Below are positions 1 to 64,000 of a stretch of 64,000 nt of DNA, piece by piece. This stretch comes from Alphaproteobacteria bacterium (GTDB taxonomy: Bacteria; Pseudomonadota; Gammaproteobacteria; Burkholderiales; Burkholderiaceae_C), in NCBI GenBank assembly GCA_030054175.1, contig JASGCM010000014.1, positions 30,154 through 94,153 on the forward strand, read 5' to 3'. Both the position numbers and the translations under genes were made by a program. The notes under the pieces were generated by a model that saw only the letters and a list, made by a program, of their open reading frames with translations, ran no database searches and was not told the origin of the DNA. The number at the start of each line of letters is the position of its first letter. Within the stretch, counting starts at the first letter, position 1.

Positions 1-698
1 GATTCCGTTATCTGCAGGTGAGCACAGACGAGGTTTACGGCAGCCTGGAACCCGATGCGCCGCCCTTCACCGAGCAGCACCGCTATGAGCCCAATAGCCC
101 ATACTCGGCGACCAAGGCGGCCGCCGATCATCTGGCGCGAGCTTGGCACCATACCTATGGATTGCCTGTGCTGACTACCAACTGCTCCAACAACTACGGA
201 CCCTATCACTTTCCGGAAAAGCTCATCCCATTGGTGATTCACCGCGCCTTGTTGGGCCAGGCCTTGCCCATCTATGGCGATGGACAACAGGTGCGCGATT
301 GGTTGTACGTACAAGACCATTGCCGCGCGGTTTGGCGGGTTTTGCAGGCTGGCGTGCCCGGTGAAACCTACAACATTGGCGGTTGGAATGAGAAGACCAA
401 TCTGGACGTGGTGCGAACCTTGTGCGCTGCACTCGATGAAATGAGCCCGCGCGCCGATGGGCAATCGTATGCCCAACAAATCACTTTTGTCGCTGACCGC
501 CCTGGGCATGATCGACGCTATGCCATCGATGCGCGCAAGATCGAGCGTGAGCTGGGATGGCGACCACAGGAAACCTTCGAATCGGGCATACGCAAGACAG
601 TCCGTTGGTTTTTGGACCATCCTGATTGGGTGCGCGATGTGACCAGTGGCGCCTACCGGCAGTGGGTGTCGCAGCAATATGGCGCCGAGTCGGTCTGA
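1..698 (+). CDS. rfbB: dTDP-glucose 4,6-dehydratase (5' end outside window)
   Basis: Frame is open back to base 3 ([13 protein letters not shown]). SDR catalytic [11 protein letters not shown]. RmlB-like C-terminus. Followed by rfbD. Confidence 0.9.
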
Positions 699-1668
699 TC
701 GCACAGCCCTGGTGCTTGGATCCACGGGGCAGTTGGGCCGGGCCTTGCAAGATGCCGTCACTCTGGGCCTAGGCTCTGGGGTGGCGAGTGCCTGGCATTG
801 GGCCGACCGTTCCCAGTTCGATTTGGCCCAGCCCGATCGATTGGCCCATGCGCTCAACCTGCAACAAGCCGATGTCATCATCAACGCAGCGGCCTACACC
901 GCTGTCGATCGGGCTGAGTCCGAGCCCGATTTGGCGATGCGCGTGAACGCTGAATCGGTCAAGGTCCTGGCATTGCATGCCCAAACGCATCGCGTGCCAT
1001 TGGTTCATTTTTCGACCGACTATGTGTTCGATGGTCTGTTGGATCGCCCCTATGTCGAGAGTGATGCGCCCCATCCGCAAAGCGCTTATGGCCAGAGCAA
1101 GCTTCAGGGCGAAGAGTACGTGCGCTCATTGGCCCCAGAGCATTTGATTTTTCGCACCAGTTGGGTGTTTGCCCGATATGGCGGCAATTTCATCAAGACC
1201 ATGTTGCGTTTGGCCCAAGAGCGCGATGAATTGCGCGTGGTGGCCGACCAGTGGGGTGCCCCCACATCTGCCAGATGCTTGGCCCAGGCCAGCTTGCATG
1301 CCTTGACGCAGGCCATGGCTGATCCTGGGGGGCAAGCGCCCTGGGGCTTGTACCACCTGAGTTGCGCCGGGTCGACCAGTTGGCATGGCTATGCCTGTCA
1401 TGTGCTCGAGCGCGCCGCCCAGTGGGGGGCGCCTTTGAAGGCCAGGGCACAGCAGGTTCTTGCCATCACCACCGAGCAGTTCCCGACCCCGACACGCCGA
1501 CCCTTGAATTCATCTCTTGACACCGAACGCTGGGTCAAGACCTTTGGAATGGCCTTGCCGCTTTGGCAGTCCGAGGTGGACGCGGTGCTGGCTGATGTGT
1601 TGCTGGATCAAGGCGTCTTAACGCCGGCCATGCGCGACAAAATCACTTCTGAGCGGTCAGCCCAGTAA
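679..1668 (+). CDS. rfbD: dTDP-4-dehydrorhamnose reductase
   Basis: [13 protein letters not shown] Rossmann motif and [13 protein letters not shown] (YxxxK). Start placed at ATG 679, overlapping the rfbB stop. The C-terminus looks about 20 aa longer than I expect for RmlD. Confidence 0.85.
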
Positions 1669-2342
1669 GGTGAGTTCGGGTTCTTTTCAAACCATTTCGG
1701 GCGAGGCAACATCACGGCCAATCGCGCCGCTTCCCATTCACTCAGTTTGGCGGCATCTTTACTAAAATAGTGCTGAGCGGCGGCTTGGGCACCAAAGATG
1801 CCCTCGCCCCACTCCACATGGTTGAGGTAAATTTCCAGGATGCGGCGCTTGCTCAGCAGGACTTCGAGCATGTGGGTCAGCACCAGCTCTTGGCCTTTGC
1901 GCAGCAAAGTGCGCTCACCCGACAGGAACAGGTTTTTTGCCAGTTGCTGGGTGATGGTCGAGCCGCCTACCAGTCGCGCTGAGCGGCCCTGGCGTTGAGC
2001 TTGGGCACTGGCGCGTTCATTCCGATGCCAGGCTTTTTCCAGGGCCTGCCATTGCACCCCATCGTGTTGCAAGAAGAGATCGTCTTCAGAGACGATGACG
2101 GCGCGCTGCAGGTGGACTGAAATGCGGTCCAGTTGGACCCAAGTTTGATGCCAACGGAATCTGGGCTGTTCTTGCGAGAGCCGCCACAACTCGGTGCGCT
2201 CAAAAGCGGTGGAAGACGGTGGCAGCCAAGCCATGGCGGCAATGCGCAGGGCAAAAAAGAGTTGCAAGGCCAATACCAAGCCCAGCATGGTCAGTACCCA
2301 AGGCCAGAGGTAGCGACGCAGGATGAAGTGAAATGTGGGCAT
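1608..2342 (-). CDS. mtgA: monofunctional peptidoglycan glycosyltransferase
   Basis: N-terminal TM helix. GT51 motifs VSEDDLFLQHDGV and GGSTITQQLAKNLFL. Confidence 0.9.
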   Translation of the reverse strand: MPTFHFILRRYLWPWVLTMLGLVLALQLFFALRIAAMAWLPPSSTAFERTELWRLSQEQPRFRWHQTWVQLDRISVHLQRAVIVSEDDLFLQHDGVQWQALEKAWHRNERASAQAQRQGRSARLVGGSTITQQLAKNLFLSGERTLLRKGQELVLTHMLEVLLSKRRILEIYLNHVEWGEGIFGAQAAAQHYFSKDAAKLSEWEAARLAVMLPRPKWFEKNPNSPYWADRSEVILSRMAGVKTP

Positions 2343-2354
2343 GGCCGTTGTGAA

Positions 2355-3176
2355 TCAGCGGACGCCTTTGGCGGGTTCGAACCATTGGGTTTGCAGTCCG
2401 GCATCGGCGCTGAAGGTGAAACGCACGACCCAGGCCAGTTGATCGGCTTGGTTTTTCATATCGGGTTGGAACTCGCCAAAAGGTGCGGCGCTGCTGGCGA
2501 TGGCCCGAGCCCGGCGATCCAACTCGGGCTTGCCCGAGCTTTGCACCAATTCGCTCGACACCATTCGCCCAGAGGTGTCTACTGTCAATATCAGGGTCAA
2601 GGCACCGTAAAGGCGTTGGCCCAAGTGAGTGGGAAAGTGGCGCGTGCCTTGGGCTTCGATTTTGCGGCGAAGTTGGTCGTAGTACTCAGCATAGACGGTT
2701 TCTTGGGTGGAGGGGCCAAGGAAGCGCTTGCGGGGGCGGGTATTTTCTTCTTGGATGCGGCGCTCAATTTCCGCCAGCACCCGTTGCTGGGCAGGGCTGG
2801 CCATGGTCGCCTGACGCTTGATCTGGCTGAGCATGGCTTGCTGTTGCTGCTCCAGTCGCTTCAGTTGGTCGGCCATGGTCTGTATGGCCTCGGTTGGCGT
2901 GCTGCGACTCTCGCTTTGCGGGCGGTTGCTTCTGGCGCGACCACGTTCTGCGTCACCGCCGCCCATCCAGGTGGCTTGGGCCAAGGCCTGGGCTTGGGGG
3001 TTAGGCTCGGCCTGCTTAGTGGGTCGGCGGGCGTTGACCAGGATGATTTCCAGCGCTTGCGCAGGGGTTTCACGCAGTCGCTGCATTGGTGCGTCATACG
3101 GCAAAGTCAGGACACACAAGTGCAGGCCCATGGACAGGGCCAGCGCCACTGGCAATCGCCTAAGCCGCATCGTCAT
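2355..3176 (-). CDS. TonB-family C-terminal domain protein
   Basis: N-terminal hydrophobic anchor, Q-rich coiled middle, and a C-terminal block resembling TonB_C (LTLILTVDTSGRMVSSELVQSSGKPELDRRA). Confidence 0.6.
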   Translation of the reverse strand: MTMRLRRLPVALALSMGLHLCVLTLPYDAPMQRLRETPAQALEIILVNARRPTKQAEPNPQAQALAQATWMGGGDAERGRARSNRPQSESRSTPTEAIQTMADQLKRLEQQQQAMLSQIKRQATMASPAQQRVLAEIERRIQEENTRPRKRFLGPSTQETVYAEYYDQLRRKIEAQGTRHFPTHLGQRLYGALTLILTVDTSGRMVSSELVQSSGKPELDRRARAIASSAAPFGEFQPDMKNQADQLAWVVRFTFSADAGLQTQWFEPAKGVR

Positions 3177-5226
3177 CCGTAGCGGTCGGTTCCGCCGCGG
3201 TCAGATCCATGTCGACGCTGATCGGTCCGGCAGCGGTCAGATCGGCTTCACTTTCTTCAATGGACTCTGTGCTGAGGGTCTGATCGTCGCCCAGCAACTC
3301 CAAGACCGTGGCCGAAATATCCAAGCCGATGTCATCGATCTCGCCCAATTGCAAGCGCACCCGTTGCCCCCGCTGTAAGCCCGCTGCGGTGACGCTCAAC
3401 ACCAGGGGCAGGGTATCTGCACGCACCACCGCCGGTTGGTCGGGCCAGGCTTTGATGACGGTGGCATCCAGCGTACCGATGTCATGCTGGCGCAGGTAAC
3501 GCAGCGTCCAGAACCGTTCCATCTGGGATTGGTGGCCGTTATAGGCTGAATAGGCTGTCTCAAAAGACGAGATGATGGAAAACAGTTCAGCGCTTTTGGG
3601 TTGGAATGGCGCGGCCAGCGCAGCAGTGGCACCATGACGCGCGCAAGCAATGATTTGCCACTGGTTGACCAAGTCGGTGTAACGCCGCAATGGAGACGTG
3701 CTCCAGGCATAACTGGGCACGCCGATGCCCGCATGCGGCAAGGCCTTGGTGCCCATGCGCACCTTGACGCCCGGCGCCAAGCTGGCTTGGCTGCGGTAGA
3801 TGGCGGGCACACCCAGGGTGCTCATCCACTGCCCCCAAGTGCTGTTGGCCAAAATCATGGCCTCGGCGACGATCAGGTCAAGGGGTGCGCCACGGCGCCG
3901 CACGCCGATCTCGACTCGCTCTTCGCCAGTGGGAGCAGCGGTGCTTTTATCGATCAGGCGGAAGGTGTAGTCGGGGCGAGAAAAATTTTCGGGTTTGCCT
4001 CGCACCTGTTCGCGGGCTTGTTTCAGATGCGTGGTCAAACGCCACAGCCATGCCATGGCGCAACGCGGCATGGCGGGCTCGGGGCCGTTGCCGGCCCAAG
4101 GGGTGTCTGGGTTTTGCAGCCACTCGGGGGTGACGCCGGTATCGAGTTGATCGTGGCGCAGGTTGGCCCCGATGGTCACGCGTTCGAGCCGGGTTTGGTG
4201 GTCGAGGATCTCAAAACCTTGTTCACGCATGCGCACGTACAAAGAAACCGCCGGGCAGGCTTGCCCCTCGGCCAGGGTGTAGCCTTGGACCACATCATCG
4301 GGCAGCATGGTGATTTTGTGGCCTGGCATATAGACGGTGGACAGGCGTTGCCGACCCAGGGTGTCGATGGCATCTCCAGGCGTCACCGCCAAGCCCGGGG
4401 CGGCAATGTGGATGCCCAGGGTCACAGTACCTGTGCCCAAACCTTGTACCGATAGAGCGTCATCGATCTCGGTGGTTTCCGAGTCGTCGATGGAGTAGGC
4501 AGTGGCTTCAGACAGGGGAAGATCCATACCTACCTGGGGCGGAATGATGGCCGGAAAGTCAGTGCCCTTGGGGAAGTTATCGAACAAAAAACGTTGCCAA
4601 TGGAATTCATAGGCCGAACCGATGGCCCCGGCGCGTTGCAGCAAATCGAGCGGAGCGCGCTGGCTGGCGCGCGCGGCCTGCACCACGGACTTGTATTCGG
4701 CGGAGTTTTTGTCCGGCTTGAAAAGTACCTTGAAAATCAGCGATCGGATCTCATCGGGGCAGGTGCCTTGGATCAATTGCTCGGTCCAACGGTCGATCTT
4801 TAATTGGACCTGTTTTTTCTTTTCTATGGCCGCCAAAGCCAATCGCAGCACCTCGGCGTCGGCACGCCGAAAACGCCCTTTGCCGGAGCGGCGAAAGTAA
4901 TGCGGCGCTTCATGCAAGCGCAACAGCATGGCCGCGGTTTGGGTCAGGGTGCAACTGTTGCCGTAATACTCGCGCGCCAGGTCGGCAAAGCCAAACTCTT
5001 CTTCGGAAGCGAATTCCCATGCCAGGTCCAAGTCGATTTGACCACTTTCTTGCTGCGCACCGGCCAACAGTTGAGCTGGCGTCGGTTGCTCGAAGCGCAG
5101 CACGATGTGCGGCAGTTTGGCCTTGACGCGTTTGCCTGACTCGAGCTCGATTTGAGCCGATGATTCGGCTTCTGACAGGATACGACCGCCCAGGAATTTC
5201 CCGGCTTCTTCAAAAATGGCATGCAT
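3160..5226 (-). CDS. RNB-domain exoribonuclease (RNase II/R family)
   Basis: 688-aa ORF with RNB catalytic aspartate cluster IDDSETTEIDDALSV. Confidence 0.8.
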   Translation of the reverse strand: MHAIFEEAGKFLGGRILSEAESSAQIELESGKRVKAKLPHIVLRFEQPTPAQLLAGAQQESGQIDLDLAWEFASEEEFGFADLAREYYGNSCTLTQTAAMLLRLHEAPHYFRRSGKGRFRRADAEVLRLALAAIEKKKQVQLKIDRWTEQLIQGTCPDEIRSLIFKVLFKPDKNSAEYKSVVQAARASQRAPLDLLQRAGAIGSAYEFHWQRFLFDNFPKGTDFPAIIPPQVGMDLPLSEATAYSIDDSETTEIDDALSVQGLGTGTVTLGIHIAAPGLAVTPGDAIDTLGRQRLSTVYMPGHKITMLPDDVVQGYTLAEGQACPAVSLYVRMREQGFEILDHQTRLERVTIGANLRHDQLDTGVTPEWLQNPDTPWAGNGPEPAMPRCAMAWLWRLTTHLKQAREQVRGKPENFSRPDYTFRLIDKSTAAPTGEERVEIGVRRRGAPLDLIVAEAMILANSTWGQWMSTLGVPAIYRSQASLAPGVKVRMGTKALPHAGIGVPSYAWSTSPLRRYTDLVNQWQIIACARHGATAALAAPFQPKSAELFSIISSFETAYSAYNGHQSQMERFWTLRYLRQHDIGTLDATVIKAWPDQPAVVRADTLPLVLSVTAAGLQRGQRVRLQLGEIDDIGLDISATVLELLGDDQTLSTESIEESEADLTAAGPISVDMDLTAAEPTATDDDAA

Positions 5227-5251
5227 GTTGTCATTGTCCCATAGTGGCCTG

Positions 5252-5851
5252 TCAGGTCGTGTGCAACAGGCCCAAAAATCGCAAGATCTCGGGCAGGTGG
5301 CGTTCGAAGTCGCTCAAGGCGTGGTCACCACCGGGCAAGATGCGTGCGCCAGGCACAGGATAACGTGCGGCCATTTCGCGCCAATCCAGCACCTCATCGC
5401 CTTGAGCGATGTAAACCAAAAACCGATCCGGGTGGCGGATGCCGCCCACGTCCAGTTCGGCCATTTGTTCCACATGCTCAGGCCGCACCTCGATCCAATT
5501 GTCGGGTTGATGCCATGATGGGCGACGACCGACCCAGGGCTGCAGATCGCGCTCGGGACGGACGGCCGGGTTGATCAGCACAGCGCGGCACCCCAAGTGT
5601 TCGGCCAACCAAGTGGCGTAAAACCCGCCCAATGACGAGCCCATCACGGCCATGGTGTCGACCGGCACATCTTGAGTCAGTCCTTGCAGTAGGCGTGCCA
5701 CGGCGCGTGGCGATTCAGGCAGCTGTGGACAGACCCAACGCACCTGGGGCCAATCTTGCATGCATTGCGCCATGCGTCGCGCCTTGGTCGATTGGGGCGA
5801 AGAACGAAAGCCGTGCAGGTAAAGCAAATGGGTAATGGGGGGTTGCGCCAT
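5252..5851 (-). CDS. YqiA/YcfP-type alpha/beta hydrolase (esterase)
   Basis: LLYLHGFRSSPQS and nucleophile elbow MGSSLGGFYA. About 200 aa. Confidence 0.8.
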   Translation of the reverse strand: MAQPPITHLLYLHGFRSSPQSTKARRMAQCMQDWPQVRWVCPQLPESPRAVARLLQGLTQDVPVDTMAVMGSSLGGFYATWLAEHLGCRAVLINPAVRPERDLQPWVGRRPSWHQPDNWIEVRPEHVEQMAELDVGGIRHPDRFLVYIAQGDEVLDWREMAARYPVPGARILPGGDHALSDFERHLPEILRFLGLLHTT

Positions 5852-5868
5852 ACGGGGATAATAGCGGC

Positions 5869-7023
5869 ATGCCCATTGTGATCGAGCGACCGTCCCTGGC
5901 TTCGCGGCTTTTGTATCTGCTGCGCGGCTTTGACGTGCCTTTGTTGTTGGCCGTGGGCGTTTTGGCCTTGATGGGCCTGATCACCATGTATTCCTCGGGC
6001 TTTGCCAATGGCGAACGGTTTTGGGATCAGGCCCGTAACCTATTGATTGCCGCCACGGCCATGCTGGTGGTGGCTCAAATTCCACCCCAAAAGCTGATGA
6101 ACCTGGCGGTGCCCATTTATGCATTGGGAGTGGTTTTGCTGATCGCCGTGGCTCTGTTTGGCATCACCAAAAAGGGGGCTACCCGCTGGATCAACCTAGG
6201 CGTGGTGCTACAACCCAGCGAATTGCTCAAGATTGGCGTACCGCTGATGTTGGCCTGGTGGTTTCAACGGCGAGAAGGTCAGTTGCGTCCGCTGGATTTT
6301 TTGCTGGCCACCTTGATTTTGGTCATCCCTGTGGGACTGATCATGAAGCAGCCCGACTTGGGCACCTCCTTGTTGGTGCTGAGTGCGGGCTTGTACGTGA
6401 TCTTTTTCGCCGGTTTGCGATGGCGCTGGATTGCTCCCCCCTTGGTGCTGGCCTTGGTTGGTATCGGTTTGCTGGTGTGGTTTGAGCCGCAGCTGTGTGC
6501 CGATGGGGTGCGTTGGCCTGGGCTGCACAACTACCAGCAACAGCGCATTTGCACCCTGCTCGACCCCGGCCGAGACCCTTTGGGCAAAGGTTTTCACATC
6601 TTGCAGGGTCTGATTGCCATCGGCTCGGGCGGGTGGACGGGCAAAGGCTTCATGCAAGGCACACAAACCCATCTGGACTTCATCCCCGAGCGCACCACCG
6701 ACTTCATTTTTGCCGCTTTCAGCGAAGAGTTCGGACTCTTGGGCACCACCAGCCTGTGCCTGGTGTTTCTGTTTTTGGTGGCGCGGGGATTGACCATCGC
6801 CCTGGAGGGAGCGACCCTGTTCGGCCGTTTGCTGGCCGGGAGCATCAGCATGATTTTTTTCACCTATGCTTTTGTCAACATGGGCATGGTCAGCGGCATG
6901 TTACCGGTGGTGGGTGTGCCGTTGCCCTTCATCAGTTATGGCGGCACTGCCATGTTGACCCTGGGCATCGCCCTGGGCATTTTGATGTCCATTGCACGCA
7001 GCAAGCAGCTGGTGCAGTCATGA
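5869..7023 (+). CDS. rodA: peptidoglycan glycosyltransferase RodA (FtsW/RodA/SpoVE family)
   Basis: Polytopic membrane protein with IPERTTDFIFAAF and FISYGGTAML family motifs. Confidence 0.9.
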   Translation: MPIVIERPSLASRLLYLLRGFDVPLLLAVGVLALMGLITMYSSGFANGERFWDQARNLLIAATAMLVVAQIPPQKLMNLAVPIYALGVVLLIAVALFGITKKGATRWINLGVVLQPSELLKIGVPLMLAWWFQRREGQLRPLDFLLATLILVIPVGLIMKQPDLGTSLLVLSAGLYVIFFAGLRWRWIAPPLVLALVGIGLLVWFEPQLCADGVRWPGLHNYQQQRICTLLDPGRDPLGKGFHILQGLIAIGSGGWTGKGFMQGTQTHLDFIPERTTDFIFAAFSEEFGLLGTTSLCLVFLFLVARGLTIALEGATLFGRLLAGSISMIFFTYAFVNMGMVSGMLPVVGVPLPFISYGGTAMLTLGIALGILMSIARSKQLVQS

Positions 7024-7033
7024 GTCGAGACTT

Positions 7034-7459
7034 TCAGGTCCGCACGAAGGCGGTCACCAGGGCCTGGTCGCCTACTTGACGACTGGCGTGACCATGCAAC
7101 CGGGGGTCAAAGGTGGCACCGACAGGCAAGACATCATTAGAAAAGAAATGCTGCCCAGGATCAAAGACCCGGGTGCTGCCGTCTTGTAGGCGAATTTCCA
7201 TCTGCCCTTGCAGGATGAACACCCACTGGGGCGTGGTGGTCACATGAAAGTCACTCTTGAACCCCACGGGGCTTTCGCGCAGCTGCAAGCCGGCGCTGGT
7301 CATCAGGGCCGAGAGGCGCGACTGTGGTGTGCCTTGATCCAAAGCAATGGTTTCGGTTTTGAAACGGGCGCGGCCGTCGGCGTCGGTGAACAGCACGGTT
7401 TGGGTGAATGAGTTCATGCGGGACATTTTAAGCTGGCCCACAGGGCAAACGATAAACAC
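7034..7459 (-). CDS. cupin-fold protein (start uncertain, possibly 7426 or 7417)
   Basis: Small beta-rich ORF with cupin-like PQWVFILQGQMEIRLQDGS. The N-terminal 11-14 codons are probably an over-extension. Confidence 0.55.
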   Translation of the reverse strand: MFIVCPVGQLKMSRMNSFTQTVLFTDADGRARFKTETIALDQGTPQSRLSALMTSAGLQLRESPVGFKSDFHVTTTPQWVFILQGQMEIRLQDGSTRVFDPGQHFFSNDVLPVGATFDPRLHGHASRQVGDQALVTAFVRT

Positions 7460-7492
7460 CGATAATATGGATTTTGCCTCTGGATCTACACC

Positions 7493-8827
7493 ATGAGCCG
7501 CAAGGTCTACATCAAAACTTTTGGCTGCCAGATGAACGAGTACGACTCGGACAAAATGGCCGATGTCTTGGGCGCCGCCCAGGGCTATGAAAAAACCGAC
7601 GACCCCGAACAGGCCGACCTGATTTTGTTCAACACCTGTTCAGTGCGGGAAAAAGCACAGGAAAAGGTGTTTTCCGACTTGGGTCGGGTCAAGCATTTGA
7701 AGCAACGCGGCGTGAAGATCGCCGTTGGTGGTTGCGTGGCCAGCCAGGAAGGCGCGGCCATCATCGAACGCGCGCCCTATGTCGACGTCGTCTTTGGGCC
7801 GCAAACCTTGCACCGCCTACCCGAATTGCTCGACCAGCGTGACCGCCGCCAGGTGCCACAGGTGGACATCAGTTTCCCGGAAATCGAGAAATTCGACCAC
7901 TTGCCTCCAGCTCGAGTCGAAGGCGCCAGCGCTTTTGTGAGCATCATGGAAGGCTGCTCGAAGTACTGCTCTTATTGCGTGGTGCCCTATACGCGAGGTG
8001 AAGAGGTCAGTCGCCCGTTGGACGATGTGTTGACCGAAGTGGCCGGACTGGCCACCCAGGGCGTGAAAGAAATCACCCTTCTGGGCCAAAACGTGAACGC
8101 CTATCGCGGCGCGATGGGCGGCACCGCTGAGATCGCCGACTTTGCCTTGCTGCTGGAGTACATGGCCGAGATGCCTGGCATCGAGCGCATTCGTTACACC
8201 ACCAGCCACCCCAATGAATTCACCCAACGCCTGATCGAGGCCTATGGCAAGGTGCCGCAATTGGTCAACCACCTGCACTTGCCGGTGCAACACGGCAGCG
8301 ACCGCATCCTGATGGCGATGAAGCGCGGCTACACCGCCATGGAATACAAAAACATCATCCGTCGTCTGCGCGCCGTGCGCCCGGGTTTGTCGCTCAGCTC
8401 TGACTTCATCGTCGGTTTCCCGGGGGAGACCCAGGATGACTTCGACAAAATGATGAGACTGATTGAGGACGTTGGTTTTGACGCTTCATTCAGCTTTGTC
8501 TTTAGCGCTCGCCCCGGTACGCCGGCGGCGAATTTGGCAGACGACACCCCTCAGGAAGAAAAACTCCGCCGCTTGCAACACTTGCAGGCGGTGATTGAGA
8601 CCAATGTGCGCGCCATCAGCGCCAGCCGCGTCGATACCTTGCAACGCATTTTGGTCGAGGGCCCCTCGCGCAAAAACGCTGCCGAACTCATGGGCCGCAC
8701 CGAATGTAACCGCATCGTCAATTTTGACGGAGGCCCGCAGGGGCAACGATTGGTGGGTCAGATGCTGGACGTGCGCATCAGTTCGGCCTTGCCGCACTCG
8801 CTGCGCGGACAACTGGTGCTGAAATAA
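7493..8827 (+). CDS. miaB: tRNA-2-methylthio-N6-dimethylallyladenosine synthase
   Basis: UPF0004 N-terminus ([10 protein letters not shown]), radical-SAM CSKYCSYC, C-terminal TRAM region. Confidence 0.95.
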
Positions 8828-8874
8828 ATAATTGGGGTCTGACCTCAATTATTTCTGACCCCAATTATTTATTT
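8822..8874. terminator. bidirectional hairpin between convergent miaB and ffh
   Basis: Perfect 18-bp inverted repeat: AAATAAATAATTGGGGTC (8822-8839) and GACCCCAATTATTTATTT (8857-8874). The arms contain both stop codons. The loop holds a third near-copy, GACCTCAATTATTT (8841-8854). Confidence 0.75.
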
Positions 8875-10238
8875 CATTTCAGGCCGGGGAAGCCCCCTTT
8901 GAGCGCACCCATTCGCTTCATCATTTTCATCAGGCCGCCGCCGCGCATTTTTTTCATCATGTCTTGCATTTGTCCAAATTCGTTGAGCAAGCGATTGACG
9001 TCTTGCACCTGAACGCCGGCGCCCATGGCGATGCGGCGCTTGCGGGTGGCTTTGATGAGCTCGGGTTTGGCACGTTCGGTCGGGGTCATGCTGTGGATGA
9101 TGCCTTGCTTGCGGACGATCTCTTTTTCGGCCCGTTGCAAGTCGGCGTCCTTGGCTTTGCCCGCCAGTTGGGTCGGCAGTTTGTCCATGAGGCTGCTGAG
9201 CCCCCCCATTTGCCGCATCTGCTGAATTTGCGCCAGGAAGTCATTCAGGTCAAAGCCTTCGCCGCTTTTGACTTTGGCCGCCAGTTTCTGCGCGGCTTGC
9301 ATGTCAACGTTGGCGGTAACTTGCTCGACCAAGGCGACGATGTCGCCCATGCCCAAGATACGGCCGGCGTGGCGCTCGGCGTCAAACACTTCGAGGCCTT
9401 CGATTTTTTCACTGGTGCCGGCGAATTTCAACGGGGCCCCGGTGACTTGGCGCACCGACAGAGCAGCGCCGCCGCGCGAATCGCCGTCGGTCTTGGTCAA
9501 GACGATGCCGGTGAGCGGCAGCGCTTCCTTGAAAGCCCGTGCGGTGTTGATGGCATCTTGCCCTTGCATGGCGTCGACCACGAACAAAGTCTCGACCGGC
9601 TTGAGCGTTTCATGGAGTTCGCGGATTTCGCGCATCAGCGCTTCATCAATGGCGAGTCGGCCCGCAGTATCCACCAACAAGACGTCAAAGTAGTGCCGTT
9701 TGGCATGATCGAGGGCGGCACGGGCGATGTCCAGCGGTTGTTGGCCTGCTTCGCTGGGAAACCATTCGGCCCCGGCCTGAGCAGTGACGGTTTTGAGCTG
9801 CTCAATGGCCGCCGGTCGATAGACGTCGGCCGAGACCGTCAGTACTTTTTTCTTGCGTTGTTGTATGAGGTGGCGCGCCAGTTTGGCGGTGGTGGTGGTT
9901 TTGCCCGCGCCTTGTAGGCCGGCCATCAGGATGATGGCAGGGGGTTGCGTGGCCAGGTTCAGGTCGGCCACCCCGTCGCCCATGGTGGCGGCCAACTCGC
10001 GCTGGACGAGGCCCACCAAGGCTTGCCCTGGCGTGAGTGAGCCCAATACTTCTTGGCCCAGTGCCTTGTCTTTCACTCGCGCCATGAAGTCGCGCACCAC
10101 CGGCAGGGCCACATCGGCCTCGAGTAAAGCCAAGCGCACCTCGCGCAACATGTCGGCGACGTTGGATTCGGTGATGCGGGCCTGACCGCTGATCTTTTTG
10201 ACCAGGCCGGATAATTTTTCTGAAAGTGCGGATGCCAT
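8874..10238 (-). CDS. ffh: signal recognition particle protein
   Basis: GTPase motifs MAGLQGAGKTTT, DTAGRL, TKTDGD. Met-rich M domain at the C-terminus. Confidence 0.95.
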   Translation of the reverse strand: MASALSEKLSGLVKKISGQARITESNVADMLREVRLALLEADVALPVVRDFMARVKDKALGQEVLGSLTPGQALVGLVQRELAATMGDGVADLNLATQPPAIILMAGLQGAGKTTTTAKLARHLIQQRKKKVLTVSADVYRPAAIEQLKTVTAQAGAEWFPSEAGQQPLDIARAALDHAKRHYFDVLLVDTAGRLAIDEALMREIRELHETLKPVETLFVVDAMQGQDAINTARAFKEALPLTGIVLTKTDGDSRGGAALSVRQVTGAPLKFAGTSEKIEGLEVFDAERHAGRILGMGDIVALVEQVTANVDMQAAQKLAAKVKSGEGFDLNDFLAQIQQMRQMGGLSSLMDKLPTQLAGKAKDADLQRAEKEIVRKQGIIHSMTPTERAKPELIKATRKRRIAMGAGVQVQDVNRLLNEFGQMQDMMKKMRGGGLMKMMKRMGALKGGFPGLK

Positions 10239-10257
10239 ATGACGCTAAACTGTTGAC

Positions 10258-11070
10258 ATGATTCTAACCATCGAGCCTTTGATCGGTTGGCTGGCCGGTT
10301 GGGCCGCCATCTTCGCCTATGCGCTGGTCGCTTGGCGAGGCGGTGCGTGGGGAGAAAATGGCAGTCAGCGCCTGATGACGCTGGCTTGGTTGTTGCACGC
10401 CTTTGCGGTCTGGGGAAGCTTGGGCAGTGAGTTGGGTGCGCCACGCTTTGGCTTTGCGCCGGCCCTGTCTGCCACAGCTTGGTTGGTTCTGACCTTTTAT
10501 ACGCTGGAGCGACACTGGTTTCCACAGTGGGGTTCGAGGCTGATTTTATCGGGCTTGGGCGGGGTTACCGTGGCCTTGTCCTTGATCTTTCCGGGGCAGC
10601 CTTTGGATTTACAGGCCTCGGCTTGGCTGTCTTTGCACTTGATGTTTGGCATTTCAGCTTATGGTTTGTTCGCCGCTGCCGTGGTGCATGCGGTGCTGAT
10701 GACACGGACAGAACGCTTGATTCGCCAGGCGGTCGAGGTGCAGGGCACTTTGCCTTTGTTGGTGCTGGAACGCCTGACCTTCCGCTTCGTCTACGCCGGA
10801 TTTGCCTTGTTGACGGCCACTTTGGCGATGGGCGTGGTCTTTGGTGAAGAGCTGTATGGGCCAGGCCATGCTTGGCGTTGGGACCACAAAACCGTGTTCG
10901 CTCTGTTGTCATGGCTGACCTTTGCGGCCCTGTTGTGGGCACGTTTTCGCTTGGGTTGGCGCGGCCGCAAGGCCCTGCGGGTGCTTTATGTGGGCGCCGG
11001 CTTGCTGTTGCTGTCGTATGTCGGTTCGCGCTTCGTGATGGAAGTGTTGCTGGGGCGTGGCGGCGCATGA
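10258..11070 (+). CDS. cytochrome c assembly family membrane protein (CcsA/YpjD-like)
   Basis: About 8 TM helices. Conserved position divergent from ffh. W-rich segments. Confidence 0.7.
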   Translation: MILTIEPLIGWLAGWAAIFAYALVAWRGGAWGENGSQRLMTLAWLLHAFAVWGSLGSELGAPRFGFAPALSATAWLVLTFYTLERHWFPQWGSRLILSGLGGVTVALSLIFPGQPLDLQASAWLSLHLMFGISAYGLFAAAVVHAVLMTRTERLIRQAVEVQGTLPLLVLERLTFRFVYAGFALLTATLAMGVVFGEELYGPGHAWRWDHKTVFALLSWLTFAALLWARFRLGWRGRKALRVLYVGAGLLLLSYVGSRFVMEVLLGRGGA

Positions 11071-11297
11071 AGTATCTGATTTGGCTGGCCGTGGTGGCAT
11101 TGGCCTGGTGGTGGTGGCGGCATCATCAAAGATCTCAGGCTCGGCGCGCTGCGTCACCGCCGCCCACCCCCCCAGTTGTTAAACAAGCCATGGTGAACTG
11201 CCCCGTGTGCGGGTTGCATTTGCCGCAAGCCGACGCCGTTCCCGGTCGTGTGGCCCACTATTGCAGCGAGGATCACCGTGCCCGGCACGAACACTGA
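11067..11297 (+). CDS. PP0621-family small protein (TM helix plus Cys/His cluster)
   Basis: ATGA overlap with the upstream stop. MKYLIWLAVVALAWWWW anchor, then CPVCGLHLP...YCSEDH. Confidence 0.6.
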   Translation: MKYLIWLAVVALAWWWWRHHQRSQARRAASPPPTPPVVKQAMVNCPVCGLHLPQADAVPGRVAHYCSEDHRARHEH

Positions 11298-11868
11298 GGG
11301 GGCTCTCTGGAGCCAGGGTTGGTACCGCCATGCCCGGGCCTGCACATCGCCGAATTTTAGACCCCGTCCCGGCGCACACCCCACCGACCTGATCGTGATT
11401 CACTCCATCAGCCTGCCACCTGGCATCTATGGCGGGTCCGAAATAGAAGACTTGTTCACCAACCGGCTTGATTTCGACGCCCATCCTTATTTTCAACAGA
11501 TCCGTGGCTTGCAGGTCTCGGCCCATTTCCTGATACGCCGGGGTGGTGAATTGTTGCAATTCGTCAGCACCGACGAGCGTGCTTGGCATGCGGGCGCATC
11601 GGCCTATCGGGGACGTGAAAACTGCAATGATGACTCGATAGGCATCGAACTTGAAGGGCTTGAAGGCCTGACCTTTGAGGATGAGCAGTACGAAACCCTG
11701 AGCGCTGTGTGTGCCGCCTTGGCTCAACGCCACCCGATTGCGCATGTGGCCGGCCATGAGCATGTGGCGCCGGGCCGTAAAAATGATCCAGGCGCCGGTT
11801 TTGACTGGAATCGATTACGCCAGTCGCTGGCCTGGCCTGATCGGTATTTTCCCCAGACGCCCCCCTAA
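11278..11868 (+). CDS. ampD: 1,6-anhydro-N-acetylmuramyl-L-alanine amidase
   Basis: Amidase_2 motifs LIVIHSISLPPG, ERAWHAGAS, SIGIELEG, AGHEHVAPGRKNDPG. Start ambiguous (GTG at 11248 or 11278). Confidence 0.85.
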   Translation: MPGTNTEGALWSQGWYRHARACTSPNFRPRPGAHPTDLIVIHSISLPPGIYGGSEIEDLFTNRLDFDAHPYFQQIRGLQVSAHFLIRRGGELLQFVSTDERAWHAGASAYRGRENCNDDSIGIELEGLEGLTFEDEQYETLSAVCAALAQRHPIAHVAGHEHVAPGRKNDPGAGFDWNRLRQSLAWPDRYFPQTPP

Positions 11869-12089
11869 ATTTCACCTTGTGAAGTGTGCGCTGCCCTGAA
11901 TGAGGGCGCCATGTTTCAGGTCTGCTGGATTGATCGGTGATACAGACCGAAAAGCTTTGGAATGCCCCATCGAATCTGGTTTTTTCAAACGAGATCGTTT
12001 TGCCGTGTGGCTTGCGAGGCGGTACAACCAAGGCAGTGATTTAAAGGGCTTTTGGGCATAAGTGTTTACGGGCCTGTCGCATCGCCGAT

Positions 12090-12105
12090 ATACTACCTAT
12101 GGTGT
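12090..12105 (+). promoter_or_regulatory. candidate NrdR box upstream of nrdA
   Basis: ATACTACCTATGGTGT matches about 12 of 16 positions of the NrdR-box palindrome as I remember it (acaCwAtATaTwGtgt). Weak. Confidence 0.3.
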
Positions 12106-12141
12106 AAAAGTGTCATCCAATCCTGTCATTTTTTCTCGAAT

Positions 12142-12158
12142 ACGTGATTCCATCACGT
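12142..12158 (+). promoter_or_regulatory. 17-bp palindrome in the nrdA 5' region
   Basis: ACGTGAT-TCC-ATCACGT, perfect 7-bp arms, about 40 nt upstream of the nrdA ATG. The binding factor is unknown. Confidence 0.3.
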
Positions 12159-12199
12159 CAGCACCACCAAAATTTCATATAAAAAAGGACACCGAATCC

Positions 12200-15094
12200 A
12201 TGCAAGCGACCGTCGGCACAGCAGCATCTGCGACATCGTATCCCCCCCTCGCCTCCACACCCACCACCACGCCGGTGGTGCAATCTTTGACCCACTATCA
12301 AATCATCCGGCGCAATGGTGCGGTGGTGCCTTTTGAACCGGCCAAGATCGCTGTGGCGATGATGAAGGCTTTTCTTGCGGTGCACGGCACCCAAGGCGCC
12401 GCATCGGCCAGCGTTCGCGAAACCGTCGATGAATTGACCCAAAATGTGGTGCGCGCTTTGTTGCGTTCGCGCCCAGGCGGCGGCACCTTTCACATTGAAG
12501 ATGTTCAAGACCAAGTCGAATTGGGCCTGATGCGAGGCAGCCACCACGAGGTTGCTCGCGCCTATGTGTTGTACCGCGAGCGCCGCGCCCAAGAGCGCGC
12601 CGCCCAAAAAGAGCAACAAGCACCGGCAGCCCCCGAGTTGCATGTGGTCGATGGCGGCCAGCGTGTCGCGTTGGATGTTCAGGGTCTGCGTGATCGCATT
12701 GCTGCCGCCTGTCAAGGCTTGGGGGCCGATGTCAAGCCTGAGCCCATCTACAACGAGACCCTGCGTAATCTGTACGACGGCGTTCCTCTAGAAGAAGTGC
12801 TCAAGGCGACCATTCTGGCCGCTCGAACCCTGATTGAGAAAGACCCCGATTACACCTACGTCACCGCCCGGTTGCTGATGCACACCATCGCCAAAGAGGT
12901 GTTGGGCATTGAGGTGACTACGGCTGAGTTGTCGCGCCAATATGCCGACTACTTCCCCTTGGCGATCAAAAAGGGGGTGGAAAACGGTTTGCTTGACGAC
13001 GCTTTGCTGCAGTTTGATCTGCGTCGCTTGGGCGAAGCCCTCAAGCCCGAGCGCGATCTGCAGTTTGATTACCTCGGCTTGCAAACCCTTTACGACCGTT
13101 ATTTCCTGCATGTGCGCAAACAGCGCATCGAGTTGCCGCAGACCTTCTTCATGCGCGTGGCGATGGGCTTGGCCCTGCAAGAAATCGACCGCGAGGCCCG
13201 TGCCATTGAGTTCTACGAGATCTTGTCTTCGTTTGACTTCATGTCATCCACCCCAACCCTGTTCAATAGCGGCACTTTGCGCTCGCAGTTGTCCAGCTGC
13301 TACCTGACCACGGTGCCCGATGATTTGGATGGCATTTACGAGTCGATCAAGGAAAACGCCCTGTTGTCCAAATTTGCCGGCGGCTTGGGCAACGATTGGA
13401 CCCGCGTGCGGGCCTTGGGCAGCCATATCAAGGGCACCAATGGCGAGTCACAAGGCGTGGTGCCGTTTCTCAAGGTGGTCAATGACACCGCAGTGGCGGT
13501 GAACCAGGGTGGCAAGCGCAAGGGCGCAGTCTGCACTTACCTGGAAACCTGGCACTTGGACATAGAAGAGTTCCTGGAGCTGCGCAAGAACACTGGTGAT
13601 GATCGTCGCCGCACGCACGACATGAACACGGCCAACTGGATCCCTGACCTGTTCATGCGTCGCGTCATGGAAAAAGGCGAGTGGACTTTGTTCTCTCCTT
13701 CCGACTGTCCCGACCTGCACGACTTGTTCGGCTCTGATTTCGAGCGCGTCTATGTGGCTTATGAAGAAAAAGCCAAGCGCGGCGAGATCAAGCCGGCCAA
13801 GACGGTTCAAGCCTCTGACTTGTGGCGCAAGATGCTCACCATGCTGTTCGAGACCGGACACCCCTGGATCACCTTCAAGGACGCCTGCAATGTGCGTTCA
13901 CCGCAGCAACACGCCGGCGTGGTGCACTCGTCCAACCTGTGCACCGAGATCACGCTCAACACCAGCGACACCGAAACGGCAGTCTGTAACCTGGGTTCGG
14001 TCAACCTGGTGCAACACATCAAAGACGGTCAGTTGGACCACGAGAAGCTGAAAAAGACCATCTCGACGGCCATGCGGATGCTGGATAACGTGATCGACAT
14101 CAACTACTACGCGGTGAAAAAAGCCCGTGACTCGAACCTGCGTCACCGTCCGGTGGGGCTGGGTGTGATGTCGTTCCAGGACTGCCTGTATACCTTGCGC
14201 ATCCCTTATGCATCTGCCGAGGCTGTCGAGTTTGCCGATCATTCGATGGAGGCCGTCTGCTACTACGCTTATTGGGCCTCGACCGAGCTGGCTCGCGAGC
14301 GCGGCAAGTATTCCAGCTACAAGGGCTCGTTGTGGGATCAGGGCGTGTTGCCTTTGGATACTTTGGACAAGCTGGCGCAAGCACGTGGCGGTTATGTCGA
14401 AGTCGATCGCAGCGTTACTCTGGATTGGGATGGCCTGCGACGCAAGATCGCCCAAGACGGCATGCGCAACTCGAATTGCGTTGCGATTGCCCCGACGGCG
14501 ACCATATCCAACATCATCGGCGTTGATGCCTCCATCGAGCCCTGCTTTGGCAACTTGTCGGTCAAGTCCAACTTGTCTGGTGAATTCACCATCATCAACA
14601 GCTATTTGGTGAGTGATCTCAAGCGCCTTGGCTTGTGGGACGACGTGATGGTCATGGATCTGAAGCATTTCGATGGCTCGTTGCGCCCGATCGATCGCGT
14701 GCCCCAAGACATCAAATCGCTGTATGCGACCGCCTTTGAGGTCGAGCCGCAATGGTTGGTCGAGGCTGCCTCGCGTCGCCAGAAATGGATCGACCAGGCT
14801 CAATCCCTGAACATTTACATGGCAGGAGCCTCGGGCAAGAAACTCGACGAGACCTACAAGCTGGCATGGTTGCGCGGTCTGAAGACCACCTACTATCTCC
14901 GCACCATGAGCGCAACGCACGCCGAGAAATCGACCGTTCAAGCGGGCCAACTCAATGCCGTCTCGTCAGGCCAAGGCGGCGGCATGAGTGCGCTCGAAGC
15001 CGCCGCCGCGCAAGCGCAGATGCAGCAAGCGACTGCAGCGACTGACATCAAGTTCTGCGGCGTTGATGATCCGACCTGTGAAGCCTGTCAGTGA
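12200..15094 (+). CDS. nrdA: ribonucleoside-diphosphate reductase alpha subunit (class Ia)
   Basis: ATP-cone (QIIRRNGAVVPFEPAKI), active-site SSNLCTEITL, C-terminal CEAC pair. Start moved to ATG 12200. Confidence 0.95.
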   Translation: MQATVGTAASATSYPPLASTPTTTPVVQSLTHYQIIRRNGAVVPFEPAKIAVAMMKAFLAVHGTQGAASASVRETVDELTQNVVRALLRSRPGGGTFHIEDVQDQVELGLMRGSHHEVARAYVLYRERRAQERAAQKEQQAPAAPELHVVDGGQRVALDVQGLRDRIAAACQGLGADVKPEPIYNETLRNLYDGVPLEEVLKATILAARTLIEKDPDYTYVTARLLMHTIAKEVLGIEVTTAELSRQYADYFPLAIKKGVENGLLDDALLQFDLRRLGEALKPERDLQFDYLGLQTLYDRYFLHVRKQRIELPQTFFMRVAMGLALQEIDREARAIEFYEILSSFDFMSSTPTLFNSGTLRSQLSSCYLTTVPDDLDGIYESIKENALLSKFAGGLGNDWTRVRALGSHIKGTNGESQGVVPFLKVVNDTAVAVNQGGKRKGAVCTYLETWHLDIEEFLELRKNTGDDRRRTHDMNTANWIPDLFMRRVMEKGEWTLFSPSDCPDLHDLFGSDFERVYVAYEEKAKRGEIKPAKTVQASDLWRKMLTMLFETGHPWITFKDACNVRSPQQHAGVVHSSNLCTEITLNTSDTETAVCNLGSVNLVQHIKDGQLDHEKLKKTISTAMRMLDNVIDINYYAVKKARDSNLRHRPVGLGVMSFQDCLYTLRIPYASAEAVEFADHSMEAVCYYAYWASTELARERGKYSSYKGSLWDQGVLPLDTLDKLAQARGGYVEVDRSVTLDWDGLRRKIAQDGMRNSNCVAIAPTATISNIIGVDASIEPCFGNLSVKSNLSGEFTIINSYLVSDLKRLGLWDDVMVMDLKHFDGSLRPIDRVPQDIKSLYATAFEVEPQWLVEAASRRQKWIDQAQSLNIYMAGASGKKLDETYKLAWLRGLKTTYYLRTMSATHAEKSTVQAGQLNAVSSGQGGGMSALEAAAAQAQMQQATAATDIKFCGVDDPTCEACQ

Positions 15095-15110
15095 CACGCA
15101 ACACTTCATC

Positions 15111-15150
15111 GCAATGATGTGAATAGCCACTTTTCTTTTCACATCATTGC
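15111..15150 (+). repeat. perfect 13-bp inverted repeat in the nrdA-nrdB spacer
   Basis: GCAATGATGTGAA (15111-15123) and TTCACATCATTGC (15138-15150), with a 14-nt loop. Confidence 0.8.
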
Positions 15151-15178
15151 ATTCATAATCTGAACACTGGAAATTTTT

Positions 15179-16396
15179 ATGTTGACCTGGGACGACGAAG
15201 TCAAGCCCTCATCGCCAAGCACTGTCATGGGTGGAGCCCAAGCCCACCCAGACCTGACTTCCCCTAAGCTGACCCCGCAGCCCACTGTGCGCACGTTGGA
15301 TGACGGCGCAGTGGCTCCCATCTCTGTATTGGCGGCACCTGCTCCTCGTGCAGCCAATTCGCCTTCAGGCAGCCTCGATCGTCGCGTGAATGTGGCTGAC
15401 AAGCGCATCATCAACGGCCAGACCGATGTCAACCAGTTGGTGCCCTTCAAATACAAATGGGCTTGGGAAAAATACCTGGCCACTTGCGCCAATCACTGGA
15501 TGCCGCAAGAGGTCAATATGAATCGCGACATCGCCTTGTGGAAAGACCCCAATGGGCTGTCCGAGGACGAGCGCCGCATCATCAAGCGCAACCTGGGCTT
15601 TTTTGTCACAGCCGATTCGCTGGCTGCAAACAACATCACGCTGGGCACCTACCGCCACATCACGGCCCCCGAGTGCCGCCAGTTCTTGTTGCGTCAAGCC
15701 TTCGAAGAGGCCATCCACACCCATGCTTACCAGTACATTGTCGAGTCGTTGGGGTTGGACGAGTCGGAGATCTTCAATGCTTACCACGAAGTCTCGTCCA
15801 TCCGGGACAAGGACGAATTCCTGATCCCGTTCATCGACGCGATCATGAATCCCAACTTTCATACCGGCACGCCCGAGACCGATCAGACGCTGTTGAAGTC
15901 ACTGATTGTGTTTGCTTGCCTGATGGAAGGGCTGTTCTTCTACGTGGGCTTCACGCAGATTTTGGCGCTGGGCCGCCAAAATAAGATGACCGGTGCCGCT
16001 GAACAGTACCAGTACATCTTGCGCGACGAGTCGATGCACTGCAATTTCGGAATCGATCTGATCAACCAGATCAAACTTGAGAACCCGCACCTGTGGACCG
16101 CCGAGTTCAAGGCGGAAATCAAGGCCCTGTTCCTCAAGGCCGTCGAACTCGAGTACCGTTACGCTGAAGACACCATGCCGCGCGGCGTGCTGGGTTTGAA
16201 CTCATCCATGTTCAAAGGCTATTTGCGCTACATCGCCAACCGCCGTGCCACCCAAATCGGCTTGGAAGCCCTTTTCCCCAACGAAGAGAATCCCTTCCCT
16301 TGGATGAGCGAGATGATCGACCTGAAGAAAGAGCGTAATTTCTTCGAAACCCGAGTCATCGAGTACCAATCCGGCGGGGCCCTGTCCTGGGATTGA
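15179..16396 (+). CDS. nrdB: ribonucleoside-diphosphate reductase beta subunit
   Basis: Di-iron ligand motifs [34 protein letters not shown]. Confidence 0.95.
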
Positions 16397-16472
16397 AACC
16401 GTTCATGTCATTGAATTCACCCACCTACCCTGATGAGTCGCCCCGGCGGGCGCGGGTGCTGGGTTTACCCCG

Positions 16473-16506
16473 TTCAGGGTATTGGACCCGGGTCCAGCAC
16501 CCTGAA
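16473..16506. repeat. 34-nt near-perfect palindrome downstream of nrdB
   Basis: TTCAGGGTATTGGACCC|GGGTCCAGCACCCTGAA, arms 15/17 complementary. No U-tract follows. Confidence 0.7.
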
Positions 16507-16568
16507 TCGCTTGTTGCCTTTGGGCGGCGAGTGTTTTTCACCAACGATCCTCTCTAAAGGAGTACATC

Positions 16569-16925
16569 ATGGCAACTGCAAAAAAACCGGCCGCCAAGAA
16601 AGCCGCCCCCAAGAAGGCTGCGGCCAAAAAGCCCGCCGCTAAAAAAGCCGCTCCCAAGAAGGCCGCGGCTAAAAAGCCCGCTGCCAAAAAGGTAGCAGCG
16701 AAGAAGCCCGCAGCAAAAAAAGTCGCAGCGAAAAAGCCGGCCGCGAAAAAAGCCGCCGCGAAAAAAGTCGCGAAGAAACCCGCTGCGAAAAAGCCGGCCG
16801 CGAAGAAAAAGCCTGCGAAAAAAGCGGCCAAAAAGCCGGCCGCGAAAGCGCCTGCTGCGCCTGCGGCTCAGACCACTCTGAACCCGCAGGCCGCTTGGCC
16901 GTTTCCCACGGCCAGCAAGCCCTGA
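16569..16925 (+). CDS. histone H1-like Lys/Ala/Pro-repeat nucleoid protein
   Basis: MATAKKPAAKKAAPKKAAAKKPAAKK... runs for about 95 aa, then TLNPQAAWPFPTASKP. Good SD (AAGGAG) upstream. Confidence 0.8.
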   Translation: MATAKKPAAKKAAPKKAAAKKPAAKKAAPKKAAAKKPAAKKVAAKKPAAKKVAAKKPAAKKAAAKKVAKKPAAKKPAAKKKPAKKAAKKPAAKAPAAPAAQTTLNPQAAWPFPTASKP

Positions 16926-16942
16926 GTATTTCAGGTCATACC

Positions 16943-16976
16943 AAGCCCGTGAGCCTCAAAGCCACGGGCTTTTTTA
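16943..16976 (+). terminator. rho-independent terminator
   Basis: AAGCCCGTG (16943-16951), loop, CACGGGCTT (16963-16971), followed by a T-run. Confidence 0.8.
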
Positions 16977-17858
16977 TTTCACCTGGTAGTTTTGCGGACC
17001 GCGCTGGGCGATTTTGAGCGCCCCAATCCTGTTGCCCAATTCGGCGCAACGTGTCAAATCCCAGTCCTGCTCCAAGCCGAACAACAGTGCCCCACGCCAA
17101 GCATCGCCACAACCCGTGGGGTCGACAACTTGGGTGGCTTGTACCGGCGGCACATGGGTTTTTTGACCGTCCACCCAAACTTCGCAACCTTGACCGCCCA
17201 AGGTAATGATCAGACCGCGCACTCGCCGTGAGATTTTCGCAGCAGACCAGCCTGTTCGATCACACAGCATCTTGCCTTCATAATCATTGACTGTGACCCA
17301 AGTCGCCAAATCGATGAAATGCGCGAGATCGGAACCTTCAAACATGGGCAGGCCTTGGCCTGGATCAAAGACAAAAGGAATACCAGCCGCATGCATTTGT
17401 TCGGCATGTTGCGCCATGGCATCACGCCCATCGGGCGAGATGATACCCAGCCTGATGTCGGCACGGGATTGCACAACAGTGACATGGGCTTGCGCCATGG
17501 CGCCGGGGTGAAAGGCCGTGATCTGGTTGTTGTCGCGGTCGGTCATGATCATGGCCTGAGCGGTGTACTCTGATTTGATCAGCTGGACGAACTCGGTCGA
17601 GATGCCCAGTTGACCCAGTCGCTCTAGATAGGTCTCACCATCGCGACCCAGTGTGGCCATAGGCAAAGGGGTACCACCCAATTGACGAAGACTGTAGGCG
17701 ATGTTGCCGGCGCAGCCACCAAAATCGCGACGCAAAGCAGGCACCAGGAACGAGACATTCAGAATGTGCAATTGCTCAGGCAGGATTTGCTCGGCAAAGC
17801 GACCTTCAAAATCCATGATGGTATCGAATGCGAGGGAGCCGCAAATGAGAGTGGCCAT
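16974..17858 (-). CDS. PfkB-family carbohydrate/nucleoside kinase
   Basis: RDFGGCAGN near the N-terminus and PfkB signature VVDPTGCGDAWRGALL. Confidence 0.85.
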   Translation of the reverse strand: MATLICGSLAFDTIMDFEGRFAEQILPEQLHILNVSFLVPALRRDFGGCAGNIAYSLRQLGGTPLPMATLGRDGETYLERLGQLGISTEFVQLIKSEYTAQAMIMTDRDNNQITAFHPGAMAQAHVTVVQSRADIRLGIISPDGRDAMAQHAEQMHAAGIPFVFDPGQGLPMFEGSDLAHFIDLATWVTVNDYEGKMLCDRTGWSAAKISRRVRGLIITLGGQGCEVWVDGQKTHVPPVQATQVVDPTGCGDAWRGALLFGLEQDWDLTRCAELGNRIGALKIAQRGPQNYQVK

Positions 17859-17869
17859 GAGAGTGTCTT

Positions 17870-18580
17870 TCAGGGGTAAAAAACTTCGACGCGAAACCCG
17901 TTGATGTGGTTGTGCAGATCGGCTTCAAGCAACATTCGGGTTTCGGTTTCGATGCCGTGACCAGGGGACAGGGCTTGGCTGAGTCCCAAGTTATCCGGCA
18001 AAAGCACTTTGCGCAACACTGGTCGATCGTAAGAGTCGGTCAAAATCAACTCAATGGCCGGCGTAGCGACGATGTGTGTCAGGTCGTTGCGCAAGTGCAG
18101 ACTGAAGACGAAGTCGCCGCTGTCTTTTTGATCAAAACCGCTGGAAACCACGCTGATCGCAGAAAGCATCTCAGGTGGCTGGATGCGGCAATTCAGCGGT
18201 TGACACAAGGCGCGCAATAGGGGCTCGCACCAAGGCCAACGTGCCGACCAGAGGTTGCGATGGTGCAAACTGATTTGGATCAAGAGCAGCAGCCCAAGGA
18301 CCAGGATCAAGCCAGCCCGGAGTCGATTTCGGCGGGTGCGAGGGAGTGACTCAACAGGTTCATGTGGTGCCTTGGGGATGGCGCGGACAGCGCTGCCGGC
18401 GGGCAAGGGGTCGTCTCGCAAGGCGATGCGCACATCGGTGATTTCGTCGGCCACGAACAAATGGCGTTGTGGCACGTAACGCAGCCCACAACTGGGACAA
18501 GCGCGGGCGGACTGGGTATCTATGCCCGATTGGATGGGCTCAATTTGATGGCAATGCGGGCACCTGGATTGCAGCTTCAT
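17870..18580 (-). CDS. zinc-ribbon plus DUF3426-like membrane protein
   Basis: CPHC...CPSC ribbon, one TM helix, C-terminal beta-rich domain. Start set at MKLQSRCPHC, overlapping the prmA stop. Confidence 0.65.
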   Translation of the reverse strand: MKLQSRCPHCHQIEPIQSGIDTQSARACPSCGLRYVPQRHLFVADEITDVRIALRDDPLPAGSAVRAIPKAPHEPVESLPRTRRNRLRAGLILVLGLLLLIQISLHHRNLWSARWPWCEPLLRALCQPLNCRIQPPEMLSAISVVSSGFDQKDSGDFVFSLHLRNDLTHIVATPAIELILTDSYDRPVLRKVLLPDNLGLSQALSPGHGIETETRMLLEADLHNHINGFRVEVFYP

Positions 18581-19464
18581 GGCGCGAAGTGGGCGCTCAT
18601 GCATACCCAGCCCTCTTGCTCATCGACCACGCTCAGGTCGCAGTAGGGGGAATAGGCCGTTTGCAATTCGGCAGACTGGCGAGACAAAATACCTGCCAAG
18701 ACCAAATGGCCACCGGGCTTTACGCGCTGGCACAACAAGGGGGCCAAGACCTTCAGGGGCGTGGCCAGGATATTGGCAAGCACCACGTCGTAATGGGCTT
18801 GCACCATGTCGGGCAGGCCTGCGCGCAGTTGTACGCCATTGGCCTGAGCATTGTCCAAGGTGGCGCGCACCGCTTCGGGATCGATGTCGATGGCATCAAT
18901 GGACGGGGCTCCGTGTAAGGCCGCGCCGATGGCCAAGATGCCTGAGCCACAACCGTAGTCAAGCACCGACTGATCGATCCAGCCATGTCGAGACACCCAG
19001 CGCAAGCACATGCGGGTGGTCGGGTGGGTGCCGGTGCCAAAGGCCAAGCCAGGGTCCAGACGAATGACTTTTTTCGCCTGGGCGGGAACTTCGTGCCAAG
19101 TGGGCACGATCCAGAAGTCGGGGGTGATATCCACTGGGGCGAACTGAGATTGGGTCAGCCGAACCCAGTCTTGCTCCGCCAGGGCCTGAATCGACAACAG
19201 TTGGCAATTGGCAAAAAAAACTTGGGGTGCAAGCAAGGCGGCCGCCTCGCGGGCCAACTCTTCAGTGGCAAAGAGAGCGGTGACCGTCGAGCGCAACCAG
19301 CCTTCTCGGGGTGGAGGCATGCCGGGCTCGCCAAATAAGGCGCACTCGGCATCGGTGTGCGCATCGGCGTCTTCGACCGAGACGCTCAAGGCATCGAGGG
19401 CATCAAGAGCGTCACTGACGGTCTCGACTTGCTCTTCGGGAACCAGCAACCGCAATTCAAACAT
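18577..19464 (-). CDS. prmA: ribosomal protein L11 methyltransferase
   Basis: [14 protein letters not shown] start and SAM motif VLDYGCGSGILAIGAA. The start shares 1 nt with the accC stop (TGATG). Confidence 0.9.
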   Translation of the reverse strand: MFELRLLVPEEQVETVSDALDALDALSVSVEDADAHTDAECALFGEPGMPPPREGWLRSTVTALFATEELAREAAALLAPQVFFANCQLLSIQALAEQDWVRLTQSQFAPVDITPDFWIVPTWHEVPAQAKKVIRLDPGLAFGTGTHPTTRMCLRWVSRHGWIDQSVLDYGCGSGILAIGAALHGAPSIDAIDIDPEAVRATLDNAQANGVQLRAGLPDMVQAHYDVVLANILATPLKVLAPLLCQRVKPGGHLVLAGILSRQSAELQTAYSPYCDLSVVDEQEGWVCMSAHFAP

Positions 19465-20813
19465 CAGCGGTTGCGTGCCGCCATCCACTGCTCAAGGTAG
19501 TGGATGTTGGTGCCGCCCTCCATAAATTTGGCGTCGACCATCAACTCGCGGTGCAGTGGGATGTTGGTGAGGATGCCCTCGATCAAGGTTTCGCCCAAGG
19601 CGGTACGCATGCGCGCCAGGGCTTGATCCCGAGTGTCGCCGTACACAATGATTTTGCCGATCATCGAGTCATAGTTCGGCGGCACGAAGTAGTTGGTGTA
19701 GACATGCGAGTCGACGCGCACGCCCGGACCGCCTGGTGGATGCCACATGGTGATGCGCCCAGGAGACGGGGTGAATTTGAACGGGTCTTCGGCGTTGATG
19801 CGGCATTCTATGGCGTGGCCTTTGATGCCGATTTGCTTCTGGGTGAAGGACAGTTTCTCGCCACTGGCCACCAGAATTTGGGTTTTGACGATGTCGATAC
19901 CGGTGATGTACTCGGTGACAGGATGTTCAACCTGCACCCGGGTGTTCATTTCAATGAAGTAGAACTCGCCGTTCTCGTACAGAAATTCGAAGGTGCCGGC
20001 GCCCCGGTAGCCGATGCGCTTACAGGCCGCTGCACAACGCTCACCGATTTTTTCAATCAGCTTGCGGGGGATGTGTGGCGCGGGCGCTTCCTCAATGACC
20101 TTTTGATGGCGGCGTTGCATGGAGCAATCGCGCTCGCCCAGGTACACCACGTTGCGGTGTTGGTCGGCCAGCACTTGAATTTCAATGTGGCGTGGGTTTT
20201 GCAGGAATTTCTCCATGTAAACCTGCGGATTGCCGAATGCGGATTGAGCCTCGGCCTGCGTGGTTTGCACGGCATGAATCAGTGCGGCTTCGGTATGGAC
20301 CACGCGCATGCCGCGCCCACCGCCACCACCGGCGGCCTTGATGATGACCGGGTAGCCGATTTGCTTGGCGATGCGGCGAAAGGCGGCCGGGTCATCGGGC
20401 AAGGCGCCCTCCGAGCCGGGCACACAGGGCACGCCCGCCTTGATCATGGCCTGTTTGGCCGAGACCTTGTCGCCCATGATACGGATCGACTCTGGGGTGG
20501 GGCCAATGAACTGAAACCCGCTTTTCTCGACCCGTTCGGCAAAATCAGCGTTCTCGCTGAGAAAGCCATAGCCAGGGTGGATGGCTTCGGCATCGGTGAC
20601 CTCGGCGGCCGAGATGATGGCTGGCATGCTGAGGTAACTTTGAGCCGACGGGGCCGGCCCGATGCAAACCGCTTCTTCAGCCAACTTGACGTATTTGGCT
20701 TCGCGATCGGCTTCTGAATACACCACCACTGCCTTGACCCCCAATTCGCGACAGGCGCGTTGGATGCGCAGGGCGATTTCGCCCCGGTTGGCAATCAGGA
20801 TTTTCTTGAACAT
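19464..20813 (-). CDS. accC: acetyl-CoA carboxylase biotin carboxylase subunit
   Basis: ATP-grasp motifs [13 protein letters not shown] and [15 protein letters not shown]. Confidence 0.97.
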
Positions 20814-20826
20814 GAAATCACCCTGT

Positions 20827-21297
20827 TCATTCGATCACGAACAAGGGTTGACCGTACTCCACCGCCTGACCGTTTTCGGCCAGGATCTGTGTGATGGTGC
20901 CACTTTGATCGGCTTCGATTTCATTGAGGATTTTCATGGCCTCGATGATGCAAACTGGATCACCCTGTTTGACGACAGTGCCCACCTCGACAAAGGCCTT
21001 GGCGCCCGGGCTGGCCGCGCGATAGAACGTGCCGACCATCGGTGATTTGACCAGGTGGCCGCTGGCTGCAGACCCAGGTGCTGGCTCGGAGGCAGGAGCG
21101 CCAGAAGGGGCGGCTGCCGTTGAGGCGGCCATGGGCGCACTGGCTAAGGCAGCCACCATAGGGGCGGCCACCATGGCGGGTGGGACGCCGGACGATTTGA
21201 CGATGCGCACCTTGCCTTCGGCTTCGGTGATTTCCAGTTCGGAGACATTGGATTCCGACACGAGATCGATCAGTGTTTTGAGTTTTCTAAGGTCCAT
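20827..21297 (-). CDS. accB: acetyl-CoA carboxylase biotin carboxyl carrier protein
   Basis: Ala/Pro linker and biotinylation motif [13 protein letters not shown]. Confidence 0.95.
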
Positions 21298-21322
21298 GCA
21301 GCTAATTTACACCAAAATGACA

Positions 21323-21889
21323 TCAAGAGGCCCACTTTGCGATCTCATTTGCCGATAATTTCCCCAATTTGCTCATGAGCAGGCGGCCATCGGCAGCCAA
21401 AACCACGGTGTAGGGCAAGGATCCGCTGGGGTTACCCAGTGTTTCGCCCAACTGCATGCCGTTCATGCCACCCAAAGCGATGGGATAGGTGACCGGGCGC
21501 TGGCTGAGAAAACGTTTGATTTGCGAAGGCTGATCGATGGCGATCCCAATCATTTGCCAGCCTTTGGAATGATTTTGTTGATAAAAGACATCCAATAGCG
21601 GCATTTCTTCGACGCAAGGCGGACACCAGGTGGCCCAGAAATTGATTACCAAGGGCTTGCCGCGCAGGCTGGACAGGGACAGGGTTTGGCCGTCGATCAA
21701 CTCCATATTTTCTGCCCAAAGCTCCTGTTCAGCCTGCGCAGGCAAGCGGTCGCGTTGCTTCATCCAACGCGCCACTTCAGCCCCTGCGAGCAGAGCCACC
21801 AAGCCGGTCAACAAGACCAAGCTTCGGCGAGATGTGATCGATTGGCTCTTATCTTTATCCATCTGTGGTGAATTATTCGGCATTTTCAA
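21323..21889 (-). CDS. TlpA-family thiol:disulfide oxidoreductase
   Basis: Signal anchor and thioredoxin active site NFWATWCPPCVEEMP. The true start may be 21862. Confidence 0.85.
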   Translation of the reverse strand: MKMPNNSPQMDKDKSQSITSRRSLVLLTGLVALLAGAEVARWMKQRDRLPAQAEQELWAENMELIDGQTLSLSSLRGKPLVINFWATWCPPCVEEMPLLDVFYQQNHSKGWQMIGIAIDQPSQIKRFLSQRPVTYPIALGGMNGMQLGETLGNPSGSLPYTVVLAADGRLLMSKLGKLSANEIAKWAS

Positions 21890-22463
21890 GTAAGCGCAGC
21901 AAGGACTTCAGGTCGCCCCGGGTCGTCAGGCCGCGTGCGTCGGGCAGTAAGGCGCCACGCAAATCGTCGTGATCGAGCACAGTCAGGTGCAGGCCGATGT
22001 GTTCGGACAGGGCTGGGCACAGCACGCTCAAACTGAGCACGTCGACCGATTGTCCACGGAATCCTTGGGTGCCGCCAACCTGGTAATCAATGCCTTGGTT
22101 AATCAGGTCAATTTCTGCCGACTTGGGGTCATCGCAAAACAATTGCAGGTGGATGTCATTGAGACGGGTGGCGGTGCCACGCCAGACCGCGCCAGTCAGG
22201 TGCGGTCGGTGCGGGTGAAGTTGCCGCATCCATTGCACGGCCAGTTCGCGCAAGGAGCGCAGTTCACTCGGCTGGGTGTCGGCCGCGAACAGTTCCAAGT
22301 ATTCACGCACACTGTCTTCTACCTGCAAGTTGTCGGGCATGCGGCAACGTGACCCCAGCCCCAAATCGCGGGCAGCTCGCTTTTTGGCCTGCCCATACTC
22401 CATGCCCTCTTCCACCACCCAACGGGCGGCAGCGGCGGCGATTTCGGCTGCGTCATCGTTCAT
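21873..22463 (-). CDS. conserved hypothetical protein
   Basis: 196-aa ORF with coding-like composition, divergent from mpl. No motif recognised. Confidence 0.5.
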   Translation of the reverse strand: MNDDAAEIAAAAARWVVEEGMEYGQAKKRAARDLGLGSRCRMPDNLQVEDSVREYLELFAADTQPSELRSLRELAVQWMRQLHPHRPHLTGAVWRGTATRLNDIHLQLFCDDPKSAEIDLINQGIDYQVGGTQGFRGQSVDVLSLSVLCPALSEHIGLHLTVLDHDDLRGALLPDARGLTTRGDLKSLLRLLENAE

Positions 22464-22504
22464 TCCCTGATCTTAGCCGTGTCCGACCGGCCTAGAATCT
22501 GCAC

Positions 22505-23899
22505 ATGCATATACACATACTGGGCATTTGTGGGACCTTCATGGGCGGCGTGGCCGCTTTGGCGAGCGAAGCCGGAAACCGCGTGACGGGGTGCGACAGC
22601 GGGGTCTACCCGCCAATGAGCGACCAACTGCGAGATTTGGGCATTGAATTGATCGAGGGCTATGGGGCCGACCAGTTGAAACTGGCCCCCGACTGCTTTG
22701 TGGTGGGCAATGTCGTTTCTCGGTCCCGTGGGGCCGATGGCCAGCCACGCTATCCTCTGATGGAGGCGATCTTGGATGCCGGGGCAACCTATGCCAGTGG
22801 ACCGCAGTGGTTGGGCGAGCAGGTGCTGCGGCGTGACGGCCACGCCTGTCATGTGCTGGCGGTGGCCGGCACCCACGGCAAAACGACCACCACCTCGATG
22901 TTGGCCTGGGTGTTGGAAGCTTGTGGCCACAAACCCGGGTTTTTGGTCGGTGGAGTGCCGTTGAATTTCGGTACTTCGGCGCGCTTGGGGGCGGCCACAG
23001 ATCGGGCTGGGGCGCCTTTCGTGATCGAGGCCGACGAGTACGACACTGCGTTTTTCGACAAGCGCAGCAAGTTCGTTCATTACCGTCCGAGCACTGCTAT
23101 ATTGAACAATCTGGAGTTCGATCACGCCGACATTTTTGATGACTTGGCGGCGATTGAGCGGCAATTCCACCACCTGGTGCGCACGGTCCCTTCCAAAGGC
23201 CGGGTGGTCTTCAACGCTGAAGAAGAGAGTTTGCAGCGGGTGTTGAAGATGGGCTGCTGGTCACAAGCCATGGGCTTTGGTTTGACTCGGGGTGATTGGC
23301 GCATCGACGGCCCGCCGGAAGATTTTGGCGTGTTCCACCAGGGGCAAGAGGTGGCGCACATCACCTGGGCGGTGGCCGGTGTGCACAACCAACTCAACGC
23401 ATTGGCGGCATTGGTCGCTGCAGAGCATGTGGGGGTGGCACCGCAACAGGCGGCCCAAGCCTTGGCTGGATTTCAGAACGTGCGTCGGCGCTTGGAGAAC
23501 AAAGGCGTGGTGCGTGGGGTCACGGTGTACGATGATTTTGCCCATCATCCCACCGCCATACGCACCACCGTCGACGGCCTGCGCCGAAAGGTGGGGACGC
23601 AGCGCATCATCGCCGTGTTCGAGCCGCGCTCCAATACCATGAAGCTGGGAACGATGAAATCACAATTGCCCTGGAGCCTGGGGCAGGTTGACTTGGCCAT
23701 TTGTCACAGCGGCGGACTGGAATGGAGTGCCGCCGAGGCGCTGGCCCCAATGGAGGAACGGGCCCTGGTGGTTCCTACCATTGATGAGGTGGTGCGCATG
23801 GTGGCTCAGGTGGCCCAAAGCGGTGACCATGTGCTGTGCATGAGCAATGGTGGATTTGGTGGTATCCACGCCAAGCTCTTGAGCGCGTTGGCGGTCTGA
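22505..23899 (+). CDS. mpl: UDP-N-acetylmuramate:L-Ala-gamma-D-Glu-meso-DAP ligase
   Basis: Mur-ligase N-terminus HILGICGTFMGG and P-loop VAGTHGKTTTTSMLA. Confidence 0.9.
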   Translation: MHIHILGICGTFMGGVAALASEAGNRVTGCDSGVYPPMSDQLRDLGIELIEGYGADQLKLAPDCFVVGNVVSRSRGADGQPRYPLMEAILDAGATYASGPQWLGEQVLRRDGHACHVLAVAGTHGKTTTTSMLAWVLEACGHKPGFLVGGVPLNFGTSARLGAATDRAGAPFVIEADEYDTAFFDKRSKFVHYRPSTAILNNLEFDHADIFDDLAAIERQFHHLVRTVPSKGRVVFNAEEESLQRVLKMGCWSQAMGFGLTRGDWRIDGPPEDFGVFHQGQEVAHITWAVAGVHNQLNALAALVAAEHVGVAPQQAAQALAGFQNVRRRLENKGVVRGVTVYDDFAHHPTAIRTTVDGLRRKVGTQRIIAVFEPRSNTMKLGTMKSQLPWSLGQVDLAICHSGGLEWSAAEALAPMEERALVVPTIDEVVRMVAQVAQSGDHVLCMSNGGFGGIHAKLLSALAV

Positions 23900-23933
23900 G
23901 TCAGCCGCCCCGGCCATGGTGCTGCTCTAGGCA

Positions 23934-25028
23934 TCAACGTCGGGCCAACACCGCCTCTGAAAGCACTTGCAGGGCTTGCACTGAGTCGTCCCAACCCAGA
24001 CAGGCGTCGGTGATGCTCTGTCCATACGTCAGGCCATCAATGGGGTCTTTACCCGGCGTGAATTTCTGCGCCCCCGCCTGGAGGTGGCTTTCGATCATGA
24101 CGCCAAATACGTTGCGCGAGCCGCCAGCGATTTGCGCGCCGATGTCACGCGCCACATCCAGTTGTTTTTCATGCTGCTTGCTGCTATTGGCATGGCTGAA
24201 GTCGACCATCAGGCGTTGCGGTAGACCCGAAGCTTCCAGGTCGGCGCAGGCGGCCTGCACGCTGTCTTGGTCGTAATTGGGTTTCTTGCCGCCGCGCAAA
24301 ATGACGTGGCAGTCCGGGTTGCCTTGGGTCTGAACGATGGCGACTTGGCCGTTCTTGTGCACCGATAAGAAGTGGTGTCCGCGGGCGGCGGCTTGGATGG
24401 CGTCGGTGGCGATTTTGATGTTGCCGTCGGTGCCGTTTTTGAAACCGATCGGCGCCGACAGGCCCGATGCCAGTTCTCGATGCACCTGGCTTTCGGTGGT
24501 GCGCGCACCAATGGCGCCCCAGGAAATCAAGTCGCCAATGTATTGCGGGCTGATGACGTCCAGGAACTCGCTGCCGGCGGGCAGGCCCAGGCGGTTGATT
24601 TCAATCAACAATTGGCGCGCCATGCGCAGACCCTCATCGATGCGGAAGCTGCCGTCTAGGTAGGGGTCGTTGATCAGGCCTTTCCAGCCCACAGTGGTGC
24701 GTGGTTTCTCAAAATAGACCCGCATGACGATTTCCAGCGTGTCTTTGAAACGGTCGCGCTGGGCTTTCAGGCGGCGACCGTAGTCGATGGCGGCCGCCGG
24801 ATCGTGGATGGAACACGGGCCGATGACCACCAGCAATCGGTCGTCTTTGCCGCGCATGATGGATTGGATGCTCTGCCGGGTTTGAGCCACCAGTTGTTCA
24901 ACGGCTGTGCCCTGGATGGGGAAAAAGCGAATCAGGTGCTCGGGAGGCGGCAGGGTGGTGATGCCCAAAATGCGTTGGTCGTCCGTTTGGCTGGTGCGCT
25001 CCACGGTGTCGAGTTTGGCTGTTCTCAT
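23934..25028 (-). CDS. aroG: 3-deoxy-7-phosphoheptulonate (DAHP) synthase, class I
   Basis: KPRTTVGWKGLINDP and GAIGARTTESQ motifs. SD AAGGAA upstream of the ATG. Isozyme specificity is not determinable from sequence alone. Confidence 0.9.
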   Translation of the reverse strand: MRTAKLDTVERTSQTDDQRILGITTLPPPEHLIRFFPIQGTAVEQLVAQTRQSIQSIMRGKDDRLLVVIGPCSIHDPAAAIDYGRRLKAQRDRFKDTLEIVMRVYFEKPRTTVGWKGLINDPYLDGSFRIDEGLRMARQLLIEINRLGLPAGSEFLDVISPQYIGDLISWGAIGARTTESQVHRELASGLSAPIGFKNGTDGNIKIATDAIQAAARGHHFLSVHKNGQVAIVQTQGNPDCHVILRGGKKPNYDQDSVQAACADLEASGLPQRLMVDFSHANSSKQHEKQLDVARDIGAQIAGGSRNVFGVMIESHLQAGAQKFTPGKDPIDGLTYGQSITDACLGWDDSVQALQVLSEAVLARR

Positions 25029-25054
25029 CGCTGTTCCTTGTAGGCAGACGGTTC

Positions 25055-25083
25055 AAAAAAAAACCGCCGGGGGGCCGGCGGTT
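25055..25083 (-). terminator. intrinsic terminator / attenuator hairpin 27 nt upstream of aroG
   Basis: Minus-strand RNA AACCGCCGG-CCCC-CCGGCGGUU followed by nine U (A-run 25055-25063 on the plus strand). Confidence 0.8.
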
Positions 25084-25106
25084 CGTTGGGGGTTGGCACT
25101 GTGCGC

Positions 25107-25172
25107 TCAGACCTCTCGACCGCCTGGGGGCGTGAGAAAAAAGAAGCCAAAGCAAAACCAAACCTTGTTCAT
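25107..25172 (-). CDS. candidate Phe-rich leader peptide MNKVWFCFGFFFLTPPGGREV
   Basis: 21-codon ORF between tldD and aroG with 5 Phe in 7 consecutive codons plus Trp. It ends 23 nt before the terminator stem. Too short for the ORF track. Confidence 0.5.
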   Translation of the reverse strand: MNKVWFCFGFFFLTPPGGREV

Positions 25173-25203
25173 GGCGTGGAATATAGCATATGGCGAGCCG
25201 GGG

Positions 25204-26664
25204 TCAGGCTGTGCCACCCACGGTCAGGCCGTCGATCCGCAAGGTGGGTTGGCCAACCCCGACCGGGACGCTTTGGCCCTCTTTGCCGCAGGTCCCGATG
25301 CCTGAGTCCAGCGCCATGTCGTTGCCGATCATGCTCACCCGGGTGAGGGCGTCTGGGCCGTTTCCGACAATGGTGGCACCCTTGACGGGGTATTTCAGTC
25401 GACCTTTTTCAACCCACCAGGCCTGTGATGTGGAAAACACAAACTTGCCCGAGGTGATGTCGACCTGACCCCCGCCAAATTGGGAGGCATACAAACCACG
25501 ATCCAGGCTGGCGATGATTTCGCTCGGATCGGTGTCGCCGCCCAACATATAGGTGTTGGTCATGCGCGGCATGGGCAAGTGGGCATAACTTTCGCGCCGG
25601 CCATTGCCGGTGGCGGCCACCCCCATCAAACGGGCATTGAGCGAGTCTTGGATGTAGGCGCGCAAGATACCGTCTTCGATCAGCACATTGGATTGGGTGG
25701 CCTGGCCTTCGTCGTCGATATTCAGCGAACCGCGCCGATGGGCGATGGTGCCGTCATCGAGCACGGTGACGCCTTTGGCGGCAACGCGCTGGCCGATGCG
25801 GCCGGCAAAAGCGCTGGAGCCCTTGCGATTGAAGTCGCCTTCCAATCCGTGGCCCACCGCTTCGTGCAACAAAATACCGGGCCATCCGGGGCCCAAGACC
25901 ACCGCCATTTCGCCGGCCGGAGCTGCTTTGGCTTCCAAATTGGTCAGGGCCGATTGGACGGCCTCGACGGCATAGTTGCGCAGGGTGTCATCATCGAAGT
26001 GGTCAAGGTCGACCCGACCACCGCCGCCCGCCGAGCCCATTTCGCGTCGCCCGCCTTGTTCGGCGATCACGGTCAGGCTCAGGCGCACCAAGGGGCGCAC
26101 GTCGGCGGCCAAAGTGCCGTCGGCCCGCGCTACCAGCACGATGTCGTGTTCGCTGGCCAAGCCAGCCATGACCTGAACCACCCGGGGATCTTGGGCGCGG
26201 GCCAGTTGTTCCAGGCGGTTGAGCAGGCTGACTTTGGCCGTGCTGTCCAGACTGGCGATGGGGTCGCGCGCCGAGTACAGCGAACGGGAAGGGGCGATCC
26301 GCCGCGCTGGCACCCGCACTTTGCCCGATTGGGCTTGTGCGGCGATGCTGCGCACGGTGCGAGCGGCATCGAGCAGCGAGGCCATGGAGATGTCGTCGGA
26401 ATAGGCGAAGGCGGTTTTTTCGCCGCTGACGGCACGCACGCCCACGCCTTGGTCGATGCTGAATGAGCCCGTCTTGACCATGCCTTCTTCCAAGCTCCAA
26501 CCTTCGCTGCGCGTGGTTTGAAAGTACAGGTCGGCGTCGTCGACCCGATGGGCGCTGATTTCGGCCAAGGCATGCTGCAAATGGGTGTGGCTCAGACCAA
26601 AGGGTTCGAGCAGGGCTTGCTCGGCGATGGCGAGTCGGTCCAGGGTGGGTTCACGTGAGATCAT
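25204..26664 (-). CDS. tldD: metalloprotease TldD
   Basis: PmbA/TldD fold with LHEAVGHGLEGD (HExxxH). Confidence 0.92.
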   Translation of the reverse strand: MISREPTLDRLAIAEQALLEPFGLSHTHLQHALAEISAHRVDDADLYFQTTRSEGWSLEEGMVKTGSFSIDQGVGVRAVSGEKTAFAYSDDISMASLLDAARTVRSIAAQAQSGKVRVPARRIAPSRSLYSARDPIASLDSTAKVSLLNRLEQLARAQDPRVVQVMAGLASEHDIVLVARADGTLAADVRPLVRLSLTVIAEQGGRREMGSAGGGGRVDLDHFDDDTLRNYAVEAVQSALTNLEAKAAPAGEMAVVLGPGWPGILLHEAVGHGLEGDFNRKGSSAFAGRIGQRVAAKGVTVLDDGTIAHRRGSLNIDDEGQATQSNVLIEDGILRAYIQDSLNARLMGVAATGNGRRESYAHLPMPRMTNTYMLGGDTDPSEIIASLDRGLYASQFGGGQVDITSGKFVFSTSQAWWVEKGRLKYPVKGATIVGNGPDALTRVSMIGNDMALDSGIGTCGKEGQSVPVGVGQPTLRIDGLTVGGTA

Positions 26665-26779
26665 GAACCCATTCTAGTAAGCAATTTCACCAATCGTGAA
26701 AACCCCCTGCCCAAGTCTTGCCATTTGAGTCATCCTAAGATCAGTCAGTGCTTGAGATTTCACCCTTGGGAGAGCAGCG

Positions 26780-27214
26780 ATGTACAAGAAAATTTTATTG
26801 GCCTACAACGGTTCGACAGCCGGTCAAAAGGCCTTGCTGGATTCACGCGACTTGGCGGCCTGGGGTCAGTCACAGCTGCATTTGGTGGCGGTGATGCCCC
26901 TGAACCTCAATACTGTGGTGGCCGAAGGCATCGTCTATTCGGCGCAGGAAGAACAACAGCAAACCCAGGCCTACGAGCGGGTGTTGCAAGAAGGGCTACA
27001 AAAACTCGATGAACTGGGTTACAAAGCGCAAGGCGAATTGCTCAGTGGCGACGCCATCCAGGAAATATGCGCCTGCGCTAAACGCATATCTGCCGATCTG
27101 ATCGTGGTGGGTCACCAGCGCCGCACCGGATGGATCGGGCGCTGGTGGTCGGGTTCGATCTCGAAGAGTCTGGTCGAAGAGGCCCCGTGCAGCGTGTTGG
27201 TCTCTATTTTGTGA
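26780..27214 (+). CDS. universal stress protein family
   Basis: 144 aa, MYKKILLAYNGS...ADLIVVGHQRR...SVLV, the typical UspA pattern. Confidence 0.8.
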   Translation: MYKKILLAYNGSTAGQKALLDSRDLAAWGQSQLHLVAVMPLNLNTVVAEGIVYSAQEEQQQTQAYERVLQEGLQKLDELGYKAQGELLSGDAIQEICACAKRISADLIVVGHQRRTGWIGRWWSGSISKSLVEEAPCSVLVSIL

Positions 27215-27230
27215 ATGCGGCGTGGTGACA

Positions 27231-28217
27231 TCAGTCGGCGCTGGCGCCCGACTCTTTCACCACCTTGGACCATTTCACGATTTCCGAAGCTTGGTAGCGT
27301 GCCAACTCTTCTGGGCTGGAGAGCACGGGCTCAAGGCCCAGCTTTTGCAGCCGCTCTTGCACATCGGGCAGTTTGAAGATACGCACCGCTTCGGCATGCA
27401 GGCGGTCGATCACTGGCTTGGGCGTACCGGCCGGTGCGAACAAGGCAAACCAGGTGGTGGCCTCAAAGCCTGGCAAGCTCTCGGCCACGGTGGGGATATC
27501 GGGCGCAGCGGGTGAGCGCTTGGCGGTGGTCACGGCAATCGCGCGGATCTTGCCTTCCTTGGCCATGGGCAAGGCCGAGGGCATGTTGTCAAACATCAGC
27601 TGGATGCTGCCGCCAATCAGGTCAGGAATGGCGAATTGACGGCCCTTGTAGGGGGCATGTGTCATCTGCGTGCCGGTCATCGACTTGAAGAGCTCTCCGG
27701 AAACGTGCACCGAGGTGCCCACGCCGGGGGAGCCAAACGACAATTTGTTTGGATTGGCCTTCATGTACTGAACAAGTTCAGGCACGTTTTTCACTGGTAA
27801 ATCGTTGTTGACCACCAACAGATTGGGCGCGTTCGCGATCAGGCTGACGGGCGTGAAATCGCGCGTCATGTCGAAAGGCATCTTTTTGTACAAGCTGCCA
27901 TTGATCGAGTGAGTGCCTACGGTGCCCATGACGATGGTGTACCCATCGGAGGGGGATTTGGCGACGAAATCGGCGCCGATATTGCCACCTGCCCCAGGCT
28001 TATTATCGACTACCACCGATTGCCCCAACTGGGCTTTTTCGCTGAAGATGCGCGCCAAGGTATCTGGCGCGCCGCCGGTGGGGAAGGTGACAACCAGGCG
28101 GATCGGCTTGTTGGGGTAGTTTTGCGCTTGGGCGGGGAGCCAAATCAAGCTGGCACTGCCAGCCAAGAAGGTGCTCAACACGACTCTGCGCAGGGTAGAG
28201 GGTTTGACTGAGTTCAC
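27231..28217 (-). CDS. Bug/TctC-family tripartite tricarboxylate transporter substrate-binding protein
   Basis: Signal peptide, then QNYPNKPIRLVVTFPTGGAPD, typical of the Bug family. Confidence 0.85.
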   Translation of the reverse strand: MNSVKPSTLRRVVLSTFLAGSASLIWLPAQAQNYPNKPIRLVVTFPTGGAPDTLARIFSEKAQLGQSVVVDNKPGAGGNIGADFVAKSPSDGYTIVMGTVGTHSINGSLYKKMPFDMTRDFTPVSLIANAPNLLVVNNDLPVKNVPELVQYMKANPNKLSFGSPGVGTSVHVSGELFKSMTGTQMTHAPYKGRQFAIPDLIGGSIQLMFDNMPSALPMAKEGKIRAIAVTTAKRSPAAPDIPTVAESLPGFEATTWFALFAPAGTPKPVIDRLHAEAVRIFKLPDVQERLQKLGLEPVLSSPEELARYQASEIVKWSKVVKESGASAD

Positions 28218-28293
28218 ATGTCACCTTTCATCTTTTTGGGTGGGATAAGCGGAAGATACCCCATCGCCCATGAAGTTTGGCGTCGTCCGTTGG

Positions 28294-28316
28294 AAAACCC
28301 CCGCGCCCAAGGGGGG
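28294..28316 (-). terminator. weak intrinsic terminator after hslR
   Basis: Minus strand CCCCC-loop-GGGGG followed by UUUU. Short stem and short U-run. Confidence 0.4.
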
Positions 28317-28322
28317 TGCGAC

Positions 28323-28739
28323 TCAATCCAGGGCCGCCGACCAGCGGTCGCCCCAGTCGTGACGCTGGCGATCGATGTCGCGACGGTCGCGTTTGGTCGG
28401 ACGGCCTTGGGTCAAGCTGTGGGCGGGCTCGGGCGACCAGCGGTTTTGTTCTCGCCAGGCCTGCTGGGCAGCCAGGCTCTCGGGGGTTTCGGCATAGAGT
28501 TGCTGGGCCACTGGAGCCGGGCCGCGCTGCTTGCTCAGGCCCACCACCACCACGACCCGCTCGGGGCCTTGTTGGCGCAGGCCGATTCGGTCTCCGGGCT
28601 TGACCTCGCGCGAGGGCTTGGGCACTTGGCCGTTGACCAGAACGCGGTCCCGATGGACCTCGTCGGCCGCCAGCGAACGGGTCTTGAAAAACCTTGCGGC
28701 CCAAAGCCACTTGTCGATGCGCAATTTGTCCATATGCAT
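28323..28739 (-). CDS. hslR: ribosome-associated heat shock protein Hsp15 (S4 RNA-binding domain)
   Basis: MHMDKLRIDKWLWAARFFKTRS S4 motif. Only the last 138 codons of the 426-aa track ORF are taken as real. Confidence 0.85.
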   Translation of the reverse strand: MHMDKLRIDKWLWAARFFKTRSLAADEVHRDRVLVNGQVPKPSREVKPGDRIGLRQQGPERVVVVVGLSKQRGPAPVAQQLYAETPESLAAQQAWREQNRWSPEPAHSLTQGRPTKRDRRDIDRQRHDWGDRWSAALD

Positions 28740-28760
28740 TGTGTTGGACAATGCTAACCC

Positions 28761-29636
28761 ATGAACCTTTCCCCTGTCACCCTGCCCCAATTGACCCGTG
28801 CCGAGGCCCCGTTGACGCTGGCCATTGAGGCCTTGGACGAGCACGGGCATGCCTGTGATTTGTCGATTCCGGCCGAGCGCGCGTTGACTGTGTATGTGGA
28901 CAAACAAGAGTTGATCACCCTGATGACCCTGGGCGCCCACCCCGAATGGCTGGTGTTGGGCTATTTGCGGAATCAAAGGCTGGTGGAGCGGGTCGACCAG
29001 ATCGAATCGATCACCGTCGACTGGGACGCAGGCGACGCCGGGGCCGGCGTGGCCGCCGTGAAAACCCGAGGCCTGAACACCGATTGGGCCGAGCGCACTC
29101 AGTCGCGCATCGTGACCACGGGCTGTGGCCAAGGCAGCTTGTTTGGCTGCGCCATGGAGGACTTGAGCCAAGTGCGCCTGCCAGACACCCACCTGAGCCA
29201 AGCCAGGCTCTACGAGGTGCTGGCCCAGGTGCGACGCCAGGAATCGACTTACAAAAGCGCCGGTTCGGTGCATGGCTGCGCCCTGTTTGACGGCACCGAG
29301 CTGCTCTTGTTCGTTGAGGATGTGGGGCGCCACAATGCCATCGACTCCATCGCCGGCTGGCTGTGGATGCAGACTGCTGGCGCTCAGCCGAAAGATCCGT
29401 TGTTCTACACGACTGGGCGGCTGACCAGCGAGATGGTGCTGAAAGCAGCGCAGATGGGCGTGCCCTTGGTCGTCTCGCGCAGCGGCATCACCCAAATGGG
29501 GTTTGAATTGGCGCAATCCTTGGGGGTGTGTGCCGTAGGGCGAGCCTTGAACCGGCATTTCTTTTGTTACACCGCCCGCCATCGTTTCATCTCGCAAGCC
29601 CATTTGGCCCTTGCCAGTTCCCCGGGTGCAGCATGA
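28761..29636 (+). CDS. fdhD: formate dehydrogenase accessory sulfurtransferase
   Basis: VTTGCGQGS, HGCALF, VEDVGRHNAIDSI motifs. Confidence 0.88.
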   Translation: MNLSPVTLPQLTRAEAPLTLAIEALDEHGHACDLSIPAERALTVYVDKQELITLMTLGAHPEWLVLGYLRNQRLVERVDQIESITVDWDAGDAGAGVAAVKTRGLNTDWAERTQSRIVTTGCGQGSLFGCAMEDLSQVRLPDTHLSQARLYEVLAQVRRQESTYKSAGSVHGCALFDGTELLLFVEDVGRHNAIDSIAGWLWMQTAGAQPKDPLFYTTGRLTSEMVLKAAQMGVPLVVSRSGITQMGFELAQSLGVCAVGRALNRHFFCYTARHRFISQAHLALASSPGAA

Positions 29637-32143
29637 GCGGCGTGGGACGCGCTGCCTGGCGAGACATCTGGCGCGATTTGCGCGATACCGAACTGAAGTT
29701 GTTGGCCCTGTCGGTCTTGTTGGGCGTGGCTGCTCTGAGCGCGGTGGCTTTGTTGTCCGATCGTTTGCAGTTGGGCATGAAGCGCGACGCAGCCCGTTTG
29801 CTGGGGGGTGATGTGGTGGTGGTCAGCGATCAACCCACCCCGGCGGTTTTTGAGCGCCAGGCCCAGGCTTTGGGTTTGATCTCAGCCACCTCTCTGAGCT
29901 TCCCGACCATGGCCCGCAATGCCCAAGACGAGGGCCGCTTGGTGGCTTTGAAATCGGCGCAATCGGGCTATCCGCTGAAAGGCCAGCTGAAGATCACCCG
30001 AAAAGATGATCTGTCTCAAGAAGAGGATGTGACGCAGTTGCCCCAACCCGGCGAAGTCTGGGTGGAACCAGCCTTGGCGCAAGCACTAGACTTGAAAGTC
30101 GGCGATGTCTTGCGGGTGGCTCAACTCAGTTTGCGCCTCAGCGCTTTGTTGTTGTCCGAGCCCGATCGGGGGGCGGGGTTCATGAATTTTGCCCCACGCC
30201 TGTTCATGCACCCCGATGACGTGGCCCGCTCCGAACTGATTCAACCTGCCAGTCGGGTGACTTGGCGCATGGCGCTGAGTGGGCCGGCAGGTGCTTTAGC
30301 GACCTATGCCCCGTGGGCCAGCGCACAGGCCCAACGCGATGACGTGCGTGGCGTGCGCATCGAAACTCTGGAGGCGGGCCGGCCCGAAATGAAACAAACT
30401 TTGGATCGGGCCAGCCAGTTTTTGCGATTGGTGGCGTTAATGGCGGGTTTTTTGTGCGCGGTGGCGGTGGCCTTGTCGGCCCGCGCCTTTGCTTTGAAGC
30501 GAGTCAACAGCGTGGCCCTATTGCGAGTGCTGGGGCAAACGCAGCGTCAAATCGTGGCCCGATATGCCATCGAGTCGCTGGGGGTGGGCTTGCTCGCCAG
30601 TTTGGCGGGGTTGGCTCTGGGGTGGGGCTTGCAAGCACTGTTGGTCGAGTTGTTGGCTGGCTTGGTCGAGGCCGAGTTACCGCCACCGGGGCCCCAGCCC
30701 CTGATGTTGGGCGTCGGATTGGGGATGACCTTGTTGGTGGCCTTTGGCCTGCCACCGATCTTGCGGTTGGCCCAAGTGCCGGCCTTGCGCGTGATCCGCC
30801 GTGACTGGGGCACACCCAGTGCCAGTTCTTGGGCGGTATGGGGCTTGGGGCTCGCAGGATTCATCGCATTGATGGCCCAAGCCAGTCAAAACCTGAAGCT
30901 GGGCTCAATCGTTCTGGGTGGTTTTGCGCTGGCCTTGGCGGTATTTGCCGCTTTGGCTTGGGTCTGTTTGCGTTTGTTAAGGGCCTGTGTGAACGAGCAG
31001 ACCGCCCCGATTTGGTTGGGTCTTGCTACGCGTCAAATGGCCGCCCGTCCAGGCCTGGTGATGCTTCAAGTCAGCGCCATGGCCATGGGCTGGATGGCCC
31101 TGATCTTGTTGGTTTTATTGCGCACCGACTTGATGCATGCTTGGCGTCAAGCCACCCCAGCTGACGCCCCCAACCGTTTCGTGATCAACATTCAACCCGA
31201 TCAAGGGGCTGAATTCGAACGCCAACTGCGCCAAGCTGGCGTGCAGGGCTACGACTGGTACCCCATGATTCGGGGCCGCTTGGTCGAGGTCAATGGCCGA
31301 TCGGTGGGGCCCGAGCAATACCAGGATGAGCGCGCCAAACGTTTGGTTGACAGAGAGTTCAATTTGTCTCATTCGGCGGCATTGCCTGTTCACAACCAGA
31401 TCGTGGCAGGTGTTTGGGCCGCCGAAGAAGCCGACGGGCTGAGCATCGAAGAAGGCATTGCCCGCACCCTGGGGCTGAAGCTGGGCGACCATTTGCATTT
31501 TGATTTGGCGGGCTTGGCCGTAGGCGGCAAGGTCACTTCGATACGGCATGTGGAATGGACCTCGATGAGGGCCAATTTCTTTGTCTTGTTCCCACGCTCG
31601 GCCATGCCCGATGTGCCTATGACTTACATGACTGCCTACCGCAGCCCGGACCATGCAGCTTTGGATAAAAAACTTTTGGGGTTGTATCCCAACATCACGC
31701 AGGTCGATTTGACCGCTTCGCTCAATCAGGTGCAGTCGGTGCTGACTCAAGTCAGTCGGGCGGTCGAGTTTCTGTTTCTTTTTGCCCTGTGCAGCGGTTT
31801 GGTGGTCTTGGTGGCCGTGGTGGTGCTCACGCGCGAGGAGCGCGTGCGCGACCATGCGGTGCTGCGCGCCTTGGGTGCGCAAAAGAAGGTGTTGTCTCGA
31901 CTGCAGTCGGCCGAATTGATGGGCACAGGCGCCTTGTCGGGCGTTTTGGCCGCGATACTGGCGCTGGCCGTGGCCTGGTTGTTGGCGCACGAGGTGTTTG
32001 ACTTCACTTGGCGCTTGCCCTGGTCAGTGGTGCCTTTGGGCGGCGTGCTGGGCGCGATTGTGGCCTCGGTGGTGGGGTGGTGGACCCTGCGCGGGGTGTT
32101 GCGCCAGAGCGTCACGCAAACCTTGCGACAATCAGAATCATGA
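29633..32143 (+). CDS. FtsX-like ABC transporter permease (YbbP-type, duplicated 4-TM modules)
   Basis: About 835 aa with two FtsX-type TM clusters separated by large periplasmic loops. ATGA overlap with the fdhD stop. No ATPase gene is adjacent. Confidence 0.8.
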   Translation: MSGVGRAAWRDIWRDLRDTELKLLALSVLLGVAALSAVALLSDRLQLGMKRDAARLLGGDVVVVSDQPTPAVFERQAQALGLISATSLSFPTMARNAQDEGRLVALKSAQSGYPLKGQLKITRKDDLSQEEDVTQLPQPGEVWVEPALAQALDLKVGDVLRVAQLSLRLSALLLSEPDRGAGFMNFAPRLFMHPDDVARSELIQPASRVTWRMALSGPAGALATYAPWASAQAQRDDVRGVRIETLEAGRPEMKQTLDRASQFLRLVALMAGFLCAVAVALSARAFALKRVNSVALLRVLGQTQRQIVARYAIESLGVGLLASLAGLALGWGLQALLVELLAGLVEAELPPPGPQPLMLGVGLGMTLLVAFGLPPILRLAQVPALRVIRRDWGTPSASSWAVWGLGLAGFIALMAQASQNLKLGSIVLGGFALALAVFAALAWVCLRLLRACVNEQTAPIWLGLATRQMAARPGLVMLQVSAMAMGWMALILLVLLRTDLMHAWRQATPADAPNRFVINIQPDQGAEFERQLRQAGVQGYDWYPMIRGRLVEVNGRSVGPEQYQDERAKRLVDREFNLSHSAALPVHNQIVAGVWAAEEADGLSIEEGIARTLGLKLGDHLHFDLAGLAVGGKVTSIRHVEWTSMRANFFVLFPRSAMPDVPMTYMTAYRSPDHAALDKKLLGLYPNITQVDLTASLNQVQSVLTQVSRAVEFLFLFALCSGLVVLVAVVVLTREERVRDHAVLRALGAQKKVLSRLQSAELMGTGALSGVLAAILALAVAWLLAHEVFDFTWRLPWSVVPLGGVLGAIVASVVGWWTLRGVLRQSVTQTLRQSES

Positions 32144-32547
32144 GTGAAAAAGTCGAAGAGGCGTGGGGCAGCGCATTTGATTGGGTGGGTGGCGAGGACT
32201 CGGTGCGCCAATTGGTGGATCGGTTTTACGATCTGATGGACTTGGAGCCCGCCTACGCCGAGTTGCGTGCCGTGCATGGCAGCGATTTGGACTCGGCGCG
32301 CGACAAGCTGTTTTGGTTCATGTGCGGTTGGCTGGGCGGCCCACAGCACTACACCGAACGTTTTGGGCATCCGCGACTGCGCATGCGTCACATGCCCTTT
32401 TCCATCGGCATTCGCGAGCGCGATCAGTGGCTGGCCTGCATGCACCAGGCCATGCAAGACAGCCAGTTGGATCCCGTGCTGATCGAGCGCTTGAACCAGT
32501 CTTTTTTCCAGACGGCGGACTGGATGCGCAATAAGAACACGCCCTGA
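32140..32547 (+). CDS. group II truncated haemoglobin
   Basis: 135 aa with FDWVGGEDSVRQLVDRFYDLM and RMRHMPFSIG (proximal His region). ATGA overlap with the permease stop. Confidence 0.8.
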   Translation: MSEKVEEAWGSAFDWVGGEDSVRQLVDRFYDLMDLEPAYAELRAVHGSDLDSARDKLFWFMCGWLGGPQHYTERFGHPRLRMRHMPFSIGIRERDQWLACMHQAMQDSQLDPVLIERLNQSFFQTADWMRNKNTP

Positions 32548-32551
32548 AGGT

Positions 32552-33499
32552 TCAGACTTGAGCGTTTGTTTTCAGGCCCTTGGGTAGCGGGAAATTCATG
32601 GTCTCGCGCACGCCATCTAGGCTGCGTACCGACACCGCACCCAACTCGCGCAATCGGTGGATGACCCCTTGTACCAAAACGTCAGGGGCCGATGCGCCTG
32701 CAGTCAGACCAATGCGGCGTGCGCCATTGAGCCACTCGGGCTGGAGTTCGTAAGCGTCGTCGATCAAGTAGCTGGGAACGCCCAGTTGCACCGACACATC
32801 GCGCAAACGATTGCTGTTGGAGCTGGTAGGGCTGCCGACGACGATCACCACATCGACCTGACCGCTGAGCAATTTCACGGCGTCTTGGCGGTTTTGGGTG
32901 GCGTAACAAATGTCTTGTTGCTTGGGACGGCGGACTTGAGGAAAGCGCGTGACGATGGCGGCAGTAATCTCTGCCGCGTCATCTACGCTGAGCGTGGTTT
33001 GTGTCACGACGGCCAGTTTGTTGGTCTGGGTGGGCTGAACTTTGGCCACGTCGGCAATGTCTTCGACCAAATGCATCCCACTGCTGAGTTGCCCCATAGT
33101 GCCCTCTACCTCGGGGTGGCCTTTGTGGCCGATCATGATGAACTCAAAGCCCTCTTTGTGCAGCTTGGCCACTTCGACATGCACCTTGGTCACCAGGGGG
33201 CAGGTGGCGTCAAACAAGCGAAAGCCTCGCGCACGGGCTTCGGCCTCGACCGACTTGGGTACACCATGGGCACTGAAGACCAGAGTCGCCCCGGGGGGCA
33301 CATCGGAGAGATCTTCTATGAAGATGGCGCCACGCTGGCGCAGGTGATCGACCACATGGGTGTTGTGGACGATTTCATGGCGCACGTAGATGGGCGCGCC
33401 GAATTTGTCCAAGGCCCGTTCAACGATTTCAATGGCCCGGTCGACCCCGGCGCAAAAGCCACGGGGCTCGGCGAGCAAAATTTCATCGATCATCGCCAC
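32552..33499 (-). CDS. ispH: 4-hydroxy-3-methylbut-2-enyl diphosphate reductase
   Basis: EPRGFCAGVDRAI, conserved Cys ligands, 315 aa. Confidence 0.95.
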   Translation of the reverse strand: MAMIDEILLAEPRGFCAGVDRAIEIVERALDKFGAPIYVRHEIVHNTHVVDHLRQRGAIFIEDLSDVPPGATLVFSAHGVPKSVEAEARARGFRLFDATCPLVTKVHVEVAKLHKEGFEFIMIGHKGHPEVEGTMGQLSSGMHLVEDIADVAKVQPTQTNKLAVVTQTTLSVDDAAEITAAIVTRFPQVRRPKQQDICYATQNRQDAVKLLSGQVDVVIVVGSPTSSNSNRLRDVSVQLGVPSYLIDDAYELQPEWLNGARRIGLTAGASAPDVLVQGVIHRLRELGAVSVRSLDGVRETMNFPLPKGLKTNAQV

Positions 33500-33503
33500 T
33501 CCT

Positions 33504-33959
33504 TCACAAAACGCCGATCAGGCGCACCTGAAACTTCACCGGTTGGTCAGCCAAAGGGTGATTGAAATCAAACAACACCCGCTCGGGTTCGACTTGGCGT
33601 ACCGCACCGGCCATGGCCCCTTGGCCACCGGGAGCAGGGAACTGGACGACATCACCCACCGCATAGCACTCGTCAGGATCACCAAATTCTAACAATAGAC
33701 GACGGCTGACCCATTGGATCAAATCGGGGCTGCGTTGTCCAAAGGCTTCTCCGGCAGCCAACTCGAACGTGGCCTCCTGACCTTCGTTCATGCCCACCAT
33801 TCGCTGCTCCAGTGCCGGCGAGAGCTCGCTGGACCCCAGGGTGAGTGTGGCGGGTAGACCGCCAAAAGTATTGATGATGTCACCCTGTGGACCGGAGAGC
33901 CGGTAATGCAGGGTCAGGAAAGAGCCGGCCTGGACAGAGGGAGGGGTGGTGGTGGACAT
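33504..33959 (-). CDS. FKBP-type peptidyl-prolyl isomerase (SlpA/FkpB-like)
   Basis: 151 aa, conserved partner directly upstream of ispH. FKBP-like beta core with an insert-in-flap region. Confidence 0.75.
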
Positions 33960-34057
33960 GCGAAAAATCCTTGCTTGGTAGCTATTGTAGGAAGTCTGTC
34001 AAGGGAAACAGTGCACCGTCATGTGAACACCCCCAGAATGTGCCGGGCGAGGCATTC

Positions 34058-34758
34058 ATGGTTATGCTAAGCCTCATGACTTCCACCCTGATGCATCAGT
34101 TGCCCAGCGCCATGCGGCCGCGCGAGAAATTGCTCGCCTTGGGGCCGCAATCGCTCAGCAACGCCGAGTTGCTGGCCATTGTGCTGCGCACCGGTCTGCC
34201 CGGCTTGGGCGTGTTGCATATGGCTCAGAGCCTGTTGGACCATTTCGGGGGGCTGTCTGGCCTCTTGGGGGCGCAGCCCACCCAATTGCGTGTCATCAAG
34301 GGCTTGGGCGGTACGGCGAAACGCGCCGAATTGGGTGCGGTACTTGAGTTGGCCCGCCGCGCCATGGGCGAGCAACTGCAAGTTCGTGAGGCCATGGGGC
34401 AACCCAGCCTGGTGCAAGACTTTGTCCAGTTGCATTTAGGGCAGTTGAGTCACGAGGTGTTCGGCGTGTTGTTTCTGGATGCCCAGCACCGGCTGATTCG
34501 CTTTGATGAGATGTTTCGCGGCACCCTGACTCAAACCAGCGTCTATCCCCGGGAAGTGGTGCAGCAGGCGTTGCAGTGCGGGGCCTGTGCCGTGGTGCTG
34601 GCGCACAACCATCCTTCGGGTCAGGTGCAGCCCTCGCGCGCAGATCAAATATTGACCCAAACCCTGCGCGAAGCCTTGGCTTTGGTGGATGTGCGGGTGC
34701 TGGACCACGTGATCGTGGGGCCAGGCCAGTCGCTCTCGATGGCGCAAAAAGGGTGGAT

Positions 34759-34762
<4 letters not shown>
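34058..34762 (+). CDS. radC: RadC-family (JAMM) protein
   Basis: HhH-like [14 protein letters not shown] and JAMM motif [14 protein letters not shown]. Start uncertain (34058, 34076 or 34091). Confidence 0.85.
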
Positions 34763-36740
<1,978 letters not shown>

Positions 36741-36743
36741 GAG

Positions 36744-37235
36744 ATGGGCATGAATTTATTCACAGTCGCTGGCTTGCGTTTGGCTGCTTTGGGGCTGGTT
36801 TTTTTGACGGCCTGCAGTTCGACGCCACTCACCACCACTGAAGTGGCAGGAGACAAACCGATCACTGTCGCCACCTCATCTACGGCCACTCCGATTCCTC
36901 CGGGGGCGGAGGTCAACACCAATCAATCGTTGATTTTGGGACAGGGTGACCAGTGGGTGGGCCGCATGGTGCTTGATGTGGGGCGCGATGCCGACATCGC
37001 TTACAAGTTTTTCTACGAGATCTATCCCAATCGGGGTTGGACCCTGATCACCGCCGTGCGCGGTGAGGCGAGCTTGCTGGTGTTCAGCAATGCCGAGCGC
37101 AGCCTGAGCGTGGAAGTGAAGTCCGGTCAATTCTGGGGTGGCGGGAGGGTTGTGATTACCGCTTCGCCCAACCGATCCGCTGGTTCCGCCCCTGTCCCAA
37201 GCATGGGGACGCCTTTGCCCGCACTTCGCCCCTGA
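36744..37235 (+). CDS. putative lipoprotein
   Basis: Signal peptide with lipobox LTAC. No other recognisable motif. Confidence 0.6.
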   Translation: MGMNLFTVAGLRLAALGLVFLTACSSTPLTTTEVAGDKPITVATSSTATPIPPGAEVNTNQSLILGQGDQWVGRMVLDVGRDADIAYKFFYEIYPNRGWTLITAVRGEASLLVFSNAERSLSVEVKSGQFWGGGRVVITASPNRSAGSAPVPSMGTPLPALRP

Positions 37236-37275
37236 AGGGCTGAACCGACCTGTTAGAATGCTTGCTTCGACACCC

Positions 37276-37367
37276 GGAGAGATGGCAGAGTGGTCGAATG
37301 CGCCGGACTCGAAATCCGGTATACGTTTTTTGACGTATCGAGGGTTCGAATCCCTCTCTCTCCGCCA
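37276..37367 (+). tRNA. tRNA-Ser (anticodon CGA)
   Basis: Acceptor GGAGAGA/TCTCTCC. Anticodon stem CCGGA/TCCGG with loop CTCGAAA. Long variable arm ATACGT...ACGTAT. T-arm GAGGG-TTCGAAT-CCCTC. Encoded G-CCA end. Confidence 0.95.
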
Positions 37368-37412
37368 GAACAAGTCCTGCTAACTCGCTCAGTTGGGTTG
37401 TCAGGCGCTCAG

Positions 37413-37438
37413 AGCCCCGCACCACGCGGGGCTTTTTG
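37413..37438 (+). terminator. rho-independent terminator of tRNA-Ser
   Basis: AGCCCCGC-ACCAC-GCGGGGCT followed by TTTTT. Confidence 0.8.
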
Positions 37439-37606
37439 CTATGGGCTCCTGACTGACCCCATAGCCACCCACCCCCGAAATCCGTCTCAAACCCCGATTC
37501 GTCTCAGAACCTCCTGACTTTTTGGCCGTGGTACGGCGGAAAGGGGTTAGCGACAAAGCTGGGTTTTTCGAGCCGTACCGATTGAAGTGATCGCTACAAA
37601 AAGCCT

Positions 37607-39430
37607 TTATTCCTCAAAGCCGTGATTCTTGAACTTGAGTTGGTTGCAGTTTTCCAGAACCGCTCGCTGAGTTGACTCATCAAACCCCGTAGCGGCTTCA
37701 GCCTGAATCTCCAAGCTGACCTTGACTTTCACGCCAGGCTTTGATGTGAAGAGCATGAGCACCTCCTCAGCCACTTCAGAGAACTGGAGCTTTGCTTTGA
37801 CCGGGTCGAGCTCGACCTGGCCGAAGAACACAGTCTTCTTTGCGGCCGGGGTCTTGGGTGGGGTGTCACCGCCAGCGCCGCCACTGCCACTCCCTCCTGT
37901 TTCGCCGCCTCCGCCTACTCCAGCACCCGCGCCAGCTCCTCCGCGGGCGCCGGCGCCTTGACCGCCAGCATCGCCTTTAGCCTTGACATCCCGCTCTGCC
38001 TGCTCTTTAGCCAGCAGGTCTGCGAATTTTGCGGCCGCGGGCGGCTCGACTAGCAAGAGAGCGTCGTCAAAGATCACCGTCGTTTGTTCGCCGAAATGGA
38101 AGCCTTGGTAGCGCCCTTCCTCTTCGCCATATGCGATGCCGAAAAAGTCGCGTGAGGAGACGCCTGCCCCGATGGTATTGCGCATAACGAGGTCGTCTTT
38201 GAGTCGGGGAAGATATAGGTAGCAGCAGGTCTTCTGCCATGCCTCGACCGCAGACACCGCAGGCTGATCCTCCTTCCAAAACCACGCTTGCAGCATCTTT
38301 GCCAGGTGGATCGGGGCCCATTCGGTGATGAGCAACTCGTGTTCGCGCAGAACCTTCTCGATTTCTTCCGTGCGATTGACCGCGGCTGGGTTGATCTGGA
38401 AGTGGTCCCATTGCAGATCGCCGATTCCTTTGCTCGGCTTGGCCTCTTGCAGCGGGGCTAGCAGCCACTTGTAGGTCTCGCGCATCATGCGGCCTAAGGC
38501 TTCGGAAGCCTGATCGTGGCTGTGACCCGCGAGCTTGCTCTGATGCACGTCGAGGTTGAGGCGTCCTTCCTTGACGTCGTCAACGATGGACTTCCAGGCG
38601 AGAACCGATGTGACTTGGTCCTTCAAGCGGGACATCGAGTCGGCATCGGGTGCCAGAAAGATCAAGCGGTTTTGCTTCTGCCGCGGCTGGTCGCCGCGCG
38701 TCTTCAAGATCGTCGTGGCCGCATCGATCGCGGCGGATTGGCTCGCGCGTGAGAAAGTCGCCTCGGGAGCTAGCACCACCAAACGGAGCTGCCAATCGTC
38801 CGGCACGTCGGCAGAGCCTGTGAAAACATGTATAAGCACGATGCAGGGAGAGGCAGAAGCCAAGATGTCTGCCAGCGCGCTCTTGCCAGGGGCCGTGCCA
38901 TCGGCGTCCGCTTCCTTGATCTTTGCAAACGCATCGGCTCCGCCAAGCTGCCAGGCGAGCTCGCCCCAGATCGTCTTGATCGTGGTCTTGCCATAGACGC
39001 GTGGCTTGCTGGCCATATCGAGCAGCTCGACGCCATCAAGCACCGCGACCTTCGCCTTGGGAAGCTCAGAGATGCTAGCGTCGTCTAGGATCTTGCTGAC
39101 TCCTTGCAGCTTCGAGGAATGCTTCTCACCCTTGGCCAGGTGGTAGACCGACAGCAGCGTGTGGGTCTTGCCGCCCCCGAACGCGGTCTGCAACTGCACC
39201 ACCGGGTCTCCGCCCCTACCCGCGATACGCTTCACGACGGAGTCGAGCAGAAGGCGCATACCCTCGGTGATGAAGGTCCGCTGGAAGAAGAGCTCCGCGT
39301 CCTGGTATTCAGGCGTAGCTATGCCTTGATGTACCTTCGAGATGTCGGCTGCAAACTCAGCCTGTTGGAACGTGCCCTTGAGAACGTCATCGTGTGGAAC
39401 GGCGATCTCGCGCCAGGGTTTCAATGCCAT
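37607..39430 (-). CDS. DUF499-type P-loop ATPase, apparently internally deleted
   Basis: N-terminus [17 protein letters not shown]...[17 protein letters not shown] and C-terminal half (RLVVLAPE...NRLIFLAPD...[16 protein letters not shown]) both match my memory of DUF499. The protein is only 607 aa and has no hhhhDE Walker B after PCIVLI. Confidence 0.75.
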
Positions 39431-39442
39431 ATTCTCTTCCCC

Positions 39443-39979
39443 TCAAATATCGAGTTTGGTCTGCGAACCGAAGTGCCCCTTTTCATGGGAAGCCGCTTCG
39501 ATGCCAGTCCAGGATGTGATCAGTTCGTTATAGGCGCGGGCGTCATCTGCCCAGCCCTTGCGTTCGCAGAGCGTATAGAGCCGATACGCCAGACTTCGAA
39601 TGGGCTCGGCCCGCTGAGGCATGCCCGCAAGTAGCAGGCCTGCGGCTGTCTCGCCCTGGGACCTGAGCTCTCGGATCAATTGATGAAGCGCTTCCCAGAC
39701 CGGCGTATTGTTGTCCTGCTCGGGAGCCCAGTCCTGTGGATACTCGGCAGGTTTCAACAAGCGAACCTTGCCCGCTCCCGCCTCGATAACTTCGGCATCA
39801 CGGACGTGATCAACAGAAGTGCCTTTCGCCCGAGCAAGAACATCAGCCTTGCCAAAGTCTCCTGCTGACCAGCCTTGCTCGTCGAACCATCCAAGGCAGA
39901 ACTGTGTGTCCGCGTCGAACTCGTCCGCTCCTTCTGTCAGCATGCGATTGATGATCGTTAGAGCTGTGTGTACGCTCAA
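39443..39979 (-). pseudogene. methyltransferase fragment C (C-terminal ~178 aa)
   Basis: (L)[31 protein letters not shown]...[27 protein letters not shown], the typical C-terminal region of DUF1156 methylases. No ATG (the track start is TTG). Confidence 0.75.
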
Positions 39980-39980
39980 G

Positions 39981-40648
39981 CTCGTTTCAACTGACCCGCC
40001 TTATTACGACAACATCGGATATGCGGATCTATCCGATTTTTTCTATGTGTGGATGCGACGAGCTATCAAGGACATTTTTCCTGAGCTTTTCTCCACCGTG
40101 GCCGTTCCAAAGATGGAAGAGCTAGTGGCTACGCCCTATCGTCATGGAAACAAAGAGAAGGCTGAGGAGTTTTTTCTTGATGGTATGACGGAGGCTATGC
40201 ATCGATTGTCGACGTATGCCCATCCTGCGTTTCCGACCACAATTTACTATGCATTCAAGCAATCTGAGACGACCGATGTCGGCACTGGAAATACCGGCTG
40301 GGAGACATTCCTCGAGGCAGTTATCAGAGCGGGGTTCGCTATAACTGGAACTTGGCCGATGCGAAGTGAGCAGGAATTTCGAATGGTCGGTATGGGAACG
40401 AATGCTTTGGCTTCCAGCATTGTTCTTGTGTGTCGTTCCAGGGCGCCAGAAGCGGGCTCTATTTCGCGGCGAGATTTTCTTCGAGAGCTTAAAGATGAGC
40501 TGAAGGAAGCTGTTGAGGCAATGATCGGTGGATCTGAGGGTGTGTCGCCCGTAGCCCCTGTCGATCTAGCTCAGGCGGTTATTGGCCCTGGCATGGCGAT
40601 ATTTTCAAAATATTCAGCCGTGATCGAAGCCGATGGCAGTCCCATGTC
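39981..40648 (+). pseudogene. methyltransferase fragment B (catalytic middle ~223 aa), inverted
   Basis: [27 protein letters not shown]...[25 protein letters not shown]...[30 protein letters not shown], read on the plus strand. Confidence 0.8.
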
Positions 40649-40651
40649 CTT

Positions 40652-42300
40652 AGCAATTTCGCTTTGAGATGCATTAGCCTGCGAAGCAAACCCTTGGCCA
40701 CCGCTCAAAGGCAACTTTTCGATGCAGTCCGCAATGTATTGCGCTGCGGGTAAGTAGCCTCCAACGGTATCTACCAGAATGTTCGCCTCAGCAAAATCCC
40801 ATGCCATAGGCAAAGATTGCTTACCAAAGAGATGCATTACCTTCTGATTAGTCGAGGACCAACCACACAGAGAATTTACAAAGTCAGTGCATCTATCAAT
40901 TGCAAATGCCAGATAAATTGAAACTGCCTCAGCGTATGCCGAAGCTCCAACACCACCATTAGCCAGCTTGCGATCATCATCGGGAAGCTGCGCATTTCTA
41001 GCGTCTTTCTCCACTTTGGATCTAACTTCGGCAACCAAATCAGACAGCGTACCCAAGGCCAGCAATTGTCTGTCAGTGAATAAATCGCCGAATTTCGACA
41101 AGCCGTAGTTAAGGGTCCAAAAGTTTCTTGGATCATTAGGCAAAGATGTGTTTGGTTTCCATGTCGGATTCGCAGCCTTTGCTAACTTCTCCATCTCGTC
41201 GGTCGGTGAAACATAGACCCTGGCTCTCTTGCCTTCAGCGACCACCGCCATAAGACGCATGCCGATCCGACCTGCCATGCCTTCGCTCTTAATGTAGGCC
41301 GGGTCGATTGGGACGCCTGACAGCAAACACTTAAACTTTGCTCCACGAGCCAGCTTTGTCCCAGCCTTGGCTTCTGCCGGCGGCTTTCCATACCTAACTT
41401 CAAAGCGAATTTGATCGCCGCTCACTATAGGCTCAACATATACCTCCTTGCCTGTTTTGTTAGCCAAAACAAACGAGGAAGCCAACGGCACGTCTGCATG
41501 TGAATACGCGGGATTTGGACTCTTTACTGTCCTAGCCCACAACCATGCGATAACTTTCGATTTAACTCCACCCTGGTCTTTCGGAAGTTGAATTTCTGGA
41601 TAGAAATTTCCGATGCGCGAGAATGCTTCGTCTCGCATCCACTCTGCATATCGCCTGACATCTTCCGCAATTCCCTCTGGGCCAGACCATTGCTCAGGAA
41701 GCTTAGATTGCTTTCTTGAGTTTGGAACTGGGCCAACAGGCGGGAGATTAGAAAATTTCGGCGGGATTTCAATCATCGCCTTATTGATCATTACTGCGAC
41801 TGGATTAAGGTCAGCCGCGTGAGCCTCGAGGCCAAGACGCTGAGCCTCTAGCGGCAGCGCGCCCCCGCCTGAAAATGGATCGTGAAATCCGGGCAAAGAA
41901 TTAGGATTGAATAGCCTGGCCGCATCCGGGTGGTGTTTATTTAGCTCGCAAGTTTCCCGCCAACTTTTCAAAATTTCCTCTCGAGCTTCATCCAGTAAGG
42001 CTTTGTTGTTTGTGTTCTCCCACTTTACTAATTCGCTAATCAATCGAAACAGTCTTTGACGTTCAACTCTTGCTCGTTCCTTATTCACTCCCCGCCCCAA
42101 ATTCCGTTCATAGCCGGGGTCATTTATCATTTGAGCGAATATCACCGCTCTTGCCGCGGCCAAAGGTCGGCGTGCCCACCATAGATGAATACCTCTGGGG
42201 TGCGCCCCTATGCCAGGCATCTTTTCGTAAGCGCACGCTACATTAATGTCATCGAGGGGAAGGGCTACTTCGATTAGCTTCTTCGGCGTCTTGATGGTAG

Positions 42301-42304
<4 letters not shown>
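40652..42304 (-). pseudogene. methyltransferase fragment A (N-terminal ~551 aa, DUF1156 plus motif I)
   Basis: [21 protein letters not shown]...GIHLWWARRPLAAARA (DUF1156) and HDPFSGGGALPLEAQRLG (SAM motif I). Homology ends at ...[13 protein letters not shown]. The ATG overlaps the helicase stop (ATGA). Confidence 0.8.
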
Positions 42305-45818
<3,514 letters not shown>

Positions 45819-45822
<4 letters not shown>

Positions 45823-46061
45823 TGCCCTGTCCCTTGATCTTGTTCTGATTGTTTTTTGATCCAGGCGTCAATGTCGGCTTTTGAAAAACGCCAGCTTCCG
45901 CCAACTTTGAAAGACGGGATCTTCTTGGCCCCTGCTAAGCGGTAGATGGTTCGCTCGGTTACCTTGAGGTAGTCGGCAACTTCTCCGATGGTCATGATGG
46001 CGTTGTCAGCTGGGCTGGATGGCATGGTCTTAGCCAGGTGGGCGGTAGAAAACGTCAGCAT
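45819..46061 (-). CDS. excisionase/MerR-type HTH DNA-binding protein (start may be 46025 or 45995)
   Basis: [21 protein letters not shown]...GSWRF pattern (HTH_17-like). The stop overlaps the helicase ATG (ATGA). Confidence 0.75.
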
Positions 46062-46071
46062 AGTGCAAAAT

Positions 46072-46098
46072 TTTCAATCTGCGGTTGAAAGATTGAAA
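46072..46098. promoter_or_regulatory. operator-like inverted repeat of AGATTGAAA
   Basis: TTTCAATCT (46072-46080), 9-nt spacer, AGATTGAAA (46090-46098). Lies in the divergent region between the HTH gene and the small ORF. The spacer adds a tandem GGTTGAAA. Confidence 0.45.
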
Positions 46099-46200
46099 TA
46101 TTGTGCTGGAACCCTGGCTCACTGGATGAGCAAGACGCTAGGATCTAATCTGAAGGTCTGCTGGTGATGCATCCAGCGGACGACATGAAAGGGGCTGGCT

Positions 46201-46491
46201 ATGTCGTTCTGGCAAATCTTGGGTAGGTTCGCGTTCTCGGATCAAGGGGAGACGATTCAGAAGGTCTCCGACACGACCAGCGTGTCATCCGATGGCACTA
46301 CCTACACGCGTATGGGCTCTACGACCGTTGGGTCGGATGGTTCAGTGTTCACGCAGACCGGCAGTTTCAGCAGCGACGGAAGCGCGCGCATGGGGAGTAC
46401 TGCGACCGGCCTAGGCGCGGTTTTCAACAACCCTCGAGATGACTTTGGGGCAGGGTCAAGCAGATCCCGAGATGGATTTGATGATTTTTAA
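46201..46491 (+). CDS. small Ser/Gly/Thr-rich repeat protein (96 aa), unknown function
   Basis: SD-like AAAGGGG upstream. Periodic SSDGTTYTRMGS / GSDGSVFTQTGS / SSDGSARMGS. Acidic tail DDFGAGSSRSRDGFDDF. Confidence 0.5.
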   Translation: MSFWQILGRFAFSDQGETIQKVSDTTSVSSDGTTYTRMGSTTVGSDGSVFTQTGSFSSDGSARMGSTATGLGAVFNNPRDDFGAGSSRSRDGFDDF

Positions 46492-46505
46492 GAAGGTCCG
46501 CAGCG

Positions 46506-47033
46506 GTGCGCATTGAGATCGTCGTTGGGAACATCGTTCGCCAGCCGGACGTGGACGCGCTCGTGAACTCCGCAAACGCGAACCTTCGCTTCGGATCAGG
46601 TGTCGCTGGCGCCATCCACACAGCCGCAGGGCCGGAGTTAGAGCAGTATTGCCGCCGCTACTCTCCTATTGCACTTGGCGATGCTGTCGTTACCCCTGGG
46701 TTCCAACTTCCAAACTCGTACGTCATTCATGCGAGGGCGGCTAGCTACATAAACGATGATCATCCGGAGAAGTACCTGGACCTTGCAATCGCCCAAGCGC
46801 TGAGAGTTGCAAAGGATGCAGGTATCAAGTCGATGGCGATGCCCGCTGTCGGTACGGGCGTCTTCAAATTTCCGCCCGAACTAGCCGCTGAGATCATTCT
46901 GAAGGCGTTGCTTAGCCGGGTCACCGAGTTTCCAGACATTACTCTGGTGCGCATCTGCGTTGGTGATGCGCAGATGAAGGCGGTGTTTCAGGCTGCTTTG
47001 GACATGGCCACAGTGGGTTCTGCCCGAAACTGA
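46506..47033 (+). CDS. macrodomain (ADP-ribose binding / deacylase-type) protein
   Basis: GTG start 8 nt after AAGAAGG. ALVNSANANLRFGSGVAGAIH and AMPAVGTGVFKFP macro motifs. 175 aa. Confidence 0.85.
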   Translation: MRIEIVVGNIVRQPDVDALVNSANANLRFGSGVAGAIHTAAGPELEQYCRRYSPIALGDAVVTPGFQLPNSYVIHARAASYINDDHPEKYLDLAIAQALRVAKDAGIKSMAMPAVGTGVFKFPPELAAEIILKALLSRVTEFPDITLVRICVGDAQMKAVFQAALDMATVGSARN

Positions 47034-47422
47034 GCCAAGAATTTTTGTTCTTGCTGTCGCCAATCCATTGGAAATGGCTCCAGCAGATCCCTCATCGTCA
47101 ACCAGGCAGGATGCGACCCATCAAGGATCGCCTGCACCACGAGCGGTGACAGAAACGCCAGCCGCAATATTCTGCTGATGTAGGAGGGGTTGATCTTCTC
47201 GGCTGCAGCCAAGTCCTCGATCGATGTATATGTGCCGTCGTAGAGGATTTGCTGCCAACGGAACCCTCGGGCGATGACCTTGATCATCGTGTTGTCGATG
47301 GTGGCCTCGCGACGTACCACTCCTCGCGATCCATCAGGCATAACGATCACTGTTTTGCCACCTCGGGGACGGAAGGTCATAGGGATGTGCGTGGTTTCCG
47401 GTATTTGTGTTGTCGGTGTCAT
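46988..47422 (-). CDS. recombinase-operon accessory protein (144 aa)
   Basis: ATGA-coupled to the recombinase stop. Motif EKINPSYISRILRLAFLSPLVVQAILDG resembles partners I recall downstream of this recombinase type. Confidence 0.6.
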   Translation of the reverse strand: MTPTTQIPETTHIPMTFRPRGGKTVIVMPDGSRGVVRREATIDNTMIKVIARGFRWQQILYDGTYTSIEDLAAAEKINPSYISRILRLAFLSPLVVQAILDGSHPAWLTMRDLLEPFPMDWRQQEQKFLAQFRAEPTVAMSKAA

Positions 47423-48765
47423 GCGGCCTCCTTGCAGGGCTGCTGCATGATCGAGTCACGCAGGAACTTGGGCATTCCTTTGGTCTTCCAAGTGATGCTG
47501 ATACCGTCTTTGCGAACGGTAATCCTCTCAATCAACGCATGCGCGATCCGCACCTGTTCTGCCGGGAAGAGGTGGTCCCAAACCTGGTCAATCGATTGGA
47601 GGTGCTTGATAGCGTCTGTTTCGCTGATGTCCGGGCGTGCAATTGACACCTCATGTACCGCTTGCGACAGGATTTCTGGCGAGCGTAGGGCCCCGCGTAT
47701 TTGTTGCACTACAACGCCCTCGATTTCACCGGCAGGAACGCGACACACCTCGCATGCATCCTTGCCGAGTTTGATCGCATCAGTATTGATGTAGTAGAGG
47801 TACCGTTTGGGACCCTTGCTGGTCCAGCCTGGCGTGAACGCACGCCCCTCAGGTGAAAACAGCAGCCCACGAAGCAGCGTTGGGGCTTTTGTGTCGCGAG
47901 ACTCGGATCCGCCCTTGACGTGCTTGTCGCCAGCCTTAAGGTTTTCCTGGACCGTGTCCCAGAGTTCTTGCTCGATGATCGGCTCATGCTCGCCGGGGAA
48001 CTGCTTCCCCTTGTATGCGGCCATGCCGATGTAGACCGTGTTCTTGAATACCTTGTAGACATACCCTTTGGTGATCAACTTCCCGCTGCGCTCGATCCCT
48101 TTTGAGGTGGTCCAGGACTTAGATGTGACACCGCGTGCGCGCAGGTCTCTTACAAGTGTTGCCATCGATGGCGTTACGGCAAAACGCCTGAACATTTCCT
48201 GGACGATCTGCGCTTCCGCAGGGTTGGGGATCAACTTTCTTTCTGCGACGTCGTAGCCAAGCGGTGGCATGCCTCCCATCCAGATGCCGCGCTGGCGTGA
48301 GGCGGCGATCTTGTCGCGTACCCGCTCGCCGGCGAGTTCGCGCTCGAACTGGGCGAAGGACAACAGGATGTTCAGCGTCAGCCGCCCCATCGAGGTCGTC
48401 GTGTTGAACGCCTGCGTCACCGACACGAAGGTGACCTTGTGCTCGTCAAAGAGTTCGACCAGTTTGGCGAAGTCGGCAAGCGAGCGCGACAGCCGGTCGA
48501 TCTTGTAGACCACGATGATGTCAACCATGCCATTGCGGACATCATCCAGCAGCTTCTGAAGTCCAGGTCGCTGCATATTGCCGCCGGAGAAGCCGCCGTC
48601 GTCGTAGCGTTCGCGGGCCATCATCCAGCCTTCAGACTTCTGGCTGGCGATGAAGTTTTCGCAGGCGTCTCGCTGGGCGTCCAGCGAGTTGAAGTTTTGT
48701 TCAAGCCCTTCTTCGGTGGACTTGCGCGTGTAGATGGCGCAGATCAGGCGACGCTCAGCCGTCAT
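47419..48765 (-). CDS. large serine recombinase
   Basis: Resolvase catalytic domain CAIYTRKSTEEGL...IIVVYKIDRLSRS, followed by a recombinase domain. 448 aa. Confidence 0.9.
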   Translation of the reverse strand: MTAERRLICAIYTRKSTEEGLEQNFNSLDAQRDACENFIASQKSEGWMMARERYDDGGFSGGNMQRPGLQKLLDDVRNGMVDIIVVYKIDRLSRSLADFAKLVELFDEHKVTFVSVTQAFNTTTSMGRLTLNILLSFAQFERELAGERVRDKIAASRQRGIWMGGMPPLGYDVAERKLIPNPAEAQIVQEMFRRFAVTPSMATLVRDLRARGVTSKSWTTSKGIERSGKLITKGYVYKVFKNTVYIGMAAYKGKQFPGEHEPIIEQELWDTVQENLKAGDKHVKGGSESRDTKAPTLLRGLLFSPEGRAFTPGWTSKGPKRYLYYINTDAIKLGKDACEVCRVPAGEIEGVVVQQIRGALRSPEILSQAVHEVSIARPDISETDAIKHLQSIDQVWDHLFPAEQVRIAHALIERITVRKDGISITWKTKGMPKFLRDSIMQQPCKEAA

Positions 48766-49208
48766 GCTGCGCTCCTTGCCGAGCCGAGGCCGAAGAAGGC
48801 CCAGCCGTTGCGGTTGGTGCCGGTGATGGCACGGGCAATGCTGGACAGCGACTTGTATGGCCGGCCGTTGTAGGCGAAGTGGTCAACGCAGACCAACACC
48901 TCACAGGATGTGCCTTGCCACTCCCGGATCAGGCGAGTGCCGGCGATTGGTCGGTTATCCAGGCGGCGGCGCCGGACATCTTGTTTTCCGCCATCGAGTT
49001 GCTCGCCGAGTTGTGCAAGCCGCTTGGCGGTTTCGCGCTTGAGGCCGCCGTAGGCCAATTCCTGAATCCGGTAAGCCAGGCGGGTTTCAAGGAAGCGCCT
49101 GTTGAACGGTGGTGGCTCCTGGTTGAAGAGGTCCCGCCACATCTGCTTGAGATCGGCGGTGGTGATGGTCTTGAGGGCGGCCACTCGGGCCACAACGGTT
49201 TCAGTCAC
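48762..49208 (-). CDS. DUF2924-like protein
   Basis: GTG start. LKQMWRDLFNQEPPPFNRRFLETRLAYRIQELAYGGL pattern. ATGA-coupled to the recombinase start. Confidence 0.7.
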   Translation of the reverse strand: MTETVVARVAALKTITTADLKQMWRDLFNQEPPPFNRRFLETRLAYRIQELAYGGLKRETAKRLAQLGEQLDGGKQDVRRRRLDNRPIAGTRLIREWQGTSCEVLVCVDHFAYNGRPYKSLSSIARAITGTNRNGWAFFGLGSARSAA

Positions 49209-49475
49209 TGGGGTTCTCCTTGGTGGTCAGGACACCCCGTACTAACGCTCTGTTCAGTCAGGTTATCAAGTACATCTTGGCGGTCGTGCAAGCGAATGAC
49301 GGCCAGAGCAAGTATGGCGCCCACTATGGTTGCTGAGGACCGTTCTGGGGGCTTCTTGGGTGCGGGGCGTACAGATTGGGCAGGCATGAAGGTTCATACC
49401 GGCCGGGCCTGGGAGTTTTCTCGCCGAGACTGGACTGCGCCTTCCCCCAGTCAGCAGATGGCTTGATGGAGGGGG

Positions 49476-49513
49476 TTGCATCCTTTTGTCATTGCGTTAT
49501 AATGCAACGACAA
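49476..49513 (+). promoter_or_regulatory. sigma70-type promoter with overlapping operator palindrome for the XRE gene
   Basis: TTGCAT (49476-49481), 16 nt, TATAAT (49498-49503). IR TTGTCATTGC (49486-49495) / GCAACGACAA (49504-49513), 9/10 complementary, brackets the -10. Confidence 0.65.
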
Positions 49514-49533
49514 AACCGCAACCGAGGACAACG

Positions 49534-49812
49534 ATGACCCCCTTTGGGAATTACGTGCGCAGCAAGCGAGAGGAGGCCGGCATCACGCTGACCGAATTCG
49601 CCAAGCGCCTGAAGATCAGCCCAGCCTATTGGTCGCGAATCGAAACCGGCAGGGAAAACCCGCCCAAAGATGAACTAATAAAAGAAGCCGCGCAAATCCT
49701 GGGTGTGACTGAGGACGATCTGTTCATCGAGGCGAACAGATTCCCCCCGGACATGCAGCAGGATGTAGCAGAGGCTGTTCGTCTGTACCGCAAACAACAC
49801 AAGAACACGTAG
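49534..49812 (+). CDS. XRE-family HTH regulator
   Basis: GAGGA SD. ITLTEFAKRLKISPAYWSRIETG HTH. Upstream track codons lie inside the promoter. Confidence 0.85.
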   Translation: MTPFGNYVRSKREEAGITLTEFAKRLKISPAYWSRIETGRENPPKDELIKEAAQILGVTEDDLFIEANRFPPDMQQDVAEAVRLYRKQHKNT

Positions 49813-49821
49813 TAGGTGCCC

Positions 49822-50634
49822 ATGTCAGAAATCAAGCTCCAGTACCGGCACAACCACCAGTGCCAGCCCCATTACCTGAATAACGCTGACATCGAGCGCG
49901 TGGCGCTGGAGGTGCGACGACAGCTTGGCGTGTCCGAACGCCGAGCACTCACAATCCAGGACTTGGCCGGTATTGAACGCTTGCACGTGAATGGCGTGGA
50001 GTTTGATGTCTGGGTTGACCTTGAGCATCCGATCCACGACAACGAGCAGGAGCCCATCCTCGGCCTTTTTGAGTTCACCCCAGAAAGTTCAGTAGACGCA
50101 GTGTCTGTATGCGTGTCTCCGCTTGGGCCCAACATGAGCGCCGAGTTGCAACTCTCCACCTTCGCGCACGAACTCGGACACGCCATTTTCGATGGCCCAG
50201 CACTTGTGGCGCAGCATCGGAACCAACCCCTGGTAGACCTGACCGGCGCTGGCACCGTGCGCGCGTTCCGTTCCGTTACGGAAACCACCGACCAATTGAA
50301 CAAGGCTGGCCAACACCTCCCCTCGCATATCCGTTTTTCAGAGCTCAGGGCTAACGAGTTCATGGGGTCGCTTTTGGTGCCACGCGAAGTGCTGTGGGAG
50401 GCCATCATGGATGAGGCGCCGAAGCACGCGCTCAAAATCAGCTATGGGGAGGAGACCTTGTTTGCCGAGACCCTGGATGGCAATAAGAAGATCATGTGGT
50501 CGCCGGTCACCTACGAAATGGACTGCTGGACGTTTACACGAACGCTCGCACCGCACTTCGGTGTCAACCCCGCATTCATTGACGTGCGGATGATGCGATA
50601 CGGCATCGTACCGGCTGATGGCAAGCCGAACTGA
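49822..50634 (+). CDS. ImmA/IrrE-family zinc metallopeptidase
   Basis: FAHELGHAIF (HExxH), immediately downstream of XRE. Start at ATG 49822 (GTG 49816 also possible). Confidence 0.8.
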   Translation: MSEIKLQYRHNHQCQPHYLNNADIERVALEVRRQLGVSERRALTIQDLAGIERLHVNGVEFDVWVDLEHPIHDNEQEPILGLFEFTPESSVDAVSVCVSPLGPNMSAELQLSTFAHELGHAIFDGPALVAQHRNQPLVDLTGAGTVRAFRSVTETTDQLNKAGQHLPSHIRFSELRANEFMGSLLVPREVLWEAIMDEAPKHALKISYGEETLFAETLDGNKKIMWSPVTYEMDCWTFTRTLAPHFGVNPAFIDVRMMRYGIVPADGKPN

Positions 50635-50642
50635 ATTCACCG

Positions 50643-50667
50643 GCTCATGAGAGGGCACCTGCGGGTG
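50643..50667 (+). terminator. rho-independent terminator
   Basis: GGCACC-TGCG-GGTGCC followed by TTTTCTT. Confidence 0.75.
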
Positions 50668-50709
50668 CCTTTTCTTGAACCAAGTCGTTAACCATTAACT
50701 AAACACAAA

Positions 50710-51300
50710 ATGCAATTGAACATGAACAAAAACAACGTTGATCAAAAGTACCTGGAGTCGGCCAGGAATGCCGCTGCCACTCGTACCTACCGGCTTGCCG
50801 CAAGGCACGGGCTTTCCAGCGCTGAGCGTGAAGATATTGAGCAGTCGATCCTGCTCGAACTGCTTGAACGGTATCACCAGTACGACCCAGCAAAGGGGAG
50901 CATGAATACCTTCACTGGCATCGTCTCCGAGCACCGGGCTGTAGAGCTGTTGGACCAACTCATGAAGCAGCGCATCAGGATGACTGTTTTTGAGCTCCAG
51001 GATGCTGCTAACGACCCTGATTTCTATGGGTACGCAGGGGGGAGTACAGGAAGCGAAAACGTTGTACCGCTCTGGGCCGATGACCGGGACCTTTTCCGGG
51101 ATAGCGAAACGCTGCATGACATCCATGCCGCGCTGGCCTGCATGAATCAGGACCAGCAGGATCTTTTCAACCTGATCGACAGACACCACGACATTCCGAG
51201 CGCAGCCAAGGCCTCCGGGATGTCCACCGCCACTTTCTATCGCCGTGTTGACGACCTGCGTATGCACCTGCGCATGTTCGGCATACGGCCGGCCGCCTGA
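50710..51300 (+). CDS. sigma-70 family (ECF-like) sigma factor
   Basis: Region 2-like ERYHQYDPAKGSMNTFTGIVSEHRAVELL and region 4 HTH DIPSAAKASGMSTATFYRRVDDL. Confidence 0.7.
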   Translation: MQLNMNKNNVDQKYLESARNAAATRTYRLAARHGLSSAEREDIEQSILLELLERYHQYDPAKGSMNTFTGIVSEHRAVELLDQLMKQRIRMTVFELQDAANDPDFYGYAGGSTGSENVVPLWADDRDLFRDSETLHDIHAALACMNQDQQDLFNLIDRHHDIPSAAKASGMSTATFYRRVDDLRMHLRMFGIRPAA

Positions 51301-51383
51301 CCGATCGCGGGGTGGTTGAGAAAAACAGCCCCCTCGCTCGGTAAGAACCTTCAAGAACCGCAAACGCCGCGCCCCTCTGGGCG

Positions 51384-51848
51384 GTGGTGGTAGGCCAACT
51401 CACGCCTGGAGATTTGATTTTGAACACAAAAAACATTGTTGAAACGACGCGCAGCCACCTCGGGCTTGGCATTGATGCTGGAAAAGCAGCCTTGCAAGCC
51501 GTGTACGTGCCATCCGAAAAACTCACCGAGGCCGGTCTGTGCGACTGGATGGCAAACGCCCTGGTCGGTCAGTCTATCCAGTACCACGAAGGCTTCTTGC
51601 TGCTGGATCGCTCTGACTCGGGCAGCGGCTTGGAGTCCAAGGAACGCAATCGCCTTCACGCACTTGCCCGACGTGCCTGGATCGCCTGCGAGTTGGGGTT
51701 GGTCCACCTGTTCAGCTTGAAGGTGGGCGATGCCCATTACCGCTACATCGCTGTGCGATCTGCCAGCACCCTCACGCCACCCGAAATCCGCACCCGCCTT
51801 CGCCAGGTTGGTACGCCTTCCCCCGTGCCCGCCACCGGCACCCACTAA
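51384..51848 (+). CDS. hypothetical phage protein (start uncertain)
   Basis: ORF in the co-directional phage block. No motif recognised. Confidence 0.45.
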   Translation: MVVGQLTPGDLILNTKNIVETTRSHLGLGIDAGKAALQAVYVPSEKLTEAGLCDWMANALVGQSIQYHEGFLLLDRSDSGSGLESKERNRLHALARRAWIACELGLVHLFSLKVGDAHYRYIAVRSASTLTPPEIRTRLRQVGTPSPVPATGTH

Positions 51849-51862
51849 GAAAGAGAGTCCCC

Positions 51863-52387
51863 ATGATCCCTGAACCCGATGCCCTCGACGAGGTGGGCAA
51901 CTTCGTGATGGCAGAGCTTGAAAGCCTGCCACTGGCGGACCTCGACCGCCTGATCCAGCGCGTGTCTGATGCTGAGGACACCGCCCGCCATTACAAGCAA
52001 TTCCTCCAAGGTGTGCTGCACCGCCGCTTCGGTGAGCGGGCGCATCAGTTGCGCCAGGATGCTGGCAAGAACACCGGTACGGTTCGCTTTGATGTGGATG
52101 GCCACACCGTGATTGCCGACCTTCCCAAGAAGGTGGAGTACGACCAGCGCAAGCTCAAAGAAGCCGTCGAGGCCCTGCGCAAGTGGGGGGAGAACCCCGA
52201 GGACTACGTGAGTCTGGAGGTCAAGGTCGCTGAGACCAAGTACACGGCCTGGCCGCCTGCCGTGCGCCAACTGTTCGAACCCGCACGCACGCTCAAGGCC
52301 GGAAAGCCCACATACAAGCTCGAGCGCATCGTGGACGGTGCTGTGCCTGAGGCAGCGAATGACAGCAAATTTGGGGAGGCAGTCTGA
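51863..52387 (+). CDS. hypothetical phage protein (position and size of Gp157-like proteins)
   Basis: 174 aa with a coiled N-terminus, directly upstream of the Sak4-like ATPase with an ATGA overlap. Assignment is by synteny only. Confidence 0.5.
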   Translation: MIPEPDALDEVGNFVMAELESLPLADLDRLIQRVSDAEDTARHYKQFLQGVLHRRFGERAHQLRQDAGKNTGTVRFDVDGHTVIADLPKKVEYDQRKLKEAVEALRKWGENPEDYVSLEVKVAETKYTAWPPAVRQLFEPARTLKAGKPTYKLERIVDGAVPEAANDSKFGEAV

Positions 52388-53169
52388 TGGCCATCTCCCT
52401 TGCACAACTCAACCGGGCTGGAACACCCAAGCCACCAAGGGTGCTGATCCACGGCGTTGCTGGCGTCGGTAAAACCACCTTCGCAGGCCAGGCCAACAAA
52501 CCCGTATTCATCCAGACGGAAGATGGTCTCGGCACGCTGTCGGCAGCGAACTTCCCGCTGTCACGGACCTTCGATGAGGTGATGGAGGCGCTTGCAGCTC
52601 TCTACACCGAGCAACACGACTTTTCCACGGTCGTGGTCGACAGCGTGGACTGGCTGGAACCGCTGGTCTGGGCTAAAGCTTGCCGTGACAACGGATGGAA
52701 TTCGATCGAGGACGCCGGGTACGGCAAAGGCTACGTTGCTGCCCTGAACCTTTGGCGCCAATACATCGATGGCCTCAATGCGCTGCGCGACGACCGCGGC
52801 ATGACCGTGGTGCAGATCGCCCACACCGACATCAAGCGCTTCGATTCGCCTGAGCACGACCCCTACGACAGGTACGTGATCAAGCTCCATGCCCGCGCAG
52901 CGGCACTGCTGCAAGAGCACTCGGACGTTGTGCTGTTTGCCAACTACCGCATCTCCACCGTCAAGGCGGACGTCGGCTTCAACAAAAAGGTCAGCCGTGC
53001 CGTGGGTTCGGGCGAGCGTGTGATTCACACGGTCGAACGCCCCGCATTCCTGGCCAAGAACCGTTACGACCTGCCCGACACGCTTCCCCTTGAATGGTCT
53101 GCCTTTGCACAGGCCATGCCTGAAACCCTGCATACGACCCTGATCCCTTCCACCACCACCCGCACCTGA
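52387..53169 (+). CDS. phage AAA_24 / Sak4-like RecA-fold ATPase
   Basis: P-loop LIHGVAGVGKTTFA, Walker B-like VVVDSVD. Confidence 0.75.
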   Translation: MAISLAQLNRAGTPKPPRVLIHGVAGVGKTTFAGQANKPVFIQTEDGLGTLSAANFPLSRTFDEVMEALAALYTEQHDFSTVVVDSVDWLEPLVWAKACRDNGWNSIEDAGYGKGYVAALNLWRQYIDGLNALRDDRGMTVVQIAHTDIKRFDSPEHDPYDRYVIKLHARAAALLQEHSDVVLFANYRISTVKADVGFNKKVSRAVGSGERVIHTVERPAFLAKNRYDLPDTLPLEWSAFAQAMPETLHTTLIPSTTTRT

Positions 53170-53185
53170 AAAAGGAGTAATCACC

Positions 53186-53716
53186 ATGGCTTCATTCGGA
53201 CAAACCTTCGACGCATCCTCTGTCGAGCCCAGCAGCAACTACGACGTCCTGCCTCCGGGCAAGTACCTTGGCCAAATCGTCGCCAGCGAAATGCGTGCGA
53301 CCAAGGATGGCACCGGCCAGTACCTCTACCTGGAGGTCGACATCCTTGAGGGCCAGTACGCCGGACGCAAACTCTTCGACCGGCTCAACTTGGTCAACGC
53401 CAACCCGGACACGGTAGAGATCGCCAAGCGCACCCTGTCCTCGATCTGTCGCGCCGTTGGCAAACTGCAGGTCAGCAACTCCGAGCAGTTGCACTTGGTC
53501 CCAATGACCCTGGATGTGCGGGTGCGTCCCCCGAAGGGCATGTACAGCGAGTCCAACTCCATTCGCTATCTGCCGCGAGGCAGTGCCAGCGCAACAGCAT
53601 CGCCGCCCGCGCCGTCGTTCACGCCGCCCTTGGCACCTGCTGCCGCACGTCCCATCACGGCTGCGCCGACCGCTACTCCCGCGGCCAACGGCCTGCCCTG
53701 GAAGCGTCAGGCCTGA
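53186..53716 (+). CDS. DUF669-like phage protein
   Basis: FDASSVEPSSNYDVLPPGKYLGQIVASEMRATKDGTGQYL pattern. Pro/Ala-rich tail. Confidence 0.65.
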   Translation: MASFGQTFDASSVEPSSNYDVLPPGKYLGQIVASEMRATKDGTGQYLYLEVDILEGQYAGRKLFDRLNLVNANPDTVEIAKRTLSSICRAVGKLQVSNSEQLHLVPMTLDVRVRPPKGMYSESNSIRYLPRGSASATASPPAPSFTPPLAPAAARPITAAPTATPAANGLPWKRQA

Positions 53717-53729
53717 GGAGGACCCGAGC

Positions 53730-54119
53730 ATGCATGAGCACGCTCTAGCGGCCACGCCGATCCGACTGCCCAGCACATTGCAGGGCTGCCGTGAGCGTCT
53801 GGCCGCGCTTCAAGATGAGATCGCCTCCATCCGGATCCAGATCGCCACGACCGATATCCGTCGCCAGACGGAGAAGAAGTCACTCGATGCCACGTGGTTC
53901 CACCGGGCCAAAACTGCGCTTCGTGTGAAGCAGCAGGAACTGGCGCAGTTGACGGCACACATGGCCAAGCTTCATGTCGCCCAACCCCACGGACACCGAG
54001 AGCGGTTCAAGGACGCGCTGATCGAGGTGCTGCGTGCCGATTGCGATGACGAACGCTGGCAGGCAGTGGTCACCCGTGCCCGAGAGCTTCAAGCCAAACA
54101 GGGGGTGCAGCATGGCTGA
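53730..54119 (+). CDS. hypothetical phage protein
   Basis: 129-aa coiled-coil-like ORF. Start moved to ATG 53730. Confidence 0.45.
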   Translation: MHEHALAATPIRLPSTLQGCRERLAALQDEIASIRIQIATTDIRRQTEKKSLDATWFHRAKTALRVKQQELAQLTAHMAKLHVAQPHGHRERFKDALIEVLRADCDDERWQAVVTRARELQAKQGVQHG

Positions 54120-55068
54120 ATTGCCAAGCATCACCAGCCTGACACGAGACGCGATCTTCGCGGCCTACGAGGCCGACGCTGGGGACGGATTTCGAGCCCA
54201 CCTTGGCGCATCGCTTATCGGCAAAGACTGTGAGCGAGCGCTCTGGTTTGATTTCCGCTGGGTCACCCGCGCTCAGCACCCAGGACGCCTCCTGCGACTT
54301 TTCGAAACCGGCCAACTCGAGGAAGCCCGGCTGGTTCAGAACCTGCGACGAACTGGAGCGACGGTCCTGGAGGTTGATCCAGATACGGGCCGCCAGTTTC
54401 GGGTCCAAGCGCATGGTGGCCACTTTGGTGGCTCGCTTGACGGTGTGGCCATCAACCTTCTGGAAGCGCCTAAGACATGGCATGTCCTGGAGTTCAAGAC
54501 GCATTCGGTCAAGAGCTTCAACGACCTGATGGCAAAGAGGGTGCGTGAGAGCAAGCCGCTGCACTTTGCGCAGATGCAAACCTACATGCATCTGATGGGC
54601 TTGACTCGTGCGATGTATCTGGCGGTCTGTAAGGACACTGACGACGTTTACGTTGAGCGGGTCGAGGCAGACCCAGCGTTTGCAATGGGTCTCATGACCA
54701 AGGCAGAACGCGTGATCCTTGCCGCTACACCGCCACCGCGAATCAGTCCGGATCCCTCCTGGTACCAGTGTCGGATGTGTGATCACGCACCAGTGTGTCA
54801 CGCCAATGCATCAGATGCCACAGCACCTGAAGTCAATTGCCGTACCTGCCTACATGCGACACCTGTCGATGGTGGGTGGCACTGCGCACGCCACGACCGT
54901 CGATTGACTGAGGCTGATCAGCGCGCTGCCTGCGCCATGCACCTATTTATTCCGTCGCTGGTACCAGGCCAGCAAGTCGACGCAGGCGAGGACTGGGTCG
55001 AGTACGAGTTCGCCAGTGGGAATCGCTGGCGCGACACAGGTATGAACAAGTATGCGAACACCTTTTAA
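54112..55068 (+). CDS. PD-(D/E)xK nuclease with C-terminal Cys cluster (Cas4/YqaJ-like phage exonuclease)
   Basis: GGSLDGV...VLEFKTH (D...ExK). Cys cluster YQCRMCDHAPVCH...CRTCLH...WHCARH. Confidence 0.65.
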   Translation: MAELPSITSLTRDAIFAAYEADAGDGFRAHLGASLIGKDCERALWFDFRWVTRAQHPGRLLRLFETGQLEEARLVQNLRRTGATVLEVDPDTGRQFRVQAHGGHFGGSLDGVAINLLEAPKTWHVLEFKTHSVKSFNDLMAKRVRESKPLHFAQMQTYMHLMGLTRAMYLAVCKDTDDVYVERVEADPAFAMGLMTKAERVILAATPPPRISPDPSWYQCRMCDHAPVCHANASDATAPEVNCRTCLHATPVDGGWHCARHDRRLTEADQRAACAMHLFIPSLVPGQQVDAGEDWVEYEFASGNRWRDTGMNKYANTF

Positions 55069-55079
55069 GGAGCACGAGT

Positions 55080-56657
55080 ATGAGCCTGACCCTTCGTCCA
55101 TATCAAAGCGGTGCCATTCAAGGCATCTACAACTACTTTCACGAGGCCACAGGCAACCCCCTTGTGGTGATCCCAACCGCCGGTGGCAAGTCACTGGTGA
55201 TGGCGACCTTCGTTGAGGGCGTCCTCAAGGCTTACCCGGATCAGCGCATCCTGATCGTTACCCATGTACGGGAGTTGATTGAGCAGAACTACACCGAGCT
55301 CAAGAAGCTCTGGCCGGAGGCGCCTGCAGGCATTTATTCGGCCGGTCTCAAGCAGCGTGACATCCGTGCACGCATCCTCTTTGCCGGTATCCAGTCGATC
55401 CACAAGCGCGTCTACGACGTCCAGCAGTGCGACCTGGTGCTCATCGACGAGGCCCATTTGATTCCGCGCTCGAGCAACACCATGTACCGGCGCTTCCTGT
55501 CTGACCTGGCCCGGCTCAATCCTCAGATGAAGGTGATTGGATTGACCGCGACACCTTACCGGTTGGATTCTGGGCTTTTGCATGAAGGGGGTGACGCGAT
55601 CTTCACCGACATTGCCTATGAGGTATCGGTGCGCGAGTTGATAGACCAAGGCTACCTCTCACCCCTGATCTCCAAGCGCATGGCCACGCAGATTGATCTG
55701 ACCGGGGTGGGCACCCGCGGCGGGGAGTTCATTGCCAAGGACCTTGAGGCAGCGGTCGACAAGGACTCGATCACTCAGGCTGCGGTGGACGAAATCTTCT
55801 CTTACGGCAAGGACCGTAAAAGCTGGCTCATCTTCTGCGCCGGTGTGGACCATGCCTACCATGTGCGTGACGCGATCCGTGCTCGCGGCGTGACCTGCGA
55901 GACCATCGTTGGGGACACGCCTGGTGCCCAGCGCGAGGCCATCATCAATGACTTTAAGGCCGGCAGGATTCAATGTCTGACCAATGCCAATGTGCTTACC
56001 ACTGGCTTCAATGCGCCTGGCGTTGACCTCTTGGCCATGCTGCGGCCAACCAAGTCGGCGGGTCTGTATGTGCAGATCGTTGGGCGAGGCTGCCGCCTGG
56101 CTCCTGGCAAGACGGACTGCTTGGTGCTCGATTTCGCCGGCAACATTGCTCGGCACGGGCCGATTGATGCCGTCAAACCGAAGCGACCGAAAGGTGGCGA
56201 AGATGGCGTCGCCCCCACCAAGGCTTGCCCCGAGTGCGACAGCATCGTTCACGCCTCGGTTCGCACCTGTCCCGATTGCGGGCATGTGTTCCCGCCGCCT
56301 GAACTCAAGATCGAAGCCAAGGCCAGCAACCTGGACGTGCTGACCTCCGGGAAGTCGGAGTGGGTGCCCGTCACCAGCGTCTCATACGCCCGGCACGATA
56401 AGCCCGGCAAGCCGCCTTCACTGCGGGTGGACTACTGGAGTGGCCTCACGCACCACAGCGAGTGGATTTGCATCGAGCACCAAGGCTATCCGCGCCAAAA
56501 GGCCGCCTCCTGGTGGGCCAATCGTGCCCAGGGTTTGCCGCTGCCTCGGCGGGTGGATGAGGCTATTGCCTGTTCTGCCAAGTTGCGGTGCCCTTCAGAG
56601 ATTGCCGTTCGCCCCAGTGGACGCTACACCGAGATCGTAGGAGCCCGGTTTCCATGA
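55080..56657 (+). CDS. phage DEAD/DEAH-box SF2 helicase with C-terminal zinc ribbon
   Basis: VIPTAGGKSLVMA, LVLIDEAHLI, GLTATPYR, and CPECDSIVH...CPDCGH. Confidence 0.85.
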   Translation: MSLTLRPYQSGAIQGIYNYFHEATGNPLVVIPTAGGKSLVMATFVEGVLKAYPDQRILIVTHVRELIEQNYTELKKLWPEAPAGIYSAGLKQRDIRARILFAGIQSIHKRVYDVQQCDLVLIDEAHLIPRSSNTMYRRFLSDLARLNPQMKVIGLTATPYRLDSGLLHEGGDAIFTDIAYEVSVRELIDQGYLSPLISKRMATQIDLTGVGTRGGEFIAKDLEAAVDKDSITQAAVDEIFSYGKDRKSWLIFCAGVDHAYHVRDAIRARGVTCETIVGDTPGAQREAIINDFKAGRIQCLTNANVLTTGFNAPGVDLLAMLRPTKSAGLYVQIVGRGCRLAPGKTDCLVLDFAGNIARHGPIDAVKPKRPKGGEDGVAPTKACPECDSIVHASVRTCPDCGHVFPPPELKIEAKASNLDVLTSGKSEWVPVTSVSYARHDKPGKPPSLRVDYWSGLTHHSEWICIEHQGYPRQKAASWWANRAQGLPLPRRVDEAIACSAKLRCPSEIAVRPSGRYTEIVGARFP

Positions 56658-56977
56658 TGTGCGTGATCTGCCGCAGGGATGCCCGCGGCTATGGATTCGC
56701 ACCTCGCTACATCCGTGAGGAAGCGCCAGACAGCAAGCAGTGCTCTCGGCGCTGCCAAAACATTACTGCAAGGTTGAAGGGAATGATCGATCCAAACAAA
56801 CACGAAACCAATGCGCTGGCCGCGGCGAGCATCAGCGCGGGCGCCTATGTCGAGGAGATCGGTAAGACAGACCTTGCAAGCTGGTCCGAGCAAGAGTGGG
56901 CGACGCTGATCGATGTGGCCGTTACCGCTTTTCAAGACTTCCTTCGTCAGGCCTATGCCGATGACCCACCCTTTTGA
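56654..56977 (+). CDS. hypothetical phage protein
   Basis: ATGA-coupled small ORF (MMCVICRRDARGYGF...). No family recognised. Confidence 0.45.
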   Translation: MMCVICRRDARGYGFAPRYIREEAPDSKQCSRRCQNITARLKGMIDPNKHETNALAAASISAGAYVEEIGKTDLASWSEQEWATLIDVAVTAFQDFLRQAYADDPPF

Positions 56978-59277
56978 GGAGCGCCATGACAAACAAGAAT
57001 TACATGGCGCAGTTGGGTGCCACCCTGGTCGATCGCGGTTTTCCGATCCTGCCGATTCAACCCAACACCAAGAAGCCGGGCCTGTACAAGCTCGGCGCCT
57101 GGCACGAATACCCAAAGTGGAGCCGGCACTGCGAGCGTGACACCACCGATAACGAGGTCGACGTCTGGGGCAACTGGCCCGAAGCTGGCATCGGCATTGC
57201 CGCTGGCCGGGTGATCGGCATTGACATCGACATTCTCGATTCGCCCACAATCGCCCTGGAGATGGAGGCTCTTGCCAAGCGGATGCTGGGCGACACACCT
57301 GCCGTTCGCATTGGGCATGCACCCAAGCGCCTTCTTGTGTACCGGGCCGTGCAGCCGTTTTCCGGCTTCAAGTACCCGCCCATCGAGGTGCTGGGGGTGG
57401 GTCAGCAGTTCATTGCCTATGGCATCCACCCGGATACCGGCAAGCCCTACGACTGGCCAGTGAGCACCTTGGCCGACCTCAGCCCCGATGACTTGCCTGG
57501 TATCACGGAGGCCCAAGCCCGCGAGTTCGCCAAGGAGGCATACCGGCTGATTCCAGCCGAACTGCGGCCAAAGACACTTGGCGTAGGGCTGCGGGCGCCG
57601 ATGGAGTTCGCCAACCTGCCTGAGCAGCGCGGCACCTATGAGGCGGTTGAAGATGCCCTCAGGCACATCGTCAACGCCGACTTGGATTACGACAGTTGGG
57701 TCCGGATCGGGATGGCTATCAAGGGTGCGCTGGGCGATGACGGTTGGCCGCTCTTTGAGGTTTGGTCCGAAGCGTCACAGAAAAACGACCCTAAGACGAC
57801 TGCACGCAGCTGGCGCAGCTTTGCTCCCCAGCGCATTGGCGCCGGAACCATTTACAAGCTGGCGCTGGACAACGGCTGGCAGCCTGAGTCTGGCATGCAA
57901 CTCAATGGTGAGATCGTGATGAACGGGCACCACCCAGCGCGCGAGCTCTTGCAAGCGCTGCAGGCCGCTGACCCCATTTCCATTGAGCCGCAGGAAATCT
58001 CCCTGCCACCACCAAAGCCGATGCCGGTCGGCTGGGATCAGGTTGGCGGTGTGATCGCAGACATGATGGCCTTGATGGCGGCCACAGCCAAGCGCCCCCA
58101 GCCAGTGCTCGCACTCGGAGCGAGTTTGTGTGCGATTGGTGCCCTGATGGGGCGTAAATACCGCACCGAAAGCAACATTCGTTCAAATCTCTATGTGGTC
58201 GGTATTGCTGAGAGTGGTGCCGGCAAGAACCATAGCCGGGTTGTGATCAATGAGCTGTTTCGCAAGGCCAACCTGCTGCAATACCTGGGCGGCAACAAGA
58301 TTGCCTCAGGTTCTGGACTACTGACTGCCATCCAGCGCCAGCCCGCGATCCTGTTCCAGCTCGATGAGTTTGGGATGTTTCTCTCGGCAGCAGCCGACCG
58401 CAAGCGTTCGCCGCGTTATGTGTGCGAAATCCTGGACCTGATGACCGAGCTTTACACCACCTCGGGCACCACCTACTTCGGGGTGGAGTACGCAAGCACC
58501 CAGCACAACAACGCCCATCGGGCCATTCACCAGCCGTGCGCCTGCATCTATGGGACCACGACCCCTTTGCACTTTTGGCAGGCGCTGCAGGCGTCCAACG
58601 TGGCTGATGGATCGCTGGCCCGCTTTTTGATCATGGAAAGCGAGGATGATTTTCCGGACAGCAACGAGGCGTTTGGCGTCATCGACCCGCCTCAAGACCT
58701 GATTGACAGGCTGATCCTCATCCACCAAGGAGGCGGCAAGCTCAACGGCAATCTCACGGATGTGGGTGCTGTCGATGAGGTGCTGGTGGATCCCCGCGTC
58801 GTCCCGATGACCCCGCAAGCCAGAGCCACCTTCCGCCAGCTTGACCAGGAGTTGGTAGAGCGCCTTCGCACCTCACGAGGCACCGGTTACTCCTCCATTC
58901 TGGCCCGGATTGAGGAAAACGCTACCAAGTTGGCGCTCATTCGCGCAGTCTCGCGTGACCCCGTAGATCCGCAGATCGAGGGCCATGATGCCGAGTGGGG
59001 GATCATGCTCTCGCGCCACTGTGCCGAGCTCACCATCCGTGAGGCGTCAGCCCGAGTGTCCGAGAACCAGGTCGAGTCCCACCACAAGCGGGCCATGCAA
59101 ATCTTGCGGGATGCCGGCATGGCCGGTATGTCCAAGAGCGACTTCACCAGACGCACTCAGTTCATGGATCACCGCCAGCGTGACGGGGTATTGCGCACAC
59201 TGGCTGAGGCGGGGCTGATAGAAATGATGGCCCTGCAAAGCAAGGGTCGCCCGGCTCAGTGGATCAAGGTCCTATGA
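56974..59277 (+). CDS. bifunctional primase-polymerase / PriCT / DUF3987-type replication protein
   Basis: Prim-Pol N-terminus (GFPILPIQPNTKKP...GIGIAAGRVIGIDIDIL), PriCT-like DYDSWVRIGMAIKGALGDDGW, and a C-terminal P-loop-like IAESGAGKNH. Confidence 0.8.
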   Translation: MRSAMTNKNYMAQLGATLVDRGFPILPIQPNTKKPGLYKLGAWHEYPKWSRHCERDTTDNEVDVWGNWPEAGIGIAAGRVIGIDIDILDSPTIALEMEALAKRMLGDTPAVRIGHAPKRLLVYRAVQPFSGFKYPPIEVLGVGQQFIAYGIHPDTGKPYDWPVSTLADLSPDDLPGITEAQAREFAKEAYRLIPAELRPKTLGVGLRAPMEFANLPEQRGTYEAVEDALRHIVNADLDYDSWVRIGMAIKGALGDDGWPLFEVWSEASQKNDPKTTARSWRSFAPQRIGAGTIYKLALDNGWQPESGMQLNGEIVMNGHHPARELLQALQAADPISIEPQEISLPPPKPMPVGWDQVGGVIADMMALMAATAKRPQPVLALGASLCAIGALMGRKYRTESNIRSNLYVVGIAESGAGKNHSRVVINELFRKANLLQYLGGNKIASGSGLLTAIQRQPAILFQLDEFGMFLSAAADRKRSPRYVCEILDLMTELYTTSGTTYFGVEYASTQHNNAHRAIHQPCACIYGTTTPLHFWQALQASNVADGSLARFLIMESEDDFPDSNEAFGVIDPPQDLIDRLILIHQGGGKLNGNLTDVGAVDEVLVDPRVVPMTPQARATFRQLDQELVERLRTSRGTGYSSILARIEENATKLALIRAVSRDPVDPQIEGHDAEWGIMLSRHCAELTIREASARVSENQVESHHKRAMQILRDAGMAGMSKSDFTRRTQFMDHRQRDGVLRTLAEAGLIEMMALQSKGRPAQWIKVL

Positions 59278-59665
59278 GGTGGGGGTGGCGCCCGGATGGG
59301 CTTGCTTCAGTAATTTCATCTTTCAAACCCCCCACTAGAGATACACATATAAAAAGTGGGGGCCTAGAGCCTCGCGCGCGCGAAGCCCCCCAGACAGAGA
59401 CAAAGAGAAGGAGAACTAGATTGAAATAAATAAATATTGAAATATCTCTCTACTACTCCAAGGCCCATGCACTTGGCGTTGAAAGATGAAAGATTGAAGT
59501 TGGTTCTGGCTGTTGCCATTCGAGCCGCTTTGACTTCCCCGCAGCCGTAACAGCAACGGACATGAGGGAGCCGCACCAGCCCTGACCCGGCGGTGCCTGG
59601 GCTCCTCCAGGTCGCATGAACAAGTTGGCAAGAGCGCTTGTTCGCACCTTTGGAGGACTTCCCCG
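59278..59665. other. 388-bp structured, locally AT-rich non-coding region (candidate phage origin or regulatory region)
   Basis: Hairpins CCCCCCAC (59328-59335) / GTGGGGG (59357-59363) and GGGGGC/GCCCCC. Clustered AGATTGAAA-type repeats at 59418-59499. IR GAACAAG/CTTGTTC at 59618-59643. Only spurious ORFs. Confidence 0.4.
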
Positions 59666-60196
59666 ATGCATCACCAACACAACGCCACACCCTGCGCCAT
59701 CTTGGCGCTCGACCTGGGCACCACCACGGGCTGGGCTTTGAGCCTGCCGGATCACTCGGTTACCCACGGCTTTGTCAGCTTTAAACCCCAACGCTTTGAA
59801 GGTGGTGGCATGCGCTACCTGCGCTTTCGCCGCTGGCTTGATGAGGTTCTGGCTACGACGGCCCCGAGCAGCGGCGTGTCTGGGCTAGACGCTGTCTATT
59901 TCGAGGAGGTGCGGCGTCACCTCGGAGTCGATGCCGCTCATGCCTACGGTGGCTTTTTGGCAACCCTGATCAGCTGGTGTGAGCACCAAAAAATCCCGTA
60001 CCAGGGCGTTCCCGTGGGCACGATCAAGCGGCATGTCACCGGCAAGGGTAATGCGGGAAAGTCGGAGATGGTCTCGGCCATACGCGCCCGCGGCTACCTG
60101 GTGGCCGATGACAACGAGGCTGACGCCTTGGCTGTCTTGGTCTGGGCATTGGCGCAGGGTAACGGGCGCTCTGCGGGAGGTGCCCGTCATGGCTAA
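59666..60196 (+). CDS. RuvC-like Holliday junction resolvase (phage)
   Basis: GGAGG SD. ILALDLGTTTGWA and DDNEADALAVLVWA catalytic-acid motifs. Confidence 0.7.
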   Translation: MHHQHNATPCAILALDLGTTTGWALSLPDHSVTHGFVSFKPQRFEGGGMRYLRFRRWLDEVLATTAPSSGVSGLDAVYFEEVRRHLGVDAAHAYGGFLATLISWCEHQKIPYQGVPVGTIKRHVTGKGNAGKSEMVSAIRARGYLVADDNEADALAVLVWALAQGNGRSAGGARHG

Positions 60197-60710
60197 AAAA
60201 CCGGTCACACAACCGCTGGAGCACGGCAGCGTCGTTCGCCTGGCCGGTGGTCGGCTTGCTGAGTGGAATAGCCTTTCCGAAGAGGGCACGAGCTACCGCA
60301 CGGAGCACTTCCGCTGCATCGACTCCCTTGGCATCTTGCTGCGCAATGGCTCGATCACTCCGCAAATGCACGATGCGGGTCAGGACTTCAACCGAACCTT
60401 TGTCTTTGCCCAGATGGACCCAGCAGGCGCTCCTCCGCTGACCCGCATTCCGGGTGGGCAGTGGAAGGACAGCATGACCGAGCGGGTGGTGTGGGCGCGC
60501 AAACGCATGCATGAGGCACTCGACGCAGTGGGAGGGATCAGCAGTCCAGGCGGCTGCGCTGTCTGGCATGTGGCCGGCTTGGGTCGCAGTGTCAAAGAGT
60601 GGTCCGCTTTGGAGGGATGGAATGGTCGAACGCTCAATCAATACGAGGCAAAAGGCATCCTGGTCGGCGCGCTGGCAGTGCTCGCAGTTCACTACGGATA
60701 TTCACGCTGA
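60189..60710 (+). CDS. hypothetical phage protein
   Basis: Start ATG 60189 overlaps the RuvC-like stop. No family recognised with confidence. Confidence 0.45.
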   Translation: MAKKPVTQPLEHGSVVRLAGGRLAEWNSLSEEGTSYRTEHFRCIDSLGILLRNGSITPQMHDAGQDFNRTFVFAQMDPAGAPPLTRIPGGQWKDSMTERVVWARKRMHEALDAVGGISSPGGCAVWHVAGLGRSVKEWSALEGWNGRTLNQYEAKGILVGALAVLAVHYGYSR

Positions 60711-60764
60711 AAGTGCTTGACCGATATATATCGATGAGATACGATTCAGCTAATCACTCAAATC

Positions 60765-60801
60765 ACGCCCGCCCAGTTCATCTCGGTGGGCGTTTTGTTT
60801 T
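60765..60801 (+). terminator. hairpin plus T-run
   Basis: ACGCCCGCC...GGTGGGCGT followed by TTTTGTTTT. Confidence 0.6.
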
Positions 60802-60810
60802 CTGCCCTTC

Positions 60811-60852
60811 AAACCCGCCCCATGCACCCAAGTGCTGCGAGGCGGGTTTTTC
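60811..60852 (+). terminator. second hairpin plus short T-run, 14 nt before the ParB-methylase ATG
   Basis: AAACCCGCC (60811-60819) / GGCGGGTTT (60841-60849), 21-nt loop. Confidence 0.5.
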
Positions 60853-60865
60853 ATTTCAGGTCCTC

Positions 60866-61756
60866 ATGCAGCCCATCAAACTCGAATACCGCGCAGTCGA
60901 TTCGTTGATTCCTTATGCGCGCAATGCCAAGCAGCATTCCGACGCACAGGTGGCTCAGATCGCCGCGAGCATTCGTGAATTCGGCTGGGGAGCACCGATC
61001 CTGATTGACGGATCCAACAATGTCATTGCGGGCCATGGGCGCCTGCTGGCTGCTCGAAAGCTCAGTCTCGCAGAGGTGCCCGTTGTACCCATGGAGCACC
61101 TGACTGATACCCAGCGCCGCGCCTTGATCCTTGCCGACAACAAGATCGGTGAGAACGCTTCTTGGGAAGACGAACTGCTGGGCATCGAGTTGTCCGAGCT
61201 GAAGGATGCGGGCTTTGATCTGGGTCTGACTGGCTTTTCCACCGAGGAGTGGGAGGCGTTGATTGCAGGCGAAGAGCAGAGCCAAGAAGGCTTGACGGAT
61301 GAGGATGCCGTACCTGAGGTCGCAGAAAACCCGATCTCCAAACCCGGTGACATCTGGGTGCTTGGCGAGCACAAGCTCATTTGCGGCGATGCGACCAAGG
61401 CCGATGACTATCAGGCCTTGCTCGGCGAGGAGTTGGTGGACATGACCTTCACCGACCCGCCCTACAACGTGAACTACGCGAACACGGCCAAAGACAAGAT
61501 GCGTGGCAAGAACCGCCCCATCATGAACGACAACCTGGGCGAAGGGTTCGGAAGCTTCTTGTTCGATGCCTGCGACAACATCCTGACCCGTACCAAGGGC
61601 GCGGTCTATATCGCCATGTCCTCCAGCGAGTTGGATACCCTCCAAGCCGCCTTCAGGGCTGCCGGTGGGAAGTGGTCCACCTTCATCATCTGGGCCAAAA
61701 ACACCTTCACACTCGGACGGGCCGACTATCAGCGCCAGTACGAACCCATCCTCTAA
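60866..61756 (+). pseudogene. ParB-like nuclease domain / DNA methyltransferase fusion, 3'-truncated
   Basis: VIAGHGRLLAARKL (ParB-like) and motif IV MTFTDPPYNVNY. Ends at ...DYQRQYEPIL-stop, before any SAM-binding FxGxG motif. Confidence 0.8.
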
Positions 61757-62483
61757 CTTCAAGACCAAGCACTTGAACGAGTGGGTCAATGCAGACACCG
61801 CCTGGATGGACATGCGGGCTTGGGATGCTTGCGCCGACTCAACACTCGACCTCGAGACCTTCATCGGCCAGCCCTGCTGGATCGGACTGGATCTAGCCAG
61901 CAAGACAGACATCGCCGCGTTGGTACTGGTCTTTCCGCACCCGGAGATCACAGACGCTTACGCCGTCTTTGGCAAGTACTACCTGCCTGAGGACACAGTC
62001 AGCGCCGCAGGGAACAGTCAGTATGAAGGCTGGATGCGCACTGGTCGCCTGACCGTGACGCCAGGCAATGTGATTGATTTCGGCTGGATCGAGGCAGACC
62101 TCCTGGAGATGGCCTCACGATTTGAGGTGCAGGCGGTGGCCTTCGATCCCTTTCAGGCGACCCAACTGTCAACCCGGATGCTGTCCGAGGGGCTGCCAAT
62201 GATCGAAGTGCGTCCTACGGTGCTGAATTTCAGCGAGCCGATGAAGACGCTCGAAGCTCTGGTGCTTCAGAAAAAGCTCACCCATGACGGCGACCCGGTA
62301 CTTACCTGGATGGCCAGTAACGTGGTGGCGCACCTGGACGTCAAAGACAACATTTACCCACGCAAGGAGCGAGCAGAGAACAAGATCGACGGCATCGTGG
62401 CACTGATCATGGCGCTCTCTCGGGCTATCAAGCCCGGGGAGAACGTGGTGCTGGGATCCGACTACGAATTGATGCTGCTCTGA
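61757..62483 (+). pseudogene. terminase large subunit, C-terminal (nuclease) half only
   Basis: KTKHLNEWV, IGLDLASKTDIAALV, ENKIDGIVALIMAL. No Walker A/B ATPase half and no credible start. Confidence 0.75.
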
Positions 62484-62487
62484 TCTG

Positions 62488-63969
62488 ATGGGACTACTGA
62501 GCTTCTTTGACCGATTTCGGGCGTCCAGCGATGACCGCTCAAGCTGGGGTGACTTCTGGTTTGAGCCAGTATCGGCCAGGACTTCCAGTGGTTTTCGTGT
62601 CACCCCTGATGCGTCCCTTCGTCTCTCAGCGGTTTATGCCTGCGTGCGCATCCTGTCCGAGACGATGGCGTCTCTTCCCATCGTGCTATACCGAAAGCGG
62701 GCCGATGGTGGAAAAGACCGGGTCACCGATCACTGGCTGCACACCTTGCTTTGCCGCCGGCCCAACCGATACCAAAACCCGTTCGAGTGGCGGGAGATGC
62801 TGCAAGGCCATTTAGCCCTGCGCGGTAACGCGTACTGCCAGATCATCACCAACCCCCGCGGTGAGATCGTGGAGTTGGTACCTATCCATCCTGACCGGGT
62901 GCGCATGGAACTGCTGCGCTCAGGAGAATTTCGCTACCGGGTCACAGACCGATTCGGAGACGAAGCAGTCCTGCCGCGCGGGGATGTCTGGCATCTACGG
63001 GGTCTGTCTTCAGACGGCTTGATGGGCATGAGTCCTATTGAGTTGGCTCGGGAAAGCCTGGGAATGGCCTTGGCTGCCCAGGACTACGGCTCACGGTTTT
63101 TTGCCAACGACGCCAAGCCCACGGGCGGCTGGATCGAGTTTCCTGGTTCCTTCAAAGATGCAGAGGCCAAGAAAGTCTTTCGCGAGTCCTACCAGGCGGC
63201 GCAGTCTGGCGCCAACCGCGGCAAGGTGCTGGTCCTGGAAAACGGCATGAAGTTCCACGAAGTGGGCGTGACCAACAAGGACGCGCAGTTCCTTGAGCTT
63301 CGCAAGTTTCAGATCACGGACATCGCCCGGATCTTCCGGGTGCCGCCACACATGATTGCGGACTTGGACCGCGCCACGTTCTCGAACATTGAGCAGCAAT
63401 CTCTCGAGTTCGTGATGCACACGATGACGCCTTGGGCCGAGCGCTGGGAAGCCTCGATCGGCTCTGAGCTATTGCTCGAAGGCGACGATCTGGAGGTCGA
63501 GTTCGACTTTGCCAACCTGATGCGTGGAGACGCAGCTAGCCGCTCCGCTTACTACCAAAGCGGCATTCAAAACGGCTGGCTCACCCGAAACGAAGCGCGA
63601 GTGGCGGAAAACCTCAACCCGCTGGAAGGACTGGACGAGCCCTTGCGACCGCTCAACATGGTGGAGGAAGGTGATGCCGAGGAGGCTGAGCCACCTGATG
63701 CCGCGGCGGACAGCGAATTGGAGCCGCAGGCACCTGTCGATGAGGAAACCAATGCGCGCTTTCGCGCCGTGCTTGCAAGCGCGGCTGACCGTTGGGCGAG
63801 GCGCATCAGCCGCTCCGGAGCGATTGACGAAAAAGAGATCTGCCTCATTGCAGAAGCCTTAGCCGTACCCGTGTCAGTTGCCGAGAAATGGGCGCAAGAA
63901 CAAGACGGTCGGACTCTGTCAGAGCCGGACCTTCGCCAATCACTGATCCAACTGGGAATGAACTCATGA
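62488..63969 (+). CDS. phage portal protein (HK97 family)
   Basis: SAVYACVRILSETMASLP...LALRGNAYCQI...EQQSLEFV pattern. 493 aa, directly after the terminase. Confidence 0.88.
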   Translation: MGLLSFFDRFRASSDDRSSWGDFWFEPVSARTSSGFRVTPDASLRLSAVYACVRILSETMASLPIVLYRKRADGGKDRVTDHWLHTLLCRRPNRYQNPFEWREMLQGHLALRGNAYCQIITNPRGEIVELVPIHPDRVRMELLRSGEFRYRVTDRFGDEAVLPRGDVWHLRGLSSDGLMGMSPIELARESLGMALAAQDYGSRFFANDAKPTGGWIEFPGSFKDAEAKKVFRESYQAAQSGANRGKVLVLENGMKFHEVGVTNKDAQFLELRKFQITDIARIFRVPPHMIADLDRATFSNIEQQSLEFVMHTMTPWAERWEASIGSELLLEGDDLEVEFDFANLMRGDAASRSAYYQSGIQNGWLTRNEARVAENLNPLEGLDEPLRPLNMVEEGDAEEAEPPDAAADSELEPQAPVDEETNARFRAVLASAADRWARRISRSGAIDEKEICLIAEALAVPVSVAEKWAQEQDGRTLSEPDLRQSLIQLGMNS

Positions 63970-64000
63970 ATCACCAATTACTGGTCGCCGAGTTTCTGGC
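63966..64000 (+). CDS. start of next head-module gene (prohead protease expected by synteny)
   Basis: ATGA overlap with the portal stop. MNHQLLVAEFL... Only 11 codons are visible. Confidence 0.35.
   Translation, partial: MNHQLLVAEFL

Follow-up and report, generated by a model that had tools for sequence, protein, structure and literature searches.

The window, the whole 64,000-nucleotide stretch of DNA analyzed here, carries an inversion of 670 bp inside hmaB, the methylase gene of an Hma locus. This inversion was very probably a recent, illegitimate event that has become fixed and has pseudogenized hmaB in a decaying, prophage-borne Hma cargo, and a regulatory device is very improbable. A preliminary description of the same DNA had left three explanations side by side, namely an isolated illegitimate inversion that inactivated the methylase, attB x attP-type recombination by a large serine recombinase, and an assembly error; the evidence presented below favors the first of them.

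hmaB is split by a conservative 670-bp inversion

Both the open reading frame (ORF) listing and direct reading of the region from 39400 to 40800 gave three methylase-like reading frames whose strands alternate, and turning the middle piece around produced a stop-free ORF of 953 codons (2,859 nt). In a search of 5.8 billion proteins, this restored ORF was covered to 100% by DUF1156 proteins that numbered in the thousands and were approximately 950 aa long, the best homologue, P0001, being 91% identical and also 953 aa long. Fragments A (residues 1 to 554), B (555 to 777), and C (778 to 953) each gave a gap-free alignment with the identically numbered residues of P0001, at identities of 89%, 95%, and 91%, respectively. 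The preliminary description had read the three fragments as one DUF1156 methylase lying on alternating strands and had proposed an alignment to orthologues as a check of the junctions; the homologues confirm that A, B, and C are parts of one protein. Because they cover the restored ORF from end to end, the collinear arrangement is, on comparison of sequences, the ancestral one and the window carries the inversion, with chance excluded.

The breakpoints were set by blastn against L003, an intact related gene from a Logan contig. Window positions 43398 to 40645 aligned with L003 positions 3 to 2756, positions 40646 to 39977 with 3424 to 2755 in reverse, and positions 39978 to 39336 with 3423 to 4064, giving a 2-nt overlap at each end of the reversed block. 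The block was reversed in the comparison with a second relative, L002, as well. It thus spans positions 39977 to 40646 (670 bp), with breakpoints at 39976/39977 and 40646/40647. The inversion is conservative and reciprocal, as no base was gained or lost. With CA at its start and TG at its end, the block leaves a 2-bp ambiguity in the breakpoints, and this dinucleotide is the sole sequence common to both sites. The features of the interrupted gene are as follows.

40647..42304, minus strand: hmaB fragment A, codons 1 to 554, with the DUF1156 domain and AdoMet motif I; annotated as MDI9331682.1
39977..40646, plus strand: inverted segment B of hmaB, codons 555 to 777, with motif IV DPPY and the C-terminal half of the methylase fold; on the strand opposite the rest of the gene
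39443..39976, minus strand: hmaB fragment C, codons 778 to 953, the C-terminal region
39976/39977, left junction: CA at 39977..39978, one copy of the only shared breakpoint sequence
40646/40647, right junction: TG at 40645..40646, the inverted partner of the CA microhomology
Ancestral breakpoint sites around the CA core: ...GCTAAGGA-CA-AGCTCGTT... and ...ACGCT-CA-TGGGACTG...

The inversion had therefore been recognized correctly, but its ends, placed at 39980 and 40648 within a supposedly shared AAG/CTT motif, were off by a few bases according to the L003 alignment, and the sequence actually shared is CA (39977 to 39978) and TG (40645 to 40646). The difference shows in the protein. Re-inversion of 39981 to 40648, from which the junction peptides had been derived, is in frame but yields the wrong peptides in comparison with ten aligned homologues: relative to all ten, the A-B junction is two residues short (QSEIA--KLVSTD versus QSNISKDKLVSTD) and the B-C junction has two extra residues (SPMSLSVHTA versus SPM--SVHTA). 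Exact re-inversion of 39977 to 40646 restores the A-B peptide of the homologues and gives DGSPMSVHTA at the B-C junction.

At present, the reading frame of fragment A extends into antisense B, giving an ORF of 577 aa (40571 to 42304). The flip parted AdoMet motif I (in A) from catalytic motif IV, DPPY (in B), and from the C-terminal region (in C), so that a full-length methylase cannot be produced. Whereas Hma as defined in PADLOC includes hmaB as a single intact gene of about 950 aa, the window copy lies in three pieces.

The locus is a degraded Hma operon that has also lost part of hmaC

Hma was proposed as a candidate defense system by Payne et al. (2021, PMC8565338). In the window, hmaA, hmaB, and hmaC are contiguous on the minus strand from 37607 to 45822, in the same gene order as in L002, an intact three-gene Hma relative with products of 1173, 954, and 967 aa. 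The two genes that flank hmaB are the following.

42301..45822, minus strand: hmaA, SNF2 helicase with a C-terminal NOV_C/DUF3883 nuclease domain; full length at 1173 aa and the system's only intact gene
37607..39430, minus strand: hmaC, DUF499 ATPase of 607 aa with an in-frame deletion of about 350 codons (about 1,050 bp)

HmaA scored 2047 bits against the PADLOC HmaA profile, covering positions 2 to 1171 of 1176; it contains the Pfam domains SNF2-rel_dom, Helicase_C, and NOV_C and aligned without gaps to the HmaA of L002, with 90% identity over 1171 aa. P0002, a close homologue of the restored HmaB, scored 1571 bits on the PADLOC HmaB profile. Judged by these assignments, the system is Hma (helicase-methylase-ATPase), and hmaB is its DUF1156 methylase gene. 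The window locus and PADLOC Hma agree in gene content, gene order, and the location of all three genes on one strand, with very strong profile matches. They differ in that the window copy is degraded: its hmaB is split by the 670-bp inversion, its hmaC lacks 350 codons, and the whole is cargo of a prophage, located at the end nearest the integrase.

The deletion in hmaC was delineated by blastp against the 967-aa HmaC of L002. Residues 1 to 200 of the window protein corresponded to residues 1 to 200 of the homologue (81% identity), and residues 200 to 607 corresponded to 550 to 967. The missing part, residues 201 to 550 of the homologue, begins within the Walker B strand (...PCIVLI/HVFT versus ...PCIILMDE...), so the protein retains Walker A but not Walker B (...ILMDE). 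At the DNA level, the junction lies at approximately 38831 to 38833 (CTT AT/A CAT) and shows about 2 bp of junction homology. Consistently, positions from about 200 to 547 of the PADLOC HmaC profile are missing and the match restarts at 547, and the protein falls short of the roughly 950 to 1000 aa of that definition.

Two further observations concern hmaC. The Gly/Ala-rich low-complexity linker of HmaC (window 37830 to 38100) varies in length among near-identical copies and gave no DNA-level alignment to homologues. In addition, L020, a contig from another study (ENA ERZ3756518 NODE_51038), contains only the 3'-terminal 1 kb or so of the same hmaC by the tRNA-Ser flank. It is 98.7% identical to window positions 37389 to 38546, has a 15-bp indel in the Gly/Ala-rich linker, and continues from window position 38546 into unrelated DNA with genes for two small proteins that may be membrane proteins. 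As read from this alignment, L020 is an independent, different truncation of the same hmaC cargo.

The base composition of hmaB also departs from that of its neighbors. GC3, compared at window 39443 to 42304, L002 10001 to 12865, and L003 1097 to 3958, was 0.47 to 0.55 for hmaB versus 0.71 to 0.78 for hmaA and hmaC, with the same pattern in the window, L002, and L003, and GC rose only in the last 100 or so codons of hmaB. The low GC3 suggests that hmaB may have had a different evolutionary history or constraint from those of its operon partners. A composition break at the breakpoint was considered and rejected: the GC rise starts about 50 codons past the B-C junction, and the low GC3 is present in the intact L002 and L003 genes too, so it is unrelated to the inversion.

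Three assemblies contain the inversion in a single orientation

The window derives from a 96,002-bp contig of a short-read metagenome-assembled genome (MAG), in the annotation of which (proteins MDI93316xx) both the A fragment (577 aa) and HmaC (607 aa) appear as proteins. Misjoins are possible in such a source, and an assembly or library artifact masking collinear DNA accordingly had to be weighed. Two Logan assemblies bear on this point. A 24,071-bp contig from SRR23378605 covers window positions 37467 to 61537, and a 5,126-bp contig from SRR23378604 covers 37467 to 42570 and ends in TruSeq adapter sequence; both are 100% identical to the window over the two hmaB junctions and the hmaC deletion, and neither branches at the hmaB junctions. 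These are different Illumina runs from one study, which may sample one clonal population, and they were assembled by a different pipeline, so that three assemblies agree base for base at both junctions. Furthermore, a misjoin in a de Bruijn graph needs repeats of k-mer length, of which the junctions have none, and chimeric reads would not yield two exactly reciprocal junctions at full support. An artifact is thus highly improbable, and the assembly error considered in the preliminary description is essentially excluded.

Only the inverted orientation occurs in the MAG and the two Logan assemblies, an observation made at the assembly level, so that a collinear minority subpopulation may exist beside it. 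A 177-aa peptide spanning the restored A-B junction retrieved no collinear allele from the protein database, a weak negative since that search returned short proteins only. The sole protein 100% identical to it was P0163, a 238-aa ORF of the inverted state that spans both junctions, while all collinear matches were at most 68% identical. The inversion would appear to be fixed in the sampled population, as one of several lesions in a decaying element.

Recurrence was assessed with a codon-degenerate 54-nt pattern for the left junction (the reverse complement of xVHTAL joined to the segment B peptide). The pattern matched once in the window, which served as the positive control, and no match was expected by chance. 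It was found in none of 241 million JGI metagenome records and in none of 185,579 GTDB species-representative genomes; the JGI data hold many HmaB genes. An exact 25-nt junction search of genome and metagenome contig collections likewise returned nothing, the MAG itself being evidently absent from both collections.

The neighboring recombinase belongs to a prophage with exchangeable cargo

A large serine recombinase gene had been noted at 47419 to 48765, and its Pfam domains bear this out. The gene lies in the following context.

46988..49208, minus strand: integrase module, comprising a DUF2924 protein (48762 to 49208), the large serine recombinase (47419 to 48765), and a 144-aa "small subunit" (46988 to 47422)
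45819..46061, minus strand: HTH_17 (AlpA/excisionase-like) gene, overlapping the hmaA start; a conserved gene upstream of the swappable cargo slot, with 84% DNA identity to sister elements
37276..37367, plus strand: tRNA-Ser(CGA), adjoining the cargo end of the element

The recombinase gene is complete, lies 7 kb from the inversion, and encodes 448 aa with Resolvase, Recombinase, and zinc-ribbon domains. The protein is 49% identical to Gp3 of the Acidithiobacillus phage AcaML1, a "site specific recombinase large subunit," and AcaML1 Gp4 to Gp2 have the same three-gene layout as the window module, at the end of the phage genome. The 144-aa "small subunit" matches a PHROG "recombinase" family, and the 90%-identity protein cluster of the recombinase has 86 members. 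To its right lie a repressor gene, replication genes, a partial terminase gene, and a portal gene; given these neighbors, we identify the recombinase as a prophage integrase.

Sister elements (L008, L009, L011, and others) are 92 to 97% identical to the window at the DNA level over the integrase and replication modules, with about 92% over the recombinase module. In them, the conserved HTH_17 gene is followed by a Type I restriction-modification (R-M) system (HsdM/S/R) in the place taken by hmaABC in the window. Hma is therefore swappable cargo, and the recombinase is not dedicated to it. Moreover, no such recombinase was found near intact Hma loci such as L002.

The sisters also contain a 5.3-kb block between a macro-domain gene and HTH_17 (L008 12260 to 17841), where the window has only 375 bp (45859 to 46506). 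This block encodes 194-aa, 576-aa, and 94-aa proteins, a 541-aa SNF2 helicase, and a DUF3293 protein. The slot by HTH_17 looks like a cargo or defense hotspot in this phage family. The macro-domain protein gene (window 46506 to 47033) has weak similarity to the DarG antitoxin (E = 2e-4) and is conserved in all sister elements; it is convergent with the gene for the 144-aa "small subunit" and overlaps the 3' end of the latter by 46 bp.

At the other end of the cargo, the short-read contigs of both runs stop at about 37366, the 3' end of tRNA-Ser, and resume at 37467. The 100-bp gap between these positions contains a terminator-like hairpin (37413 to 37437) and a perfect palindrome with 8-bp arms, GCTATGGG-N12-CCCATAGC (37438 to 37465), and a 9-bp direct repeat, CTCCTGACT, occurs at 37447 and 37512. 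The interval from 37366 to 37467 may be an element boundary or an att region. A search for an empty site or att through relatives of the host flank genes located neither: the clusters were all singletons, with no relative of at least 90% identity, and the only extra contig stopped at the tRNA-Ser 3' end.

The prophage itself appears to be damaged as well. An ORF at 60599 to 61756, with a ParB-like domain and a DNA methyltransferase, matches only residues 7 to 299 of the 428-aa AcaML1 Gp25 and stops at 61754 to 61756. From 61758 on, the sequence matches residues 322 to 543 of the Marinobacter phage AS1 large terminase (561 aa), that is, its C-terminal nuclease half. Neither a small terminase nor the ATPase half of a large terminase is present in the prophage in the window (MAG contig). 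This methylase-terminase fusion is seen in the MAG contig only, as the Logan contig, with its end at 61537, stops about 200 bp before the fusion, and the other portal-protein contig is too short. The prophage is thus apparently defective, having lost these parts of its terminase through a deletion that fused the methylase and terminase genes.

The junctions lack the features of recombination sites

The preliminary description had found no long inverted repeat at the breakpoints, and this was borne out: a general repeat search detected none at either hmaB junction. Alignment of the left junction (±40 nt) with the reverse complement of the right one gave a local score of 6, compared to a shuffle mean of 7.7, with 98% of shuffles scoring at least as high. 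In register, 22 of 80 positions (27%) were identical, and dyad symmetry around the CA core was 5/20 and 4/20 in the two ancestral sites; both values are at chance level. Comparison of the ancestral breakpoint sites with the element's noncoding stretches, as possible att locations, revealed similarity only at chance level. By our calculation, microhomology of at least 2 bp is expected in approximately 16% of random junctions; the shared CA core is therefore not significant. CA is nonetheless present in both ancestral sites in inverted orientation, which provides the identical central dinucleotide of att recombination.

These results bear on a role for a serine recombinase. In large serine recombinase attP x attB systems, exemplified by AcaML1 and the Wolbachia phage WO integrase, a conservative inversion with a 2-bp overlap is formally the product of such enzymes. 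The neighboring gene is a true member of the class and is accompanied, as in the AcaML1 integrase module, by DUF2924 and "small subunit" partners. In contrast to those systems, the hmaB breakpoints are without att-like architecture, and the window enzyme serves the prophage, not hmaB. Integrases of this class normally recombine attP with attB only.

A one-off, off-target recombination at pseudo-sites, made by the prophage's or another genomic serine recombinase and not amounting to a switch, is conceivable but improbable. Under this account, two cryptic sites in hmaB with the CA core in inverted orientation would have been cut with a 2-nt stagger and exchanged, resulting in a conservative inversion, a course of events that we likewise consider unlikely. 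The exactly reciprocal inversion, the 2-bp core in inverted orientation, which is just what a serine recombinase needs, and the complete recombinase gene with its accessory genes 7 kb away all speak for it, as does the fact that balanced homology-independent inversions are otherwise uncommon (PMC3411829). Yet a core of this length is commonplace among random junctions, half-sites with dyad symmetry are missing around CA, the two sites resemble each other in register no more than chance allows, and neither resembles the element's noncoding stretches; in addition, a pseudo-attP and a pseudo-attB would both be needed 670 bp apart in one gene. That the prophage's own large serine recombinase flipped the segment at two cryptic CA-core sites in hmaB is quite improbable. 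If this were true, it would be natural off-target activity of an integrase rewiring or silencing the defense cargo of its own element, and a flip made by a recombinase could be reversed given a directionality factor.

The inversion was also compared with known switches. Intragenic invertons and phase-variable methylase switches, the latter including the invertible Type I hsdS loci, resemble the hmaB inversion in that an intragenic segment is inverted, with the product changed or abolished; here the target is the DNA methylase of a defense system. The defining mark of intragenic invertons is a pair of flanking inverted repeats (Chanin et al., bioRxiv 10.1101/2023.03.11.532203) recognized by a dedicated invertase, and both orientations coexist. 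The hmaB inversion, in contrast, has no repeats, one orientation (at the assembly level), no dedicated invertase, and no recurrence.

The preliminary description had raised the possibility that the modification arm of Hma is turned ON and OFF by a programmed, reversible switch, with the recombinase flipping the DPPY segment both ways. The circumstantial case for it is that the flip is clean and in frame on reversal, the restored ORF is otherwise undamaged, and a recombinase is near. However, the inverted repeats by which known invertons are defined (bioRxiv 10.1101/2023.03.11.532203) are absent, a single orientation occurs in three assemblies, with no collinear allele in the protein database (the weak negative described above), and neither of two large collections yielded another copy of the junction. 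Sister elements without hma have kept the recombinase. Furthermore, since hmaC has been irreversibly deleted, flipping hmaB back to an ON state would not rebuild an intact Hma system. A programmed switch thus fails most of the testable defining features of invertons and is very unlikely; with a core at chance level, no dyad symmetry, a recombinase that serves as prophage integrase, and a deleted hmaC, the reading of a recombinase-driven switch had no positive support.

Origin and consequences of the inversion

Returning to the one-off illegitimate inversion, we propose that a single homology-independent, reciprocal, and conservative event flipped 670 bp within hmaB, with only the 2-bp CA/TG overlap between the sites. 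The event was probably recent, because the restored 2,859-nt ORF contains no further stop or frameshift. In terms of enzymology, the event may have been a strand exchange of the topoisomerase/gyrase type or a double template switch.

One finding runs counter to a simple accident: a balanced inversion with a 2-bp overlap is unlike the usual products of spontaneous recombination in bacteria. All spontaneous inversions verified in Salmonella involved inverted repeats no shorter than 12 bp (Sun et al. 2012, PMC3411829). The hmaB inversion resembles the rearrangements of that study in being gene disrupting and independent of RecA-type homology, and the hmaC deletion described here also shows only about 2 bp of homology. 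It differs in that their inversions had repeats of 12 bp or more, against 2 bp in hmaB, which places it at the extreme "illegitimate" end. Because a balanced exchange at 2 bp is unusual for spontaneous inversions, a conservative exchange catalyzed by an enzyme retains its appeal, and one by a topoisomerase or gyrase or by a serine recombinase is conceivable. The perfectly reciprocal outcome hints at a conservative, topoisomerase-like exchange over short-homology recombination.

The inversion is an ordinary event within a known system and matters mostly as a caution. A clean inversion near a recombinase that can be restored in frame resembles a switch, whereas here it is a pseudogenizing lesion in a disintegrating defense locus. 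Gene callers give three unrelated ORFs at the inverted hmaB.

Loss of both HmaB and HmaC would be tolerated if, as we infer, HmaA can act alone. HmaA by itself protects Escherichia coli against T4 through its nuclease domain and is nontoxic without HmaB, and a role of HmaB like that of an R-M methylase could not be demonstrated; among hmaA loci, about 15% are without hmaB and about 19% are without hmaC (Liu et al. 2024, PMC11232893). The inverted hmaB is one documented path along which Hma decays to hmaA alone, a course that fits the published HmaA-only defense and the minority of hmaA loci without hmaB or hmaC (PMC11232893).
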